A stretch of DNA of 64,000 bases. Origin: Microbotryum violaceum. Lineage: Eukaryota. The translations under genes and the position numbers were made by a program. Location of the stretch: positions 744,001 through 808,000 of the forward strand of contig CDLV01000016.1 of the NCBI GenBank assembly GCA_001244265.2, read 5' to 3'. Positions 1 to 64,000 of the stretch are shown here, one piece after another; position 1 is the stretch's first letter, and every line of letters starts with the position of its first letter. Below the pieces are notes generated by a model. It saw only the letters and a list, made by a program, of their open reading frames with translations. It was not told the DNA's origin and searched no databases.

Positions 1-527
1 TCACGGTACAGATCCTTGCCAAAGTGGACAAGGCGGAACGACACAATCTGCTCGAAAGTAAGCTCGTGTCCCAAGAGCGTGTTAAATAGCTCAATGGTCG
101 TCGCTTAGTACTTTGCGAAGGCGTCCATGCCGGTGGGAGGGGGTCCCACGTCGAGCAACGCTTGGAGACGGATGAGAATGTCAGCCACCGTGCCGGTACC
201 GACCGCCTTCTTGATCATCTGTAAGACTTCCGCAGGAGTGTGGTCGTAACCATCCTTTATGTGTTTTCGGATGTCCGGTGAGACAGAACGCATCAGCAGC
301 GCGACCGCTTGGAAATTGGCGTGATCGAGATCCGTGCGCGTGTTGGGTGATTGGACGGGCGTCGCGAGGGTGCAGTTCCAATAGTCGCCGCCAAGGGCGC
401 CTCGCACGTCGTCGATCCATTGCGACCAGCCCCCAGCGTTTCGCAGATGGCATGATGGGTCAACATCGCGTGGTTTGACGAGGACAATAGGGGTTGTTCC
501 CCCTGTGACCATGAGAGGAGTGCTCAT
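1..527 (-). pseudogene. Copia gag (N-terminal part), interrupted by TAA at 105-107
   Basis: ORF starts 35 nt after the PBS; gag-like pattern (W..W...V...L; AVALLMRSVSPDIR); frame stays open past the stop to the window edge. Confidence 0.65.
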
Positions 528-573
528 GTCTTGATGACTTGAATTGGCTGGCCGCTCGGTTGGGCTCGTAACC

Positions 574-740
574 TATTGAAACTGAACAGCGATGTGCTGA
601 ACGAGTTGGTGGCAGGGACGAGCCAATGAGTTTGTAATCAAGTGAAGAAGAGGAGACAAAGACGCGAATCGCGCGCGCGACTAATATAAAGTGGAGACGC
701 GCGTAGTGTGGATTTAAGGCAAGAGTAATTTACTTCAACA
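574..740 (-). repeat. 5' LTR of Copia element
   Basis: Short inverted termini TGTTGAA / TTCAA(T)A abutting the PBS. Confidence 0.8.
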
Positions 741-1396
741 GACTCAATCATCATTAACGAGATGAAGCATGAGTGTCTCTGACCCTAGCTCGGCTGGGTA
801 TCGCAGCGAACTGACACCAAAAATCAACACGCTGGCCGCAGCTTTACCGCAGCTTTACCGCAGTGTCATGGGTCAGATCGCATTCGCTTGCAACCGAAGG
901 AACAACGCCATGCAGCATCGCAACAGTCTCATGACTCTCGCATGTGGAGCGAACGACCAATTGACAACATTTCTGTACGATTGCGGCTTGATGACTGACA
1001 TCTCGCTGGGCGACTCTCCAGGTAGCTGCGAGCTTGACGAAGGCGAAGGAGGGCTCGAACAAGTACTTCCATGTGACCGTTGACAACGTTGACGTCACAC
1101 GTCACGTCAACGATCAGCAATTGGATCGACGAACCGAGCTGCTTCATGGAACTTTTGGTTACGCCCACATTCAGAACGGAGATATTGCCGGCGCTTACAA
1201 CCCTCGAGCGTACTCTGCACATCAAGCATCTTTATCGCGAGTAATCTCCAGCATCTCCTCCCAACTCCCCAATCCGACTCGTCATTTACAACCGGGCTCA
1301 AAGTTCAGATATATCGAGCGCTTGCTCGACTGGTTCCTCATCTTGGTCTCAGTCTTCGCGGTCCTCAATGCACACCACCTCCTGTCCTCGTCATAG
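741..1396 (+). pseudogene. AcademH-like (DUF6589-type) transposase relic with deletions and frameshift
   Basis: Motifs DSIIINEMK, MGQIAFACNRRNNAMQHRNSLMTLACGA..LTTFLYDCGL and VTVDNVDVTRHV...LLHGTFGYAHI; homologous to 45656-46181 (minus strand). Confidence 0.7.
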
Positions 1397-1504
1397 ACGG
1401 GCAACTTGACGCGCTCTCGAAAGGACTCCTTAAAGATCAACTTTGCCCAATCTGCATTGTTGATATGCATTTCAGGAGACTTGACACGCAGCAAACAGGA
1501 AGGC

Positions 1505-1720
1505 AAATTAACACATATTTGACGAAAGGCATAATAATTGAATAAGCATCATGAAAATCGTATACTTCAAATACAAGCATATTATGACTTGCATTATTGT
1601 ATACATTACCACAATTAAAGAATTTTAAGGAGTTCATTAAGTTAGCATCTCGAACATTTTGAGAAATTTGAGGTTTACGATGTAATGACGTTTTTCGTTT
1701 TTGCAATAAACGAACCGTCA
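1505..1720 (-). pseudogene. NUMT: fragment of a mitochondrial LAGLIDADG homing endonuclease
   Basis: Sharply AT-rich island; translates as QISQNVRDANLMNSLKFFNCGNVY...MLVFEVYDFHDAYSIIMPFVKY, typical of LAGLIDADG intron ORFs. Confidence 0.8.
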
Positions 1721-2366
1721 CCTGAGGTGTTTTTGTCTAGAACAAAAAGGACAAAAAGGACAAAAAAGAGCAAAAAAAAAAACAGGAATCGGCTGTAAAA
1801 AGTAAGCAGGGGCGTCGAGCGTAGGTTTCCCCCTTTTGTGTAGTTCAGTCTCGGTCCTCTTTCTCTCTTTTAGAGGAACACAATCATTCGGAACCGATCT
1901 GAAACAACGAACACAGTCAATAATACCATTTCGAATACGACGAATCGATCGGCCCAGTACTCGCGATCCTTCTGTAAGGCCACCGGCCTTACACTTCGGG
2001 CTCGATCTAGCTCGACTTTTATGGCGCCGAAAATGCGGAAAGGGTCGTACATGACTTCTGGTCGGGACGCCAATATCAAAGACAGCTGCGGCAGACGCAA
2101 TACTGCAATGGTACATTCACCACAGGCGGCCCGGAGGGCCGCAGTACAGTCAAAAACAGTGATTTTAGGTACACGGTCGCGGATCGATACTTCTTTTTTA
2201 CTAATAGGGTAATCGGCTCGCGCGTCCAATTTCATTCGGAAACTCATTCAAACTAATGGACCGCCAATTGGCCCGCCGCGCGCGCCTACTGATCCCAGAC
2301 CGCCGCCGCTGATACGTGCTCGGCCATCGGCCGACAACCAGGGAGGTGCAAGGTCGAGGTACATCA

Positions 2367-2516
2367 ATTTGTACCACATCCAAGATATACCTCCAAGATC
2401 TGGAGTGCTATTTTTTTTTTCAATTTGTACCACTTTTGAGTCGCAGTTTGGGGTTCGGAGGGTCCGATTTATACATTTTCGGGGCCGCACATTGGGCTGA
2501 GCTTTCCCGGGTCCTG
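2367..2516. mobile_element. Terminus (TIR plus subterminal repeats) of the composite P-like/AcademH relic
   Basis: CGCACATTGGGCTGAGCTTTCCCGGGTCCT (2486-2515) is identical to 47927-47956; three ATTT(G/A)TAC motifs at 2367, 2423 and 2467 mirror the 33077/33130/33185 array. Confidence 0.75.
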
Positions 2517-3018
2517 CTATAGTCCTACGCTCTCCTGCTGCTGCGCTTGCTCGGGCTTGCTAGGCCACCAACATGAAAGACTTCGACCTTTTAGTGGTGA
2601 CGACGGATAACCCGTTGAGTGGGATTACTAAAATCGCTGCAGGGTTGTTACGGCTACAATTCTTGAATCACGTAAGATGGGTCGAATCAAAACTAATGTT
2701 TCGGGGTTTTGCTTATTTTTGCTCCAGCGCCGGCTCATGCAGCCATCTATCTTCCTACGGTGGCTGGCGGCTAAAGTCCCATTCAAAAGGGATTGCGTCT
2801 ATCAGATGATAAGAGGAAAGAATGGCAGCGGACAGCATGGGCAAAGCCTACCGTTAAGTTTGCCCTTTGGTTCCTTCATCAACAGTGGCCTGGCGCTACC
2901 TTCTCTGACTGCGTTGCAGGTGGGACGGTGCAGCAAAATTCGAACATAAGTCCCAGATGAGAGGTCAGCCTGTCTATGTTCCAGCGATTAGACAGCACCC
3001 GCAGGTAAAGGCGCACTT

Positions 3019-5113
3019 CTATGACCTTCCCGCATTGCTGAAAGCCCTCTCCCTTAGTGTTGGTGGTGACTTGGTCCCCACAGCCGGTGAAGTGACGAGC
3101 AGTGTCGATTTTGACTTGTCATCCAGCATCCTCCCAAAAAGCGAATCGAGGGTTCGGAACCCGTAATCCGAACAAACTGCATGACCGCGCGAAATGTTCA
3201 GCTTGAGTTACATGAAGCACACAACAAGTCAGTCCAGATTTACCGAGTATGCCACCCACAATGCCGGCCAAGCGAACAAGAAATTGTAAAAGCGTTGCTG
3301 TACGCTCTCGAATAGTGAGCGACATTGGCTCGATATCGTACTTGAAGAAAATGCCTGCCCGATAAGCACGCAGCGACGTTAAACATGTGATGACAGGAAG
3401 TAATGCAATGACCAGCGGCGGACTTCACGTACCGGGCACACCACGACCGTGCTCAGTCTCCCGGCTCATGTCGGTGACCGAATACTGGTTTGTGTCGAGT
3501 GTGCGCCGGCCCGCGTCAATGTAGGTCGTCGACACAACACTCAGAAAATACTGGAAGATGTGGAACGCTGTAGCTCTTTTGAGATCAGCATACGTTAAGG
3601 CAAAAATCAAAAAGCAAAGATTGCTGCCGCGAAAGAGCTCACGAGCATTGGTGGTTTCCCTGCCAACTCATAGGAAAGAGCGAAAAGTGCTGAGTGCGTT
3701 AGTATGGGCCCGGGAGTACAATCGAATCGTGAAAGACTTACACGGAATTGTCGAGTGGTTGAGCGATTTGTGGGAAGAACGGCCCGAAGCTGAACTCATG
3801 GATCACATGGCTCAGATTCATCACTGCGAAGAGCCAGCCAAGTTTGAGGGCCCGTGAAGGCTTCATCTCTGTCGCTTACAATCCACATCGAACGTACATG
3901 CGTGGTCGGTATGCTCCCAGCTCAGGTAGCCATGGCCCAAGGTAGTCTATGGGGCTCACAACACACCAGCTTGATCAATCATCTGGGACGCCAAGTCGAC
4001 CACAGTCTCATGTTGCCTCACAATGTGCAGGTTCCCCGTCACCTTTTTCACGGTCACGTGGCCCCAGATCTGGAACGGAGAAATCAACCTTACGGGTCAG
4101 AGCCGCATCAATTATGTTCGGAGTCGCGCCAATCCACTGACACGACAGGCCGGTCCGTCCTCGACAATGTGCTGTGTCTTTGCAAAAACTATGCGCAGAG
4201 TGCTGTCAGTCGGTGGCACACGCGAATGCCCTATGTCAACGCGACTCATGTTGGCTTGCATCACCTACCCCTACGCCCTCGCGAGCTGCTGACCATCCGA
4301 GAGGCCGTCATCCCGACTTCCTCATGCAAGTTTTGAAGTCGCTGCGCTTGCCCGATCTCGAAGGTCGTCTGATAGAAGTAAAATTGGGTCGCGTTGAGCT
4401 GGTCTTGTTTGGCTACCGAACTCCGGTTGCCTGGGGTTGTAGTGTATGCCGACCCACCCCATCCTTCTTGAACTCGTCGCTGACATGGAGCCGGTCACCA
4501 ACCGCATCCCGGATGTCCACGGTCAAATCTGGGCGCCAACGATTCGACACAATTGCCAGCATCAGAAAAGTATCGTCCATCGGCGTCGCTGACTGAGTGT
4601 GCGAACTGCACGCGCCGCCAGCGAATCGAACAACGTACAATGGCAAGGGGTAGCGACGGTCGCGTCGAAGTTGACCTGCAGCTCGTGACCTATTCCTCGG
4701 GCAACAGAAAACTGGTAATCGGGTTCGCCGTAGATGTACTCGCGGAGCTCAGTCCACACGAGTGCGGCGATGAAGAGGGCGAGCAGGACGGTCAGCACGC
4801 CGCCACGAGCGGTCTGCTCTTTGTACGTCGCGTTCGTCTACGTCCATGCCGAGCGTAATTCACCCCGATCCCGCGAGGAGCGAGCCCGAGACCAGACCAC
4901 AGACACAGCCGATATCAGTCAATCGCTCGGGACAATTGGCTGTAGCGGTGTCCTTCCCGCACCCACCTTCTTGAAGGCGTCAAACGCATTGAGAGGAGGT
5001 GGAGTGGCGAGTACCGAGTTAAAGTATCCGCGCGACTCGGGTGCGGCGACAGTGTCAGACGCCTGAGTCGAGCTTGAGAGCACAGGCGAGTGCTCGGGCA
5101 ACGCGGCTGCCAT
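3019..5113 (-). CDS. ERV41: ER-derived vesicle protein Erv41/ERGIC2-like (multi-exon)
   Basis: Exons: LNAFDAFKK, RGGVLTVLLAL...ELREYIYGEP, LTVDIRDAVGDRL, FQYFLSVVSTTY...TNQYSVT, GVPGIFFKYDIEPM...FLVRLAGIVGG. Confidence 0.85.
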
Positions 5114-5891
5114 GTTACCGACAGCAGTACTCCGTGAAGTGACGAGAAGCTTGTCAAGGCGCGGTCAAGGTGAAGTGACACGTGACGCGCATGATACATG
5201 ATGCATGATGCGCGGAGGGCCGAAGCGCACCAGTCGCGACTCCATAATTTAACCCTCTTGTGACCAAGTATCACATATTCTGGACATAAGTTAAATGTCA
5301 TCCTGGCAATTGCTGACAAGTTGATTCTCTAACATATCGCATTCCATAAGCAATACAGCAGGACAAGGTGGAGCTTTGCAGATGCAGACGGTCACCTCTG
5401 CGTATTACAGCCACATGCCACTGCACATAAACTCTGTGCGGGTGAGGCTCGGGTCGCCACGTCAGCTTCGCGCGGAGCTTGAGCCTCTAGTTGTAATTGC
5501 TTCGCGGACGAATTACGAGTTCGTGAACTTAGACAACTACCTAGTAGGAGGTAGTAGATAGACCCGACCACTAGGTACATACGAAGGATGAAGTCGGATA
5601 TGGAGCGTGATGCAGTGCGAGGTGTGGAGTTTTCTCGCTAGGTTAAAGATTTGGCCTTGGAAACCTATCCGCCGGAGAGACTGACATTGAGGAGCATCAC
5701 GCATTCGAACAGCTGCGACAGGCTGCGACGTAAGCACGGGCCGACGCGCGTCATCGACTCTTCCCGGCCACTCACCTTTGATACCGGTCACTTCCTCCAA
5801 GGAGCTTATCGTCCGCGCTGCGGTAGCGCCAACAACAACCAATTGTGCTTGAGATCTCACCAACCCATTTACATCTGTCAAAGCATTGGCC

Positions 5892-8836
5892 ATGGTGACC
5901 GAACAGAGGGGACGTCCCGGTCGCATCGAACGGCAACGATCGTGCTCCTCCGAAGCAGCGTTCGAGCAAAAGCAGCGCTCGTCGGGAAGTCAGCTCATCG
6001 TCGTAGCGAACCGGTAAACGAACTGAGCGTCCTTGGCTTCGAGGGAGCTTTTCACTGGCCTCTGTTGTGCTGACTTCACGTACAATTCTAACTACCTCTT
6101 TCGGTACTCGTCAACCGCCGCGCGCTGCCGCGGGCGTTGCTGCAATTCCGTCAACGGCTCTCCACTCAAATCGGATCGCGCGCGCTCGCCTCCTCGATTG
6201 TGGATCAAGACTGCCGGTCTCTGTGATTGCCGACCCGACTGCTGAGGGCGGTTACCGCTTTGTCCCGTCCAGTGGGGGGCTCGCCTCGGCGTTATCGGGG
6301 TGCAAGAAACGCATGGATTTTGTGGTCAGTCACGGCTCCGAGGACATGGACGAACGGCTCGTCTGCCTTCGGAGCAGCGCCTTCGGCTACTGGAATACAG
6401 GCGCTGCGCCGTCACAATCCGAAGCATCGAGGGTTTTGACTTTGCCACAAGCCTCCACAATTGAGCATGCAAATTCCTGGTGCTGACTCTGCGCTTCTTG
6501 CTTGCTTGAAATTTGTGTCATCGCGCATGATCACACAGTGGATCGGCTGGCCAGGTAAGCAAGCGTCCAGCATTGGCCGGGGCACATGCAGCGGTCCTGC
6601 AGGACAGGCGTACTAATCCTCGAAGCATTCCTGGGGTTTCGGGGCACTCCAGGCTTCGATGTTCCTGAAGTCGATCGAGACTTCATCACCAAGAAACTGC
6701 AGACCGAATTCTCCTGCAGCCCCGTGTATTTGTCGGCGGAGGTAGCTGAGCGTTACTATAATGGTTTTTCAAACAGCATCCTCTGGCCCCTATTTCACTG
6801 TAAGTCTCGCTGCGGAGCCAAATAATTATCTGGTCGTTGCAGCGTACGAATGCATTTTCACGAGCCGTGCTGATTCGTTCCTACTCCAGACCATCCGGGA
6901 GAGATGTCCTTCGACGAAACCGACTGGCTCGCTTACAGGCAAGCAAATTTATTGTTTGCGGAGGCTGTGCAAAAGCTCGTGCAGTCTGGCGATATTGTTT
7001 GGGTTCAAGGTGAGCTACCTGTTGCTCATATACCAGGAACCGAATCTACTGATAGTCCGGGCCACCGCGATGCCTTCGGCTTCTGTCTTGCTTAGACTAC
7101 CACCTCTGTCTCGTCCCGCTCTTTCTGCGCGATCTGCTTGGCCGAAGTCCCGCGTCGATGGGGGAGGATGCGCAAGGAAGCGTTGCTGGCATGTTTCAGG
7201 GTCTGACCCTAGGACCACAAGCGGCCTCTCCTAGGCCGGGAAGCGAAGAACCGACCGGAGTGAACGGAACACACAGCCGCACTGTGATCTCGCAAGTACA
7301 GATCGGGTTTTTCCTTCACACACCGTTCCCGAGTTCTGAAGTCTTCCGGTGAGCCTTGCAGGTTTGAGCCGACGTAATGTAGGCGATGAACTGACACTAG
7401 GGTTCTGACCGTCACATGAGTGTTCTGCCTGTCCGGCGAGAAATTCTCCTTGGAATGCTCAATTGCGATCTCATCGGCTTTCACACCTACGACTACGCTC
7501 GACACTTCTTGTCCAGCGTATCTCGGCTACTGGGGCTCAGGTCTTTACCCAACCGTCAGTTTCGTCCTCATTGTCCTTTGTGTCTGTAGACGTGGAAGTC
7601 TCCCTGACACACTGAACCACACTGCAGGCGTCGAGCTGGTGGGCCGACATGCCACCGTGGGGACCTTTCCCATCGGCATTGAGCCGAGCACGTTTTTCGA
7701 TGTATGCTAGATTTGCCTGTGTCGGATCTTCCCGTCAACAGCTGACATGGTCTGCCACCCCTGGTCGGCCCCGCAGTGCCTCTCGCGCGATTCGGTTGTG
7801 CAGCGCATCGCTGCGCTACGCCGCCGTTTCGAGGGCGTCAAGATCATCGTCGGTGTTGATCGCTTGGACTACATCAAAGGCGTTCCGCAAAAACTTCTTG
7901 CGATGGAGGAGTTCCTAGATGATAATCCTGAATGGATCGGCAAAGTTGTATTGGTCCAGGTCGCGGTTCCATCCCGTCAAGACGTCGAAGAGTATCAGAA
8001 CTTGCGTGCCTCGGTCAATGAACTCGTTGGCCGCATCAATGGACGCTTTGGCACAGTCGAATTCATGCCTATACATTTCATGCACCGCAGCATCCCCTTC
8101 GAGGAGCTCACAGCTCTGTATGCAGTCAGCGATGCGTGTCTGATTACGTCAACAAGAGACGGAATGAATCTGGTCAGTTGAATTTCATCAGGCCCATTTG
8201 GAGTTTTGAAGTTTGACCTCACGCGGCTCAAACTTCGCAGGTCGCCTACGAATATGTCGCCTGTCAACAAGAGCGTCACGGAGTGCTTATCTTGTCCGAA
8301 TTTGCGGGTGCTGCTCACTCGCTCAATGGTTCACTCATCGTGAACCCTTGGAACACTGGAGAAACCGCCGCAGCGATCAATCGCGCCATGACCATGGACA
8401 CCGCCACTCGACAAAAGAACCACAGTCAGCTATTTCGATACGTCAGCAAATACACAGCTGCACATTGGGTCAGTGGAGCGCAATGGCAGAAGCTCGTGAT
8501 GAAGTGTTCTGATGCACAACTCCCACCCATCCCGTCCCCAGGGCACAGAATTTGTTGCCGAGTGAGTTAGAGTGCTTTGGACGAACGCCACGGCGCCTTC
8601 CTCTAGAATTTTCTTGTGACTGGTAAAATGCCCATTTTTTTCTTCCAGGTTAATGGGCATAGCAGAAAAGGCCGACGCAGATTCGGGGTTCAATCCGTCT
8701 GGTAAGTGCACGAATGCAAGACCGTGAAGTCTCAGTGGGACGGTCAGGAAACACTGAGCAGCTGACCGTAAAAAACAATGTATGTACTCCAGTGCCAGAT
8801 CACGTTCGCCGTCTCACTCAGAAGCAGCTTCAGTGA
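5892..8836 (+). CDS. TPS1: Trehalose-6-phosphate synthase (GT20), multi-exon
   Basis: LIVVANRLP, SSGGLASAL, YYNGFSNSILWPLFH, IGFFLHTPFPSSE, GVDRLDYIKGVPQKL, RDGMNLV, LILSEFAGAA; the last exon and stop are inferred. Confidence 0.95.
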
Positions 8837-10211
8837 ATGATTGGTCGAACTCTTCCAAGGGCCTGTACCCTGTTGGACCAAGCTGAAAGGTGTGAATGAA
8901 ACGTGCGCAATTTGATCGTAATCAATACAATAGCGTCACGAGTGGGAACCGTCCCCACTTTCCACTCTTAGAGTGCTGGCCAAAGTATGCGTGACTCTCT
9001 TCCTTTTGAACGATGGCTTAGCATAAGACCACTACATAGCCAGTAACGGATGTCAAAAATGCAGACCGCTCAGACCAATTCCAGACCGATTTCAGGCCGA
9101 ATCAGAGCGATTCAGAGAGGGACTTCAGACCATTCTGGTGAACCTCGGCGGGACTCAGCGAACAAGTATTCGACACGATTATGTATGAAAGCTCAACGGG
9201 AGCGTCTGGTACCATGCAGTCACCTACAAGATTCTGGGTCACGCGATGTCAGACCGTATCAGTCTCCGCTCTTCAACACAGAAAGGGCGGATTGACGGGT
9301 TTGACGATTTTACACAAGTTTCTGACTATGTACGACATTTACCGAAGCTTCACCATCATGGCGAGGGAGCTTAGATCAGAGCTTTCGTGAGCACAGTAGG
9401 CGAATTTTCGCCACAGAACAGCGTTTGCCAGTGCACCACCTAGTTGCACTCGGTGACGACGATGACTCCGTTCGGCTTCATTCTCCGAACACCGTCAACC
9501 GTTCCAAGTTTGCCAGCCGGGTCCCTCCCGAGCTACTTGACTGCAATAGCATGCACTTACATCGCAGATGACATATTATGCTACACTGTACCATCCTAAC
9601 ACAGTCCTCATGGTGTACTCGGTAACTCGGGAGAGGAGAGCCTCAGCCTGCATCAAATAATCGGGCTGCTACCGATTCTGCGTTTTGAAAATGCATCCGA
9701 ACCGGGGACCCATTTTTAAAACTCTTTTTCAGTGAAGACAAAAATATCCTTTACACCATCGGGCAACCAAAGCGAATTGGCGACTTTCTCCCCTTTCGCT
9801 TTTGCATATAAAGCGGCTACTAAGCTGGAATAAAAGTCAAGGGCCCTGCATGCCTTGCAGGCGATAACCCGGGGCTGACCCTGCTCAGGCAGTCCTAATG
9901 GTGCCATGTAAATACTCATGGAATGTCCAGTCGTCCGGCACGGACGGATTTACTTCTCTCTATTCACTAAATTCTGACTTGCCGCGAATACTTGCACAAA
10001 TTGAGAGGCGCCGGCGCTGCCAATGATCGATGATCCTTGATCAAGCAGGATCACGCTAGACTATAGGCTAGACCAGGCTTGAGCTGGCTTGAGCTGCCTC
10101 GCACGAGGATCGCACGAGCATTGGCTTTTTCACACCGCGCCGACTACTCGGCCACGCCTTCAACATCGTGCGAAACGTTAATTTCAACGCACCAACCCGC
10201 GCTCTAATGTA

Positions 10212-12511
10212 ATGGTCAACTCTGCGGGATGCGACCATCTGCTTTCAGCGCTCAAGCGGGGCGCTCAATCGTTGGACAAGTATGTCCTTGCCATTCGCTG
10301 GGGCTCCCAGCTGCTGGATGCACGTGCAATCACTTCAAAGGCAACAAGTGTGAGCACTCGCAAGCCACAATTGATCGCCTAAGCAGGCCATGTCATAGTT
10401 GCCCATACTTGCCTTTGATACTTTCTCTCGGGCTTTTTAGATTCATCCCTCGTGCTGCTCAGTCTGCTCCGCAACACCGCCTCGGCCATGTTTATGCCTG
10501 GACTGCGGAATGCTTTTATGTGGGCCAAACGCTCACCGCGGATCTCATCTTATCCAACATGCGGAGCAGTCTGACCACGCCCAATGTACGTGGTGTTTGC
10601 CCGTCTTTAGAGGGACATGGTGCGCTCCGAATGCGATTGCTCATCTTCGATGTTGCTCTCATTACGCACGTGTTGGCCACCGTTTCCCGCTCAGTTTGGG
10701 ATGTGCGTTCGCGCGCCATCTACTGTGTTCGTTGCGACGACTATATATTTCATCCCTCGATCGAGCGTCTCGTCGCAAGTGAGGCCGCGGCAGTGGGAAA
10801 GCTAAGTAAGCACGGAGAGCTGGCAGGCCGAACCGAACCGTTTCTGCATTCCGCAAAGGCCTGGCGTTGCTACTTTTGGCTAACACCGCGCATCGATATG
10901 TTGTTCAATGCTGTTTTTTCAGTAAACAGGACTGAAGTCACTGGCCACGGGGTCAAAGGGGCTCTGAGCCGTGAGTACAATTTTTACGAAGCGCAGATCA
11001 GCACTCCTGATCCGAATACGGCGCCTCCTTTCGCTAGCCCGGGGAATGCGGAATCTTGGCCAAACGTGCTATCTGAGCGTCGTCCTACAAGCGTTCATCC
11101 ATAATCCGCTCCTGAGAGCCCACTATCTGTCCGATCGACACAACCGGAAGCTCTGCGGGCAATCGGCAAAACATTCGGTCTGCCTCGCTTGCGAGATGGA
11201 TCGTCTCTTCTCGGACGTAAGCTTTTCCCTCTCTTCTTCGTTCCTTTAACCCGGACCTGTGCTGATTGTCACCGCTCATCCGATGTGGTGCGTGGCTCAG
11301 TATTGCACAACTTCAGAGTCCCCGTGCGGTCCGACTCAATTTTTGCATGCCATTTGGCAAAGCTCAAGTGATCTATCCGGTTACGCCCAGCAAGATGCAC
11401 ATGAGTGCCTGATTTCGGGTACGCCGACGTGCGCGCCCATGACAACAGCATCTCGGCAATGCTGACAGCATGCCTACGGATCCGTTGCTACAGCTCTCAA
11501 CCAGCTACACATGTCAAGCCCAGAAAGCTCGCCTTCGACCGACTGCAATTGTGTAGTGCATTCCACGTTCGCTGGTCAATTACGCTCACAAGTGACATGT
11601 GGAAGATGCAGGACAACTACCAGTTCCACAGAACTATTTCTCGATTTGAGTCTCGACCTACAAATGTCCGGTGTCACCACGAGCTTAAACGATTGCCTAG
11701 AAAGGTGTGTGCCGCTGACTTATCGCTCCCGGGGGTGTATTCAGGACTGAGACGATAGGTCCTGTTCAATTGCAGATTCACGAGATCCGAGCAGCTGGCT
11801 GAGAACGCCTACAAGTGCGCGAGATGTGGCGATTCGGTGCATGCTGCGAGTAAACAGCTGAGCATCGATCGCATGCCCCCTGTGCTTTGTATCCAACTCA
11901 AGGTCGGCGAGCGAGGCAATTATCTCAATGAGGTAGCATCAGTGAAGTTGCTGACGTCATCTGCCACCTGCACGTTCCAGAGGTTCGAACACACGCACAG
12001 CTCGCAAAAACTCGACAAGCCAGTGCGATACCCGCTGGTGCTAGATATGCAAGCATTCATGTCGCAGCGGCAGGACACGGCATTGCATCCTGAGTGAGTG
12101 AGAGCCCGAGACCCAAAGTAATACCAAGCTGCGGCTAATGCGGAAGCGTCATAGAATTGGCGCTTCGGGCCCCACTATCTTGTATCAACTCAACTCGGTT
12201 GTCTCTCATGAAGGATCACTTTCAACTGGGCATTGTGAGCATGTCAGCTCTGATCTGCGCAAACTGTCCTTTTGCTTACAATAACAACAAATCCACAATA
12301 GATACGGTGTTGTGTCGAGGTGACGATGATGTGCGTCACCCAATCGATTTTGATGTCGTAGAAGCACCGGGAGCTGGGCTGATTTATACTGCCTTGACCA
12401 AATTGGCCGCAGTTCTGGAACTTCGACGACGAAAGAATTCGGCGGGCGCCGCTGAGTGAGGTCTTGAACGTGCCCAACGCCTATCTTCTATTCTACGCTC
12501 AAGGCCATTGA
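10212..12511 (+). CDS. UBP8: Ubiquitin C-terminal hydrolase Ubp8/USP22-like with N-terminal zf-UBP (multi-exon)
   Basis: ZnF (CLDCG...H...H; IYCVRCDDYIF), Cys box GMRNLGQTCYLSVVLQAFIHNP, YAQQDAHE, C-terminal AYLLFY. Confidence 0.88.
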
Positions 12512-12878
12512 TTACATATAGCAGAGCATACCCCAGTTTTATTTCTCTACGCTGTCGTGCTTAGTTGGAAAAAGACGTATATTTTCAAAACAGAGATGTC
12601 TCCGCGCTCACCCCGAGCGCAACAGACAAAGCACGCAAAAACATTATCTTGACTTTCACAGGACAAGGGGCCGATCTTGTATGCCGACATAAACAGTATC
12701 AACCGGTTTCAAAAAACAACGAGACACGCATCCGGGTGAGAGGAGAAAAGAATTTGAGGTGTTTGGAGCCTGAATCATCGAGGAAAAGGTCCGTGGGCAG
12801 TAGTAGCATATGGACGTCCGTACAGTGTTACGGGATCTGCTATTGGCCCAATTGCGGGTGGGGAAAGTTCACAGCCTG

Positions 12879-15670
12879 TCAGATCTGTTCCGCAAAGGTT
12901 GATTTCTGGCCTTCTGCGACGTGGTCCGTGTCAGGCTGAAACATAGTATGTCAAGGAGGGCCGGGGAAGGGGGTACACCATCAGCTCACACGGCTCAAGA
13001 CCGACCACTCGAACGTGGCGGAAGCGCTTACCTTCGATCCACTGGTCTCGCCTTCACCGTCGGGAGCCCCAGCGGCACTCTTCTTTTCAACGGCGTAGCC
13101 GCTAGCATTCGTCTCGATTCCCGAATCGGCGGTAGGAGCCGAGTAGGAAGGCACCTCTTGAGCATCCGAGACAGGCGCAGCCAGGCGAGGAGCACCGTCT
13201 TCTGCGTTGGTGTGTTCGTGTGCGGCGGCAGCATGCTCATGCTCGTCCTCGTCCTCCTCTTCCTCTTCTTCCTCGGACTCTTCTTCGACCGAGGAGCCCT
13301 CCTCGGACTCCTCCTCGGACTCCTCTTCGCAGTAGCCTGCTGACCTGACAGCCGCAGGAACAGGTCCAGAGCGATCAAATGGCTCTGAAGAAGTCAGATA
13401 GACCTTGCTGAGCTGCTTGCAGTCGTTCCACCATTCGAGCACTTCATCGTGACTTCTAGCGCGGAAAGTGAAACTGGCGTCCATCGCAAAAAGACCGTTC
13501 TTTTGACCAACGTCACCGCCGAGTGCCTTCTTGCCTTCGATGTGGAACTTGTGAGAGCGAGCGTTGGGGCTCGTGGGTGCGCCAAGCGTGCACTCGGGGA
13601 GGAAAAGCGAGAGCTCCGGGTTGGGGTGCTTCTCAAGATCAGACGAAGCATGCTCGTGAAGATAGCCGGCGGGAGTGAGAATATAGAAAGACTCTAATTT
13701 GGGCGCGAGAAGTTAGCGGAGGACGAAGATGGAGCCGACTCCGACAGTGCAAAGCTCTGATGTACTCACCCTTGTACGTCTTCGTGTAGCGCTTCTTGCG
13801 CTCGAGGATTCCTTGATGGACGGGAATGACACTGGGGTCGTCCTTCCCCGGGTAGTTGATCGTCAACGGGTTCCTCAATGGCGTATCGGGGTCCAAGAGA
13901 TACTCGGAGCGTGAGGCGAATGCGATCCATTCGGTAGTGGGTGCTACGGAGCGCATGAGTTGCCCCATCGAGGCCCACGTCTCCTGAACTTGCGCGGATG
14001 CTCGAGCATTCCACTCGTCAAAGGTCTGCCACGCCATCTGGATCGCGCGAACAACGCCTTCCTCGAAATGCTCGGAATTTTGTTGCATAATGATAATGCT
14101 CTTCTGGAGAGCATTCTCTTCGTGTACTTGCTTCTGCAACTGGCGCGCAACGAGCGAGTTCGTGTACCTGTACACGTTACACTCTCACTTAAGGTCTCAT
14201 CGCTTTTGGGTAGGAAAATCGTGGCAATAAGGCGCAAGACTCACCAGGGGTCCTCCTTGGCATGAACGCCCATGGGGGTATTCTTGAGCATCGTAATGCT
14301 TCGAGCCAGGTCCGTGATCATCTTAGTCGAAAGCTCGCGTTCCTTCGCGACAGCAGCGGCGAGCTTGCCGGTGTCTTGTTGGATGTTTTTCACATGGGCC
14401 TTGAGCTCGGTGCGTAGCTTCTGCAAATGCTGAACGATCGAGCCCTCGACAGTCTTGGCCAAGTTGGCATGCGAATCGGCAATCGCGCGGGTTTTCTCGC
14501 GCTGTGGACGCACACGCACAGATACATAGTGGAGCTTCATCAGCTCGGTGTCGCGAGCCGACTCGATGTGGTGTGCCCGTTTCGACGACTTACGACCCCG
14601 TAGAAGATGTCTTGCACGCCTCCTTCGCCGAGGAACTGGAGATAAACGTGATCAGGTGTGAGTCCGTGCTGCCCAGATCCCAGATGGAGAGACTCATACA
14701 GAGAGCATGACCGACCTGGTTGCCCTCACGGAACGGGACCTGGATGACACCGCCGAGCTTGGTCAACTCTTTGGCGGTGTTGCTCTGGCATGGCCGTAGT
14801 TGAATGTTTTTGTCAGCAACGTCGAAGGAACAAGCCCAGAAAGCGCAGTTGCAAAATCACCTCGATGTCGGCAATGCCCTCGAAGTAGGCGATGAGGTTC
14901 TTCACAAGCCTCTTCCACGCGTTGAAGCGCTCGATCAGGACATCGGAAGGGCGTAATTCGTGACTGGTTCAAGCGGGCGGCGAAACCCCAGGAAGAAGAA
15001 ACAGTTGACACCATAACAGGTTAGTCAGGGTGATCAAATCTTCACAAACATGCGCTATCACTCACGGTCCTAAAGAAGAGGTGCCATTGACATCGGTGGG
15101 GCAGACGAGTCAGTCCGGCGGAGGGGCGGAGGGGCGGAGGAAGGGGTGGACAGGCAGCACGAATCAGCGTGCGAGGCTTCGAGACAAGAGGTGCATCATA
15201 GTCGATATCACCACGGCCTTGCCCAAAGGAAACTGTACATCCGTCGATCGATTTCAGGAGGCCTGCTTGATGCCACCATGCAAGCACGCATGCCGGCGAC
15301 CCGCCTCCCAAAACCGCTGCCCGGCTTCGCCCCCCAAGGCGGCGGGGGCGTGGCCTGCAGAGGGGTAAGTGAAGCTCGGCCTTGCCTGATGAGACCGATC
15401 GGCGAGCATCGAGTCGCTGGGGTGCCGTTCAGCTAGCCTGTCGAGGGTGGCATTGGATGAAGCCTCATGTACAGCGCGCCAGGCGCACAAGGGTAGACGG
15501 TCCCCCAGGTCTACCGCCATGTCTACGAGGTGATGATCAGGCGGGGTGGACTAACCGGTATTCTTCTTAATCAGCTGCGAGTTGCGTGAGGCCATCGACG
15601 ACTTGCGGGACACGCCCGTCGCGACCGAGCGCGGACGCTGCTGCTGTTGCTGCGATTGGCCGTATTCCAT
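12879..15670 (-). CDS. BAR-PH domain protein, Slm1/2-like (multi-exon)
   Basis: Coiled-coil region (HLQKLRTELKAHVKNI), PH domain (GILERKKRYTKTYK...FTFRARSHDEVLEWW), acidic tail; GT-AG introns. Confidence 0.8.
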
Positions 15671-16406
15671 CTTGAGTCGATTGGTTTAGATCAAGCTTCA
15701 GCGATGCAGTGGGTTGTAGGTCTGAGCAAATGGGGGCTTGGCGTTCGAGGAGGTTGATGGAAGCAGAAAGCAGGAAGCGGGAAGGCGCGCGCGCCTCGTT
15801 CGAGCCCACCAGAGCCAGCCCTTCCAAATTCGATGTGCGTCATAGCTTACTCGGGGTCATCGCCCCAAAATGGCAGCTCGTTGAGTCGTCTGAGGTCTCG
15901 CAGGTTATAAGCCGCCGTATGCGCTTGGAATCATCTCATACTTCAGTTCATTGTAAACATGCCCCCATTACCCGCTATCCTTCACTACAGTGGGTACGGT
16001 GCGAGCCGATTACCTCATCTGGTGGGCCGTGCCACGGTCACTGGCACGGTGGCACCAACTTGAAGTTGGGAGCTGTTACCATGTTGCCACCAGCCAAATG
16101 CAGCGGCAACTTATAAGCAGCATGCGATTGATCAATTGTTGGTCGGACCACTAGTAGGCGATGACTGCGCCGTGGGGGTTGTTTAGATGAATACTTTCTC
16201 AGTACCTAATGTCGCAGACTCCCTCAATCGACCCTTTCACTTGAAGACCGCAAGAAATGTCATCAGAGTGCAGAGGAGGAGAATAAAAAGTCTACGCTAT
16301 AAATTGCAATTTGAAACGAGAGCGAATGATGAGATCATTGGGGGGCATCCCAGAAAGGAGGCGACCGGGTTGTATTTGGAGATACGGAAACCGACTATAC
16401 CTACTG

Positions 16407-18609
16407 CTAAGCGGCATCGGAAGGCGGGCAGCAAGCGCTTTCCCGACACGAATCGGTTGCACAGAGCACCGCACACGAGTCGAGCTCCGGATCGACATTG
16501 ATCAATTTGGGCTTTGCATCAATGATCTCGGGCTGGATGGTTCTGTGTGGCACCATGCCATTTTCGCCGTGGTTAGTCTGGCCCAACACAGCTCAACACA
16601 TGGCGAACCCAGGTCACCGAGGCATCGAACCAACTCACGAGCTATGGATCCCGAAACGATGCATTACGCGGCGAATTTTGCTCGAGACTTCGATCATATC
16701 ATCACTAGCGGTCATGACATGCACCGATGCTACGCTCTTGGATTCGGACAACGACCAAACGTGCAGCTCTGCGGGAATCCGGCAGACGGCGAGCCATTAG
16801 CGTGAGGCTGGCACAGTTGTTTCTTCCACAACAGCCACATACCGTGAACATTGGCCACACCCGGTACATTCGCAATCGCCGTGCGTAATCGATCAAGCGG
16901 GATGGAGGATGGAACACCTTGCAAGAGGATGAAAGACGCGGATTTGGCTGTGTCAAAAGGCGCAGCAGATTTGAGCCTTAACTCCAAAGACACATCCCTT
17001 GAATACGCCTGTCCCTTACCTAGAGGCAAAGCGCTTGAGAAGATAATGCAGGTGATGACGAGCGAAATGAGTGGATCGCTATACATACGCCATTCGTAGT
17101 CGGTCAACCAGATGAAGAGGCCCGCCCCGATGACACCAACGTTACCGAGCTGTTATGACACAGCCGAACGGAAGAAAGCAAAGTATGGGTTTCAGAACAA
17201 TCAGTCCCAGACCAAAGTATAATCAGTATCCGTTTCTGATTCCGGACCGCAGGGGCCAGGCTCACAGCATCACCTAGTACATGCAGAAAGACGCCGCGCA
17301 TGTTCATGGATCCATCCTGACCGGACGTGGCAACGTCAGCGTCATGGGATTGCCCGTGGCCGTGATCGTGACCATGTCCCTCCGATTGCGAATCGCGCCT
17401 GACATGAGCTGTGGATTTTGTAGCAACTCCATTGCTCGTAGAAGCCGTTGCTCCATAGCCAGCCTCGTGCGCCGCCTTCACGATGTTGCCACGGAGCTCG
17501 CCAGGGTGCACGAAAAGCTCGTCTTCGGCACGGATGTCTTCACCTTCGTCAAGATCTTCTTCATTCTCGGGAAGCGTGGATGGACTCGTAGAAGCCAAGT
17601 GGGAGCGAGACGCGGATGGGGCAGGCGCGAGCAAAGGGGTTCTGTCTGACGGGCGGCCCGATTGGTGATCTTGTGGAGGCGGTCTGTCCGACTCTACGTC
17701 TCGAGTAAGTGTTGCATGGTTATGGCCGCCACCATGTGAGTGACCTCCACCGCCTCCAACGTGGGAGTGGCCGCCGTGGTCTGTCCTCCGTCGAAGACGT
17801 AATGTGAACATCAGGTAAGCTGCAGGACCAAGCCTCGAGGTCGGAGGCAAAGTGCGTACCATGAAATAAGAAGAGGCCGACTATGTTTGATACAAGGCCC
17901 GCAGTTCCAACAGCAACGATCAATTGGGGATTGGTGACAGCTGCAGCAGCGTTATTGCGCCGTGTCAGTGCAGCCTTGGGACTCGCCGGCCAGCGGAGCT
18001 CAAACGGACCTGCTCGGTTGAGGAATCGTGCGATTGCCTCCATTCCGATCGAAAAGCACAGAGCCAAAAGGAAAACACTGTTGATTAGAGCACCCAGTAC
18101 CTCGGCACGCTGCCATCCATAACTATATTTTGCCGAGGCCGATGAGCTCTCGGCCAGCTTCATGGCTTGCATGGCGACGAGTAGACTGCACACATCATTG
18201 AGCTATGCTAGGCGCAATCCCTTCAGCATTGGTGACCGTTCCTATTTTGAGATTGGCAAATGGATGACTGACCCTATAGCGCGTACAGGTCCAGCAAAGG
18301 CACATCGCACAGCCAAGGGAGTGCACCGTTAGCGGCGAACTTGCACTCAGAATCGCTGGCAGTTGATCACGACATACATATGAAAGCTGTCCGCAACAAG
18401 GGCGAGGCTGCCAACTGCGGTTCCGACACCAAGCTCCAAAATCAAGAAGGCTGTGTCGACTGTGTGAAACGGCCCGGGCGGTGCAAGTCGTCAGCCTCAG
18501 TTACCCAGAGCTTGGAAAGCCGGCTCTGCCCATGTTGGCTCGTTGGGACGAAGGTCTCACTGGCCAAGAGGAGCTTCAACCGGAAGCTACGAGACGAAGA
18601 CGACGACAT
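16407..18609 (-). CDS. ZRC1: Cation diffusion facilitator, Zrc1/Cot1-type zinc transporter (multi-exon)
   Basis: YSYGWQRAEVLGALINSVFLLALC, His-rich loops, SMNMRGVFLHVLGDA, YSDPLISL, SFILLQGVP, TIQPE, Cys-rich tail. Confidence 0.92.
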
Positions 18610-19714
18610 GGCGATGTTCTATGAGCGATGCTAGTGTACCGCCGGTGCGGATGGAGAACGGACAATCGCTAGGCGGCACGCCCGTTTGTAAGCGCTTGGT
18701 CTTTTCGGCTTTTGCTGCAAGGATTTGACGCGCCGATGCAGGCTTGCGCGCACGGACCCTCTCTCCCCCGTGGTCTCCCCCGTGGTCTTCCCCGTGGATG
18801 CTATAGCTGTGCTTCCCACACGCGAGCTCACGGGCGGTACTCGCAACGCACGTTCCCTTTCGGGCCTTCACTGCGTTGTCGACGTTTCCTTACCAGCTTC
18901 TGCGGCTGCGTTCACCACCTGTAGGGACAGGTGCATTCCTCACTCCCAAGGCTACCTCCCAGTTGACGAGGTCGCTGATCGAGAGTTCCATCTTGCCGGA
19001 CGTTCACAGCTGCTAGCAGCTCGTTATAAAACCCTCGACGTGGCTCGCTTAGGGTAGCTCGGGGTAAGTGCTTCGATACACCCAAGCTTGTTGTACGGTG
19101 TACTTTGCACTTGGATCCCTCCAAATTCTTTATGGGGGCATTTTGCTCCGGGTCCTTGTTGGGCAACGAGCTAAATCACATATCTCTCAGCAGACCCTTT
19201 GCCGTCCTTCGCACCAACCGCGCCCCAACTGTCTTTATACAGTGTCTTGCCTTTGTCGCAAAGGTATGCTGAGACGATCAGTGGACTTGCTCCATCATCA
19301 GTTGCAGCCGACTGACATCCAGAAGCTTGGGTCGCAAAGCTCCCAATTGTCATTGTTGTCCTTCGTCTCGCTGCAACTCGAACCACTATTCCGCTACGAC
19401 TCGCGCGAGTGGTCAGGAGAGTCGACCGCTGATATCTGCTGATATGTATCTGGGCTCTGGTCTTTCAAAATACTCTTTATACTATCAGAACTTCAAGTTG
19501 CGAAAAACAAAGGAGAAAAAGGAAGGGATATAGGAAGCCACTATATGAAAGCCAATTTGCCTCTGTGATGTTTATTATGGTGCATCGAATGTAGATCCCC
19601 CTCGATCTTCCCAGTGTACGTTTCTTACCTCTTCCCAATACTCCACTAGACATGGCAAAAATCAGGTGGTTTTTTCGAGGGCCGACAACTCTACCCGTAG
19701 AGGGGCTTCTGTAC

Positions 19715-20166
19715 TGTGACGGTTTTGGTGAGCCAAAAAGTCCAACCCCGGTCTGGCTTCAAGATCACGGGCGCCAAACTCCGCCTTGCACCTCGAGACA
19801 GTACGCCGAAACCCGATGGTCGTCTTAGACGGTCTCGCTACCTCGCTCTCGTTTTATTCCGTTCCATCTAATGACCTGGCGATCGGACATTGTTACTTCT
19901 CACTTGTAGAAAACCTTCCATCACCTCCCACAAAACCCCGTGGCTTTTTCAAGTACTTATAACAGCCGGCCCTCGCCGGATGGTTTCTCCTTTGCTTCCT
20001 GCAAGCAGCAACTCATACACACAACACGCAACTCAGACACATAGCTCAGACACATAGCTCAGACACACAGCTCAGATACATCACACTCCTTTGCAACACA
20101 GTCCCTACTCATCGCAACCAGTCTTTGGAAACCCCTACCTTTAAAATCCTGCTCAGTTGCTTCGCA
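19715..20166 (+). mobile_element. Probable LTR relic; right boundary uncertain
   Basis: Purine tract AGAGGGG shortly before a TGTGAC start; internal TATAA near 19957; 13-bp tandem CTCAGACACA(T/C)AG repeats at 20032-20080. Confidence 0.4.
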
Positions 20167-20609
20167 GTCCTGGCTATAGGCGGTTCAGCCAAAACATCCA
20201 ATATATATCTAGTGTACTGACAACTCTCGGATTAAGTAGAGCTGTCTTGCTTGAGGCGGTCTTGAGTTTTAAGTAATTGGAGTTATATCGCCCAGTCATA
20301 AGCGGACAGCCCATGTGCAGGCTCTCGTGGTGCGCGCACGAACCTGCACGAGAGGCTGGCATGGCGTGCTCACCGGAAGGTCGACCAGTCTCTAACCCCA
20401 GCGACCAGACCAGTGCGAAGGGTGTGGGGTACTAGGCAGCCTGGGCGGAGACTGTAACATAAACCGGCATTCTCACATGGAAACAATCAGTGCTCAAACT
20501 GATCACACACAAAGTACCGATTCCAACCGCGCGGTAAGTAAAGAAAAGTGTCTGTTTGTTTAAGAAATTGCCGTCTGACGAATCGGATGGTGCCGAGTTT
20601 CACGCTGGT

Positions 20610-22725
20610 CTAAGCAAAGATTGCCAGCGTGAACAAGACGCTGAGAATAGATGCGCCCACCCCCAATAGGACTTTGGGGTTCATCGAGACTGCACCGGAA
20701 GTGGTGCGGACGGCCGCGGAAGAAGTCGCAGCAATGGCCGAAGTCGAGGCTGTGCTAGCAGTCGAGAACACGGTCACAACGGCCAGAGTCGTGCTCGTAG
20801 TGGTCGTGGTAGACAAAGCAGCCGTTGTGGCAACTGAAGTTGTGACCACGGCGCCTGACAACGATGATACAGCACTATCAGCTAACGAATGTGTCCGCGC
20901 CTGTCCGCACAAACCAAAGCCCCTGAGCAATTTGCACCCGGGCGGATGGCTACGCCGCGGACTTGCGAGGAGCTCCGGATCGGAGGACAAGGTGCCCGAA
21001 CATGAAACCACAACTTACTGGTCGACGAAATAGGGCTATAGAACGGTGCAGAATGGGAACTGGATCCGTTTGATTGGCTCGAGACTCCGGATGCAGATGT
21101 GGATCCCTTAGACCCCGAAGCGGACCCCGAAGAGGACCCCGAAGAGGACCCCGAATAGGACCCGGAAGAGGACCCCGAAACGAAGCTGGAAGCGGACCCA
21201 GATGCTGACGCCGCGGAACTGGCGGCGGGGCTGGCGGAGCTGGGAAGGGCCAATGCATGATCTGACATGATTAAGATACGCATTCGGACGTGAAATGCAA
21301 GAGAGCCCATCGTTCTTTACCTCGCGAGAGTGACTGGCCCGGCATTGCCATTGATCGTGTTTTGAGCTACGCAGTTCGATGAGGCGCCCGCAGCGTGAGC
21401 CGGAGGAGCGGGGGTGGATCCATCTCCTTGCTCATAAGTGGTGAAACGACCACCTGAGACAGGGTAGATACCCGGCGGGTAATCAGTTCCATCACCTTCG
21501 CAAGTGCTACATAGAATGAACCAGCGTTGTGTCAACCGACGACAGCGTCCTGATTCTGCGCGCGTCAGCCCAAGTACAAGACTCACTCAAAACCACTGCC
21601 GTACTGTCCAGGATCGTTCCATCCGCAGCCTTGAAGGTCGTAGATATGTTGGCACCACAACCAGGCATCGGGCACTGACGGCTTGCACACGCGGATGCAG
21701 AACTCAGTGTCACTAATAAATTCGTGCCATTCATACACTTGGGTTCCACCCGAGTAGACGACCCCGCCGACGGGATTTCCTTGACCCGTAGCACCATGAG
21801 GGTCCAACTCGCCACCCTGCAATCATCGGTCAACAGGACGATCGTTAAGATGAAGCTCAGGTCCGAAGTGGCCATCGAAGCCAGTACGGTACCTCGTCGC
21901 CTCGTTGTACGTTCTGCAGGCAAAGAATTCCGTGTTCAGTGAAAAGTGCGCCATCACTACGACACGAAAGTACCCGCCATTGCTCACAATCTTGGTGAAG
22001 TCGCCTGTGCCGGTGATCTGGGTGTAATGCGGGGTCTCCAAGAAGTCTGTGGACGAGTATGAAATGTCCTCAGCACATTGTTCTTCGGGACCGCAGCCCT
22101 TGCTCGGCGTGGCTTGAGCACTTCAAACTCACGAGCCGATTTAATCGTGCCCTGTCGGCGGGGTGACGTGATAAGAGTGAAGAGAGCATGTCAGTCCCGG
22201 TGGAAAGCACACGGTCGTGTGGAAGCAAATGGGAACGAACCGCCGGCATGCTACGCGTGCCACGGTTTGGCGCTGTGCAATAGGCAACTTCATACGCCTC
22301 CGAGTCTCCGATGGCAACGCCAGCCCTCGGAGGAGCAAACAAGCAAAAATCGTTGAGAGAGCTGCACAGAACGTCGAGATTAGTTATCAACCGGGGGGCA
22401 TCCTGACGTCCTGACAGCGACTGCGCGGGTGTGGGTTGACAGACTCACTTGACCTGAAGCGTTCTGGACATCGAGCTCTGCGAAGGCAGACACGCGTCAG
22501 CATCGACCGAGCACTTTGGGCGGTGACTTCGTCCACTACAGGCCGCACTTGGGAGTTGGTCTGGCCTGCGACAAGCGTCGGAGACGCGAAGGCCAGAGCT
22601 GTGGGTTCGATGCCCACGCGAGGTGGTGGTCAGAACGCCGCGAGGGTTCACGGGACGGAGCAATGCGGGTAACGGCGCTACGCACCCATCAGGCCCATCA
22701 GGGGGGTGGAGCGGGTGTTGCGCAT
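20610..22725 (-). CDS. Secreted GPI-anchored mannoprotein, MP88/macrophage-activating-glycoprotein-like (multi-exon)
   Basis: SLNDFCLFAPP...IGDSEAYEVAYCT, GGELDPHGATGQGNPVGG, EWHEFIS..EFCIRVC, CQHIYDLQGCGWNDPG, Ser/Thr-rich stalk, hydrophobic C-terminal GPI-like signal. Confidence 0.85.
21095..21200 (-). repeat. 12-bp coding tandem repeat (SGSS-type units) in the mannoprotein stalk
   Basis: GGACCCCGAAGA-like units are repeated. Confidence 0.8.
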
Positions 22726-23981
22726 CTTTTGCTGAAGCGGCGAGGTGGGTGAAAGCGATGGGAAAGAAGGTGTAGGAAAGGATGGGGAGCAGTGTAGAAG
22801 GCCCTCAGTGGGGGTTGCTTTTGAAGGGTGGCACAAGGCTCAGAGGATCGGAAAGTCAACCAACTTCAACAAACCTGATTCGTCGAAACAACACGCGGGA
22901 CGCGCGCGGCGTCTCGCGGCGTGCCCGGAGTCCGAAGACCCAGGATTTCTATTTGATCGGAAATGCCCGGCGCGCGCTATCGCGAGCTTCAGCGCCTTGT
23001 GTGCGCTATTTCTGGACATCTGCCTAATGAAGTCAAGGAAGGTCGAGGTTTGCAACTGCAGTGGCGGGCGGTGGGGAGCTTCGAGCTTAGGCCTGAAGAG
23101 GCTGTGAATGGGGATTCGGGGAACTGGCAGGAACCGGTTTAGAGCGAGTCAGTACCTACCGCACCGCACACCAATCAGGGTGGCCGAGCATCATGCCCTG
23201 CTCCTTATTACTGCCTACCATAATTTTACTGTAAGTCAGTGGTTGTAAGGTAGCGTGCAATATACAACAAGTCAAGCCAGAGTAGGAATGCTCTCGCGTA
23301 ATTGGGCGGATGATACACCTTGGGTACCTTCCCTCGTCAATCTGGAACCAATTTTACCAGCGGTTTGAAGCTTGGGGCGAACGACGCGATCAAACCTGTA
23401 TACAGAAGAAAGTCGGTGACGCGGGTCGCCGTCTAGCTAGTATGTATCAGTGTCTAGGTGTTTGCTCAAAGTAGATACCTCAGCAGAAGAAGGTACCCAG
23501 GTAAAAGTTTCTACCTACCTGCTCCATGGGCAGACACTGCATACTACTAAATTGGCTTCAGCCATCAAACGTGCTCCTGAGAGCACCGTCCAGTGGCAAC
23601 GCGCAGTCCTGAGCAGTCCCGTAGAGCACTGGTGACGGTAAGTTAAGAGCTGAGTTGGCCATCTTAAGGGTATTTCCGGCAAATCCGGATCAATTCGTGT
23701 GATAGCAAGGCATAGCCGACACGCGTGTCGTTCGTGGTGCCGCTCGGCCGGCTCTCCATCTTCTGACAGGTCTCCTCTGCAAGCTGAAAAGATGATTATC
23801 GTCGAGGTAATTTGAGTCCAGTGCATACGACAACACTATATACAAGTAAACGCAGTTGCCGTTGCCGCTTTGCGTCAAGTAGGTACTTGTGCACATTAGC
23901 CCGGGCGGGGGGGCATCCTATTCTCAAAGTACCGTACTTGCTTGGTGATCGAGGGATCAAGCGCCCCGTCGGGCGCGAGCA

Positions 23982-26147
23982 CTACTCGGCTCTCCACCCT
24001 TCACTGTTCAAAATCAGCTTGTAATAGAATCTGATCACGTCTAGATGAGCCGAAACGTGCATCCGTTCGTCCACGGTATGGAAATTCTTGAGTTTGTCCA
24101 TCTGGGCGGGCAGAAAGCGGTAGATGTTGTGGGTCAAGTTCCATGTCCACTTCGTGTCGGTATTGGCTGTCGAGAAATATATCAGTAGTCGTTAGCGATC
24201 GTTTCGCCAGCACGGACCATAACAGTGCACTGCGCCCTCGTTGGGTGTGCCGCAGCGCCGAGATTTTTGCTCGTCAACACAGACTCACCGACCATGCCAG
24301 ACGGAGCGACGATTGGCCTGTCGAAGACATGTCTGATTGTTCCACTCATAAGCTCGTACGCCGGTCCCGAACTCGGCGTCAAAGGAGCAGGTTCGATCTC
24401 GCTTCCCTCGCGATGGATCAATCGAACAACCTGCTGAGTCGTGCCATTGTTTGACCCGTAGGCGTCAAAGGTCAAGTTTGCCGACCTGACCACCGGTTCT
24501 AGGATCGAAGCAATGCGAGCTTTGTGCGCTGCGACAGACGAATCGAACCTGATTCGATAGTTGATAGTAGCATGGGTGTACTCAGGAAGCGCGTTGACCT
24601 GGACAGAACGCGATGACCATAAGTTCTCCGCGCACCCTCACCCGGTATACTTGGCTCCTTTTGCGCAGAGTTACTCACCTTGACGCCACCATCGACCAAA
24701 TCGATGGCTTGGGTCGTCGAAAGGAAAGCCCGTAGAACCTCGCTGGACTGAGAGAGGTCCTCGCTTAAAGCGTTCCACTTCGTTGGATCGCGAACACGCT
24801 TTTTGAGAGTGTTGCTCATGTTTCCATGGTCGGCAGCGCACTGCAGATAGCTGAGCATCGGATGCCCTTTGTCCATGCTCGGCGGATCTGGATGGTCCTC
24901 AAGCGCAACCAGTAACCGCGACATTATCCCAATGCCCGTATGTCGACCGTGCGGGACCGAGGAATGCCCACCCGGGGTGAGGACCTCGAGGTCCAAGTTG
25001 ATCGCCCCCTTTTCGGCCAGCCCTAAACGAGCGAATTGCACGCCGTACGACTGATCCAGGCCCGTGAAGCCCTCGTCGAGGATGAGGGCAACACCATTCT
25101 TGCCATAAATCTGCCCCAATCGCTCGGCAATGAGTCGAGCAGACCGCACCCCGCTGATCTCTTCGTCAAATCCAAAAGAAAGCACGATCGCTCTTTCCGG
25201 TGTGTACTGTTCGGAGAGCAGCTGCTCGATCGCGGAGAGAATCCCAATCAAAGTGTTCTTGCAGTCTGTTGTGCCTCGGCCCCAGATCCAACCATCGGAG
25301 TCAACGTGTCCCGAAAAGGGCCCATAGGTCCATTGCGATTCTGTTGAAGGATTGACGGGCACGGCGTCTTGGTGGGCCATGAACACCTGCGGCAAATTAT
25401 CGGAGCACCCATACAATTAGCCCGTCGAGCAGGAGTCAGAGGAATCACACTTACGATGGGTTTAAGCTTCGAGTTCGTGCCTTTGTAAGTCATAATGAGA
25501 CCAAACCTTGCCACTTTCTCAATTTCCAGATGGGACCAACTGTGATCAAAACTGGCGCTGTCAGGTCGGCTCACACCTCCAGATATCAACTTGCCCGAGC
25601 CGCCGGGCACACATACACTCGAGGAAAGGTTTTTTCAATGTACTCGTGCTGCTTGGCAAAGATGTCGAAGCGTGGGTCCTTGAATGGGTCGCTGCGCATG
25701 TCATCGTAACTCTGCGTTGGCTGTGAAGCGAACAGGTCGATGACCGGAAGCGTAACTAGTGCAACGGTCAGCCGACGGGGTCCGATCGGCAAAGAGACCG
25801 AGAAGACGAACAATCTGCACAGCCCCGATGAGTCGCTCGATAGCTAGTCGAGAGTAGTGCTCGTCCTTTGCCGGTTGCCAGTCGTGGCCAACGTTGCGGG
25901 GTTCGGTTTGCACTGGGCACGAAGCGCCTCCCGCGATTGCGGCCGACCAAGGCCAAGCTCCGTGGTGCTCATAATCGTGGAAAAGGAACCGCAGCGGCTG
26001 AAGAAGGATGCCGGCCCAGGGTGAGAGCGTCGCCAGACAGTAAAGTGAAGGGATCAAGCAACAGGCAAGCACGACCGACTTGACGGCGTTGACACGGCGT
26101 CTCGATTCGGTTGCCGACGCCGGCGGGCCACCTTTGAACGTCTGCAT
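23982..26147 (-). CDS. CPS1: Gly-Xaa carboxypeptidase S (M20 family), multi-exon
   Basis: N-terminal TM segment, FMAHQDAVPV, IWGRGTTDCK, SFGFDEEISG, ILDEG, TPGGHSSVP, TTQAIDLVDGGVK, IHTVDER-like C-terminus. Confidence 0.92.
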
Positions 26148-26390
26148 GAGTTGGGGTTACACGGATTAATGACAGCCTCGAGGGGACAACGGGAACCCTG
26201 TGAGCGCAGAGAAGGAGCAGCCTGCAGGACGTCGCCGGTGGCATGGCTGTATATGGCTGGTCCGCCGCGTTCAGCCGCGCTCTGCCAGTGCTCTGCCATG
26301 TTGAATTTCATTCTACTACAAGCCTTCGAACACTTCAACCTCGGGCGCCCTTTTTCGCCTCGGCGCTTTTCTCGCCTCGGGCGCCTTTCG

Positions 26391-26501
26391 TAAGCCGCCC
26401 CCTTGTCTTCGCAGCTAAGCCGCCCCCCTCGTCTCTGCCAAGCCGCCCCCTTGTCCTCGCTGCCAAGCCGCCCCCTTACTTAAGCGGCCAAGCCGCCCCC
26501 T
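26391..26501 (+). repeat. Five spaced copies of AAGCCGCCCCC
   Basis: 11-bp motif recurring about every 23-27 bp; preceded by CGCCTCGG(G)CGC repeats at 26340-26388. Confidence 0.85.
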
Positions 26502-27009
26502 TCTCACACGCGCCCGCCTGTTCAAGTCACGCGCGCGCGCCGCTCCCTCCACGCCGGGACTTAGTCAAATCCGCGCCTCTCACACGTTGCCGAGCCAAAG
26601 CAGCTACGTCGACGCCCCACCAGTAGCCTCAGCGGTCGCTACATCCCAAGTCCGAAACCTCTTCGGCATCCACTCAACATGCCAGGACCCCCGAAAGCCC
26701 AGCCTGAGGCGCGTAGGTAAAATCCTCGAAAATCCGGGATTTTGGACCTTATTTGTCCACCAAATCTTGGATTTTTCGGCCAAAAAGGTGCCCAAAATGT
26801 CCAGTCCATCTACGCGCCTCAAAAATAGCTCTAAAATTGCTTCAAATGCTCAAAAACATCTCCAAATATCGCGAAAACGCCGTCCGGACGGTTTTCGCCC
26901 GAGCCGAACCAGCGGCGGAGCCCGCGCGAGCCCGCGCGCGTGTCAGCCGATTCGGTTCTGCTTCGCCGAGGGCTCCTCACCTGCACTTGCTGGCTTCCTT
27001 TTTGACTCT

Positions 27010-30000
27010 ACATCTTTCACGCCCTTCATTTGATTACTCAAGGACACAGAAGCGTCCCGTAATCCGTTGCAGCGTCGAAGAAAACAAAATCTTGCCTCAG
27101 CCTGCTGGCTCAAGTCGAAGACACGCTCCCCGAGGTATGCAACTGAATCCAGTGGTGCGAGAGTGAGCGCGGGCATCGAGGATGATTCCAAGGATTAAAT
27201 GATTTGTCGAGCATCGAGTCCAAAGAAACCAGTCGTGCCGTCAATCATATGCGTTGAATAACGGCCCTTGCTGACAACTTGCAATTCTTGGAGGACGACA
27301 TTCGATAGTAATGCTAGGGGTCGGTTTCCGCTCTGTCACAATGATTTGACGTGGCCTTGGCATACATGTAACGTACTACGAGAGGCAAGATCGATGTCAG
27401 TCACTCTGCAAAGCAGTAAGCTAGCTACAGTGAGATGCACAAACCAAGTCCAATGGACAATTGTTCTTCTCCTATGTTGCTGGCGTCACAACTGACCGGT
27501 TTGATGCCTCGTTTCAATCCAAAGCAGACAAGAGAGCCGATTTTCAAAGGCGTAGCTGACGTGACGTTTCCGTCGATCGACCCAAACATTGGGATCTTGG
27601 CGAATGCCGTGTATTGCCTTGCTCGCGATTGCATCCGTACCTGGGCAAGAATGAACATTATTGATGAGCACTCTCCGGGCCATATGTGCAGAGCACACAA
27701 TTGTAGCTCACTTCTTTACGTCCGTCTTCGATGTATCTTATGTTGTCTGTCTCGTTTGCGGTCGAAAAGCGACTGAAGGTCCCTTGTCCTGTCCAACGAA
27801 CGGACCTCGCGACTCCTGACACGGCTTCGAGACGGGCTGCACCCATTGATTGCACTAAGCCTCGGAGGACACTGGAGTGCACTTCACCGTGCTCGGACAA
27901 TTTTGCTTTTGATGTGGGATCGGAATCTTGGGCAGTCGAGGTGGTGGCGCCGTGCCTTCCCTTGAGTAGGACAACTCTGAGGTGGGCACATTGATGGGCC
28001 CGACGGTGCTGGATTAAGCTTTTCAGATCAAGCGCAAGCTGACGAGAGTCGTGACGCAGAAGGGATGAGAGTAGAACAATTTTAGCCTGTGAAAGAATGC
28101 TGGTTCCGTTTAGTGTTGCTACACGAGAACAACTGCTGCTTAAATGAACCTACACGACCCGGCAAACTTTCATTTGCTGTCACAATGGCGTCGAGCAGGA
28201 AGCGTTCCTCTGCTTGAGCATCGGCCTCGTCATAGGCCTGCTGAACGGCAAGCCTAGAATTGGACGAAATGAGTTATCAGCTCAGGGGAGACTGGTACAG
28301 GTCTCAAAGCACTCACCTTACAGTGCAGCATCATTGTCAAGGCCAAGAGCAGCTAAAGAGCGAACAGCGTTTTTAACTGACTTCCGCTCTTTCGGGTCCA
28401 GCACGACGAGACCTTGGCACGTTTTGGTGCGGATCCCATCGAGGGTCCGATCTAGGTCAGCGAGGTACAAAAGCGGCTCAGCGTCCTCGGGCTCGAAATG
28501 CCAAGGTTCACTAGCTGGAAGGGGCAACATCAATCAGCTTTGCTCAAAACGAAGCCACAAGCTTGGGCGACACCCACCATTGACCGGTATATCTTCCTCT
28601 AGCTGGTTGGACTTCTGATATTGTATGATATCCCACATTCGAAGACCAAGAAGAAGCTCTTTTGCAAGTCCTGCAGCAACCAAGCTTGTGGACCGAATCT
28701 CTTCATCGCTTGGATAAGCCGCATTGCGACGAGGTCGAGATCGTCGAGCCTGTCATACATGTGATGGTAGCCTTGACGCGAGCCTGCGGTCTCTGTCTTG
28801 AGCTTTCGCATCAGTCCTAGAAGCGCAGTAACTTTGCTTGCCGACTAAAAACCCGAAATATAAGCTTCACGTGAGCTACTGCTCACGTGAAGCCATGAAA
28901 GGAGGATGACTTACCTGCAGGATTTCTGAAGCATCAAATTCTTGCACGACTTTGCGCAAACCGCCAAAAAAATGCTCGACCATCTCCGTACCATGTCGCC
29001 ATGGTATGAACGCTTCTTCCGGCCAAAAGTCGCGGTAGTTCCAAATAAGGGCGATGTTTGCATCGACGACCTTTCGCATACCATCCAGGGTCTCCTTGGC
29101 AATAAAGGACTGCGCGTTGTACCCGGGACGATTGCGGACGAAGGGCAACCAGCCCTCAAATGTATAACGAACCGTCAATAGCATTTTGATACGTTCAATC
29201 GGCTGCAAGGACCTGTTTTGTATCGCGTCGTGAAGCTCGCCGCAGAGAAAGAGGAAGACTATGGCATCGGCATCGGATTTGCCGTCCTCGTAAAGTCGGC
29301 AAGCAAGCGCGAGAGTAGCTTCGGAGAACGCTCGATGCGTCGCATTGTCATCTTGACGATCACGTCCAATCACATCACGTAGATACAAGGTCCTCGCCGA
29401 CTATTCGACGTTGAGCAGCGTCAACAGGTCACGATATCCGATACATCCGGTGCCGCCGTATATTGCCCTGGCGCCTGAATCGCACGCGCTGCGGAGATTT
29501 TTGCTCAGGTGCTTTGCGTCCCGATTGAAGCACGTAGGCGTGTTGCCCACTTGAACGGATGCCAGTCGAATGGCTGGGAAGACTTTGTCGGGACCTGGAG
29601 ATGGAATGACATGTGCGAGCTCTCGCCGACGGTTACCCTCACCGGTATACCCCTCATCGCCGCCAAGTCGCTCTGCCATGACGCGCTGCAAGACGCCTTC
29701 GCTTGCCGCTCCATCCGCCGAGATGGAGGCAAGAAGATGACCGACCCCCGCGTTGACGAGGAATTGAATAACAGATTCCAGTTCATCCGCAGCCTCGGAT
29801 GAACTCGGCGAGTCACCAATCACGAATGCGGCAAAGTATTGGGCTGGGCAAGAAACATCGTTTGGTGCAAGCATGTACACTCGAACCTATTCACAGAAAC
29901 GCCAGCGAATGAGCAACCAATCAAAGCGCCGCGCAGACATAGTCGCCGACCTTGGTGTCAGCGATCGGAGGATTCGGTCCCCGAAAGATACCCTCGAGCT

Positions 30001-32781
30001 CCTGCGTGGTTTCATACACGATTGGCGGGCCAACCATGCCAACGAGCTCGTGACGGAAGATTTTCTGCCCGCGCAGGCGAGCTTCCGCTTCCTTGTCCTT
30101 CGAATAAACCCGTGTTGTCCTGATTACTTGGCGCAGTTTCGTGTCGTCGACGTGGAGGTTAAAGGTCTTCCCATCCGAAAGGATCTTTTGGATAATGCAC
30201 TGCATGTGGGGCTCATCTAAGCCGAACCTGGGCTTTTCGAATGTTGCTCGATGTTGTCTGAGAGGTTTAGAATCGTCAGTAGCCTGAAGGAATGACGGAT
30301 AGCTCAGGTCTGAAACTTGCTGAAGTGTGCGCATCGAGACTCCGCCGACAGTTTTTTGCACCACGCGCAACGCCGTGGGAGATGCCAGAGCCAGCGCGTG
30401 TTCAAAGTCGAGCAAAGCTTCGTCTCGCACATAGCCTCTCATGTCCTTGCCTTGTGCGTCCCGCCTATGCTTGATCACGACGACTTTTGCCATAACTTTC
30501 AGAATGTTGGCTCCAGCCAGCTCGCCGGAAACTAAACCTTGAGCGAAACGAAGATAGACCTTGCCATCTTTGGTCCCCAAAAGTTCCTCCAGACCTTGGT
30601 GTTCCTTGAAAACCTTTGCCATCAAAGCCTCGACGGAAGCCAATCGTTTATTCGTGAACTTGATTGTGGGTCCGACAGCCCGAGGACGATGTAACGCCTG
30701 TGAGAAGGCTTTCGTGCGAAGCAGTGCCTTGCATTTGGCGCAAGGCTCCAATTTCGTTCCACATTGCGACTCCATTCCGATCCTGGTACAGTTGACACTG
30801 TTCACTCGGGGTGCTGAATGATCTTTCACCCACGTCCACTCGTTCGCTTCCAGATTGTTGATCTCACGGCGTTCAGAATGAGTCAATACACGTTTGCCAA
30901 TTCTTGGGAACCTTCTCTTGATGAGCTTTAGCCGAGATGGTGCGCCTCCGCCTCGAGCAGAGCTCTTTGAGAGGTACACCTCTACACGCTTGCCTGTTAG
31001 GCCGGGACATGCGGGAGGATCAGCAAGGCTTTTGCCTTGCGACTGGACAGCCGTTTCGGCGGGCGATCGAACAGCAAAGTAGTGGCCGATCTTGCGCATG
31101 TTCGTGCACGGAGGCTTTTTGTTGAGATGCTTCATGAAGCGAGTGATGCCGTGCCGTGTCTTCATCTTGTGATACGTACGACAGCGACCGCACTGCACCG
31201 TCCTGGGATTCTCGATCTTCACGTCCGATCCTGGGCAGAGCTGCTTGACCTTCGCCCTAAACTCAGCAAATGCTGCGGGGCGAGCCTTTGAGTATTCGAC
31301 GTCTTTAAGATGCTCCTTGGCTAGTCTGGCTCGTCGTGCTGTGATTGATTCTCCCGACTTCGGAGTTTCGTCGTCCGTGGTGCAATCATCGTCCGTGGTG
31401 CAATCGTCGTCCGTGGTGCAATCGTCGTCCGTGGTGCAATCGTCGTCCGTGGTGCAATCGTCGTCCGTCTCGGAATCTGAGCGGAAGCATATCCCGGACC
31501 ATGTCTGCTCGTCATTCTCGATCTCGGCCAGATCCTCGACGTCCAACTCGTTCCTGTCTATGCCGGCAATGGGCGCGGGCAAGTCATGAGTGAGATGTTG
31601 AGATTTGGTTGCGAATGTTGCTAGTCGGTGAAACTAGCGAATGCGAGCGATATGAGCGCGACCGGCCGAAAAAGGTGGAACCGAAAGAAGCTCGGTTTCG
31701 ACGACATTGATAGCCGCTGGTTCGCACGAGGAGCCGTCAGCCTGTTGAGCCATGCAGCCTTGCTTCGGTTCAGTGTTGAGAATATGCAGCTCGAGGTAGT
31801 CAAACAAGGCCAATGCCGAGTTGCGAGCACTCTCGTCGATCCGAATATGCGAGAGCGAGTTGAAGAGCGTCCATCATGTCCTTTGCCCAACATCAACACG
31901 TGCCATTGCCCAATGATCGCGAAAGCAGAGTGGGAGAAACCAGACCGATTGAGGGCGAGCTCTAACGAAAGATCGAAGGTCGGCGAGAGTTCGATATCGG
32001 ACAAGAGAAGATGCGAAGATGTACTTGTCCAAAACTTCACGTTGAGGGGAGTCAGGTTGATGTGTTCTTGAAGCGACCAAAATCGCCATGAGATCGGATG
32101 GGAATGCCCCGTATCTTTGTCGGGTGCTGTTGACGCTTGTACACGCGATGAAGCTAGTACGCTTGTGATGGCAACGTCCATCGCGGTTTCTCCAAGCCAC
32201 GTTGTCCCTAAAAAACGCACGAAAAATAATCCCAAACAATCACGCGATCGAACAAATGAACAAATTGGCTGCTTACCGAAGAAATCGAGCAGCGTGCGCA
32301 AGGACGCGCTACACCCGAGGATCATTGAGGGGGTATATTGGTCCTCAACGAGCAGTGACGGCAGCACCTCCAGAGCCTTAACGATGAGAGGCTGATTTTC
32401 GATATCGACACCCAGATAACTTTTCATCCACTCTTGGCTATTGATAACGACCGAATGCATGCGCTCGGCGTAATCTATATGCCGCCAGATCCTTTCGACA
32501 CCGAAAGGCAGCCGGTGCCCGGCGATAGCGATAGACCGGTAACCTTGTTTACGTGCCGCGGTGATTGCTTCACGATCCTTGAACTTGTCCCTCCAAGCGC
32601 GGAGCGGCCTAGGAAGAGTATCAAACTCGAGAGGCTCGTCTGTCGAACACGAAAGCTGTATTTGCGTGTCTGGGTTGTCGAAGCGGAAGGTGAGAAGCTC
32701 AGACACCCTAACGTCCAAAAGGGGTACCATTCGCTCAAAATCATCGTCAAGGACCTCGATATCCGGATCGTCCAGATACAT
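27010..32781 (-). pseudogene. Ulp1-like protease fused to P-type DDE transposase (spliced, with nonsense and frameshift lesions)
   Basis: Ulp1-like FLGTTWLGE, MMDAL, QQADGSSC(E); ZnF CGRC...HL...C; transposase LHVDDTKLR, SISADGA, RDAKHLSKNLR (DxxH), TEMVEHFFGGLR; in-frame stops at 31634-31636 and 29401-29403. Confidence 0.8.
31368..31468 (-). repeat. 18-bp tandem repeat (about 5.5 copies) encoding DDDCTT
   Basis: (GTCGTCCGTGGTGCAATC)n on the plus strand, near-perfect. Confidence 0.95.
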
Positions 32782-35059
32782 TTTGTCGAAGCTGACTGAA
32801 GCGAGAACGTAGGATAATGACGATGTTGGCACAGACGACGCAACGCGGCGGTGGATGCAATAGACGCGCGCAAGGCTCAGACTTTTCGTTCATCCAGCCA
32901 AGTGGCTATAATTGCAAAATTGTTCAACCAGCCAAGAGGCTATAATTGCAAAATCGAACAATTAGAGCCCTTGCTGTTAATTCGGTACAGCCCAGAGTTT
33001 CCCACGCGCTCCGCACGTTCTTGAGGGTCGGCAAACTTTGGCGTACCAAGCCGAATGTGGCTGAAATGGGTCCCCGATTTGTCCACAGGCACCTACGGGC
33101 CTAGACCCCACCCGCACCGGCGCGTCCTGATTTGTCCACCCCCGACTACGCGCCTTCGCGATTTTGGCCCATCTGAGGCCCCAAATTTGTCCAGTCGGGC
33201 ACTACGCGCCTCAGGCCGGGCTTTCGGGGGTCCTGCTCTGCCAGGCTCTGCCCTGCTCTGCCGCGCTAACCTGCGCTAACTGCGATGCGGCTGGGGCGGG
33301 AATAGTGCATGCACACAAGCCCTTTTCGACAGTTTTGGCCGCGCCGAAACCGCTTTCAGGGCGAGTAGTGGCCACTTCGATCAGTTTCGTCCCCTCCACC
33401 ACATGCACAGCCTCATCGAGTCGCTGGGTCAGGCGCTGGCCCGTGCAGTGGACGGCCATAGTCCAAGATAGTAACCGAGTCACCGAATCGAGTCATAGCG
33501 ATCATTGAACCTCAACATCTACCCCATTACATGATCCTCTGATCCCATTTGATGGGTGCCTTCGGCAGCACACCGACGCTTGCCGGCTGCAGCCCCCACC
33601 CCCACTCGATGCGAAACCGCTCGCGGATCGAGTCGCCGACGAGGGCACAAAGATGGCATCTGTCGCGCCTGCCCACACGTGCATACGTGTTCATTCATAC
33701 TCCTCTGGCCCATTTCAACACCTCTGCACAAGATTGCACAGCTTTGCTCCCTCGTACATGCTCAGAACGAGTCGACCTTCCGAGACCTTTTTCGTTGCGA
33801 ACCCACCGCTGAGTGCACGTCCAACCGAGGCGGAGTAGGAGCAGGGCGAGGATCACACTCCTCATGGGGTAATCATCGGGACAGTAGGCAGTATGAAGAG
33901 TCAGTAACTAAGGGAGAATAATTGGCGGGGCTCTTGGCAGGAACGTGCAAAGGGGCAGTGACTCGATTAAAGAGCACGTCAGGCTCGGGCTCCTACGGCG
34001 AGTCGCAACGTTAACCGAACACCTTCGAAGCAGGCTAAAATGAGGTCGTATCTAGTCCTCACTCGTGTAAAGCCTAAGCAGTAATAGAAAACACAATGCA
34101 CATGTGTGCAGATCGATGCACAGCGATGCACCCGCATGCACCGGGGTGCAGTCCCGGCGCCTGGCCTCGAACTATAGTCGAACCGCTCCGGATCAAGCAG
34201 GCTTGATCAGGCGCGGGACACTCGGATCCGACTTCCAGCGCATGCGCCACCGTACACGAAAGTGCTTGTCAGCAGTTTCACGAGACGACCTGTAAAATCC
34301 AGACGCGCAGGTGCATAAGCACAGTGTTTTCGGAATTCGTGCTACGATTCCGGGACCGGCGTCGGCCGCTCACGCGCTCACCGCTGACCCGCTGATTTCC
34401 CCCGGGTATGAAAAGGCCTAGCTACTTAAGTTGATATTGTTTCCTTGGCTTGGGGTACACAGGACTGCGCTTGGAGAGGCCGTCAAACGACTTTTGAGGT
34501 TCGGCTTTCCTCCCGAAATTTGCCAAAGTCTGCGTTCATATTACCTGTTAGCGTTCTCGAGTTGGAATATGTACTGGCAGGAGCTTCAACGTTGGTGGGG
34601 TCGCCACGTGAGTCTCCGTCTCCTTTGGACACCGAGCAGCGAACTGAGCGAAGAGTCGAAGGCCATCGCCGTGCAGGTGATGTAGGGTGCATTTTAGCTG
34701 CTGCATTTCACGGTGGATCTCGTAGGTGGCTTGCGATTGACGATGGACTAATGCAGATGAACCCGAGTATCAGTGCGTTTTGGTCGAAGAGAGACCTAGT
34801 GTTCGCACTCAAACGCTGTTCCGGAAACGCTCAGAAGTAAGTGTGAGCAAGTGTGGGCCGAGGGAGGCCGAGGGCTCGGCGAGCTTCGGCGAAATTCAGC
34901 AGGATATCAGCGAGCTGCCAGCTGCTGCCAGCCTCTGCCAACTTCTGCCAACTGCCTCCGCCAGTGTCGCCGTCAGCTGAGCAGAGCGCGACGACCACTT
35001 CATCTCGTACCACCTCACCCCACGTTGACACCCCCAACACAGTCAACGCACAGCACACC

Positions 35060-36154
35060 ATGCGCTACACTTCAGCGCAGTTCGACAAAGCCGTCGCAAC
35101 GTCAGTACCTTTACTCTGTAGTCAGTCGTCTTGCTGTCGCATGCCGATCGCTTACATCGGCCACCGTCTTGCTGTGCTCTGTCTGTGCTCGCTCTCATCC
35201 TCCCCATCCTGCCCTACGCCATCGCCATCGCCATCGCGTTCGCTGTCGCCGTGGGCCTCTTGTCGCTGGATCGATCGATCGCTCGCGCCGGCGTAGTGTC
35301 GGCCAACTGCCCAAGGATGGACCCGTGAAGCCCTCTCAACCCGATCAGCTCGTTGTGAGTCTCTCACTACCCCGGGGCGCGTGCCAGTCGCTGGAGTGGG
35401 GAGCATGCGATGGCGGCTCGACCGGCCACGACTTCCTCCCGGGCGACCACCGCTACGGGCAAGCAAAAATAGAGGGAGCGCCGAGTTGAGTGATCGCGAT
35501 CAAGGCGCCGATCTGCTTTTCTATTAGGGTTTGACTCTCCGTCGAACGCTTGTATGGATGGACTCGGGGATGCCAAGAGCTTGTGCACTCGTCCTTGTCC
35601 CAAACGGTTGTCTGCCGTCCGCCGGCGACGTCTTGTCATCCGACAAAGCACGAGTCAGAACCAGACTCGCTCGCAATCGTATCATGAAACTGGATTCTAC
35701 AGACTTCATTGGACCGTTGAGGTGGTCTGGCTCCCTTGATACTAATGTAATCGCCGGCTCGAACCCCTCGTACCAGTTCTATGGCTTGTATAAGCAAGCG
35801 ACCGTCGGCGACGTCAACACCTCTCGACCGGGCATGATGGACTTTGTGGGCAAGGCCAAATGGGACGCGTGGAAGAATAACGAAGGTCTCTCTTCCGACG
35901 ACGCCAAGTCCAAGTACGTCGAGGCCTTCTTGGACATTTTGGCTAAGAACGACAACGAGGAGGGAGCAAAGTACAAAGCCGAGGTGAGTTCGTCGGAGAA
36001 GGGAAGCATATTGCGAAAAGCAGGGGTTGTCAATGCCCTCGACCCCATGCGCTATTGTGATGCGACGATGTCTTGTTGCACGGACTACTGTCGTGCGGGC
36101 GACCGAGCTCACCATCGTGAGCTTACTGTCACTCCTCAGATCGAGTTCGCTTGA
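35060..36154 (+). CDS. ACB1: Acyl-CoA-binding protein (multi-exon)
   Basis: MRYTSAQFDKAV / VGQLPKDGPVKPSQPDQL / FYGLYKQATVGDVNTSRPGMMDFVGKAKWDAWK / IEFA*. Confidence 0.92.
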
Positions 36155-36399
36155 GAAAGCTTCGTTTCTCTTCTGAGCCTGTTCAACCTCTCGTGCGATG
36201 CAATATGACTCTACGTTTATCATTCTTCAGACTAAAGGAGCTGCAACCGGCATATAATACGGCGGTCATTCGTTCCATTTGAATGCAGCCCCCAATCTCA
36301 CTGCAAATCCAGTGAAAATGCCCTCAGTAAAAGGTTGCCTCTGCTGCTCGATTTGTTCATAAAGCCAAAAGTCCTTTAAGCTACGCGTGCAAGGTACCT

Positions 36400-38311
36400 C
36401 TACTCGTCTTCTACTGCCGACAATTTTGATTGCGTCAAGAATTTTTCCAGTTCATCTCTGATGACTTGCCCGGCCCTCTCGTCCTGAAAACCTTCCCTTC
36501 TCGCGCGCGCCTTCGCCTCTGCGCCTCTAGCTTCCGCCTCGAGAACGTGGAACTCCCACCGGCCAGCCTCGAAGTCTTGCCGGTCCAGCTCGAGCGCGAC
36601 ACCTCTGGACGTCATCAAGCGTTTTAATCCAAATTCTTCCACAAACAGGGGCCGCGGGACTACGCCAAAGGTCCGATAGAAATAATCATGGTCAGTTCTC
36701 GTGCCGTAGATGAATCGCGAAGAGGAACACAACTGACCATAAACGAATGGGGTATGGTTCGAGATGGTTTCTGAGCAGGTGCCGTAACCCAATTTACCCA
36801 AAACTACGTCCGCCGTTGCGGTCAAGTCAGGAACATAAACGTCCTTGTCGCTGGCGTAAAAGTTTGCGGGCAGGTCGTTTCGGATCTCGTTGTTGTTGCC
36901 CGCAAGGCCGCACACGATGGCGATCCATCCTTTCGGCAACAAGCCAGCTTCTTTGGAGTTCAGGTCCGTAGGGATCTCCAGCGAATGCGCCGAAAACCCC
37001 GAAGACTGTCGCAGGAGCGGGGTAGACAGCGGGGACGGCGGTCTCGAGCGTGGCCGAGGGATCGACTGGCCTCCAAAGGAAACGAGCAGAATCTTGGCCT
37101 CAAATTGTTCTTCTGGGACGTCCATCGAGGCGAGCAGGGCCTGACGAAACGCCGGGGTGTGCACCTTTGGGGAGGGAGGCCGAACCAACAATGGAACATC
37201 GATCACCCGTGCTTTGGGTTGCCCCTGCGGTCGGGTGGCGGGAATCAAGGACGTCGGCCGGGAAAGTAAGGCATCAATCTCGGCTGTAAAGGAGGTTCTA
37301 TGAGCGTTGACCCATTTTCCAGACGGCAGCGGAGCGTCCGTGTCGAATCCCGGAATAGGGATCGCTCCCGGAAGTCGCAACAGTAGAGAAGCGCATGCGT
37401 AATCGGCAATGCTCTGCTCGACTAGGGGAGAGAGGATCGAGTCGGAGATAGGCGGCTCGAGCGGTTCTCCGGTCAGGGACGGAAGACTGGCGAGCGACAA
37501 GTAAGAATAGCACGAGTCGAAGGTGAAGCTAAGGTCACACAAGACAGGTACAGAACCAAGCCACATTAGTACCGCGACCTGTGGCTGTGACGAAGATCTG
37601 CAATAACTCACTTGCTGACGATGACAGAGGGAATTCTCGCTCCGTGTCCAGCGGCGCTGCGGGTCGTCGATCAGCAAGGGTGTCAACGTATTGGCGGGTG
37701 GATTGGCCTTCAATTCGACATAAAAAAGCTCAGCAGCCAACTGACCATCCGAGGAAAGTTGAATCGCTCAATACACAGTCGATGCTTTGACCTTTGAGCC
37801 AAGTGATTTCTTCTGCGAGTGTCTGAGGCCGTTGATCCATGAAATTTTTGAGCAAGCGATAGGTCCCCTCTTGATCCACATCGTACGCCTTAGGCTGCAC
37901 GATACCGGCATCGACGTTTCGGCGACGGTAATACGCGTACGATGGTAGCGGCGTCGTGGCCGGTACGGGTGCCGCTCTTCGCAATTCCGGGGAGGGTATC
38001 TCGGAAGGTGGCAGAACCGCGGAGAAGGGTTGCGTCGGTGCGTTTGTCACAATGTGTACCTCGTGGCCAGCATGTAAGAGCTCCGATGTAAGGGCTGACA
38101 CCCTTGTGGCGTGCTGCGACGACAAGGTGAAGGGTCAAGTTAGTGTGTGGTCACAGGGGGGGTGGCGGGAAGGCCAGTATTCGATAGGGTGGGGGAGCAG
38201 GGTCGACGACAGCTGACTCGGTCTGAGCTTCTGGCGCGTACGTACCCCGTAGCCATGGCCACTACAATAAAAAGCGAACCTGTACCTGTGCCTGATTGCG
38301 TCGATAGACAT
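36400..38311 (-). CDS. Uncharacterised GT-B-fold protein resembling the N-terminal domain of plant L-arabinokinase
   Basis: FYCSGHGYGHATRVSAL, GIVQPKAYDVD, LVSFGG, YVPDLTATADVVLGKLGYGTCSE, VPRPLFVEE. Confidence 0.75.
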
Positions 38312-38914
38312 GCTCGACTCGGGTGGCACGCTTGAGTCGCTGAGAGAATGCGTAGAGAGCCCAGCGCGCGTCGACGTGGTCGACTGCTGTTTGCCGTAGT
38401 CCTCGGCTTAATAGTTCTGCTCAGTTGGGACCTATTGGGACTCGCGAGCGCGCGCAGCGCGCAGCGAGCCGCCTCGGTCGCTATATAGTCGCGCGGTCGG
38501 GCCCGCCATTTGTTCAATCTGAAACGCGTGCAGTGGCACTTCGAGGCAAGTCATCGCAGGGAGCAGGGATAAGAAGTGGGAGTCTACAATCGGGCGATAG
38601 TTACCTAGTATTCTTGTGACACTATACCAGCCAATTCGCAATGCCTACCCCTACCTGCACAGCGCCTGAAATAGTGAGCTGTAAAAGATATATTGGCAGT
38701 GATGAAATTTCGCGCCAGCCAGATCGTCCGCCTGTCACATTGGACCAAATGCGGGAAAAGTCTATTCAGTCTGATAGTTTGTACCTATGCCTACAATGCT
38801 CTCGGAAATATTTTTTCTTCTGCTTCTTTAAGTGTGACTATGCAGGTCTTTGGCCTGTCTCCTCCCTCCGATTCGATGCACCGAAACGCGCGCCAAGCTC
38901 GGGGACGTCGGATA

Positions 38915-40177
38915 CAGTCAAACCTGAGAAAATTCATATTTTCGGTGGACGGATTTTCCCAAGACAGGTATAAGCTTGGAGAGTTCGGCTTCAGATCAGT
39001 ACATTATGACCTGAAACTCCATTTTTGAGCTTCCTATATCAAATCAAGAATTTTCATCTTTTGAGTCGATACATTGACTTTTGAGGGGGAGGAAATTCAG
39101 AAGGCCCGAATTGCTGACTTGCAGCCAATGTACCCCCTCTGCCGAGGCATGATGACATCTAACAAGTTATGAAAGCTCCAAGCAAAAATATCTTGACCTA
39201 CTGACGCTGGAAATACGAAGTCATTGTCGTCTGAATCCTCGCGGCATCCTGCTCGGCAACAAGAGTCCTGCGAATCCTCCTAGCCTCGTCCTCAAAAGAA
39301 ATCAAATCCGCTGGACCTGAGTACCCATTCATAGCAAACCTAAAGAAAACATCAAGCGCTGAGATTGCCTCCTTCAGTGTCGTTCGCTCCGCCGGTCGGA
39401 GCTCTATCTCCGCTTCCTCCTCTCCTCCTTCAAGTTCTCCCTCGCAATTCTCCTCCAACTTTTCGGCAATGACCAGGTCCACAATCTTCTGATCGGTCAT
39501 TTTAGCCCCACCAGCAAGGTTCTCCTCCTCCACATCGACGAGAAAGTGGATACTCATCTTCTCGTTGCTCGTAACTATCCTCTTTTCGACCAGCTCATCG
39601 TTCGTCGTCTTCATCGCGTTCATCGCGTTGATGATGCCGCGATCGTCATCGAGAGGCCCGCGACCGTTGGGAAAAAGTGTATGGTCGGTCGATCCTTTGT
39701 TCTTGCGATCAGACAAGATTTGAGCGTGGCGTTAACAGTTGAATTCCGGGAAGGGAATGAGACCATGATGATATGAAGAGGAATTTCTGATGAGGGCTTC
39801 TCGGATTGTGAAGATGTTCATTTCGGCGTCGTTGTTCGTTGTCGGCGGAAGAGGAGAGAGAAGCACGTCGCGACTAATAGCCTGTCAACGTGTCAACCGC
39901 CGTCTTTGCTCTACTGTGCTTGCTTCTCGGCTGTTTCGGGGCATTTCGGACTCTTCCAGCAGGCGGCTCGTCAACAAGAACGCCGAAGGAGAGGCCATTT
40001 CCTGATCAATCGCTCATTCCCGGCTCTCTCTTATCTTGTAATTTGACCTGTAAACCCATGAATTATAAGGTATAAGATTGGACAGGTTCTGTCAGCCAAA
40101 AAAGTCGGGAGATTGAAAAGTCCATATATTTTGCCAGGTATAAGATTGGGCGACATAGATTTTCTCAGATTTGACTG
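38915..40177 (-). mobile_element. Non-autonomous Tc1/mariner pogo/Tigger-like element, 1263 bp
   Basis: TA TSDs (38913-14, 40178-79); TIRs CAGTCAAA(C/T)CTGAGAAAAT; internal ORF 39716->39198 resembles the acidic C-terminus of pogo transposase, ending QTTMTSYF. Confidence 0.88.
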
Positions 40178-40363
40178 TACCTGGGTCCGACCGCAGCCGG
40201 CCCGCGCGATCGGCGGGTCTGTGGGGAATCGTGGGGTCACTGGGCGATGGATGCGATGGGTGAAGCGGTGTCAGTGCGATGACTGATGAGGTCATGGGCT
40301 CTGTGTTGCGACTCGAGGATCTGTTCAGAGTTGCGACGTGCCCGCCCGCACCTAGCCTCGGCG

Positions 40364-43300
40364 ATGAACGACTATTTTACTCTTCAGCCATCACACGCAC
40401 ACGATGATTTTCCGACACCGAGTCTCGAACATGAATATGTCTACCATTCGCCATTGGACTCGCCCGAACTGAGCGAGGCGCACGACGGGTGCATCACGTC
40501 GGCCGCGACGCCGGCGCCAGCGCAGACGATGACAGAGTCACAGCCCGATACAGACAAGCGAACAGTCGAGCCTGTTGAAGGAGCCCGAACAAAAGCTTTT
40601 CTGACCCCGTCGGAACTGGTCAGTGTCTTGTCCCAGGAGAGGGACCCACCACCGCCGGTGCAGGCCCGTGAGTACAACCCCGGCCTTCACCGGTTCACCT
40701 GCCACCTGGAACCGGGCCAGGCATCCATTCACAAGGTTGATTGACCCGCCTGCGCAGCTGCTCTGCACATATGACTGCCCCAGGTTTTCTACATGGCGGT
40801 CCCCCGCTGTCGGACTTGACAGCCCCATCGGATGTCGTAGCAACCCAAGCGTCCAAGCAAAAGCCGGTCGCAACGAGCAAATGGCGCGCATTCACCGATT
40901 CCGAAGATCGGGTCCTGCAACAGGGATGGGAAGCGCTACAGGCGGAGAAGAAGGCGGAAAAGGACGCATCAGTGTCGACGGGGGGGGAAAGGCAGAAGGG
41001 GAAAGTAAAGACCGAGCAGGCCGTCCAGGATGGTGCCGAGGACCCAGGTCAGTCCAGATTTGAGTCTCTTTTGCTATGGGGTGGCACATTGACGTGAGCA
41101 GCTGTGGCTTCTCTCTCACAGATGGTGAGACGCTTTGTTGATACGAAGAGTTCGTTGTGTATGTCTGACATGTTTGACCTCGCACTCGCTTGTTATCGCC
41201 CGCAGCCGAGATGCCTCATTGCTTTCCTGTGGGCCTGGACAAGCTTTTCACCGTGTCCCTCGCCTCGTCCATACTCTACCCAGCATTCTGGCAAGGTACC
41301 CCTGTGAGAGTACTACGTGCCCATTGGTTCTACGCGCCACCCGCATCGAAAGCAACGAAGTACAAGAGCCTGGCGTCCCACCAGATCAAGGCATATCCGG
41401 TAGATCCGGAACTGTCGGCCTCACTCGACCGGGCATACGCCCACATCTGCCCCTGGGAAGAATCGTAAGCATGCATGCAACACAGGCGCCAAAGCATGCC
41501 CACTGTTTTGATCGGTGTCACTGACACGGTCGCGCGCGTGCAGGTACACTGCTGAGCTCGCTTCGGCGCTGAAAGGTGGTGTTGAGGCCCAACTCAAGCT
41601 CAGCGCACCACTCGGTATTGACAGCGAGAGCGGAGAAGCAAACTCGGGCATCGAAGTCATTTTCCAGGGCGGAGACGAAGGCCGCGTTTACTCGAAGAGC
41701 TTTCTTGGTAGTATCGGCAAGTCGCTTTGGAGCAGCGGCAAGTCGTTGGGAGGGGGCCAGGTTGTCCTGCGCGGTCAGTTTACGTCCGCGGCAGTCATAC
41801 AAGACCTGCACAGGAATGCTGAGGCTCTATGTGTTGCTCTACATCCGTTATGAACAGGCTGGGATGCCATGAGAACGTACCATGCCGGGAAGGAGAAAGG
41901 GGGGACGCCCGGGAAACCCGTCACCACCAAGAAGATCGGCGCACTGAGTGACGCCGCCGCCGAATCGTCCGACAATGAGAGCGTCACATCACGATCTGAC
42001 GCCAAATCCCGCCGTGGATCCAATGCGTCGGCTGCCAAACTTGCTGCTGTAGATGCAGGTGCGAGTGCAGCTGGTGGGTTTTTCGCCGCGTTGAAGAGCA
42101 AGCTCGGCGGTGTACCACTCGTGGGCCACCCGCTTGACGGGGGGAACGATGACGTCGACGTCGATATCCAGGGGGAAAGAACGAATGACACGCTGGAAGC
42201 GATGGATGGGCCAAGAAACCAATATGGGGATGAACAGGGAGGGGTAGGAGAAGTTGACGAGCTCGTCTTGGTGTGTCATGGCATCGGCCAGAAGCTTGCC
42301 GGAAAGTATGAATCTTTCTCGTTTGTGCATGCGTGCAATCACTTCCGCACCGGTGAGTGGCAGACGTGAGAACTTTTCCTCCCTCTGCCCCGCTCAAAAT
42401 TGATCATTGCCCGAATCGCCAGCTTGTACCAACTTATCTGCGTCCAACTTGCTTGCTCCACTACTAAGCAAAAAGCGAGCCCAGTTCATCCCTTTGCTTT
42501 GGCGCACCGATCTTTCTTTCGACGACGATGCCGAGGATCTAGGAGACTCTGCCGATGAGCACCTACGCAACCAGTTTAGTCTCGATGACATCGAAATCAA
42601 GGGGTCCATCCCGCTGCTGCGACAAGTCGTTTCGGGCCTTGTGCTGGATGTTCCGTTCTATCTGTCCCACCATAAGGGCAAAATGCTCAAGGCTGTCGTC
42701 AAGGAGGCTAATCGAATCTACCGTCTGTTCTGCATGCGCAACCCTGGATTCGCCGCTAGAGGCGGGAAAATTTCGATTATTGGGCACTCGCTTGGATCGG
42801 CGTTGTGCGCAGATATCCTGTCCACTCAGCCCACCTACGTCAAACCGCTCAGCGAAATGTCGAACGCGGAGAAGTACTCGGAGTCACAGTTTGTGTTTGA
42901 TACCCGACTGTTCATCCTCGTCGGGAGTCCAGTAAGTGCCGTGCCACCTGTGAAGCGACTTCTGCAGATACTGTTCTTTGTTCGCTCATCCAGCTGCTCA
43001 TCTTTCGCTCAGCTCGCTTTTTTCTTGCACCTCGGGCAAGGACAGCTCATCGCGCGAAGGGGACGTGCCCGAACGCAGAACGTCGGGCGCGATATCGCCC
43101 TCGACCGCGCCGGCCGCTACGGATGCATGGCGATAGATGCGGTTTACAACGTCTACCATGAGACAGATCCCGTCGCCTTCGCTCTCAATGCTACGGTGGA
43201 CCGAGAGTTAGTTCTATCCCTCAAAGCAATGAAATCACGACTCGACAGCTGACGGGGATCTTTTTCTACTTTTTCCTGCAGATATGCCAAGCTGATCAAA

Positions 43301-44020
43301 CCAATTGCAATTCCTTCCACAAATTCGACACTGTTCGAGAACCTGTCCGACACATATAGCCGGATCAGCAATGTGCTCGACATCAGCCGTTTCTGGTCGT
43401 CGCCGGAGAAAAACGAAGCTCTTGAAGGCTCAAAGAACGAGGGACCTCCCGGATCAAATTCTGGCACTGAGGCGTACAGTGCAGAGAAAGTGGGGAGAGG
43501 CCAATCCTCGTCGAATTTGGCTGCAAAACCGAAGATGCCAGCTCGGCGCCCGACGAACAAAAGGATGCCGAGTGAGATGCCGATGGGCAAGCGTGAGTTC
43601 GAGTCCGTCTCACGGGCGGAGCAAAGGTGAGTGTGGAAGGAGAGTCACGCCTGTAATCACCATAATTTTGACGTCCAACCCTCTCTCTTTTTTAAAAAAG
43701 GTTTAAGGCCCTCAACCCTCAAGGTTGCATTGACTTCTACATGCCTGCGGAAGGTGAGCGATGGTTTTTCATCGGGCTCTGATTGCCGTGTGCCGATGGC
43801 GCTCATCCTTCACCTTGACCACTGACTTGTGACAGGCATCAACCAGTACATCGATGCTCTGTCATCCCATGCTAGTTATTGGTCCTCGGACTCGGTGGCG
43901 ACGTTCGTTTTGACTCAATTGTTCTCGCCAGAAGATGAGTTGGCACGAACGGGGCGCGAGGAGATCGGAACCGATGTCGCCGAGGACATTGAGCAGATTC
44001 GTGAGGAGGAAACGGAGTGA
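40364..44020 (+). CDS. DDHD-domain phospholipase A1 (Ddl1/PA-PLA1-like), multi-exon
   Basis: VLRAHWFY, LVLVCHGIGQKL, LVLDVPFYLS, IIGHSLGS lipase motif, YNVYHETDPVA, LSSHASYW. Confidence 0.9.
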
Positions 44021-44309
44021 GGGAAGCGCTTCTAGACTGTATTTGATATCTCACCACAGGCATCTTTTGTGACGTACCGCATCTGTTGCAATTTCACGCA
44101 TGTCTTCGCTTCTCCTCTAGCTCTGTGCGCGTGAAGTTTGCTCCCGCCGCCAGGTCATTGGGCTGCTAGACAGGAACATAGATCTGTATTCATGAGCTGC
44201 TGTGAATATGAGGGCGGAATATAATCGTTTTACATCGAGCGACCATCGCCCGAGCCAGCAGCGCCTTCGACGGTGGCTCCCTGGAGAATCAGGTTTTGGA
44301 GGCCGTCGC

Positions 44310-44353
44310 GCGTTGATTGGAAATACTCTCAGCGTCGATTGGAAATACTCTCA
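44310..44353 (+). repeat. 22-bp tandem duplication containing ATTGG
   Basis: GCGT(T/C)GATTGGAAATACTCTCA x2. Confidence 0.85.
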
Positions 44354-44668
44354 AACCCTTCGTGCAATCACGTAGGTATAGCGTATGTCCTTATGAACGG
44401 TTCTTCTTTTTACTTAGTGTACGCTTCTGGTAATTGACAGCAGCAACGTTGCCATGGCAATCGTGAACCAGAAGTGACCTCTGTGGAGATTTCAAGTCGC
44501 GTTCAACTTGCTCCACCTGTCGCCCGGACCTGTGGGGTCCTGTTCGATTGCAGTGGTTGGTCAGCGTCAGCGACGGCGAGCTTCAAGTTCTAGAACGGAT
44601 GATGTGGGTTTCCTTTTGATGGGTATGGGGCTTGGGAGTCCTCTTGCCTGCGACTCCTCCACTGAGTC

Positions 44669-44704
44669 CCTCTCTCTCTTTCTCTTCTCTCTCTCTCTCT
44701 CTCA
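44669..44704 (+). repeat. (CT)n microsatellite
   Basis: Imperfect CT run. Confidence 0.8.
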
Positions 44705-45260
44705 TAGCAAAAAAGGCGGATATTTTGAGGATGGCTTTGGGACGGGGTCGGGACGGCCGTGGGATGGCCGAGGGATGGTTGCCATCCTGGGATGACCGTG
44801 GACGATCACGACGCACTACCAGAGTTGGGCGCCCCAACTCTGCGACCATCCCGGGGCCCGCGCCGATCCTGGGATGGTCCTAAGCTCGAAACCCTCCACT
44901 CTGTGGAGGGGCTTGTACCTTATCGGCGCGTTTGGCTGAGTTGCCTGTCGAAATTCGGCCCAGAAAAGTACCACCTTGCTGTAGCATGGCAAATAAAAAC
45001 AACCTATACAATCGTTGCAAAAGACTTACTCTTATGCTATTTTTTCGAGCATATACCCCAAGGGAAGACTCTTGGGAATCCTATTCATTGAGCTACAGCG
45101 GTGAGAAGTCGTTATTTTCGACTTGGAGCTGGCTCGCGCACGGACCTAGAGGGACGGTTCTTCGCGCCGACGTGAATCAGCCAGCCGCGCCTCACCGGTC
45201 TCGCCTTCGGTACATACACAGCGCCAGTCCACGACGTCACTACCGCCCTCATGATCCACC

Positions 45261-45660
45261 ATGCCCGTACAAACGCCAACGCCTGTCAAGGGCACACCTC
45301 GTCGGTCTCCATCGATTGAGTTCAGAGAGTCGCCCTTACGATCTGCTTCGAGGGCAAAGCCAACGACATCGAGGGACCATCAATCAACCAACACAGCCCC
45401 CGAACTGCCTACCCTTCGCTCTCGGGCTGCTCACTGGAGATCACAATTAACTCAAGAAGATTGAGTTGGCCCGATTGAGTTACGCAAGAAGCTCAGACTC
45501 CTCTTGGTCGACAAACTTGGCGAGGACTTCGTCCCCCGGTCGGTGCAAATCGAAGCTCTCGCCGGACTTTTTCAGCTCGAGCGGTTCAAGACTCGAAATC
45601 AGTATGACGCTGTGTTCGTCATTGCTCCAACGGCTTCAGGGAAGAACTTGATATCTCAAG
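45261..45660 (+). pseudogene. RecQ-like SF2 helicase N-terminal fragment (AcademH-type)
   Basis: In frame across one TGA (45462-45464): FVPRSVQIEALAGL (Q motif)...VFVIAPTASGKNLI (Walker A); truncated at the junction with the opposite-strand transposase. Confidence 0.7.
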
Positions 45661-46620
45661 CCAACGTTGTCAACCGATTGTTCGCTCCACATGCGAGAGC
45701 CATGAGACCGTTACGATGCTGCATAGCATGATTTCTTCGGTTACACGCGAAGGCGATCTGACCCATTATCGAGCGACAAGGCTGTGGCAAGTCAATAAAC
45801 GCCATCATCAATTTGATTTTAAACAAGGAGCTGAGCTCAGGCAATAATTACGCACAAATGATACATGTTGCTCCTTGGTAATGAGAAACACCCCCGTTCT
45901 GCATCCGACCCAGAGCTATCCTCTTGAGCGTCCTCCATGTCAACGTCCGTAGAATCCGAGCTGAGTTTGTCGCAGTTTGATTCTTCGACTGGTGGTGGGT
46001 CTCCGCAGTGAGACAAGAGGTTGCGGATGCGTCCACTGATGAAAAAGTTGCTTTCGACTGTTGCGTCGAGGCTTGCGTCAATCTGATCAGATGCCAAGCC
46101 TTCAGGAGCCATGTCGTGGCTGGAGACGAAGGCGGATTTGGTTCGTTTCATCTCTTTCACAATGATTGAGTCAGACTGCACAGGTAGGATGCAAGTGTTT
46201 AAGAGGCCTTACCGCGGTCTTGTATACTGATCTGATATGCTGGAGTGTTACCCACCTGGTTGGCGATCCAATTATTGATTCGGCCTCGTGCGTTGGGCCA
46301 TCTTCGCGGGCGAGTTGTATGATGAGATCAAGTACATGATTGAGCTGGGTCCAATTACCGTTGAAGAGCCTTGGCCTATGATTGTGAACACCATCGTGTT
46401 GTGTTGATGGGCTGAAATACCACGAGAGGTATTGACATAGTGAGAGCTTGTGAAGCCGAAACCGAGCGAATAGATCCGCCTGACGGCGGCGATCCTGGCG
46501 AGTCGTCGAGTCATAGCGTCTGGGTTCCGCGTCATTCTGAGATAAGCGCGGTGTTGCACCGAGAACAAGCGAAGAGCATAGTACCGGGAAGACGAGTGAT
46601 GCGGAATGGGACGAGAGAAA
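45660..46620 (-). pseudogene. AcademH-like (DUF6589-type) transposase N-terminal half
   Basis: DSIIVKEMK...SSHDM..., acidic linker, SIMGQIAFACNRRNHAMQHRNGLMALACGA; paralogous to 741-970. Confidence 0.7.
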
Positions 46621-46735
46621 CCGATGCGCACACGCCGAAGTGCGCAAGCCGGCGCTCTGACCCTCACCTTGTGCCACGTCGTGACGTCGCGAGCATCCTA
46701 CCCTGCGTGCCCTTGCTGAGGGTTAAGAGGACAGC

Positions 46736-47740
46736 ATGTCATCTACAGCAGCCCCTCCAGATGCACGAATTCAACTGCTCTTAGACGACGTGCTCGAGGT
46801 TCCAGATGAGCAATTTGCCGCTATGTCTCCTGTTGCCGAGCTCACTGTCGGCGAGCTTCTCGCGTTCGAATTTACCCGGCCTGACCTGACCGCAACGCTC
46901 GCCGTATCCGAGTTCGAGCCAACATTCCATCGGCATCAGATTCGCCCCAATAGCACCACCCGCGCCTTATTCAACAAGACTCACGATCTTCGAGAATTGT
47001 ACGCCACCGGCTATCGATCCATCGAGGTTCGATCCCCTTGCACGTCGATAGTGGAACACATGCCAATCATTTCCGAAGCATTCTGGCAACATCTGGACTC
47101 TGTCGAGCAGCTGAAGTCAACCATCTCGGATAACGTTGATTGGCTAAGCAATGTTGAGGTCATTGACAAACGCGACGCCGCGTACATCAAGCTGGCAAGC
47201 GCCTTGCTTGTTGCATTTCGAACCCCTTCACTGCAGTTGAGAAAAGTCGCTCATCACGTCGGCGTCTGTAAGCACCACAGTGCGCTTCATCTACACAAAG
47301 CCGTCACCAGCAAGGCCTCACTGCAGTGTTAAGAGCACCGAATCCCTCGGACTCGTCTCCAACATCGTGATTCAGGAGCTCTTTCCTGCGCAAGCCAGTT
47401 CCGGAGTCTTCACCAATCGCAACAGCCGCGGCCAAGCTCGAATCTTCTTCTTGAATGTCACCGGGTCGTCAGCTGCCTTGACACCTACAACTCGAGCGTG
47501 CAGACCGTTGAGCCCCCAGCTGGTTTTGGCTTCGACGGCCACACTCGGCGAGTCCTAGACCCACAGGCGCAAGCGCGATATTACCAGCTGCAAAGCTTCA
47601 AAGGGGTCCTTGCGGCGTCGTTGGCCCCGATTCGGAAGGGACTTGCACATGCTGGCGAGGAGAGGGGTATTAATGCAGACGGAGGGAGCCGAGCCGATAA
47701 GCGCTCGGGACCTTCGCAGGGTCCAAGCGGCCGGCTGTGA
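46736..47740 (+). pseudogene. Internally deleted Ulp1-P-transposase polyprotein (N-terminus joined to C-terminus)
   Basis: The N-terminus aligns with 32781-32400 (ELTVGELLAFEFTRPD vs DVRVSELLTFRFDNPD; GYRSI). The C-terminus aligns with 27380-27020 (VRFIYTK...LGLVSNIVIQEL vs VRYMYAK...LALLSNVVLQEL; QAQARY vs QAEARF). Confidence 0.75.
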
Positions 47741-47849
47741 GTCGCGTCGTCGGAGCGATTTTTCGTATTTCTGGCTGTTGGAGAGCGATTTTTGGGCAAT
47801 TTCACGACGTTGAATTTTTCATGTTTTCGGAACTCTTCCAATGTACGGC

Positions 47850-47956
47850 CGAAAATACGTACAAATCAACCCCTCAGACACCTCATCCCGATGTACAAAT
47901 CGGCCAAAAATCGCCGTTTTTCGAGACGCACATTGGGCTGAGCTTTCCCGGGTCCT
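47850..47956. mobile_element. Terminus (TIR plus subterminal) of the composite relic
   Basis: 30-bp terminus identical to 2486-2515; reverse complement CTCGAAAAACGGCGATTTTTGGCCGATTTGTAC resembles 26725-26758. Confidence 0.75.
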
Positions 47957-48562
47957 CTCAGCGTCGAGCCAATGTCCACGCTTACCCGTCTCTCGCCCTC
48001 GCTCCTCTTCTGTCTCTCCTCTGACTCAGACTTTCTCGAGCCGGCTCGACCTCAACTGCGGCACTTTCAACGCTCGTTTATCTTCTACAAAGCTTGCTCT
48101 GGGATCCCCCTACTCGCGTCTTGCATCGCCCGCTTTGTAACGTCTCATCGCGTTGCTACGCACCTGAAGCCACCCGCCCGCGCGCTCTGATCGCGCGTCT
48201 GGACGCGACAAGCAAACGAACGAACAGGTGCTCCTAGCTCTCTCGACGTACACGGCTACGTAAGATCGGTGCGTACAACGTTGCGATCTGGCCAGTGTGA
48301 TCCAGCAATAGTCGTTCTGCCCCAAGGCGCATCTTGATGCCATCATCCACACGTTGTTCCGCATGCTGATCATCGATCGAATCTGAACGTTCCCTTTCTG
48401 ATTGGGCCAGCGCGCAACTCGACGCGCACAAACAAACCGCCGCCTGCGCTCGCCTGCCTGCGCCTGCCTGCGCTCACCTCGTCGACGTACGAGCCGCGAA
48501 TCGTTCGTTGCGACTACCCTTTCGTCGACCCAGTCTGTGCAGCAGAACCGAATCGTCTCGCA

Positions 48563-51500
48563 ATGAGCGGTGTTGCCAAAGATCTGTCCGCAGCGGCAAC
48601 CCCGCTTCACAACTCGACCAACACGACCGGCACCAACATCTCGATCGCATCGTCCATTAGCAACCGCCGAGGCTCAGTTTCCACACCTTCCAAGCGACTC
48701 TCTGCGGCAGTTGTCGCAGCCCCCTCTGCGGATGACGTCCGGAAAACGTTCGGGCAGGAAACGGCAGCGCCCCCTCAGCAACTCACAGCGACAACAAACG
48801 CGTCAACCGATCGCCCAGTCAGCGCAGGCGCGGAGAACGACGTGACCATCTCGTCCTTCGATGCGATCGCCATGTCGGCCGCGCGTCGACCTCCACTCGA
48901 AGTTGGTCTTGGCCTTATGCTGGACCAGAGTTCCGTCACATCCGCGCGCACCTCTTTCGAAGTTGACTCCGCGGCACAACTCCCAACTTCGCCGCCTCTC
49001 TTGAGCACGCCTGCGCCCAACGCGTCATCACACGTGTCGGTCAAACCTTCTACTTCGACCGGTGGAAAAGCGGCGGCAGACGTGCGTCAACTACTGAGTG
49101 AACTTGGGATCGACGATGACGTTTCCGCGGCCCATAGCGTGGAGGAACGACCTCGGCCCAGCTCGACGCCCTCACCGACGAATCGTGCTGCTGGCCCACC
49201 TGGGTGGAACAACTCCGCCGCATCGTCCGGCAGCAATTCACCGCCCGGGACGTCTGCGAGCGCGATGTCTTCGCTGTTAACACGGCGTGGTGATACTCTT
49301 CCTCGGCTCAGCACGGTCACTACGTCTTCTGGATCGACATCGTCGCCGCTTATGATTTTCACCGGGTCGCCCAACCCCCCGACGACGCCGCGTTCGTTCT
49401 CGCCCTCGTGCTCATCTCGAACGTCTGTGTCGCCAACCCCTTCGCCTACAGCGCATTCGACGTACGTGGTACCCGTCACTGCTCGAACACCGACGGCCTC
49501 CGCATCGGCATCGGGCACCTCTGGGCCTATGGCCCGCGTCGGGTCGGCCGTAGCCTCGGCGGCCATGGATCGGAATGCGTCCGGATCCAAGTCCCGGACC
49601 AGCGATGTACACTCGCGACACCAGAGCTTGACGTCAGCATGTGCGCCCGTTACGAGCTCTTACACCTCGACCACTCCAGATCTTGGCAGCGGCCTACTAG
49701 CTACCCTCAGCCCTGCTAACGGTGCCCTCTCCAGTGCAAGCGCGTACCCAGCATCACCGACGACCTCGCAGCGGGGATGGAAGGTCTACGACTGGGGCTC
49801 GGGGTCATCAAAAGAAAAGGACGTGTTCTCTTCCCCCACAAGGACCAACGATGAAAACCCCCGCAAGGGCGCCAAGGGCGCGCCGGGACATCCTTCCCGA
49901 ACCGAACAGCTCGTTGCGCTCCCATCCACGCTGCTCGGCCTTTTCTTGGCCCCCCTGTACGGCTCACCGCGCGACCATGCTCACTACTCTCCGACTCTGA
50001 ACGCGAGCACTATGCCGACGGCAAAGGCAAAGCGACAGCCTCTGCTACTGCGAACACTTCTGCTCGCCTATCTCGTGTTCTCGACCGTCTTTTTCGGCCT
50101 GCACCTTGCCTCAGTCATCACCGGCCGTCCATCACAACCGCCCAAACGTTTAGGGCCCCGTGGCGACGAAGTCAGGGGCCTGCAAGTGCCTCTCGGCAGC
50201 CGCGAGCTTCCCCTCGCTGGAGCAGGAAAGTTCGTGCTCGGTAAAGTCGGCGCCGAATGGGCCCAGAAGGTCGCCGAGGGTGTCAGGTGGGGCAAGATGG
50301 CTATCGTCCCCGCACCAAATGTGCCCCTCGATGCCATGGCGGACATCTCGCCCGAGTCCTCACCTTTTTATACTGTCCGTCGAGTCGGCAGCGGTGGTAA
50401 GCTTCCTTTCCACTTGCGTAGTGCACACCCTCTGAGTCTTGCCGTGGCTGACCCCGGACTTGACGATTAGCAATCGCAAATCGACGACCCGAGGATAACC
50501 CGTTGACATCATTGACACACACGTACCGATTCGCGAAAATGCACGAGAAGATACATATGGATCAACACGATGAGATCGTTCCCTACGCGTTCAGAGCAAC
50601 AGGAGTTCCCAACACTCAAGATGTTACAGCCGCGCTGTACTCGAATGAGGCCTGGCTCTCCGTTTTGCCGGCATTCGTTGAGGCCTGGAATGGGCCCGTG
50701 TCGCTTGTGTTTGAGACGGCGCATTCCAGAACCTCAAGCCTTCGGTCGGACTTGATGAAGAAGCTCGCTGCCCTACGACAGTCGAACGACTTGGTCCGCA
50801 AATACGTCGACATCCACATCATAGGGGCCCCAGTCGGCACGAGTGAGCACATGCTGAATCGTTGCCGGGAGCGTATGATCGAACGACCCCTGGCCCGCAA
50901 CTTCCACCTCAACCTGGGCCGATTTCTCGCACCGACGGAAATGGTGTTTTTAGTGGGTGACGCACGTATCACACCAAGCCCCGGGCTGAACCGTCGACTC
51001 AACGGCGCAACTGTGCGTGATTTGGTTTTGTCCCGCGGTGATGCTGTCGTGGTGGCATCATTCGCTTTCGTTCGTGATCCTTACAACGACCCGAAGACGT
51101 TCAATCGACCATCTTTGCACCAACTGCGAGCACAATTGGGACTGCCTGCTTCAAGCAAATGGGCTGGAGTCGCGCACGAAGAGTTTAATGCTCTCGCTGC
51201 AGAACACATTCAGATGCTCGAGTCGACCTTGCCTCTCGCGCGTGCAGAGTGGCCGACCAAGAAGGCCTCGCTCGTGACGCTTGTCAATACACGTTCAGGC
51301 TCACCGTCAAATCCGACTACGGCACGCATGGCTCTGTTCGATCGCAGGTGGGATCCCAACCACGGGCCGACCAACTGGTACCTGTGGCGCAAATCGGCTA
51401 CGGACGCTCGCCTTCTCGAGAAACCCGAGTCGGGCGGCGGTGTCGGCCTCGGCGTGGGTGGTCGTGTTGGGGGAGGTAACGATGTTTACCGCGTCCTCGA

Positions 51501-51953
51501 CTACGACCTCCATTTCGCGCCTTTCGTCGTCGTCTCCAAAAAGGGCCAGCCGTGGTGCACCGAGCGCTTTGAAGAGATGCCCGCTGCTTGCGTCTATCAA
51601 ATGTACCTGGCGGGTGCAGAGATGTGGGTCTTGCCTGATGAATGGGTCTTCACCAAGGAGATGATCGAGAAGCGAGCCGACTCGCAAAACGAGGACCCCG
51701 CGGAGAAGCTCAAGAACTCGATTTCGTCGCGCTTGTACGGCAAGTTTCATCAAGAAGCCTGCATGCACTACGGTCGTGAATTTCTCTCCCTTTCGATGTG
51801 GGATTCAGAAAAAGCGCAGAATTGCCGCAAGACTTGCGCGAGGGTGAGTCAAAGAAGAGATCTGGTCTCGGGAGCCTCATGATGTCTTGTTGCTGACCTG
51901 CTCATGGACACCTGCACTCTCAGACGTACGCATCCTGGGGGCTGGGGCACTGA
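48563..51953 (+). CDS. GT49 (LARGE/B4GAT1-like) glycosyltransferase with long Ser/Pro/Thr-rich N-terminus and one TM helix
   Basis: TM LLLRTLLLAYLVFSTVFFG; WNGPVSLV, ARNFHLNLGRFLAPTEMVFLVGD, PFVVVSKKGQPWCTERF, ACVYQMYLAGAEMWVLPDEW. Confidence 0.75.
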
Positions 51954-52445
51954 CTGCTTTGCGAAGACCGACGCCTTATGTTACCTGGCTCTCTTGCTCG
52001 TATGAGGCTTGAACCGCTTCTGTATTGTACCTTATCGTTCGCTCGCTCCCTCGTTCGACAACCTCCGTCATGCTACCCCAAATAGAACTTTCTGGCGCGC
52101 ATCGCAACTTCGTTTCTTCTTCTTTTCAAAAGCTCTCGCGCAGTCACGTAAAGTGGGGATAAATGCAATAACCCTCCCATATCCAGGTTTTGCTTCGTCT
52201 GACTTTTCCCCGCACCGCACCTCGCACAGCACAAAAAATCTACGGCGGGGCCCATCATCCGTTTGTTCTGGTCGCTCCCCCTAATCCAGAGCTTTACGTG
52301 TGTTAATTGCACTGCTGTTCTATTCCGAGTAGCCGTTTTCGACGTCTAAGTTAGATGAGAGCACATCAAGATCCTCGAGACCTCTCCAGCCGAGTCGGCT
52401 ACGGAACGTATCAAGCGGTGTGGCATTGTTGCACCTCCGTTGCTT

Positions 52446-54701
52446 TCACGACGCCTTCACCCAAGCTTGTTCAAGGTAGCCAGCATCCTCCTCGTCCAAG
52501 CTGACGACTCTCCACCCTCGCACGAGCCTGTTCATCAAGCTGCCAAAGAAGAGCGCGATGATCGTGCTGGTCAAGATGATGACGTTGTAAGGCATGCTGA
52601 AATCGGGCGTCGGCAGGCTGAGCAAGGTCGAGCTCGTGTGCAAGCGCATCCACTCGCCGCGGGCACGCAGAGCGCTCGGTCCTCTGAGTATCTCGGTCGA
52701 AAACGAATTGGACGGGCTGAGAAGGACGACGCTGGCCCCAAGGATTTCGAAGCCTCTGTGTGCGTCAGACGGGTACTCGGTGTACCATAGGTAGGACGAT
52801 TCATACGCCATCATCAAGCGTGTGGTCGAGCGAGGTGGCAAGCGCAACAAGGCCTGCAAAGTCGTCGCCCGCGACCGCGCGATGGGAGGAGTATAGTCAA
52901 GGGAAAGTACGACTTCGTCTGTGAGATCCGCCCAGTCGGAATGGGTGCTCGAAGTCGCGCACAGCGTTGAAACGAAGGCTCGCAGCCACCAGGGCCAGGT
53001 CTCGATCCAAATAACGTCGGCGTTCGAATCAAGATTGTTGATGAGCTCGATCCCTATCCGACCGCGCTCTTGCCCACTTCCGTGTAACAAACGACGCACG
53101 ATGAGGGGCGTCAATTCAGGACTTGAAGTTGGCACTGCGTAAGGTGCCAAGAATCAATTAGCTTTTTTGAGGCGGCGCAGCTCGTTAAGACTGTATTTCC
53201 GCTCACCGTGCTCAAACACGTTGACATCGGGCCAGTCGACTACGATATTCAGAGTCTCGTTGACTTTTTTCAGTTGCGTGGAACGTCAGTGAAGCTCGTT
53301 CCCGCTCAGTTAAACACCGGGCATGCTCACCTTGCTTCGTGTCCCACTGGACAACGTCTTTGCTGTCGACTTGAACGATCGTTCGCCCATGCGACGACGG
53401 CTCAATTCGGAATGGGTTGATCGAGTCGGTCGGTATCGCGACCTGTACTGATGATTCTGTGGCCACGGGGCAAGCTTTCTGAAGTGTACGGTCATACAAG
53501 GACTCGAACGAGAAATCTGCCGAGAACGAGTAATTCGAGTCGAGCTTAGTGGCAGGGATCTGGATCGGCGATGCCATAGGACTGTGCCACACCTCTTCGT
53601 CCGAGAAAGCCCTTGAGGCGGTCCTGTCGTATCGGGTCGGCAACTGTTCCCACTTGCAGTTGTATTGAGTTCGCTTGGCCATCGCGCAAGACATGTACTC
53701 CCAGCAAGGTCCAGTCGCTATCGAACAGGCGATGCGGGTTCAGCAGCGACGAAAGCCCGGCGTAGGAGGCGCACGGAAGGAGGGAGAGAAAAGGCGTCAA
53801 GGACTCCGTGCAAGTCGCAGAGAGTCGAGGCATCGTAGCCCGATAGAGTCGGTGTTCTAAGGGGAGAGAGACACGCAAAAACGAACAGGTCGTGAGGGAT
53901 CAGCCGAGGCGCGACATACATTGGAAAGTCGTCTTCAGGAGAGGCGACTAGTTCGGGAACCAGGTTTTCCACGTTTGGCTTGTGGTACACTCGTCTCCAG
54001 CCTTGCAAAGGAAGACTAGTCGAATCTACGCTTCTTCCCCCGACTCACCTCGCTCATCGGCACTGCCTCCAAGCACGATCCCCCACAACGGTCGGCTCTC
54101 CGCCGCACTGATGCCGCTTATCACGCCCGTACAGAACATTCCACCGAGCGCGTTCTTGAAGTCGTCCCAGCGTTGTTCCTCGTCCCTGGGGCTTTCTCCC
54201 TCGAGCAATTCGAGCCAGGCGACGAGCTGAATCCCCGACACCGCGGTCGATCGGGTCGGCCAAGACGAGTCCCAGCGACCCGAAGAGAGTGTCAGGTCGA
54301 ATGAGGTGACCCGGTAATGATGTGCCAGCGCTGTGAGCTCCGGTGGGAGGAGTGTGTGGTGGTGTGCTGCATCGGCGAGCCGATCCGGAAGGGTGAGAGT
54401 ATGTTGGATAAGTCAACTGTCCCACTGGAAGGGTAGGCATGATGAGGTGATGGGAACCAGGGGGCGTCTGGCGATGAGACTGACTCTTGGAATTCGGACC
54501 TAGCCGATCACCGGCATCTCTCCAGCGAGCCGCGGTGAAGGTGAAGTTGAAATGCGAGTGTAGCTTGCCATCGCGGAGAGGGGTTAGTCGCAGCGATTCG
54601 CCGTAGATTTCACGTGGGGGGGGGCCGGACGAGCTCGCTCCCGGGATCAGCAACGGCAACAACAGCACGAGCAGCGCGTGAGGAAGCGATGCCCAGTGCA
54701 T
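52446..54701 (-). CDS. GPI16: GPI transamidase subunit Gpi16/PIG-T (multi-exon)
   Basis: Signal peptide, ESLRLTPLRDGKLHSHFNF, CTESLTPFLSLLPC...GLSSLLNPHRLFD, YLWYTEYPSDAHRGF, LLSLPTPDFSMPYNVIILTST. Confidence 0.93.
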
Positions 54702-55829
54702 CTCTGGCTTGTCGGTGGGAAGGTCCTGTGCTCAGTCGGAGCTGGGCCCCGAACAGGAGCAGGAGACGAGCTCAAGCCAAGCCCGGGACATCTAGAACTC
54801 CAAGCTCCTTCCACGACGAGGCCGGGCGACGCGAGGCTATGGGCCGCCGTTTGGGCAACAAATGGTTCTGCGCGCGCGTCGCCTCCGCGCGATGAAAAGC
54901 TCGGATATGCGCGCGCCGCCGAACGTTTCTGCGCACCCGCGCCTCGTCGAGCCTCGTCTCCGGTCGTTCATGCCATGAATGCATGAACGTTTAACGTTCA
55001 TAACGTTCATGCGCGACTCCTGCAGCAGCGCGCGGACTCATGCGGCCGCCTTCTTATACACACGAGTCGCCGTCCCTACATCAACCTTGTCCAATTTTCC
55101 CCGTTTTCGTAACGACTCTGGTTCACTCAACAGCCTTTCACTTACCATCATGAGAAAGTTAGATGGCGTCATTCCGACTTGGGAGAGGGCATTGGCCGCC
55201 AACTCGAAGGGTACAAGTAGTAAGCCCGAGCTTGAATTTGAAGTTGCTCCAGCTCAGTAGCTTGAGTTGTGCTAACGCCAGATCAGCGGCGAAGTCCGAT
55301 GCATGAACTGACTGAAAGCGTCGTTGCGGGCCGAGATACCTGCTTGGAAGGCCTCAGTCTACCGAAGGGAAGCATTTTGGACAAGTAACTACGTAATCGG
55401 GCTCGGTCGTCGGGTAATTGTGATAATAGTCCCACTCGAAGAGCCCGGTAAGGCCGGTGCGGGGCTAAACTCTGACCTCGTCTCAAACCCTCCCCGCGGC
55501 AGAATAGGCTTTAGGTCCCTGGGGCTAAAGGCTCATCCAGAAATCTAGGGACCGAGCACAGAAGGGACACCAGGACGACAACAGCAAAGAATCGCCACAT
55601 GGAAAAAAGGGCACTCCTCTGCCGAAAATCAAGAGTTTGCCGAATCGGCTGTGAGCGACGGGCCGACGCCGGCTGGATACTATGGCGCTGGGGGCTCGGT
55701 CGGAGTCGACGCGGTGGCCGAAAGCCGGGAAAAAAGGCCACTCATACGCAATTGGGCTCCAGGCTCAAGCCTGACACTGTCGAGTTTACCCGACTGAAAG
55801 TACTCCGGGACCACTCGACAATCAAGCTG

Positions 55830-58758
55830 ATGGAGGTGACCCGAGAGCCACATGACCTAGCCAGTCTCATGGTAGATCCTAGAGCTCGGGCCCCTGACTC
55901 ATCGACGACGACCCCGCCGCTCAGCACGGGGACCGCTGGGGCTCAAACCATTGATCATAATCGTTCGCCCTCGACGAGTAGTAGCACGATCGCTTCCGAA
56001 GTCGGTCCGCAGAGGAAGAGGATCACTCGAGCGGTACGTTCTCCATTCACGGCGACGTCGCACCTCGCAGAGCCCACTCGGTCGGGGTAGCCTGGCTAAG
56101 CATGGACATACCACCCGGGAGCGGAACCTGATCGATGATCGCTGGCTGACTCGAGTGTCGCTTGCACTTTCGGCTCTTGGACGCAGTGTGATCAATGCAG
56201 CCACAGGCGCATCAAGTGCCTCAACGAAGGCGCAGAGGATTCGACGTGTTTCCCATGCGAGAAGGCACAGCTCGGATGCACCTACCTTAAAGTTCGTCCT
56301 CACGTGATCGCACGCGTCCAGCTGGTGCAGCGCGCAGCCCCGACTCGGAAACGCCGAAGAAGCAGGCCATTCTGCTAAACAGGCGAACTGATCCCAAGAT
56401 ATCCCACCCTCCCTTCACCCACCACCCAGGAGCCCAAACATCGAGGCCCAAAGAGGAAGAGGGTCGAGAGCCTGACACCATCGACATCAACGCATTCTGC
56501 CGCACCGCCTCCTATGGCGGCCGCCGCCCAGGTCAGTGCAAGCACTGTCCGGGCGGTCCTCACCTCGCAGGCGATGTTATGCCAAGTGACCACCGTTTGC
56601 GTGCCGTTCTGGCGGAAGCTGACATGGCCATGATGCAACAGTCACAGTTCCTTGGACAGTCCGCACATGCGATCGCTTCTACATCGCGCATCCCGCTCCC
56701 ATCTCGTGAGTTCAGCAAGCGCGGGAATAGCGGGTTTGGGCGTCGTGGGCTGGGCTGATTGGACGCTTGCGTTACAGACCATTCTGTCATCGCTGCGCCG
56801 CCTCAAGCCAATGGCGCGAACAACACCAACCCTTTCCCCTCCCACCTCTTGAATGCGGTCGGTGCTCCTGCGTCAGTACCCGAAGTTTCGACCGATCCCT
56901 CGAGCGAGCAACAGTCGGTCTACGATGCGCTGTCCTTGTTTACGGGGCCCCATAATCAAACTGTACCGAGCTACGGAGCCGACAACTACGCTTGGACGGA
57001 CTCTGCGATGCTCAAATTTGACTTCAACCTCCTATCGGCTCTAGTAGGTACCCAACAAATGAAGTTCTGGTCGTCATATCCCTTGCAGCCCTCGGCCCAA
57101 GACCCCTAAGCTGACTTCCCATTGTTTCCACTAACGCCGCAGGAACTCGGCCAGGACGAGTTGCGTGTAACCGAGCCGTTTGAAACAGATCACGAACATC
57201 TCTTCCACCACCCCTCGCGGATGACCACCGGCTCGACAAGTTTTGGCTCCGATGCAAACGCGCATCAGATCCGGTCTGCGAGCACGAGCTATCTGGGCAC
57301 CCCGACCCACTCGGCATCGTCGCCATCGACCTCCCTCCCACTCGACGAGCACATGCCCCACTACTTCACCGTCTACTTTGATCGGTTTTGGCAGCTGTTC
57401 CCCATTGTGAATCGCCAACGGCTGACCGCGCAGGTCCAGGCGAACGAGCACCGGCGACCGGGACCGATTGCGCAGCTCGTCTTGTCCATCGCGGCTCTTG
57501 TCGAGACGTCGGACTATTTGGAGAACTCGCCTCACGACGGAGACCCGATGAACACACGCGTCGGACCTGTGCTATCCTACGCCAGGACGACAGTGTTCTC
57601 GCCACTTCGTGAAGAGGATGTTCAACTCGACCAAGTCATCGCGGTGATGAACCTCTTTGTCGCCGAAGACATCCTTGGCAACCGTCGCGCGGGCTGGTAC
57701 CGTCTTCAGGAAGCCATCACGCTTGCGCAGGTGCTGCAACTAGACCAGATACCACAGCATGCCCGTGCTCTCGATGGAAGCGATCAGGCCGCCATCGAGG
57801 GCCTCAAAACGTTCTACATCCTCTTCATCTGCGAGCGCGCAACGTCAATGTTGCAGCGACTGCCGACGATTGTACACCGCCCTCTGCGACTACCCGACAA
57901 CGCATACCAACTGACTCAGCAGCGACTCTCAGCCCTTCCGCCTTCTTTGTTCAGTGGGTTCCCGATGCCGCATCTGCGCCTCTTCAGCTTGATCAACAGC
58001 CAGGTATTGAGTTGCTGGCACGGCACCTGCTCGGTCGCCCCGAATGGATGTACGGCCTGGTCCGTCGACAAGGCCTTAGCGCTGCAGCGAGACTTAGCGA
58101 ACGAGTTCACATCCGCACTCAACATGTACAGGAGCGCATTGAACGCGGTGCCTTCCACGAACGGGATTCAGAACGTCAATTTAGTCGTCACGACTGCCTG
58201 GCTTCGTGAGTAAGTCTTGCCTTTTCACGTACCACAATTCTTCGTGTGAGCGGCTGTGCGGATGCTGACGTTTGCAAAGTTATGGAACCGCAGCCGCTTC
58301 TGGAATATCTGCCAGGCGCACGGCCTCGTTCACAGAGATTCAGGCCCTGAACTCAGCCCCGCTTACCCCTTCAAGATCTTGCGCGAACTCGTCGACCTGT
58401 TTGATCACTTCAAATCATCAGACACCGACGCGGCACTCGATTGGGGGGCGAAATTGTACGACATGGCTATGACGGGTATCCGCATCGTCTCACAGGAGCA
58501 ACTCGTGATCACGCCCAAGTCGACGTCACCGAACTCGGTCAACGAGTCGATCCGGTCGCCGCTCAAGCAACAGCTTATGCCGATCCTGTTCAAGATTCTT
58601 GGATTACTCACCATGGTGTGTCTTCATATGAGTTGTGTCTTCCTTGTTCACAAAAAATGGGCACTAATTCGCATCCTCTGTGTGGTCTCTTACAGTACAA
58701 GCATGCCCAAGACAAACTCTTGCCGAACCTTGTGAAAGCTCTCGCCACCATCTCTTAG
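55830..58758 (+). CDS. Zn(II)2Cys6 transcription factor with fungal TF middle domain (multi-exon)
   Basis: RKRITRA|CDQCSHRRIKC...CFPCEKAQLGCTY; YFDRFWQLFPIV, WYRLQEAITLAQVLQL, FYILFICER. Confidence 0.88.
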
Positions 58759-58944
58759 TTCGGTCCTTGATGCGCGCACGCGCCTGTGTATCATGCAGGT
58801 TATCCCCTTCTCTATCGAATAAGTATAGCCATGAATGTTGTAACAAAACCGCTGTCCTGAGGAGAACCCTGGAAGTGTTTGGAAAACGCTAATTGGATTG
58901 CGCACGGTGACTAGCACCAACAGGTTTCCTCACCACCTCTTTCC

Positions 58945-60142
58945 TCATTCCTTGGCATCGACGGTCTTAGCGATGGCCCAGTTCAACCCTTCCTCGATCG
59001 GGGTCCACCAATCTGCACCCTCGGGCCAGAGCTTGGGGTTCCACTCGGTAAAGCCTGCTCGTGAGATATCGCTCAAGTCAATTGATTGCCGCCTGATGAG
59101 GCCCTCGCTCGCAACATCATCACTTACCATGCTCCGCGTTCTTTCCAATACCAACGCGAGTCTCGACGTCATGCTTCTTGAGCGCTTCGACCACATCATA
59201 GGAGTGTTGCACCGGGATTAACGAATCACCCTCGGCGGCGAGCATGAACGTCGGCGGGAACCAGGGGCCGAAAAAGTTGAGAAAGTTCGCGGCGGCAGGG
59301 TAAGGTGGGTTGCCCCAGAGGAACGAGTTGTGGCAGTTGTACTTGACGTCGCTGTTGACCCAGATGCAACGCGGGTGATCATCGGGGAGGGGCATCGAGC
59401 TAGAGATGTGGGCGCATTACCAGTCAAAGTCGAGCCACGATGGAGAAATCCTAGGAGCGCGGAGAAGGGACTGACTTGGTCTTGAACGAGCACGAGACGC
59501 GACCAACGAAGAGTTTCTGCACCGCCTTCCAGCCTTCGGGGTTGTCCTTGGCCAAGTTCTCCTCCAGAGCTGAGGTTGGGTTATCCTGGTAGCCATCCTT
59601 CAGGCATGCTGGGTACGCTGGCACAACCGCTCGGGGCTGGACGATCTTGGCCTCAAGGTGCTTCTTCAAGTTGTTATAGTTGTGCACATCGATAGGCTAT
59701 GTACGGGAGGGAGAAGGAACGGTCGATGAGACTCGTGGGCTAGTGAAACGTGGATGAGGCCCAAGACAGGAGCCCGACTCGATTACTTACAAGGCAGAGG
59801 GTGGAGGTTCCACCGGCACTTCCTCCAGCCGCAAATGCTCGCTTCACATCAAGGTTAGGAGCCGATTCGTTACTTTCTTTGGCCAAGACATCGTTGAGCT
59901 TCGTTTGGTAGAAGATGTAAGCGTCGAGTACGTCCTCTCGGCAGGCCGATTGCTTGACGCTGCAGGTCGGAGGTGAAGCATGTCTTCCTGAAAGGTCAGC
60001 AAAAGCGAGAGTTCCGGGTGAACATTCTCGTTGGAACGAACTTACTGCGGCGCTAGTCTATAGTCCGGAGAGAGCACGGCAAAACCCTTGCTCAGCAGGT
60101 AGCGAACTTGATGGTGCGCGAGATCCGAGCTTGAAGAGTCTA
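58945..60142 (-). pseudogene. Alpha/beta hydrolase (HSL-like), apparently 5'-damaged
   Basis: GFAVLSPDYRLAPQ, GGSAGG nucleophile elbow, FPPTFML...DSLIP, HG. An apparent frameshift lies near 60115 and no upstream HGGG exon or start was found. Confidence 0.6.
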
Positions 60143-63100
60143 ATGGAGCGAATACCAATGGTCGAATCCTGGGTAGAAGGTCATAGAGATCGCGCGAGGC
60201 GATGACTCGAGCAAGAGGAGGATAGGATCATGCAGGGTTTGACCGCGCGCGGGGTAAGGACGCCGCGATCGCACCGGGCTGCACCGGGCCGATCCCACGC
60301 GGTGCTGGTGACGGACGGCTCTCGTCTTGTCTTGGAACGCTGGTTAAGACACCGTCCAAGCCCAGCGAATCGATTCGCCGCTCGAGAGGGGCTCCCTTGG
60401 GTCCCCTCGTGACTGAGACCAAATGATGCAGCTGAATGCAATTGATCGGCTCGAAAAGTATTCAGCTAGTGGTATCAGTACGATCCTGCACAGAGAAAGA
60501 GGCGAGGAACTAAGAATCACGTGTGAGCTCGCGATCGACAGGTTCAATAATCCCGCCGCATTTCTGTAATTCACGACATCTTATAATGCACGGCATCTAT
60601 CGATACAGCGCACGGAACATTGCCATAATATTTACGCCTCATATCAATGGCACTGATCCAGCTCTTGCTGCAGTCATACAGAACTGGTCCCTGCCAGAGC
60701 TTGCAGTGGCACCTCGACTAGTAGTAGCAGCCCCGACTTCTCAGCGTCGCGTACCCCATAGTGATTGCGGTGCCATTGAAGGGTCTCGAATTCTTCTCAG
60801 TAGCACCGCCTGATCAGATACAAAAATATACTCAACCACTTTACCAAGCCAAGAAGCCTGCATCTAGGCTTCAGAGTCGCCGCTGGCGCAGTCATGGAAG
60901 CGACATTCTAGCTGCGGTTCCGACAAGGCCGGGTGTAAGGCGTCGCTCCGCCTACGCCTCACGACGACCTCAAGCCAACCTCAGCGGCCTCACGCTTACC
61001 TTCGCGCGCGGCGCCGCAGCGTCTCTTGACCTTAGTTCTTATAGTAGTCTTTTTTCGCCTGCGAATTACACCGGCGTTTGATCCTTTCAGTTTGGACTCG
61101 GATTCAGTGAGGCTCGAGAGCGATCTCGTGCCTTTCACCGGGATTGGTACGGCGAGGCACAGCATGAATAAGGCCCTGGCTACCCAGAGTAGAAGGTGTG
61201 TCACTGACTGAAGCTGCTCACAGTAGCACGCCGCCGTCGTCCTATATAGGCTTATGACCACGTACTGGGCAAGCGGGACCTCAATGTCCGCCCGAGTTTA
61301 CACTAAACTGGCGCAGAATCGTCATCACTTAAAGACAGTATATATAGATGACCGGTGCTTGCCCCCTCGCGCGGTGGTAAAAGACACACACACTCCTCAA
61401 AGTTTATTCGAGTCGTCGGACCTTTCTCCCTTGGAAACCGTGCAACAAGCCTCTTCCTGCGAACCCACAGGAGTGCGCAGCAATTTTCTGGTTGAACGAC
61501 TTGCTTCGAGCTTCGTTCGCAATCGAGCGCCCGATTGGATTAAAGATATCTGAAAGTCACGTTAGTTTAATTATTGCAATGGAGTTTACTTTTGTACTTG
61601 GCCCCCAGGAAGAGTTATTGCTCTGCACCAATGGTCTTACCAGGGCTGCCTTTGTGCGACGATCGTCAACGTCCAAGCCGGAACGCCCAAGCGCGGGCTG
61701 CGCAGGCCGTGAACCTTGACCGGAACAATGATTTATCTAGCCTATCGGAGAAACACGGTCTTTCACGATATGGGGATTATCCTATAGTCCTCGCAAAGAT
61801 TCCTCTATATCCGCGCTCACAATGGCCGGTTCACCGAGATAGCGATCGGTTGTTAGTTGATTCACTGGTGCGCTTGATCAGAAATAGGGGCAGTACCTTG
61901 GTGTGTACTTATAATTGCAGTGTACTAGGTACCACATATCTCTTTCAGGAAAGCCTGCAAAAGATGCTCGAGACACTTTGCCGCAAACGACAATTCACCT
62001 GACAACACGCCGGCAACTGCGTTCTTTGTCCCTCCCACCCCCCTGTGAGCGGGTAAATGGAACGCTCAACGCTCACGGGTAATTGCGAACACGGATGCGA
62101 GCTTCCCAGCTTCGACGGTGGCCTCGTTATTCAATTCGGCTGTGGGGAGCATGGGAAAAATCGGGCTCTGCAGCACATTTTCAGGTCGGTAACTATGGAA
62201 TATTCAAAGTTTAGTATGTACGAGTGCACGATAGAGTGCCCCTAGAGGTGAGGTAAACCCGTTCTCGCGTTGGCAGACAGTCGTCGTGGGAGACCACCAA
62301 ACCCTGAGTCGTCCTTTAAGCGTTTTCACATTTACCCCCCTAGATAATATCAACCATGGCCGAGTTTGGTGTGGGAGCTCCACAGTCCGAGTGAGTGGGT
62401 CAGAGCCAGAGTCACAAGCTGCATATTTACGTTTACCCAGACGGATCAGCGACCTCTCCGTTCTCCCTCTTCTCTTCATTTCTCCATTCCTCCAAACTTC
62501 ACAAACATCACCCCCACCGTTTCTCCCTTGCCCGCATCTGCTGCATCCTACTACCACCCTTCGAGCTTCCCCGAAATCCCTCGTATCCCGCTTGCGCTCC
62601 TGGACATCGCCCTTCGGCGGGCACTCCCTTTCGATCCCATATCATCCTCGTCCTGTCAGGGTGAGCCACCTCACTGCGTATTGGCCTTGGCGGGCGCGGT
62701 AATTAGTACCCTTACGCACGGTCGTAGCCTCATGTTGATACGTGGCTTGACGATCATCTGTATCATCGAATTCGTCGCCACTGACGTCGCAACGACGGCG
62801 ACCTTCGTCTCGACCCCAAGCAGTGATCCGAACTATGGTATAGCAAAGCGGTCGATCAAAGATGTTATAAAATGATACGGGGAAACGATGGGAACGAGAC
62901 CGAAGACGAGAGAGACGAGAGATGAGAGATGTACCGCGACATCTTCATGTCGACCGTGCTCTCCAATGAGATCCAACTTGGCGAAAAGGGAGGTACAGTT
63001 GTCTGAGTATCCGAGGCTCTCTCACTTGGGATGTACTTACTGTACATTAAGCCGCATCAAAGCCACCTACAAGTGACCCAGTTCGTTTGTTGCGAAAACA

Positions 63101-63269
63101 TCATTGCATCGTGGACATGAAATTATACTTTTCAAGTCAAGAGGTCTTCTTGAGAACTCTGGCGATTGCCCGGTTGCCAGCCTGACTCCTGTGGGTCTTG
63201 AACAAGAATGTGCGTAACACAAGAGGTATGACCATTGCAATTGATTTGAAGCGAGCAAAGGAAGAATCC

Positions 63270-63797
63270 ACAATACGAACGCTCGAGTTGCACACTGATA
63301 ATGATAGTCCGGTTGTGCGCTCGGTGCGAAACTTCCAAGTACACCTCAGTAAGATCTCGGACCAAAAGACAGCCTCCATTGACCAACACGGTCTCTCCCG
63401 TGATGAACAAGTTAACGAGTAGCATCAACGCCGTACTTTCAACATCCTTGGCGCCTGAGCCTCCGAGTGGGGTGGTGAAGCCGAAGTCTTCATTTGCGGT
63501 GCTTGCTACATGATGTTTTGAATTAGGGAAAGGGCTGGTCAAGCATCAGTTCCGAAGCCTTGAATTACCCTAATAGGGGCTATTTCTTTTCGCCAACATA
63601 CCCTCAATCGTACTCCTCCCCCAGTCATCGACCATTCCCGGCCTCGTCATGCCCGAAGCGAATAAACTCGGAGCGATCGCATTGAGCTTCACACCCAATG
63701 GGACAAATTCATGCGCCAAGAGGGCGGCCATGACTCCCATGGAGGCTTTGGAGAGTATGTAAGGGTTCTTATGGCCTGCTGTGGCGGGGTCCTGCAG
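63270..63797 (-). CDS. Short-chain dehydrogenase/reductase, 3' exons; gene continues beyond the right edge
   Basis: YILSK (YxxxK), LGVKLNAIAPSLFASGMT, FITGETVLVNGG; stop position uncertain. Confidence 0.75.
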
Positions 63798-64000
63798 GAT
63801 CGGCCGAAAAGAGCGCGCGGATCAATCTTCTTGAAAAGGGGCTACGGGATAGACCGAGTGCGCAGAGGCTGTGAGAATGCCGCTTCCGTCGCCTCGTCCT
63901 GGCCAGAGGGAGGGCCAAAGATAACTCGCCCGACCATCAGCACAGCGCTCAAGGGCACCCCAACCCACTCTCCCCAACCATCCCTTTCAACATACCTTAC

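What the first reader, a model, noticed from the sequence alone, without database searches (positions are those of the whole stretch)
26683..33235. Complete fungal P-element-like transposon with a Ulp1-like protease fused in frame to the transposase
Seen: 33/34-bp TIRs with CA...TG ends and P-type catalytic motifs (VDDTK, SADGA, DAKHLSKNLR, EHFFGGLR). The Ulp1 catalytic-Cys region (QQADGSSC) reads in frame into the transposase ORF across a single TAG (31634-31636, probably once TGG). No THAP domain is evident; a CxxC...H...C finger is present instead. Ulp1 capture is known in MULE, CACTA and Zisupton elements. A fusion in a P-type element is unusual as far as I know, and might counter SUMO-dependent silencing (inference).
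Basis: partly seen in the sequence, partly recalled or inferred. Interest (0 to 1): 0.75.

Follow-up and report, generated by a model that had tools for sequence, protein, structure and literature searches.

The report
Decayed fungal P-type transposon with protease
This is a broken copy of a common jumping gene of smut and mushroom fungi whose single protein joins a SUMO-type protease to a fruit-fly-P-element-like cutting enzyme, and whose scars suggest that it cuts DNA differently from the fly element.

Summary
Real, with corrections. The element runs 26684-33234 and ends AGG..CCT, not CA..TG. Its 8-bp target duplication GCTCTGCC is split on the left by a later solo LTR. The TAG is CAG in 10 of 10 sibling copies. 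One sibling reads open for 752 codons from the protease to the first catalytic Asp, and the 13-copy consensus splices to one 1,732-aa ORF. The transposase of a 93%-identical relative folds like Drosophila P transposase (Z 26.4, next best 11.5); the N-terminal domain is Ulp1/C48. This copy is dead (three frameshifts, four stops). All 38 full-length representatives carry the protease; those named are basidiomycetes. It is under purifying selection (dN/dS 0.23). Added here: TSD-AG/CT-TSD scars beside element ends point to a roughly 2-nt staggered cut, not P's 17 nt. The protease's role is inferred; cis deSUMOylation is the likeliest. My paper searches found no description; Repbase was not searchable. 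The scan already noted this family on other copies and in another genome.

The parts
26684..33234 (-). P-superfamily DNA transposon, 6,551 bp, ends AGG..CCT, coding strand minus; coding-dead copy
26684..26716 (+). Terminal inverted repeat at the element's 3' end (33 nt)
33202..33234 (-). Terminal inverted repeat at the element's 5' end (33 nt, 1 mismatch); subterminal CTACGCGCCT and TGTCCA repeats lie inside both ends
33235..33262 (+). Right TSD GCTCTGCC (33235-42) followed by two scar units: AG+GCTCTGCC and CT+GCTCTGCC
   Evidence: sequence
26279..26297 (+). Left TSD GCTCTGCC (26290-97) preceded by a scar unit GCTCTGCC+AGT
26299..26679 (.). Internally shortened solo LTR-like repeat (TG..CA) inserted later at the TSD/element junction, with a 5-bp duplication TGCCA (26294-98 and 26680-84)
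   Evidence: 'LTR' is inferred from the TG..CA ends and the 5-bp duplication
32277..32781 (-). Exon 1: ATG and a conserved N-terminal region of 168 aa, function unknown (dN/dS 0.24)
31620..32207 (-). Ulp1/C48-like protease domain in exon 2: His 31913-15, Asn (in place of Asp) 31859-61, Cys 31724-26; broken here by a 1-bp deletion at 32114, TGA 31874-76 and TAG 31634-36
31330..31619 (-). Acidic linker with 18-bp repeats (DDDCTT)n, unconstrained (dN/dS 0.92); approximate bounds
31106..31192 (-). C/H-x2-C..H..C zinc finger (BED-like by recall; no family hit)
30731..31009 (-). Second cysteine domain, four invariant Cys around YLxRTxAxGGG and an invariant Trp; probable DNA-binding module in place of THAP (inferred)
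28915..30620 (-). HTH + split RNase H + GTP-binding-type insertion: D 30146-48, D 29713-15, DxxH 29509-20, E 28975-77; introns 30258-30320 (GC-AG) and 29887-29950; TAG at 29398-29400
26940..28844 (-). C-terminal exons 5-10 (28844-28578, 28514-28322, 28253-28154, 28086-27712, 27640-27445, 27375 to the stop near 26940)
   Evidence: spliced joints for four of these introns

Best explanation
A decayed copy of a multi-copy, THAP-less basidiomycete lineage of the P superfamily. One spliced gene encodes N-terminal region - Ulp1-like cysteine protease - acidic linker - two zinc modules - HTH - P-type RNase H with insertion domain - C-terminal domain (shown from sequence and models). The element moves by cut-and-paste into GC-rich 8-bp targets and leaves internal-deletion derivatives (shown from copies). 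It cuts the non-transferred strand about 2 nt inside each end, so excision leaves TSD-AG-TSD or TSD-CT-TSD, and it sometimes re-enters its own scar (inferred from flanks). The protease is most likely an active SUMO isopeptidase carried to the element's ends by the transposase's DNA-binding modules. There it strips SUMO in cis from silencing chromatin factors or from the transpososome (inferred). Within the overall confidence: identity and fusion about 0.95; short stagger about 0.65; SUMO as substrate about 0.6; anti-silencing as the main purpose about 0.4.
For: Fusion: natural open frames of 752 and 758 codons in L003 and L002; a stop-free 1,732-aa consensus over 10 exons; spliced joints in run X4 at 6 of 9 predicted introns and none listed between protease and finger. 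P type: Foldseek 6p5a E 1.7e-13 against Hermes 4e-4; Z 26.4, rmsd 3.5, 395 aligned against next best 11.5; Atlas neighbours carry PF21787/88/89, TM 0.71-0.80. Protease: Pfam C48 21.2 bits over the 20.7 cut-off in L003; the family profile hits yeast Ulp1 at 6.9e-18 and SENP1 at 9e-15, ahead of XopD and the bacterial DUBs; model pLDDT 90 matches XopD, SENP1 and Ulp1; His in 37 of 38 and Cys in 37 of 38; dN/dS 0.23. Mobility: 485 TIR ends against 1 control; 19 of 35 exact 8-bp TSDs. Scars: 6 of 162 ends have an exact 8-mer repeat touching the end, all with a 2-nt spacer, 7 of 7 spacers AG or CT, 5 independent sites; AG or CT make up 14% of flank dinucleotides. Precedent for anti-silencing: Ulp1-carrying VANC/KIU Vandal elements (PMC13317346, passages).
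Against: No protease activity or substrate was shown. The fold search ranks XopD-ubiquitin, SENP1 and Ulp1 about equally, and NEDD8 protease also appears, so SUMO specificity rests on sequence affinity only. The Microbotryomycete members have Asn at the catalytic Asp position. No contig among the 30 pieces listed from the spliced run bridges the protease-finger junction, and that run's kind is not on record. The folded transposase was P0004, a 93%-identical relative, not this copy. Scars are few, could come from end processing during repair, and one at this site has a 3-nt spacer (AGT). 16 of 35 two-ended elements lacked an exact TSD as anchored. None of the 8 copies scored over all exons is intact.
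Confidence: 0.6

Rival explanations
1. Same element and fusion, but the protease acts on the transposition reaction or its repair rather than on silencing: it removes SUMO or ubiquitin from the transposase or from repair factors at the excision break.
For: The protease is always in the same polypeptide as the catalytic core (38 of 38), which places it at the break. PMC2836005 (passages) proposes this role for Ulp1 and OTU domains of Ginger1. Many internal-deletion copies show frequent gap repair.
Against: Tethering fits cis anti-silencing equally well; no test here separates the two.
Confidence: 0.25
2. The protease processes its own polyprotein, as CE-clan viral proteases do after Gly-Gly (recalled), and releases the transposase.
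For: A conserved xGGG motif lies downstream (Gly in 46, 50 and 55 of 55 rows). His-Asn-Cys triads occur in a viral processing protease of this clan (ASFV pS273R; recalled, not checked).
Against: The GGG lies inside a domain closed by four invariant Cys, so cutting would split it. The linker behind the protease has GG in only 10 of 38 proteins, at unrelated places.
Confidence: 0.1
3. The protease domain of the Microbotryum branch is a catalytically weak or dead SUMO/ubiquitin-binding module, or mere cargo.
For: Asp>Asn in all Microbotryomycete families; Pfam score only at the threshold.
Against: His, Gln and Cys are kept and Asn is fixed across families about 30-45% identical; dN/dS 0.23 against 0.92 in the neighbouring linker.
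Confidence: 0.05

Closest known systems
Drosophila P element transposase and THAP9/Pdre elements (P superfamily; PDB 6p5a, 6pe2; Pfam PF12017, PF21787-PF21789)
   Same: HTH, split RNase H and helical insertion superpose over 395 residues; DDE with DxxH; 8-bp TSD; short TIRs with internal repeats; internal-deletion derivatives.
   Different: No THAP (described as animal-restricted in PMC7776569, passages); two other zinc modules instead; N-terminal Ulp1 domain; about 1,730 aa; AG..CT ends (CA..TG for P is recalled); scars suggest a 2-nt rather than 17-nt stagger; GTP use untested.
Fungal P elements of Allomyces and Pucciniales (PMC5751038, passages)
   Same: Fungal hosts, P superfamily.
   Different: That survey found 11 transposase-bearing copies ('single occurrences') using Pfam P domains and never mentions Ulp1, SUMO or peptidase. 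Here one genome has 485 TIR ends and four families, and Pfam P domains mostly miss them (7 of 47 weak HTH hits, 1 over cut-off). Whether the rust elements belong to this lineage was not tested.
Ulp1-bearing transposons: KIU/VANC Vandal MULEs, C48-MULEs, Ginger1 (PMC13317346, PMC2836005, passages); CACTA and Zisupton (recalled)
   Same: A captured C48 protease domain kept by a DNA transposon; anti-silencing or repair roles proposed.
   Different: Different transposase superfamily. The domain is N-terminal and fused to the transposase here, C-terminal in Ginger1 and on a separate VANC gene in Vandal.
Ulp1/SENP1-3/5 SUMO proteases (MEROPS C48, clan CE)
   Same: Fold and HW..[D/N]S..Q..CG motifs.
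   Different: His-Asn-Cys in the Microbotryomycete branch; substrate unknown.

Membership tests
P superfamily | DDE RNase H core with DxxH and a P-type helical (GTP-binding) insertion, preceded by HTH | tested here: met
   Z 26.4 to 6p5a residues 137-565; Foldseek E 1.7e-13; Atlas PF21787/88/89 neighbours; model of relative P0004; motifs conserved
P superfamily | 8-bp target-site duplication | tested here: met
   19 of 35 exact; window copy GCTCTGCC once the LTR is set aside
P superfamily | Terminal inverted repeats, multi-copy with internally deleted derivatives | tested here: met
Animal P elements/THAP9 | N-terminal THAP (C2CH) domain | tested here: not met
   No THAP hit in Pfam; the position is held by a protease and other Cys patterns
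Animal P elements/THAP9 | CA..TG termini (recalled) | tested here: not met
   TSD register puts the ends at AGG..CCT; C..G flanks only 5 of 19 exact-TSD elements
Drosophila P element | 17-nt staggered cleavage (PMC7776569) | tested here: inconclusive
   Scars hold only 2 element bases, which suggests a short stagger, but repair trimming cannot be excluded
Drosophila P element | GTP as cofactor | not testable with these tools
   Insertion fold present; binding not tested
hAT superfamily | Hermes-like fold and hairpin-derived palindromic footprints | tested here: not met
   Hermes Z 9.1, rmsd 7.4 against P Z 26.4; scar spacers are element-end bases, not palindromes of the flank
Ulp1/C48 protease | C48 profile and CE-clan fold | tested here: met
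   Pfam 21.2 bits over 20.7; family profile to Ulp1 6.9e-18; fold TM about 0.55-0.6 to SENP1/Ulp1
Ulp1/C48 protease | His-Asp-Cys triad | tested here: inconclusive
   H-D-C in 27 of 38 relatives; H-N-C in 5 of 38 and in this family
Ulp1/C48 protease | SUMO isopeptidase activity | not testable with these tools
   needs an assay
KDZ / Plavaka / MULE / CACTA fungal transposases | Own Pfam transposase domains | tested here: not met
   No such hit in 54 relatives or in the window frames

The most novel reading that the evidence does not exclude
A distinct, old and abundant basidiomycete sister lineage of P elements that replaced THAP with new zinc modules, cuts with a roughly 2-nt stagger at AG..CT ends, re-enters its own excision scars, and uses a transposase-tethered deSUMOylase as a sequence-specific anti-silencing device. 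It would give both a simpler P-type chemistry and a direct test of SUMO-dependent transposon silencing in fungi.
Probability: 0.3. Interest if true: 0.8.

Novelty: new variant of a known kind. Interest (0 to 1): 0.58.

Why it matters
A survey of fungal DNA transposons treats P elements as nearly absent from fungi (11 copies; PMC5751038). This lineage has hundreds of ends in one 33-Mb genome and relatives across mushrooms, filed in databases as hypothetical or 'ubiquitin-like protease' proteins, so it inflates ULP gene counts and is missed as a transposon. It adds P to the superfamilies that have captured a Ulp1 domain, here fused to the transposase and under selection, which makes the long-open question of what transposon Ulp1 domains do testable with one point mutation. 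If the 2-nt stagger holds, the 17-nt cut of the fly enzyme is not a property of the fold.

Tried and rejected
Two separate genes: rejected. Original TGG codon: rejected. CA..TG ends with a shorter TSD: rejected. 'No TSD, so rearranged' for this copy: first assumed, then rejected once the inserted LTR was found. Pfam on the raw window frames found neither domain; the lesions split them. A PDB sequence search with the family profile gave no P transposase up to E 10; only structure found it. The Atlas gave no usable hit for the zinc region. RIP-like origin of the lesions: C>T rates were highest at ACG, TCG and CCG (0.19-0.22) but not TCG-specific, and the TAG arose in a CCA context. The main deletion derivative does not make a long in-frame N+C chimera: most of 19 loci (some overlapping) reach a stop within about 14 codons of the junction. 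No RNA holder is listed as such; this says nothing on expression. A word search for proteins over 3,500 aa found none; the profile search at near length returned 12, mostly Microbotryum. No complex prediction was run, because enzyme-substrate jobs pass by likeness. Literature: 9 searches found no description of a P-Ulp1 fusion. PMC10502011, PMC4469406, PMC12210899 and PMC12730594 have no 'P element' hit in their main text. The Kojima 2020 review is not held. Repbase and supplementary TE libraries were not seen and may list these families.
Full report
Observation. A search of the window's genome with the element gave 130 matches, among them 7 near-full-length copies at 90-100% identity and many internal-deletion derivatives. 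A TIR pattern has 485 matches in 33 Mb against 1 for the reversed control. Protein searches show at least three more families in the same genome, and their TIRs begin with the same AGGACCC.

Ends and target duplication. Among 35 two-ended elements with distinct flanks, 19 have an exact 8-bp duplication when the ends are set at AGG..CCT. One more (L052) was mis-anchored by a base, 1 has one mismatch, and the rest do not match. Only 5 of the 19 have C and G next to the ends, so CA..TG comes from the GC-rich target. The window copy at first seemed to lack a duplication. Its left flank, 26299-26679, is a repeated TG..CA element bounded by TGCCA at 26294-98 and 26680-84, and upstream lies GCTCTGCC at 26290-97, the same 8-mer as at 33235-42. 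A solo LTR-like insert therefore landed at the junction later.

Gene structure. The TAG is CAG in 10 of 10 siblings covering it (12 aligned). The TGA at 31874-76 comes from a private 3-bp insertion, and a private 1-bp deletion at 32114 shifts the frame inside the protease. L003 and L002 have natural open frames of 752 and 758 codons from the protease past the first catalytic Asp. The majority consensus of 13 copies splices to one 1,732-aa ORF over 10 exons (the first four exons). Contigs of run X4, whose kind is not on record, show joints at 6 of the 9 predicted introns, including the GC-AG one. None of the 30 listed pieces from X4 bridges the protease-finger junction, so a single transcript is inferred from the reading frame, not seen. 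The window copy has three frameshifts, three substitution stops and one insertion stop. None of 8 copies scored is intact.

Domains. The intact sibling domain passes the Pfam C48 cut-off (21.2 against 20.7 bits). A profile of 58 relatives hits yeast Ulp1 at 6.9e-18, SENP1 at 9e-15, then SENP3/2/5, XopD and bacterial DUBs. Its model (pLDDT 90) matches XopD, SENP1 and Ulp1 about equally. The transposase was modelled from P0004, a 93%-identical relative. It matches Drosophila P transposase at E 1.7e-13 (Hermes 4e-4) and at Z 26.4, rmsd 3.5 A over 395 residues, with the next best at Z 11.5. The Atlas neighbours are P/THAP9 clusters. There is no THAP. Instead there is a C/H-x2-C..H..C finger and a domain with four invariant Cys around YLxRTxAxGGG, with no family hit.

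Distribution and selection. The representative search found 509 proteins at E up to 0.001 and listed 150. Of these, 50 hold at least half the DDE core and 38 have room for an N-terminus. All 38 carry the protease by a family-built profile, including 11 not used to build it; His is kept in 37, Cys in 37, and the middle residue is Asp in 29 and Asn in 5. By Pfam alone, 31 of 47 long proteins hit C48 at E up to 0.1 and 23 reach the cut-off. The 20 proteins looked up by name are all basidiomycetes: Microbotryum, Phenoliferia and Agaricomycetes such as Mycena, Coniophora, Pluteus, Lentinula, Fistulina and Sistotremastrum. The window's family is 93-94% identical in the core to Microbotryum proteins. 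Between two sub-lineages of this family dN/dS is 0.23 in the protease (26.5 synonymous, 20.5 non-synonymous changes), 0.12 in the DDE core and 0.92 in the linker.

Scars. Of 163 distinct ends, 14 have the flanking 8-mer repeated after a 2-nt spacer (up to one mismatch; 0.17 expected from shuffles). With exact matches only, 6 of 162 ends show a repeat, all at spacer 2. All 7 spacers are AG or CT, the element's first or last two bases, at 5 independent sites, and AG or CT make up 14% of flank dinucleotides. At control positions away from the end, exact spacer-2 repeats occurred 15 times in 3,888. The window site has five copies of its 8-mer, with spacers AGT, AG and CT. I read these as excision footprints from a cut about 2 nt inside the non-transferred strand, followed by re-entry at the same target. 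The fly enzyme cuts 17 nt inside (PMC7776569, passages). Repair trimming of a longer overhang is not excluded.

Mechanism. Shown: architecture, fusion, mobility, 8-bp duplication and selection on the protease. Inferred: short stagger, and an active protease brought to the element's ends. SUMO is the likeliest substrate by sequence affinity. Cis anti-silencing is the likeliest purpose, by analogy with Ulp1-bearing VANC/KIU elements, whose Ulp1 function is itself unknown (PMC13317346, passages). Action on the transpososome or repair (proposed for Ginger1 in PMC2836005, passages) is nearly as likely. Self-processing and dead cargo are less so.

Comparison and novelty. It works like a P element and passes the core and TSD tests, but fails THAP and CA..TG, so it is a separate branch, not a member of the animal P/THAP9 group. 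A fungal survey lists P as 11 single occurrences and never mentions Ulp1 (PMC5751038, passages). Nine paper searches and term look-ups in PMC10502011, PMC4469406, PMC12210899, PMC12730594 and PMC12903978 (passages only) gave no description of a P-Ulp1 fusion. Repbase, supplements and the Kojima 2020 review were not seen. Earlier notes of this scan reached the same family reading on other copies and in another genome; they are not independent support. Verdict: new variant of a known kind, interest 0.58.

Noticed in passing
window 26299-26679: Internally shortened TG..CA repeat with a 5-bp duplication, inserted exactly at the transposon's TSD junction; about 30 related places in the genome.
   Followed up: partly
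window 46736-47218, TIR end at 47936-47956; a further TIR end at 2495-2515: Pieces of a related Ulp1-P family (P0006-like, TIR AGGACCCGGGAAAGCTCAGCC) in the same window.
   Followed up: no
L018-L047 (G000 C1, C2 and others): An abundant 2.3-2.9 kb derivative joins the start of exon 2 to exon 6 at one shared breakpoint; a few variants regain the frame through a second small deletion.
   Followed up: partly
G000 C1 and C2 (one search list): Many TIR ends have no listed partner within 10 kb, and some elements share one flank (L005/L018; L004/L030), which suggests element-mediated rearrangements.
   Followed up: no
P0005, P0010, P0012, P0015 and this family: All Microbotryomycete members checked have His-Asn-Cys; most Agaricomycete members have His-Asp-Cys.
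   Followed up: partly
P0127, P0037: A Coniophora model ends in a methionyl-tRNA synthetase fragment and a Sanghuangporus model is named MARS2; may be mis-joined gene models or insertions at the same host gene.
   Followed up: no
window 24499-25416 (-) and 35528-36154 (+): Flanking host genes: an M20 peptidase and an acyl-CoA-binding protein.
   Followed up: no
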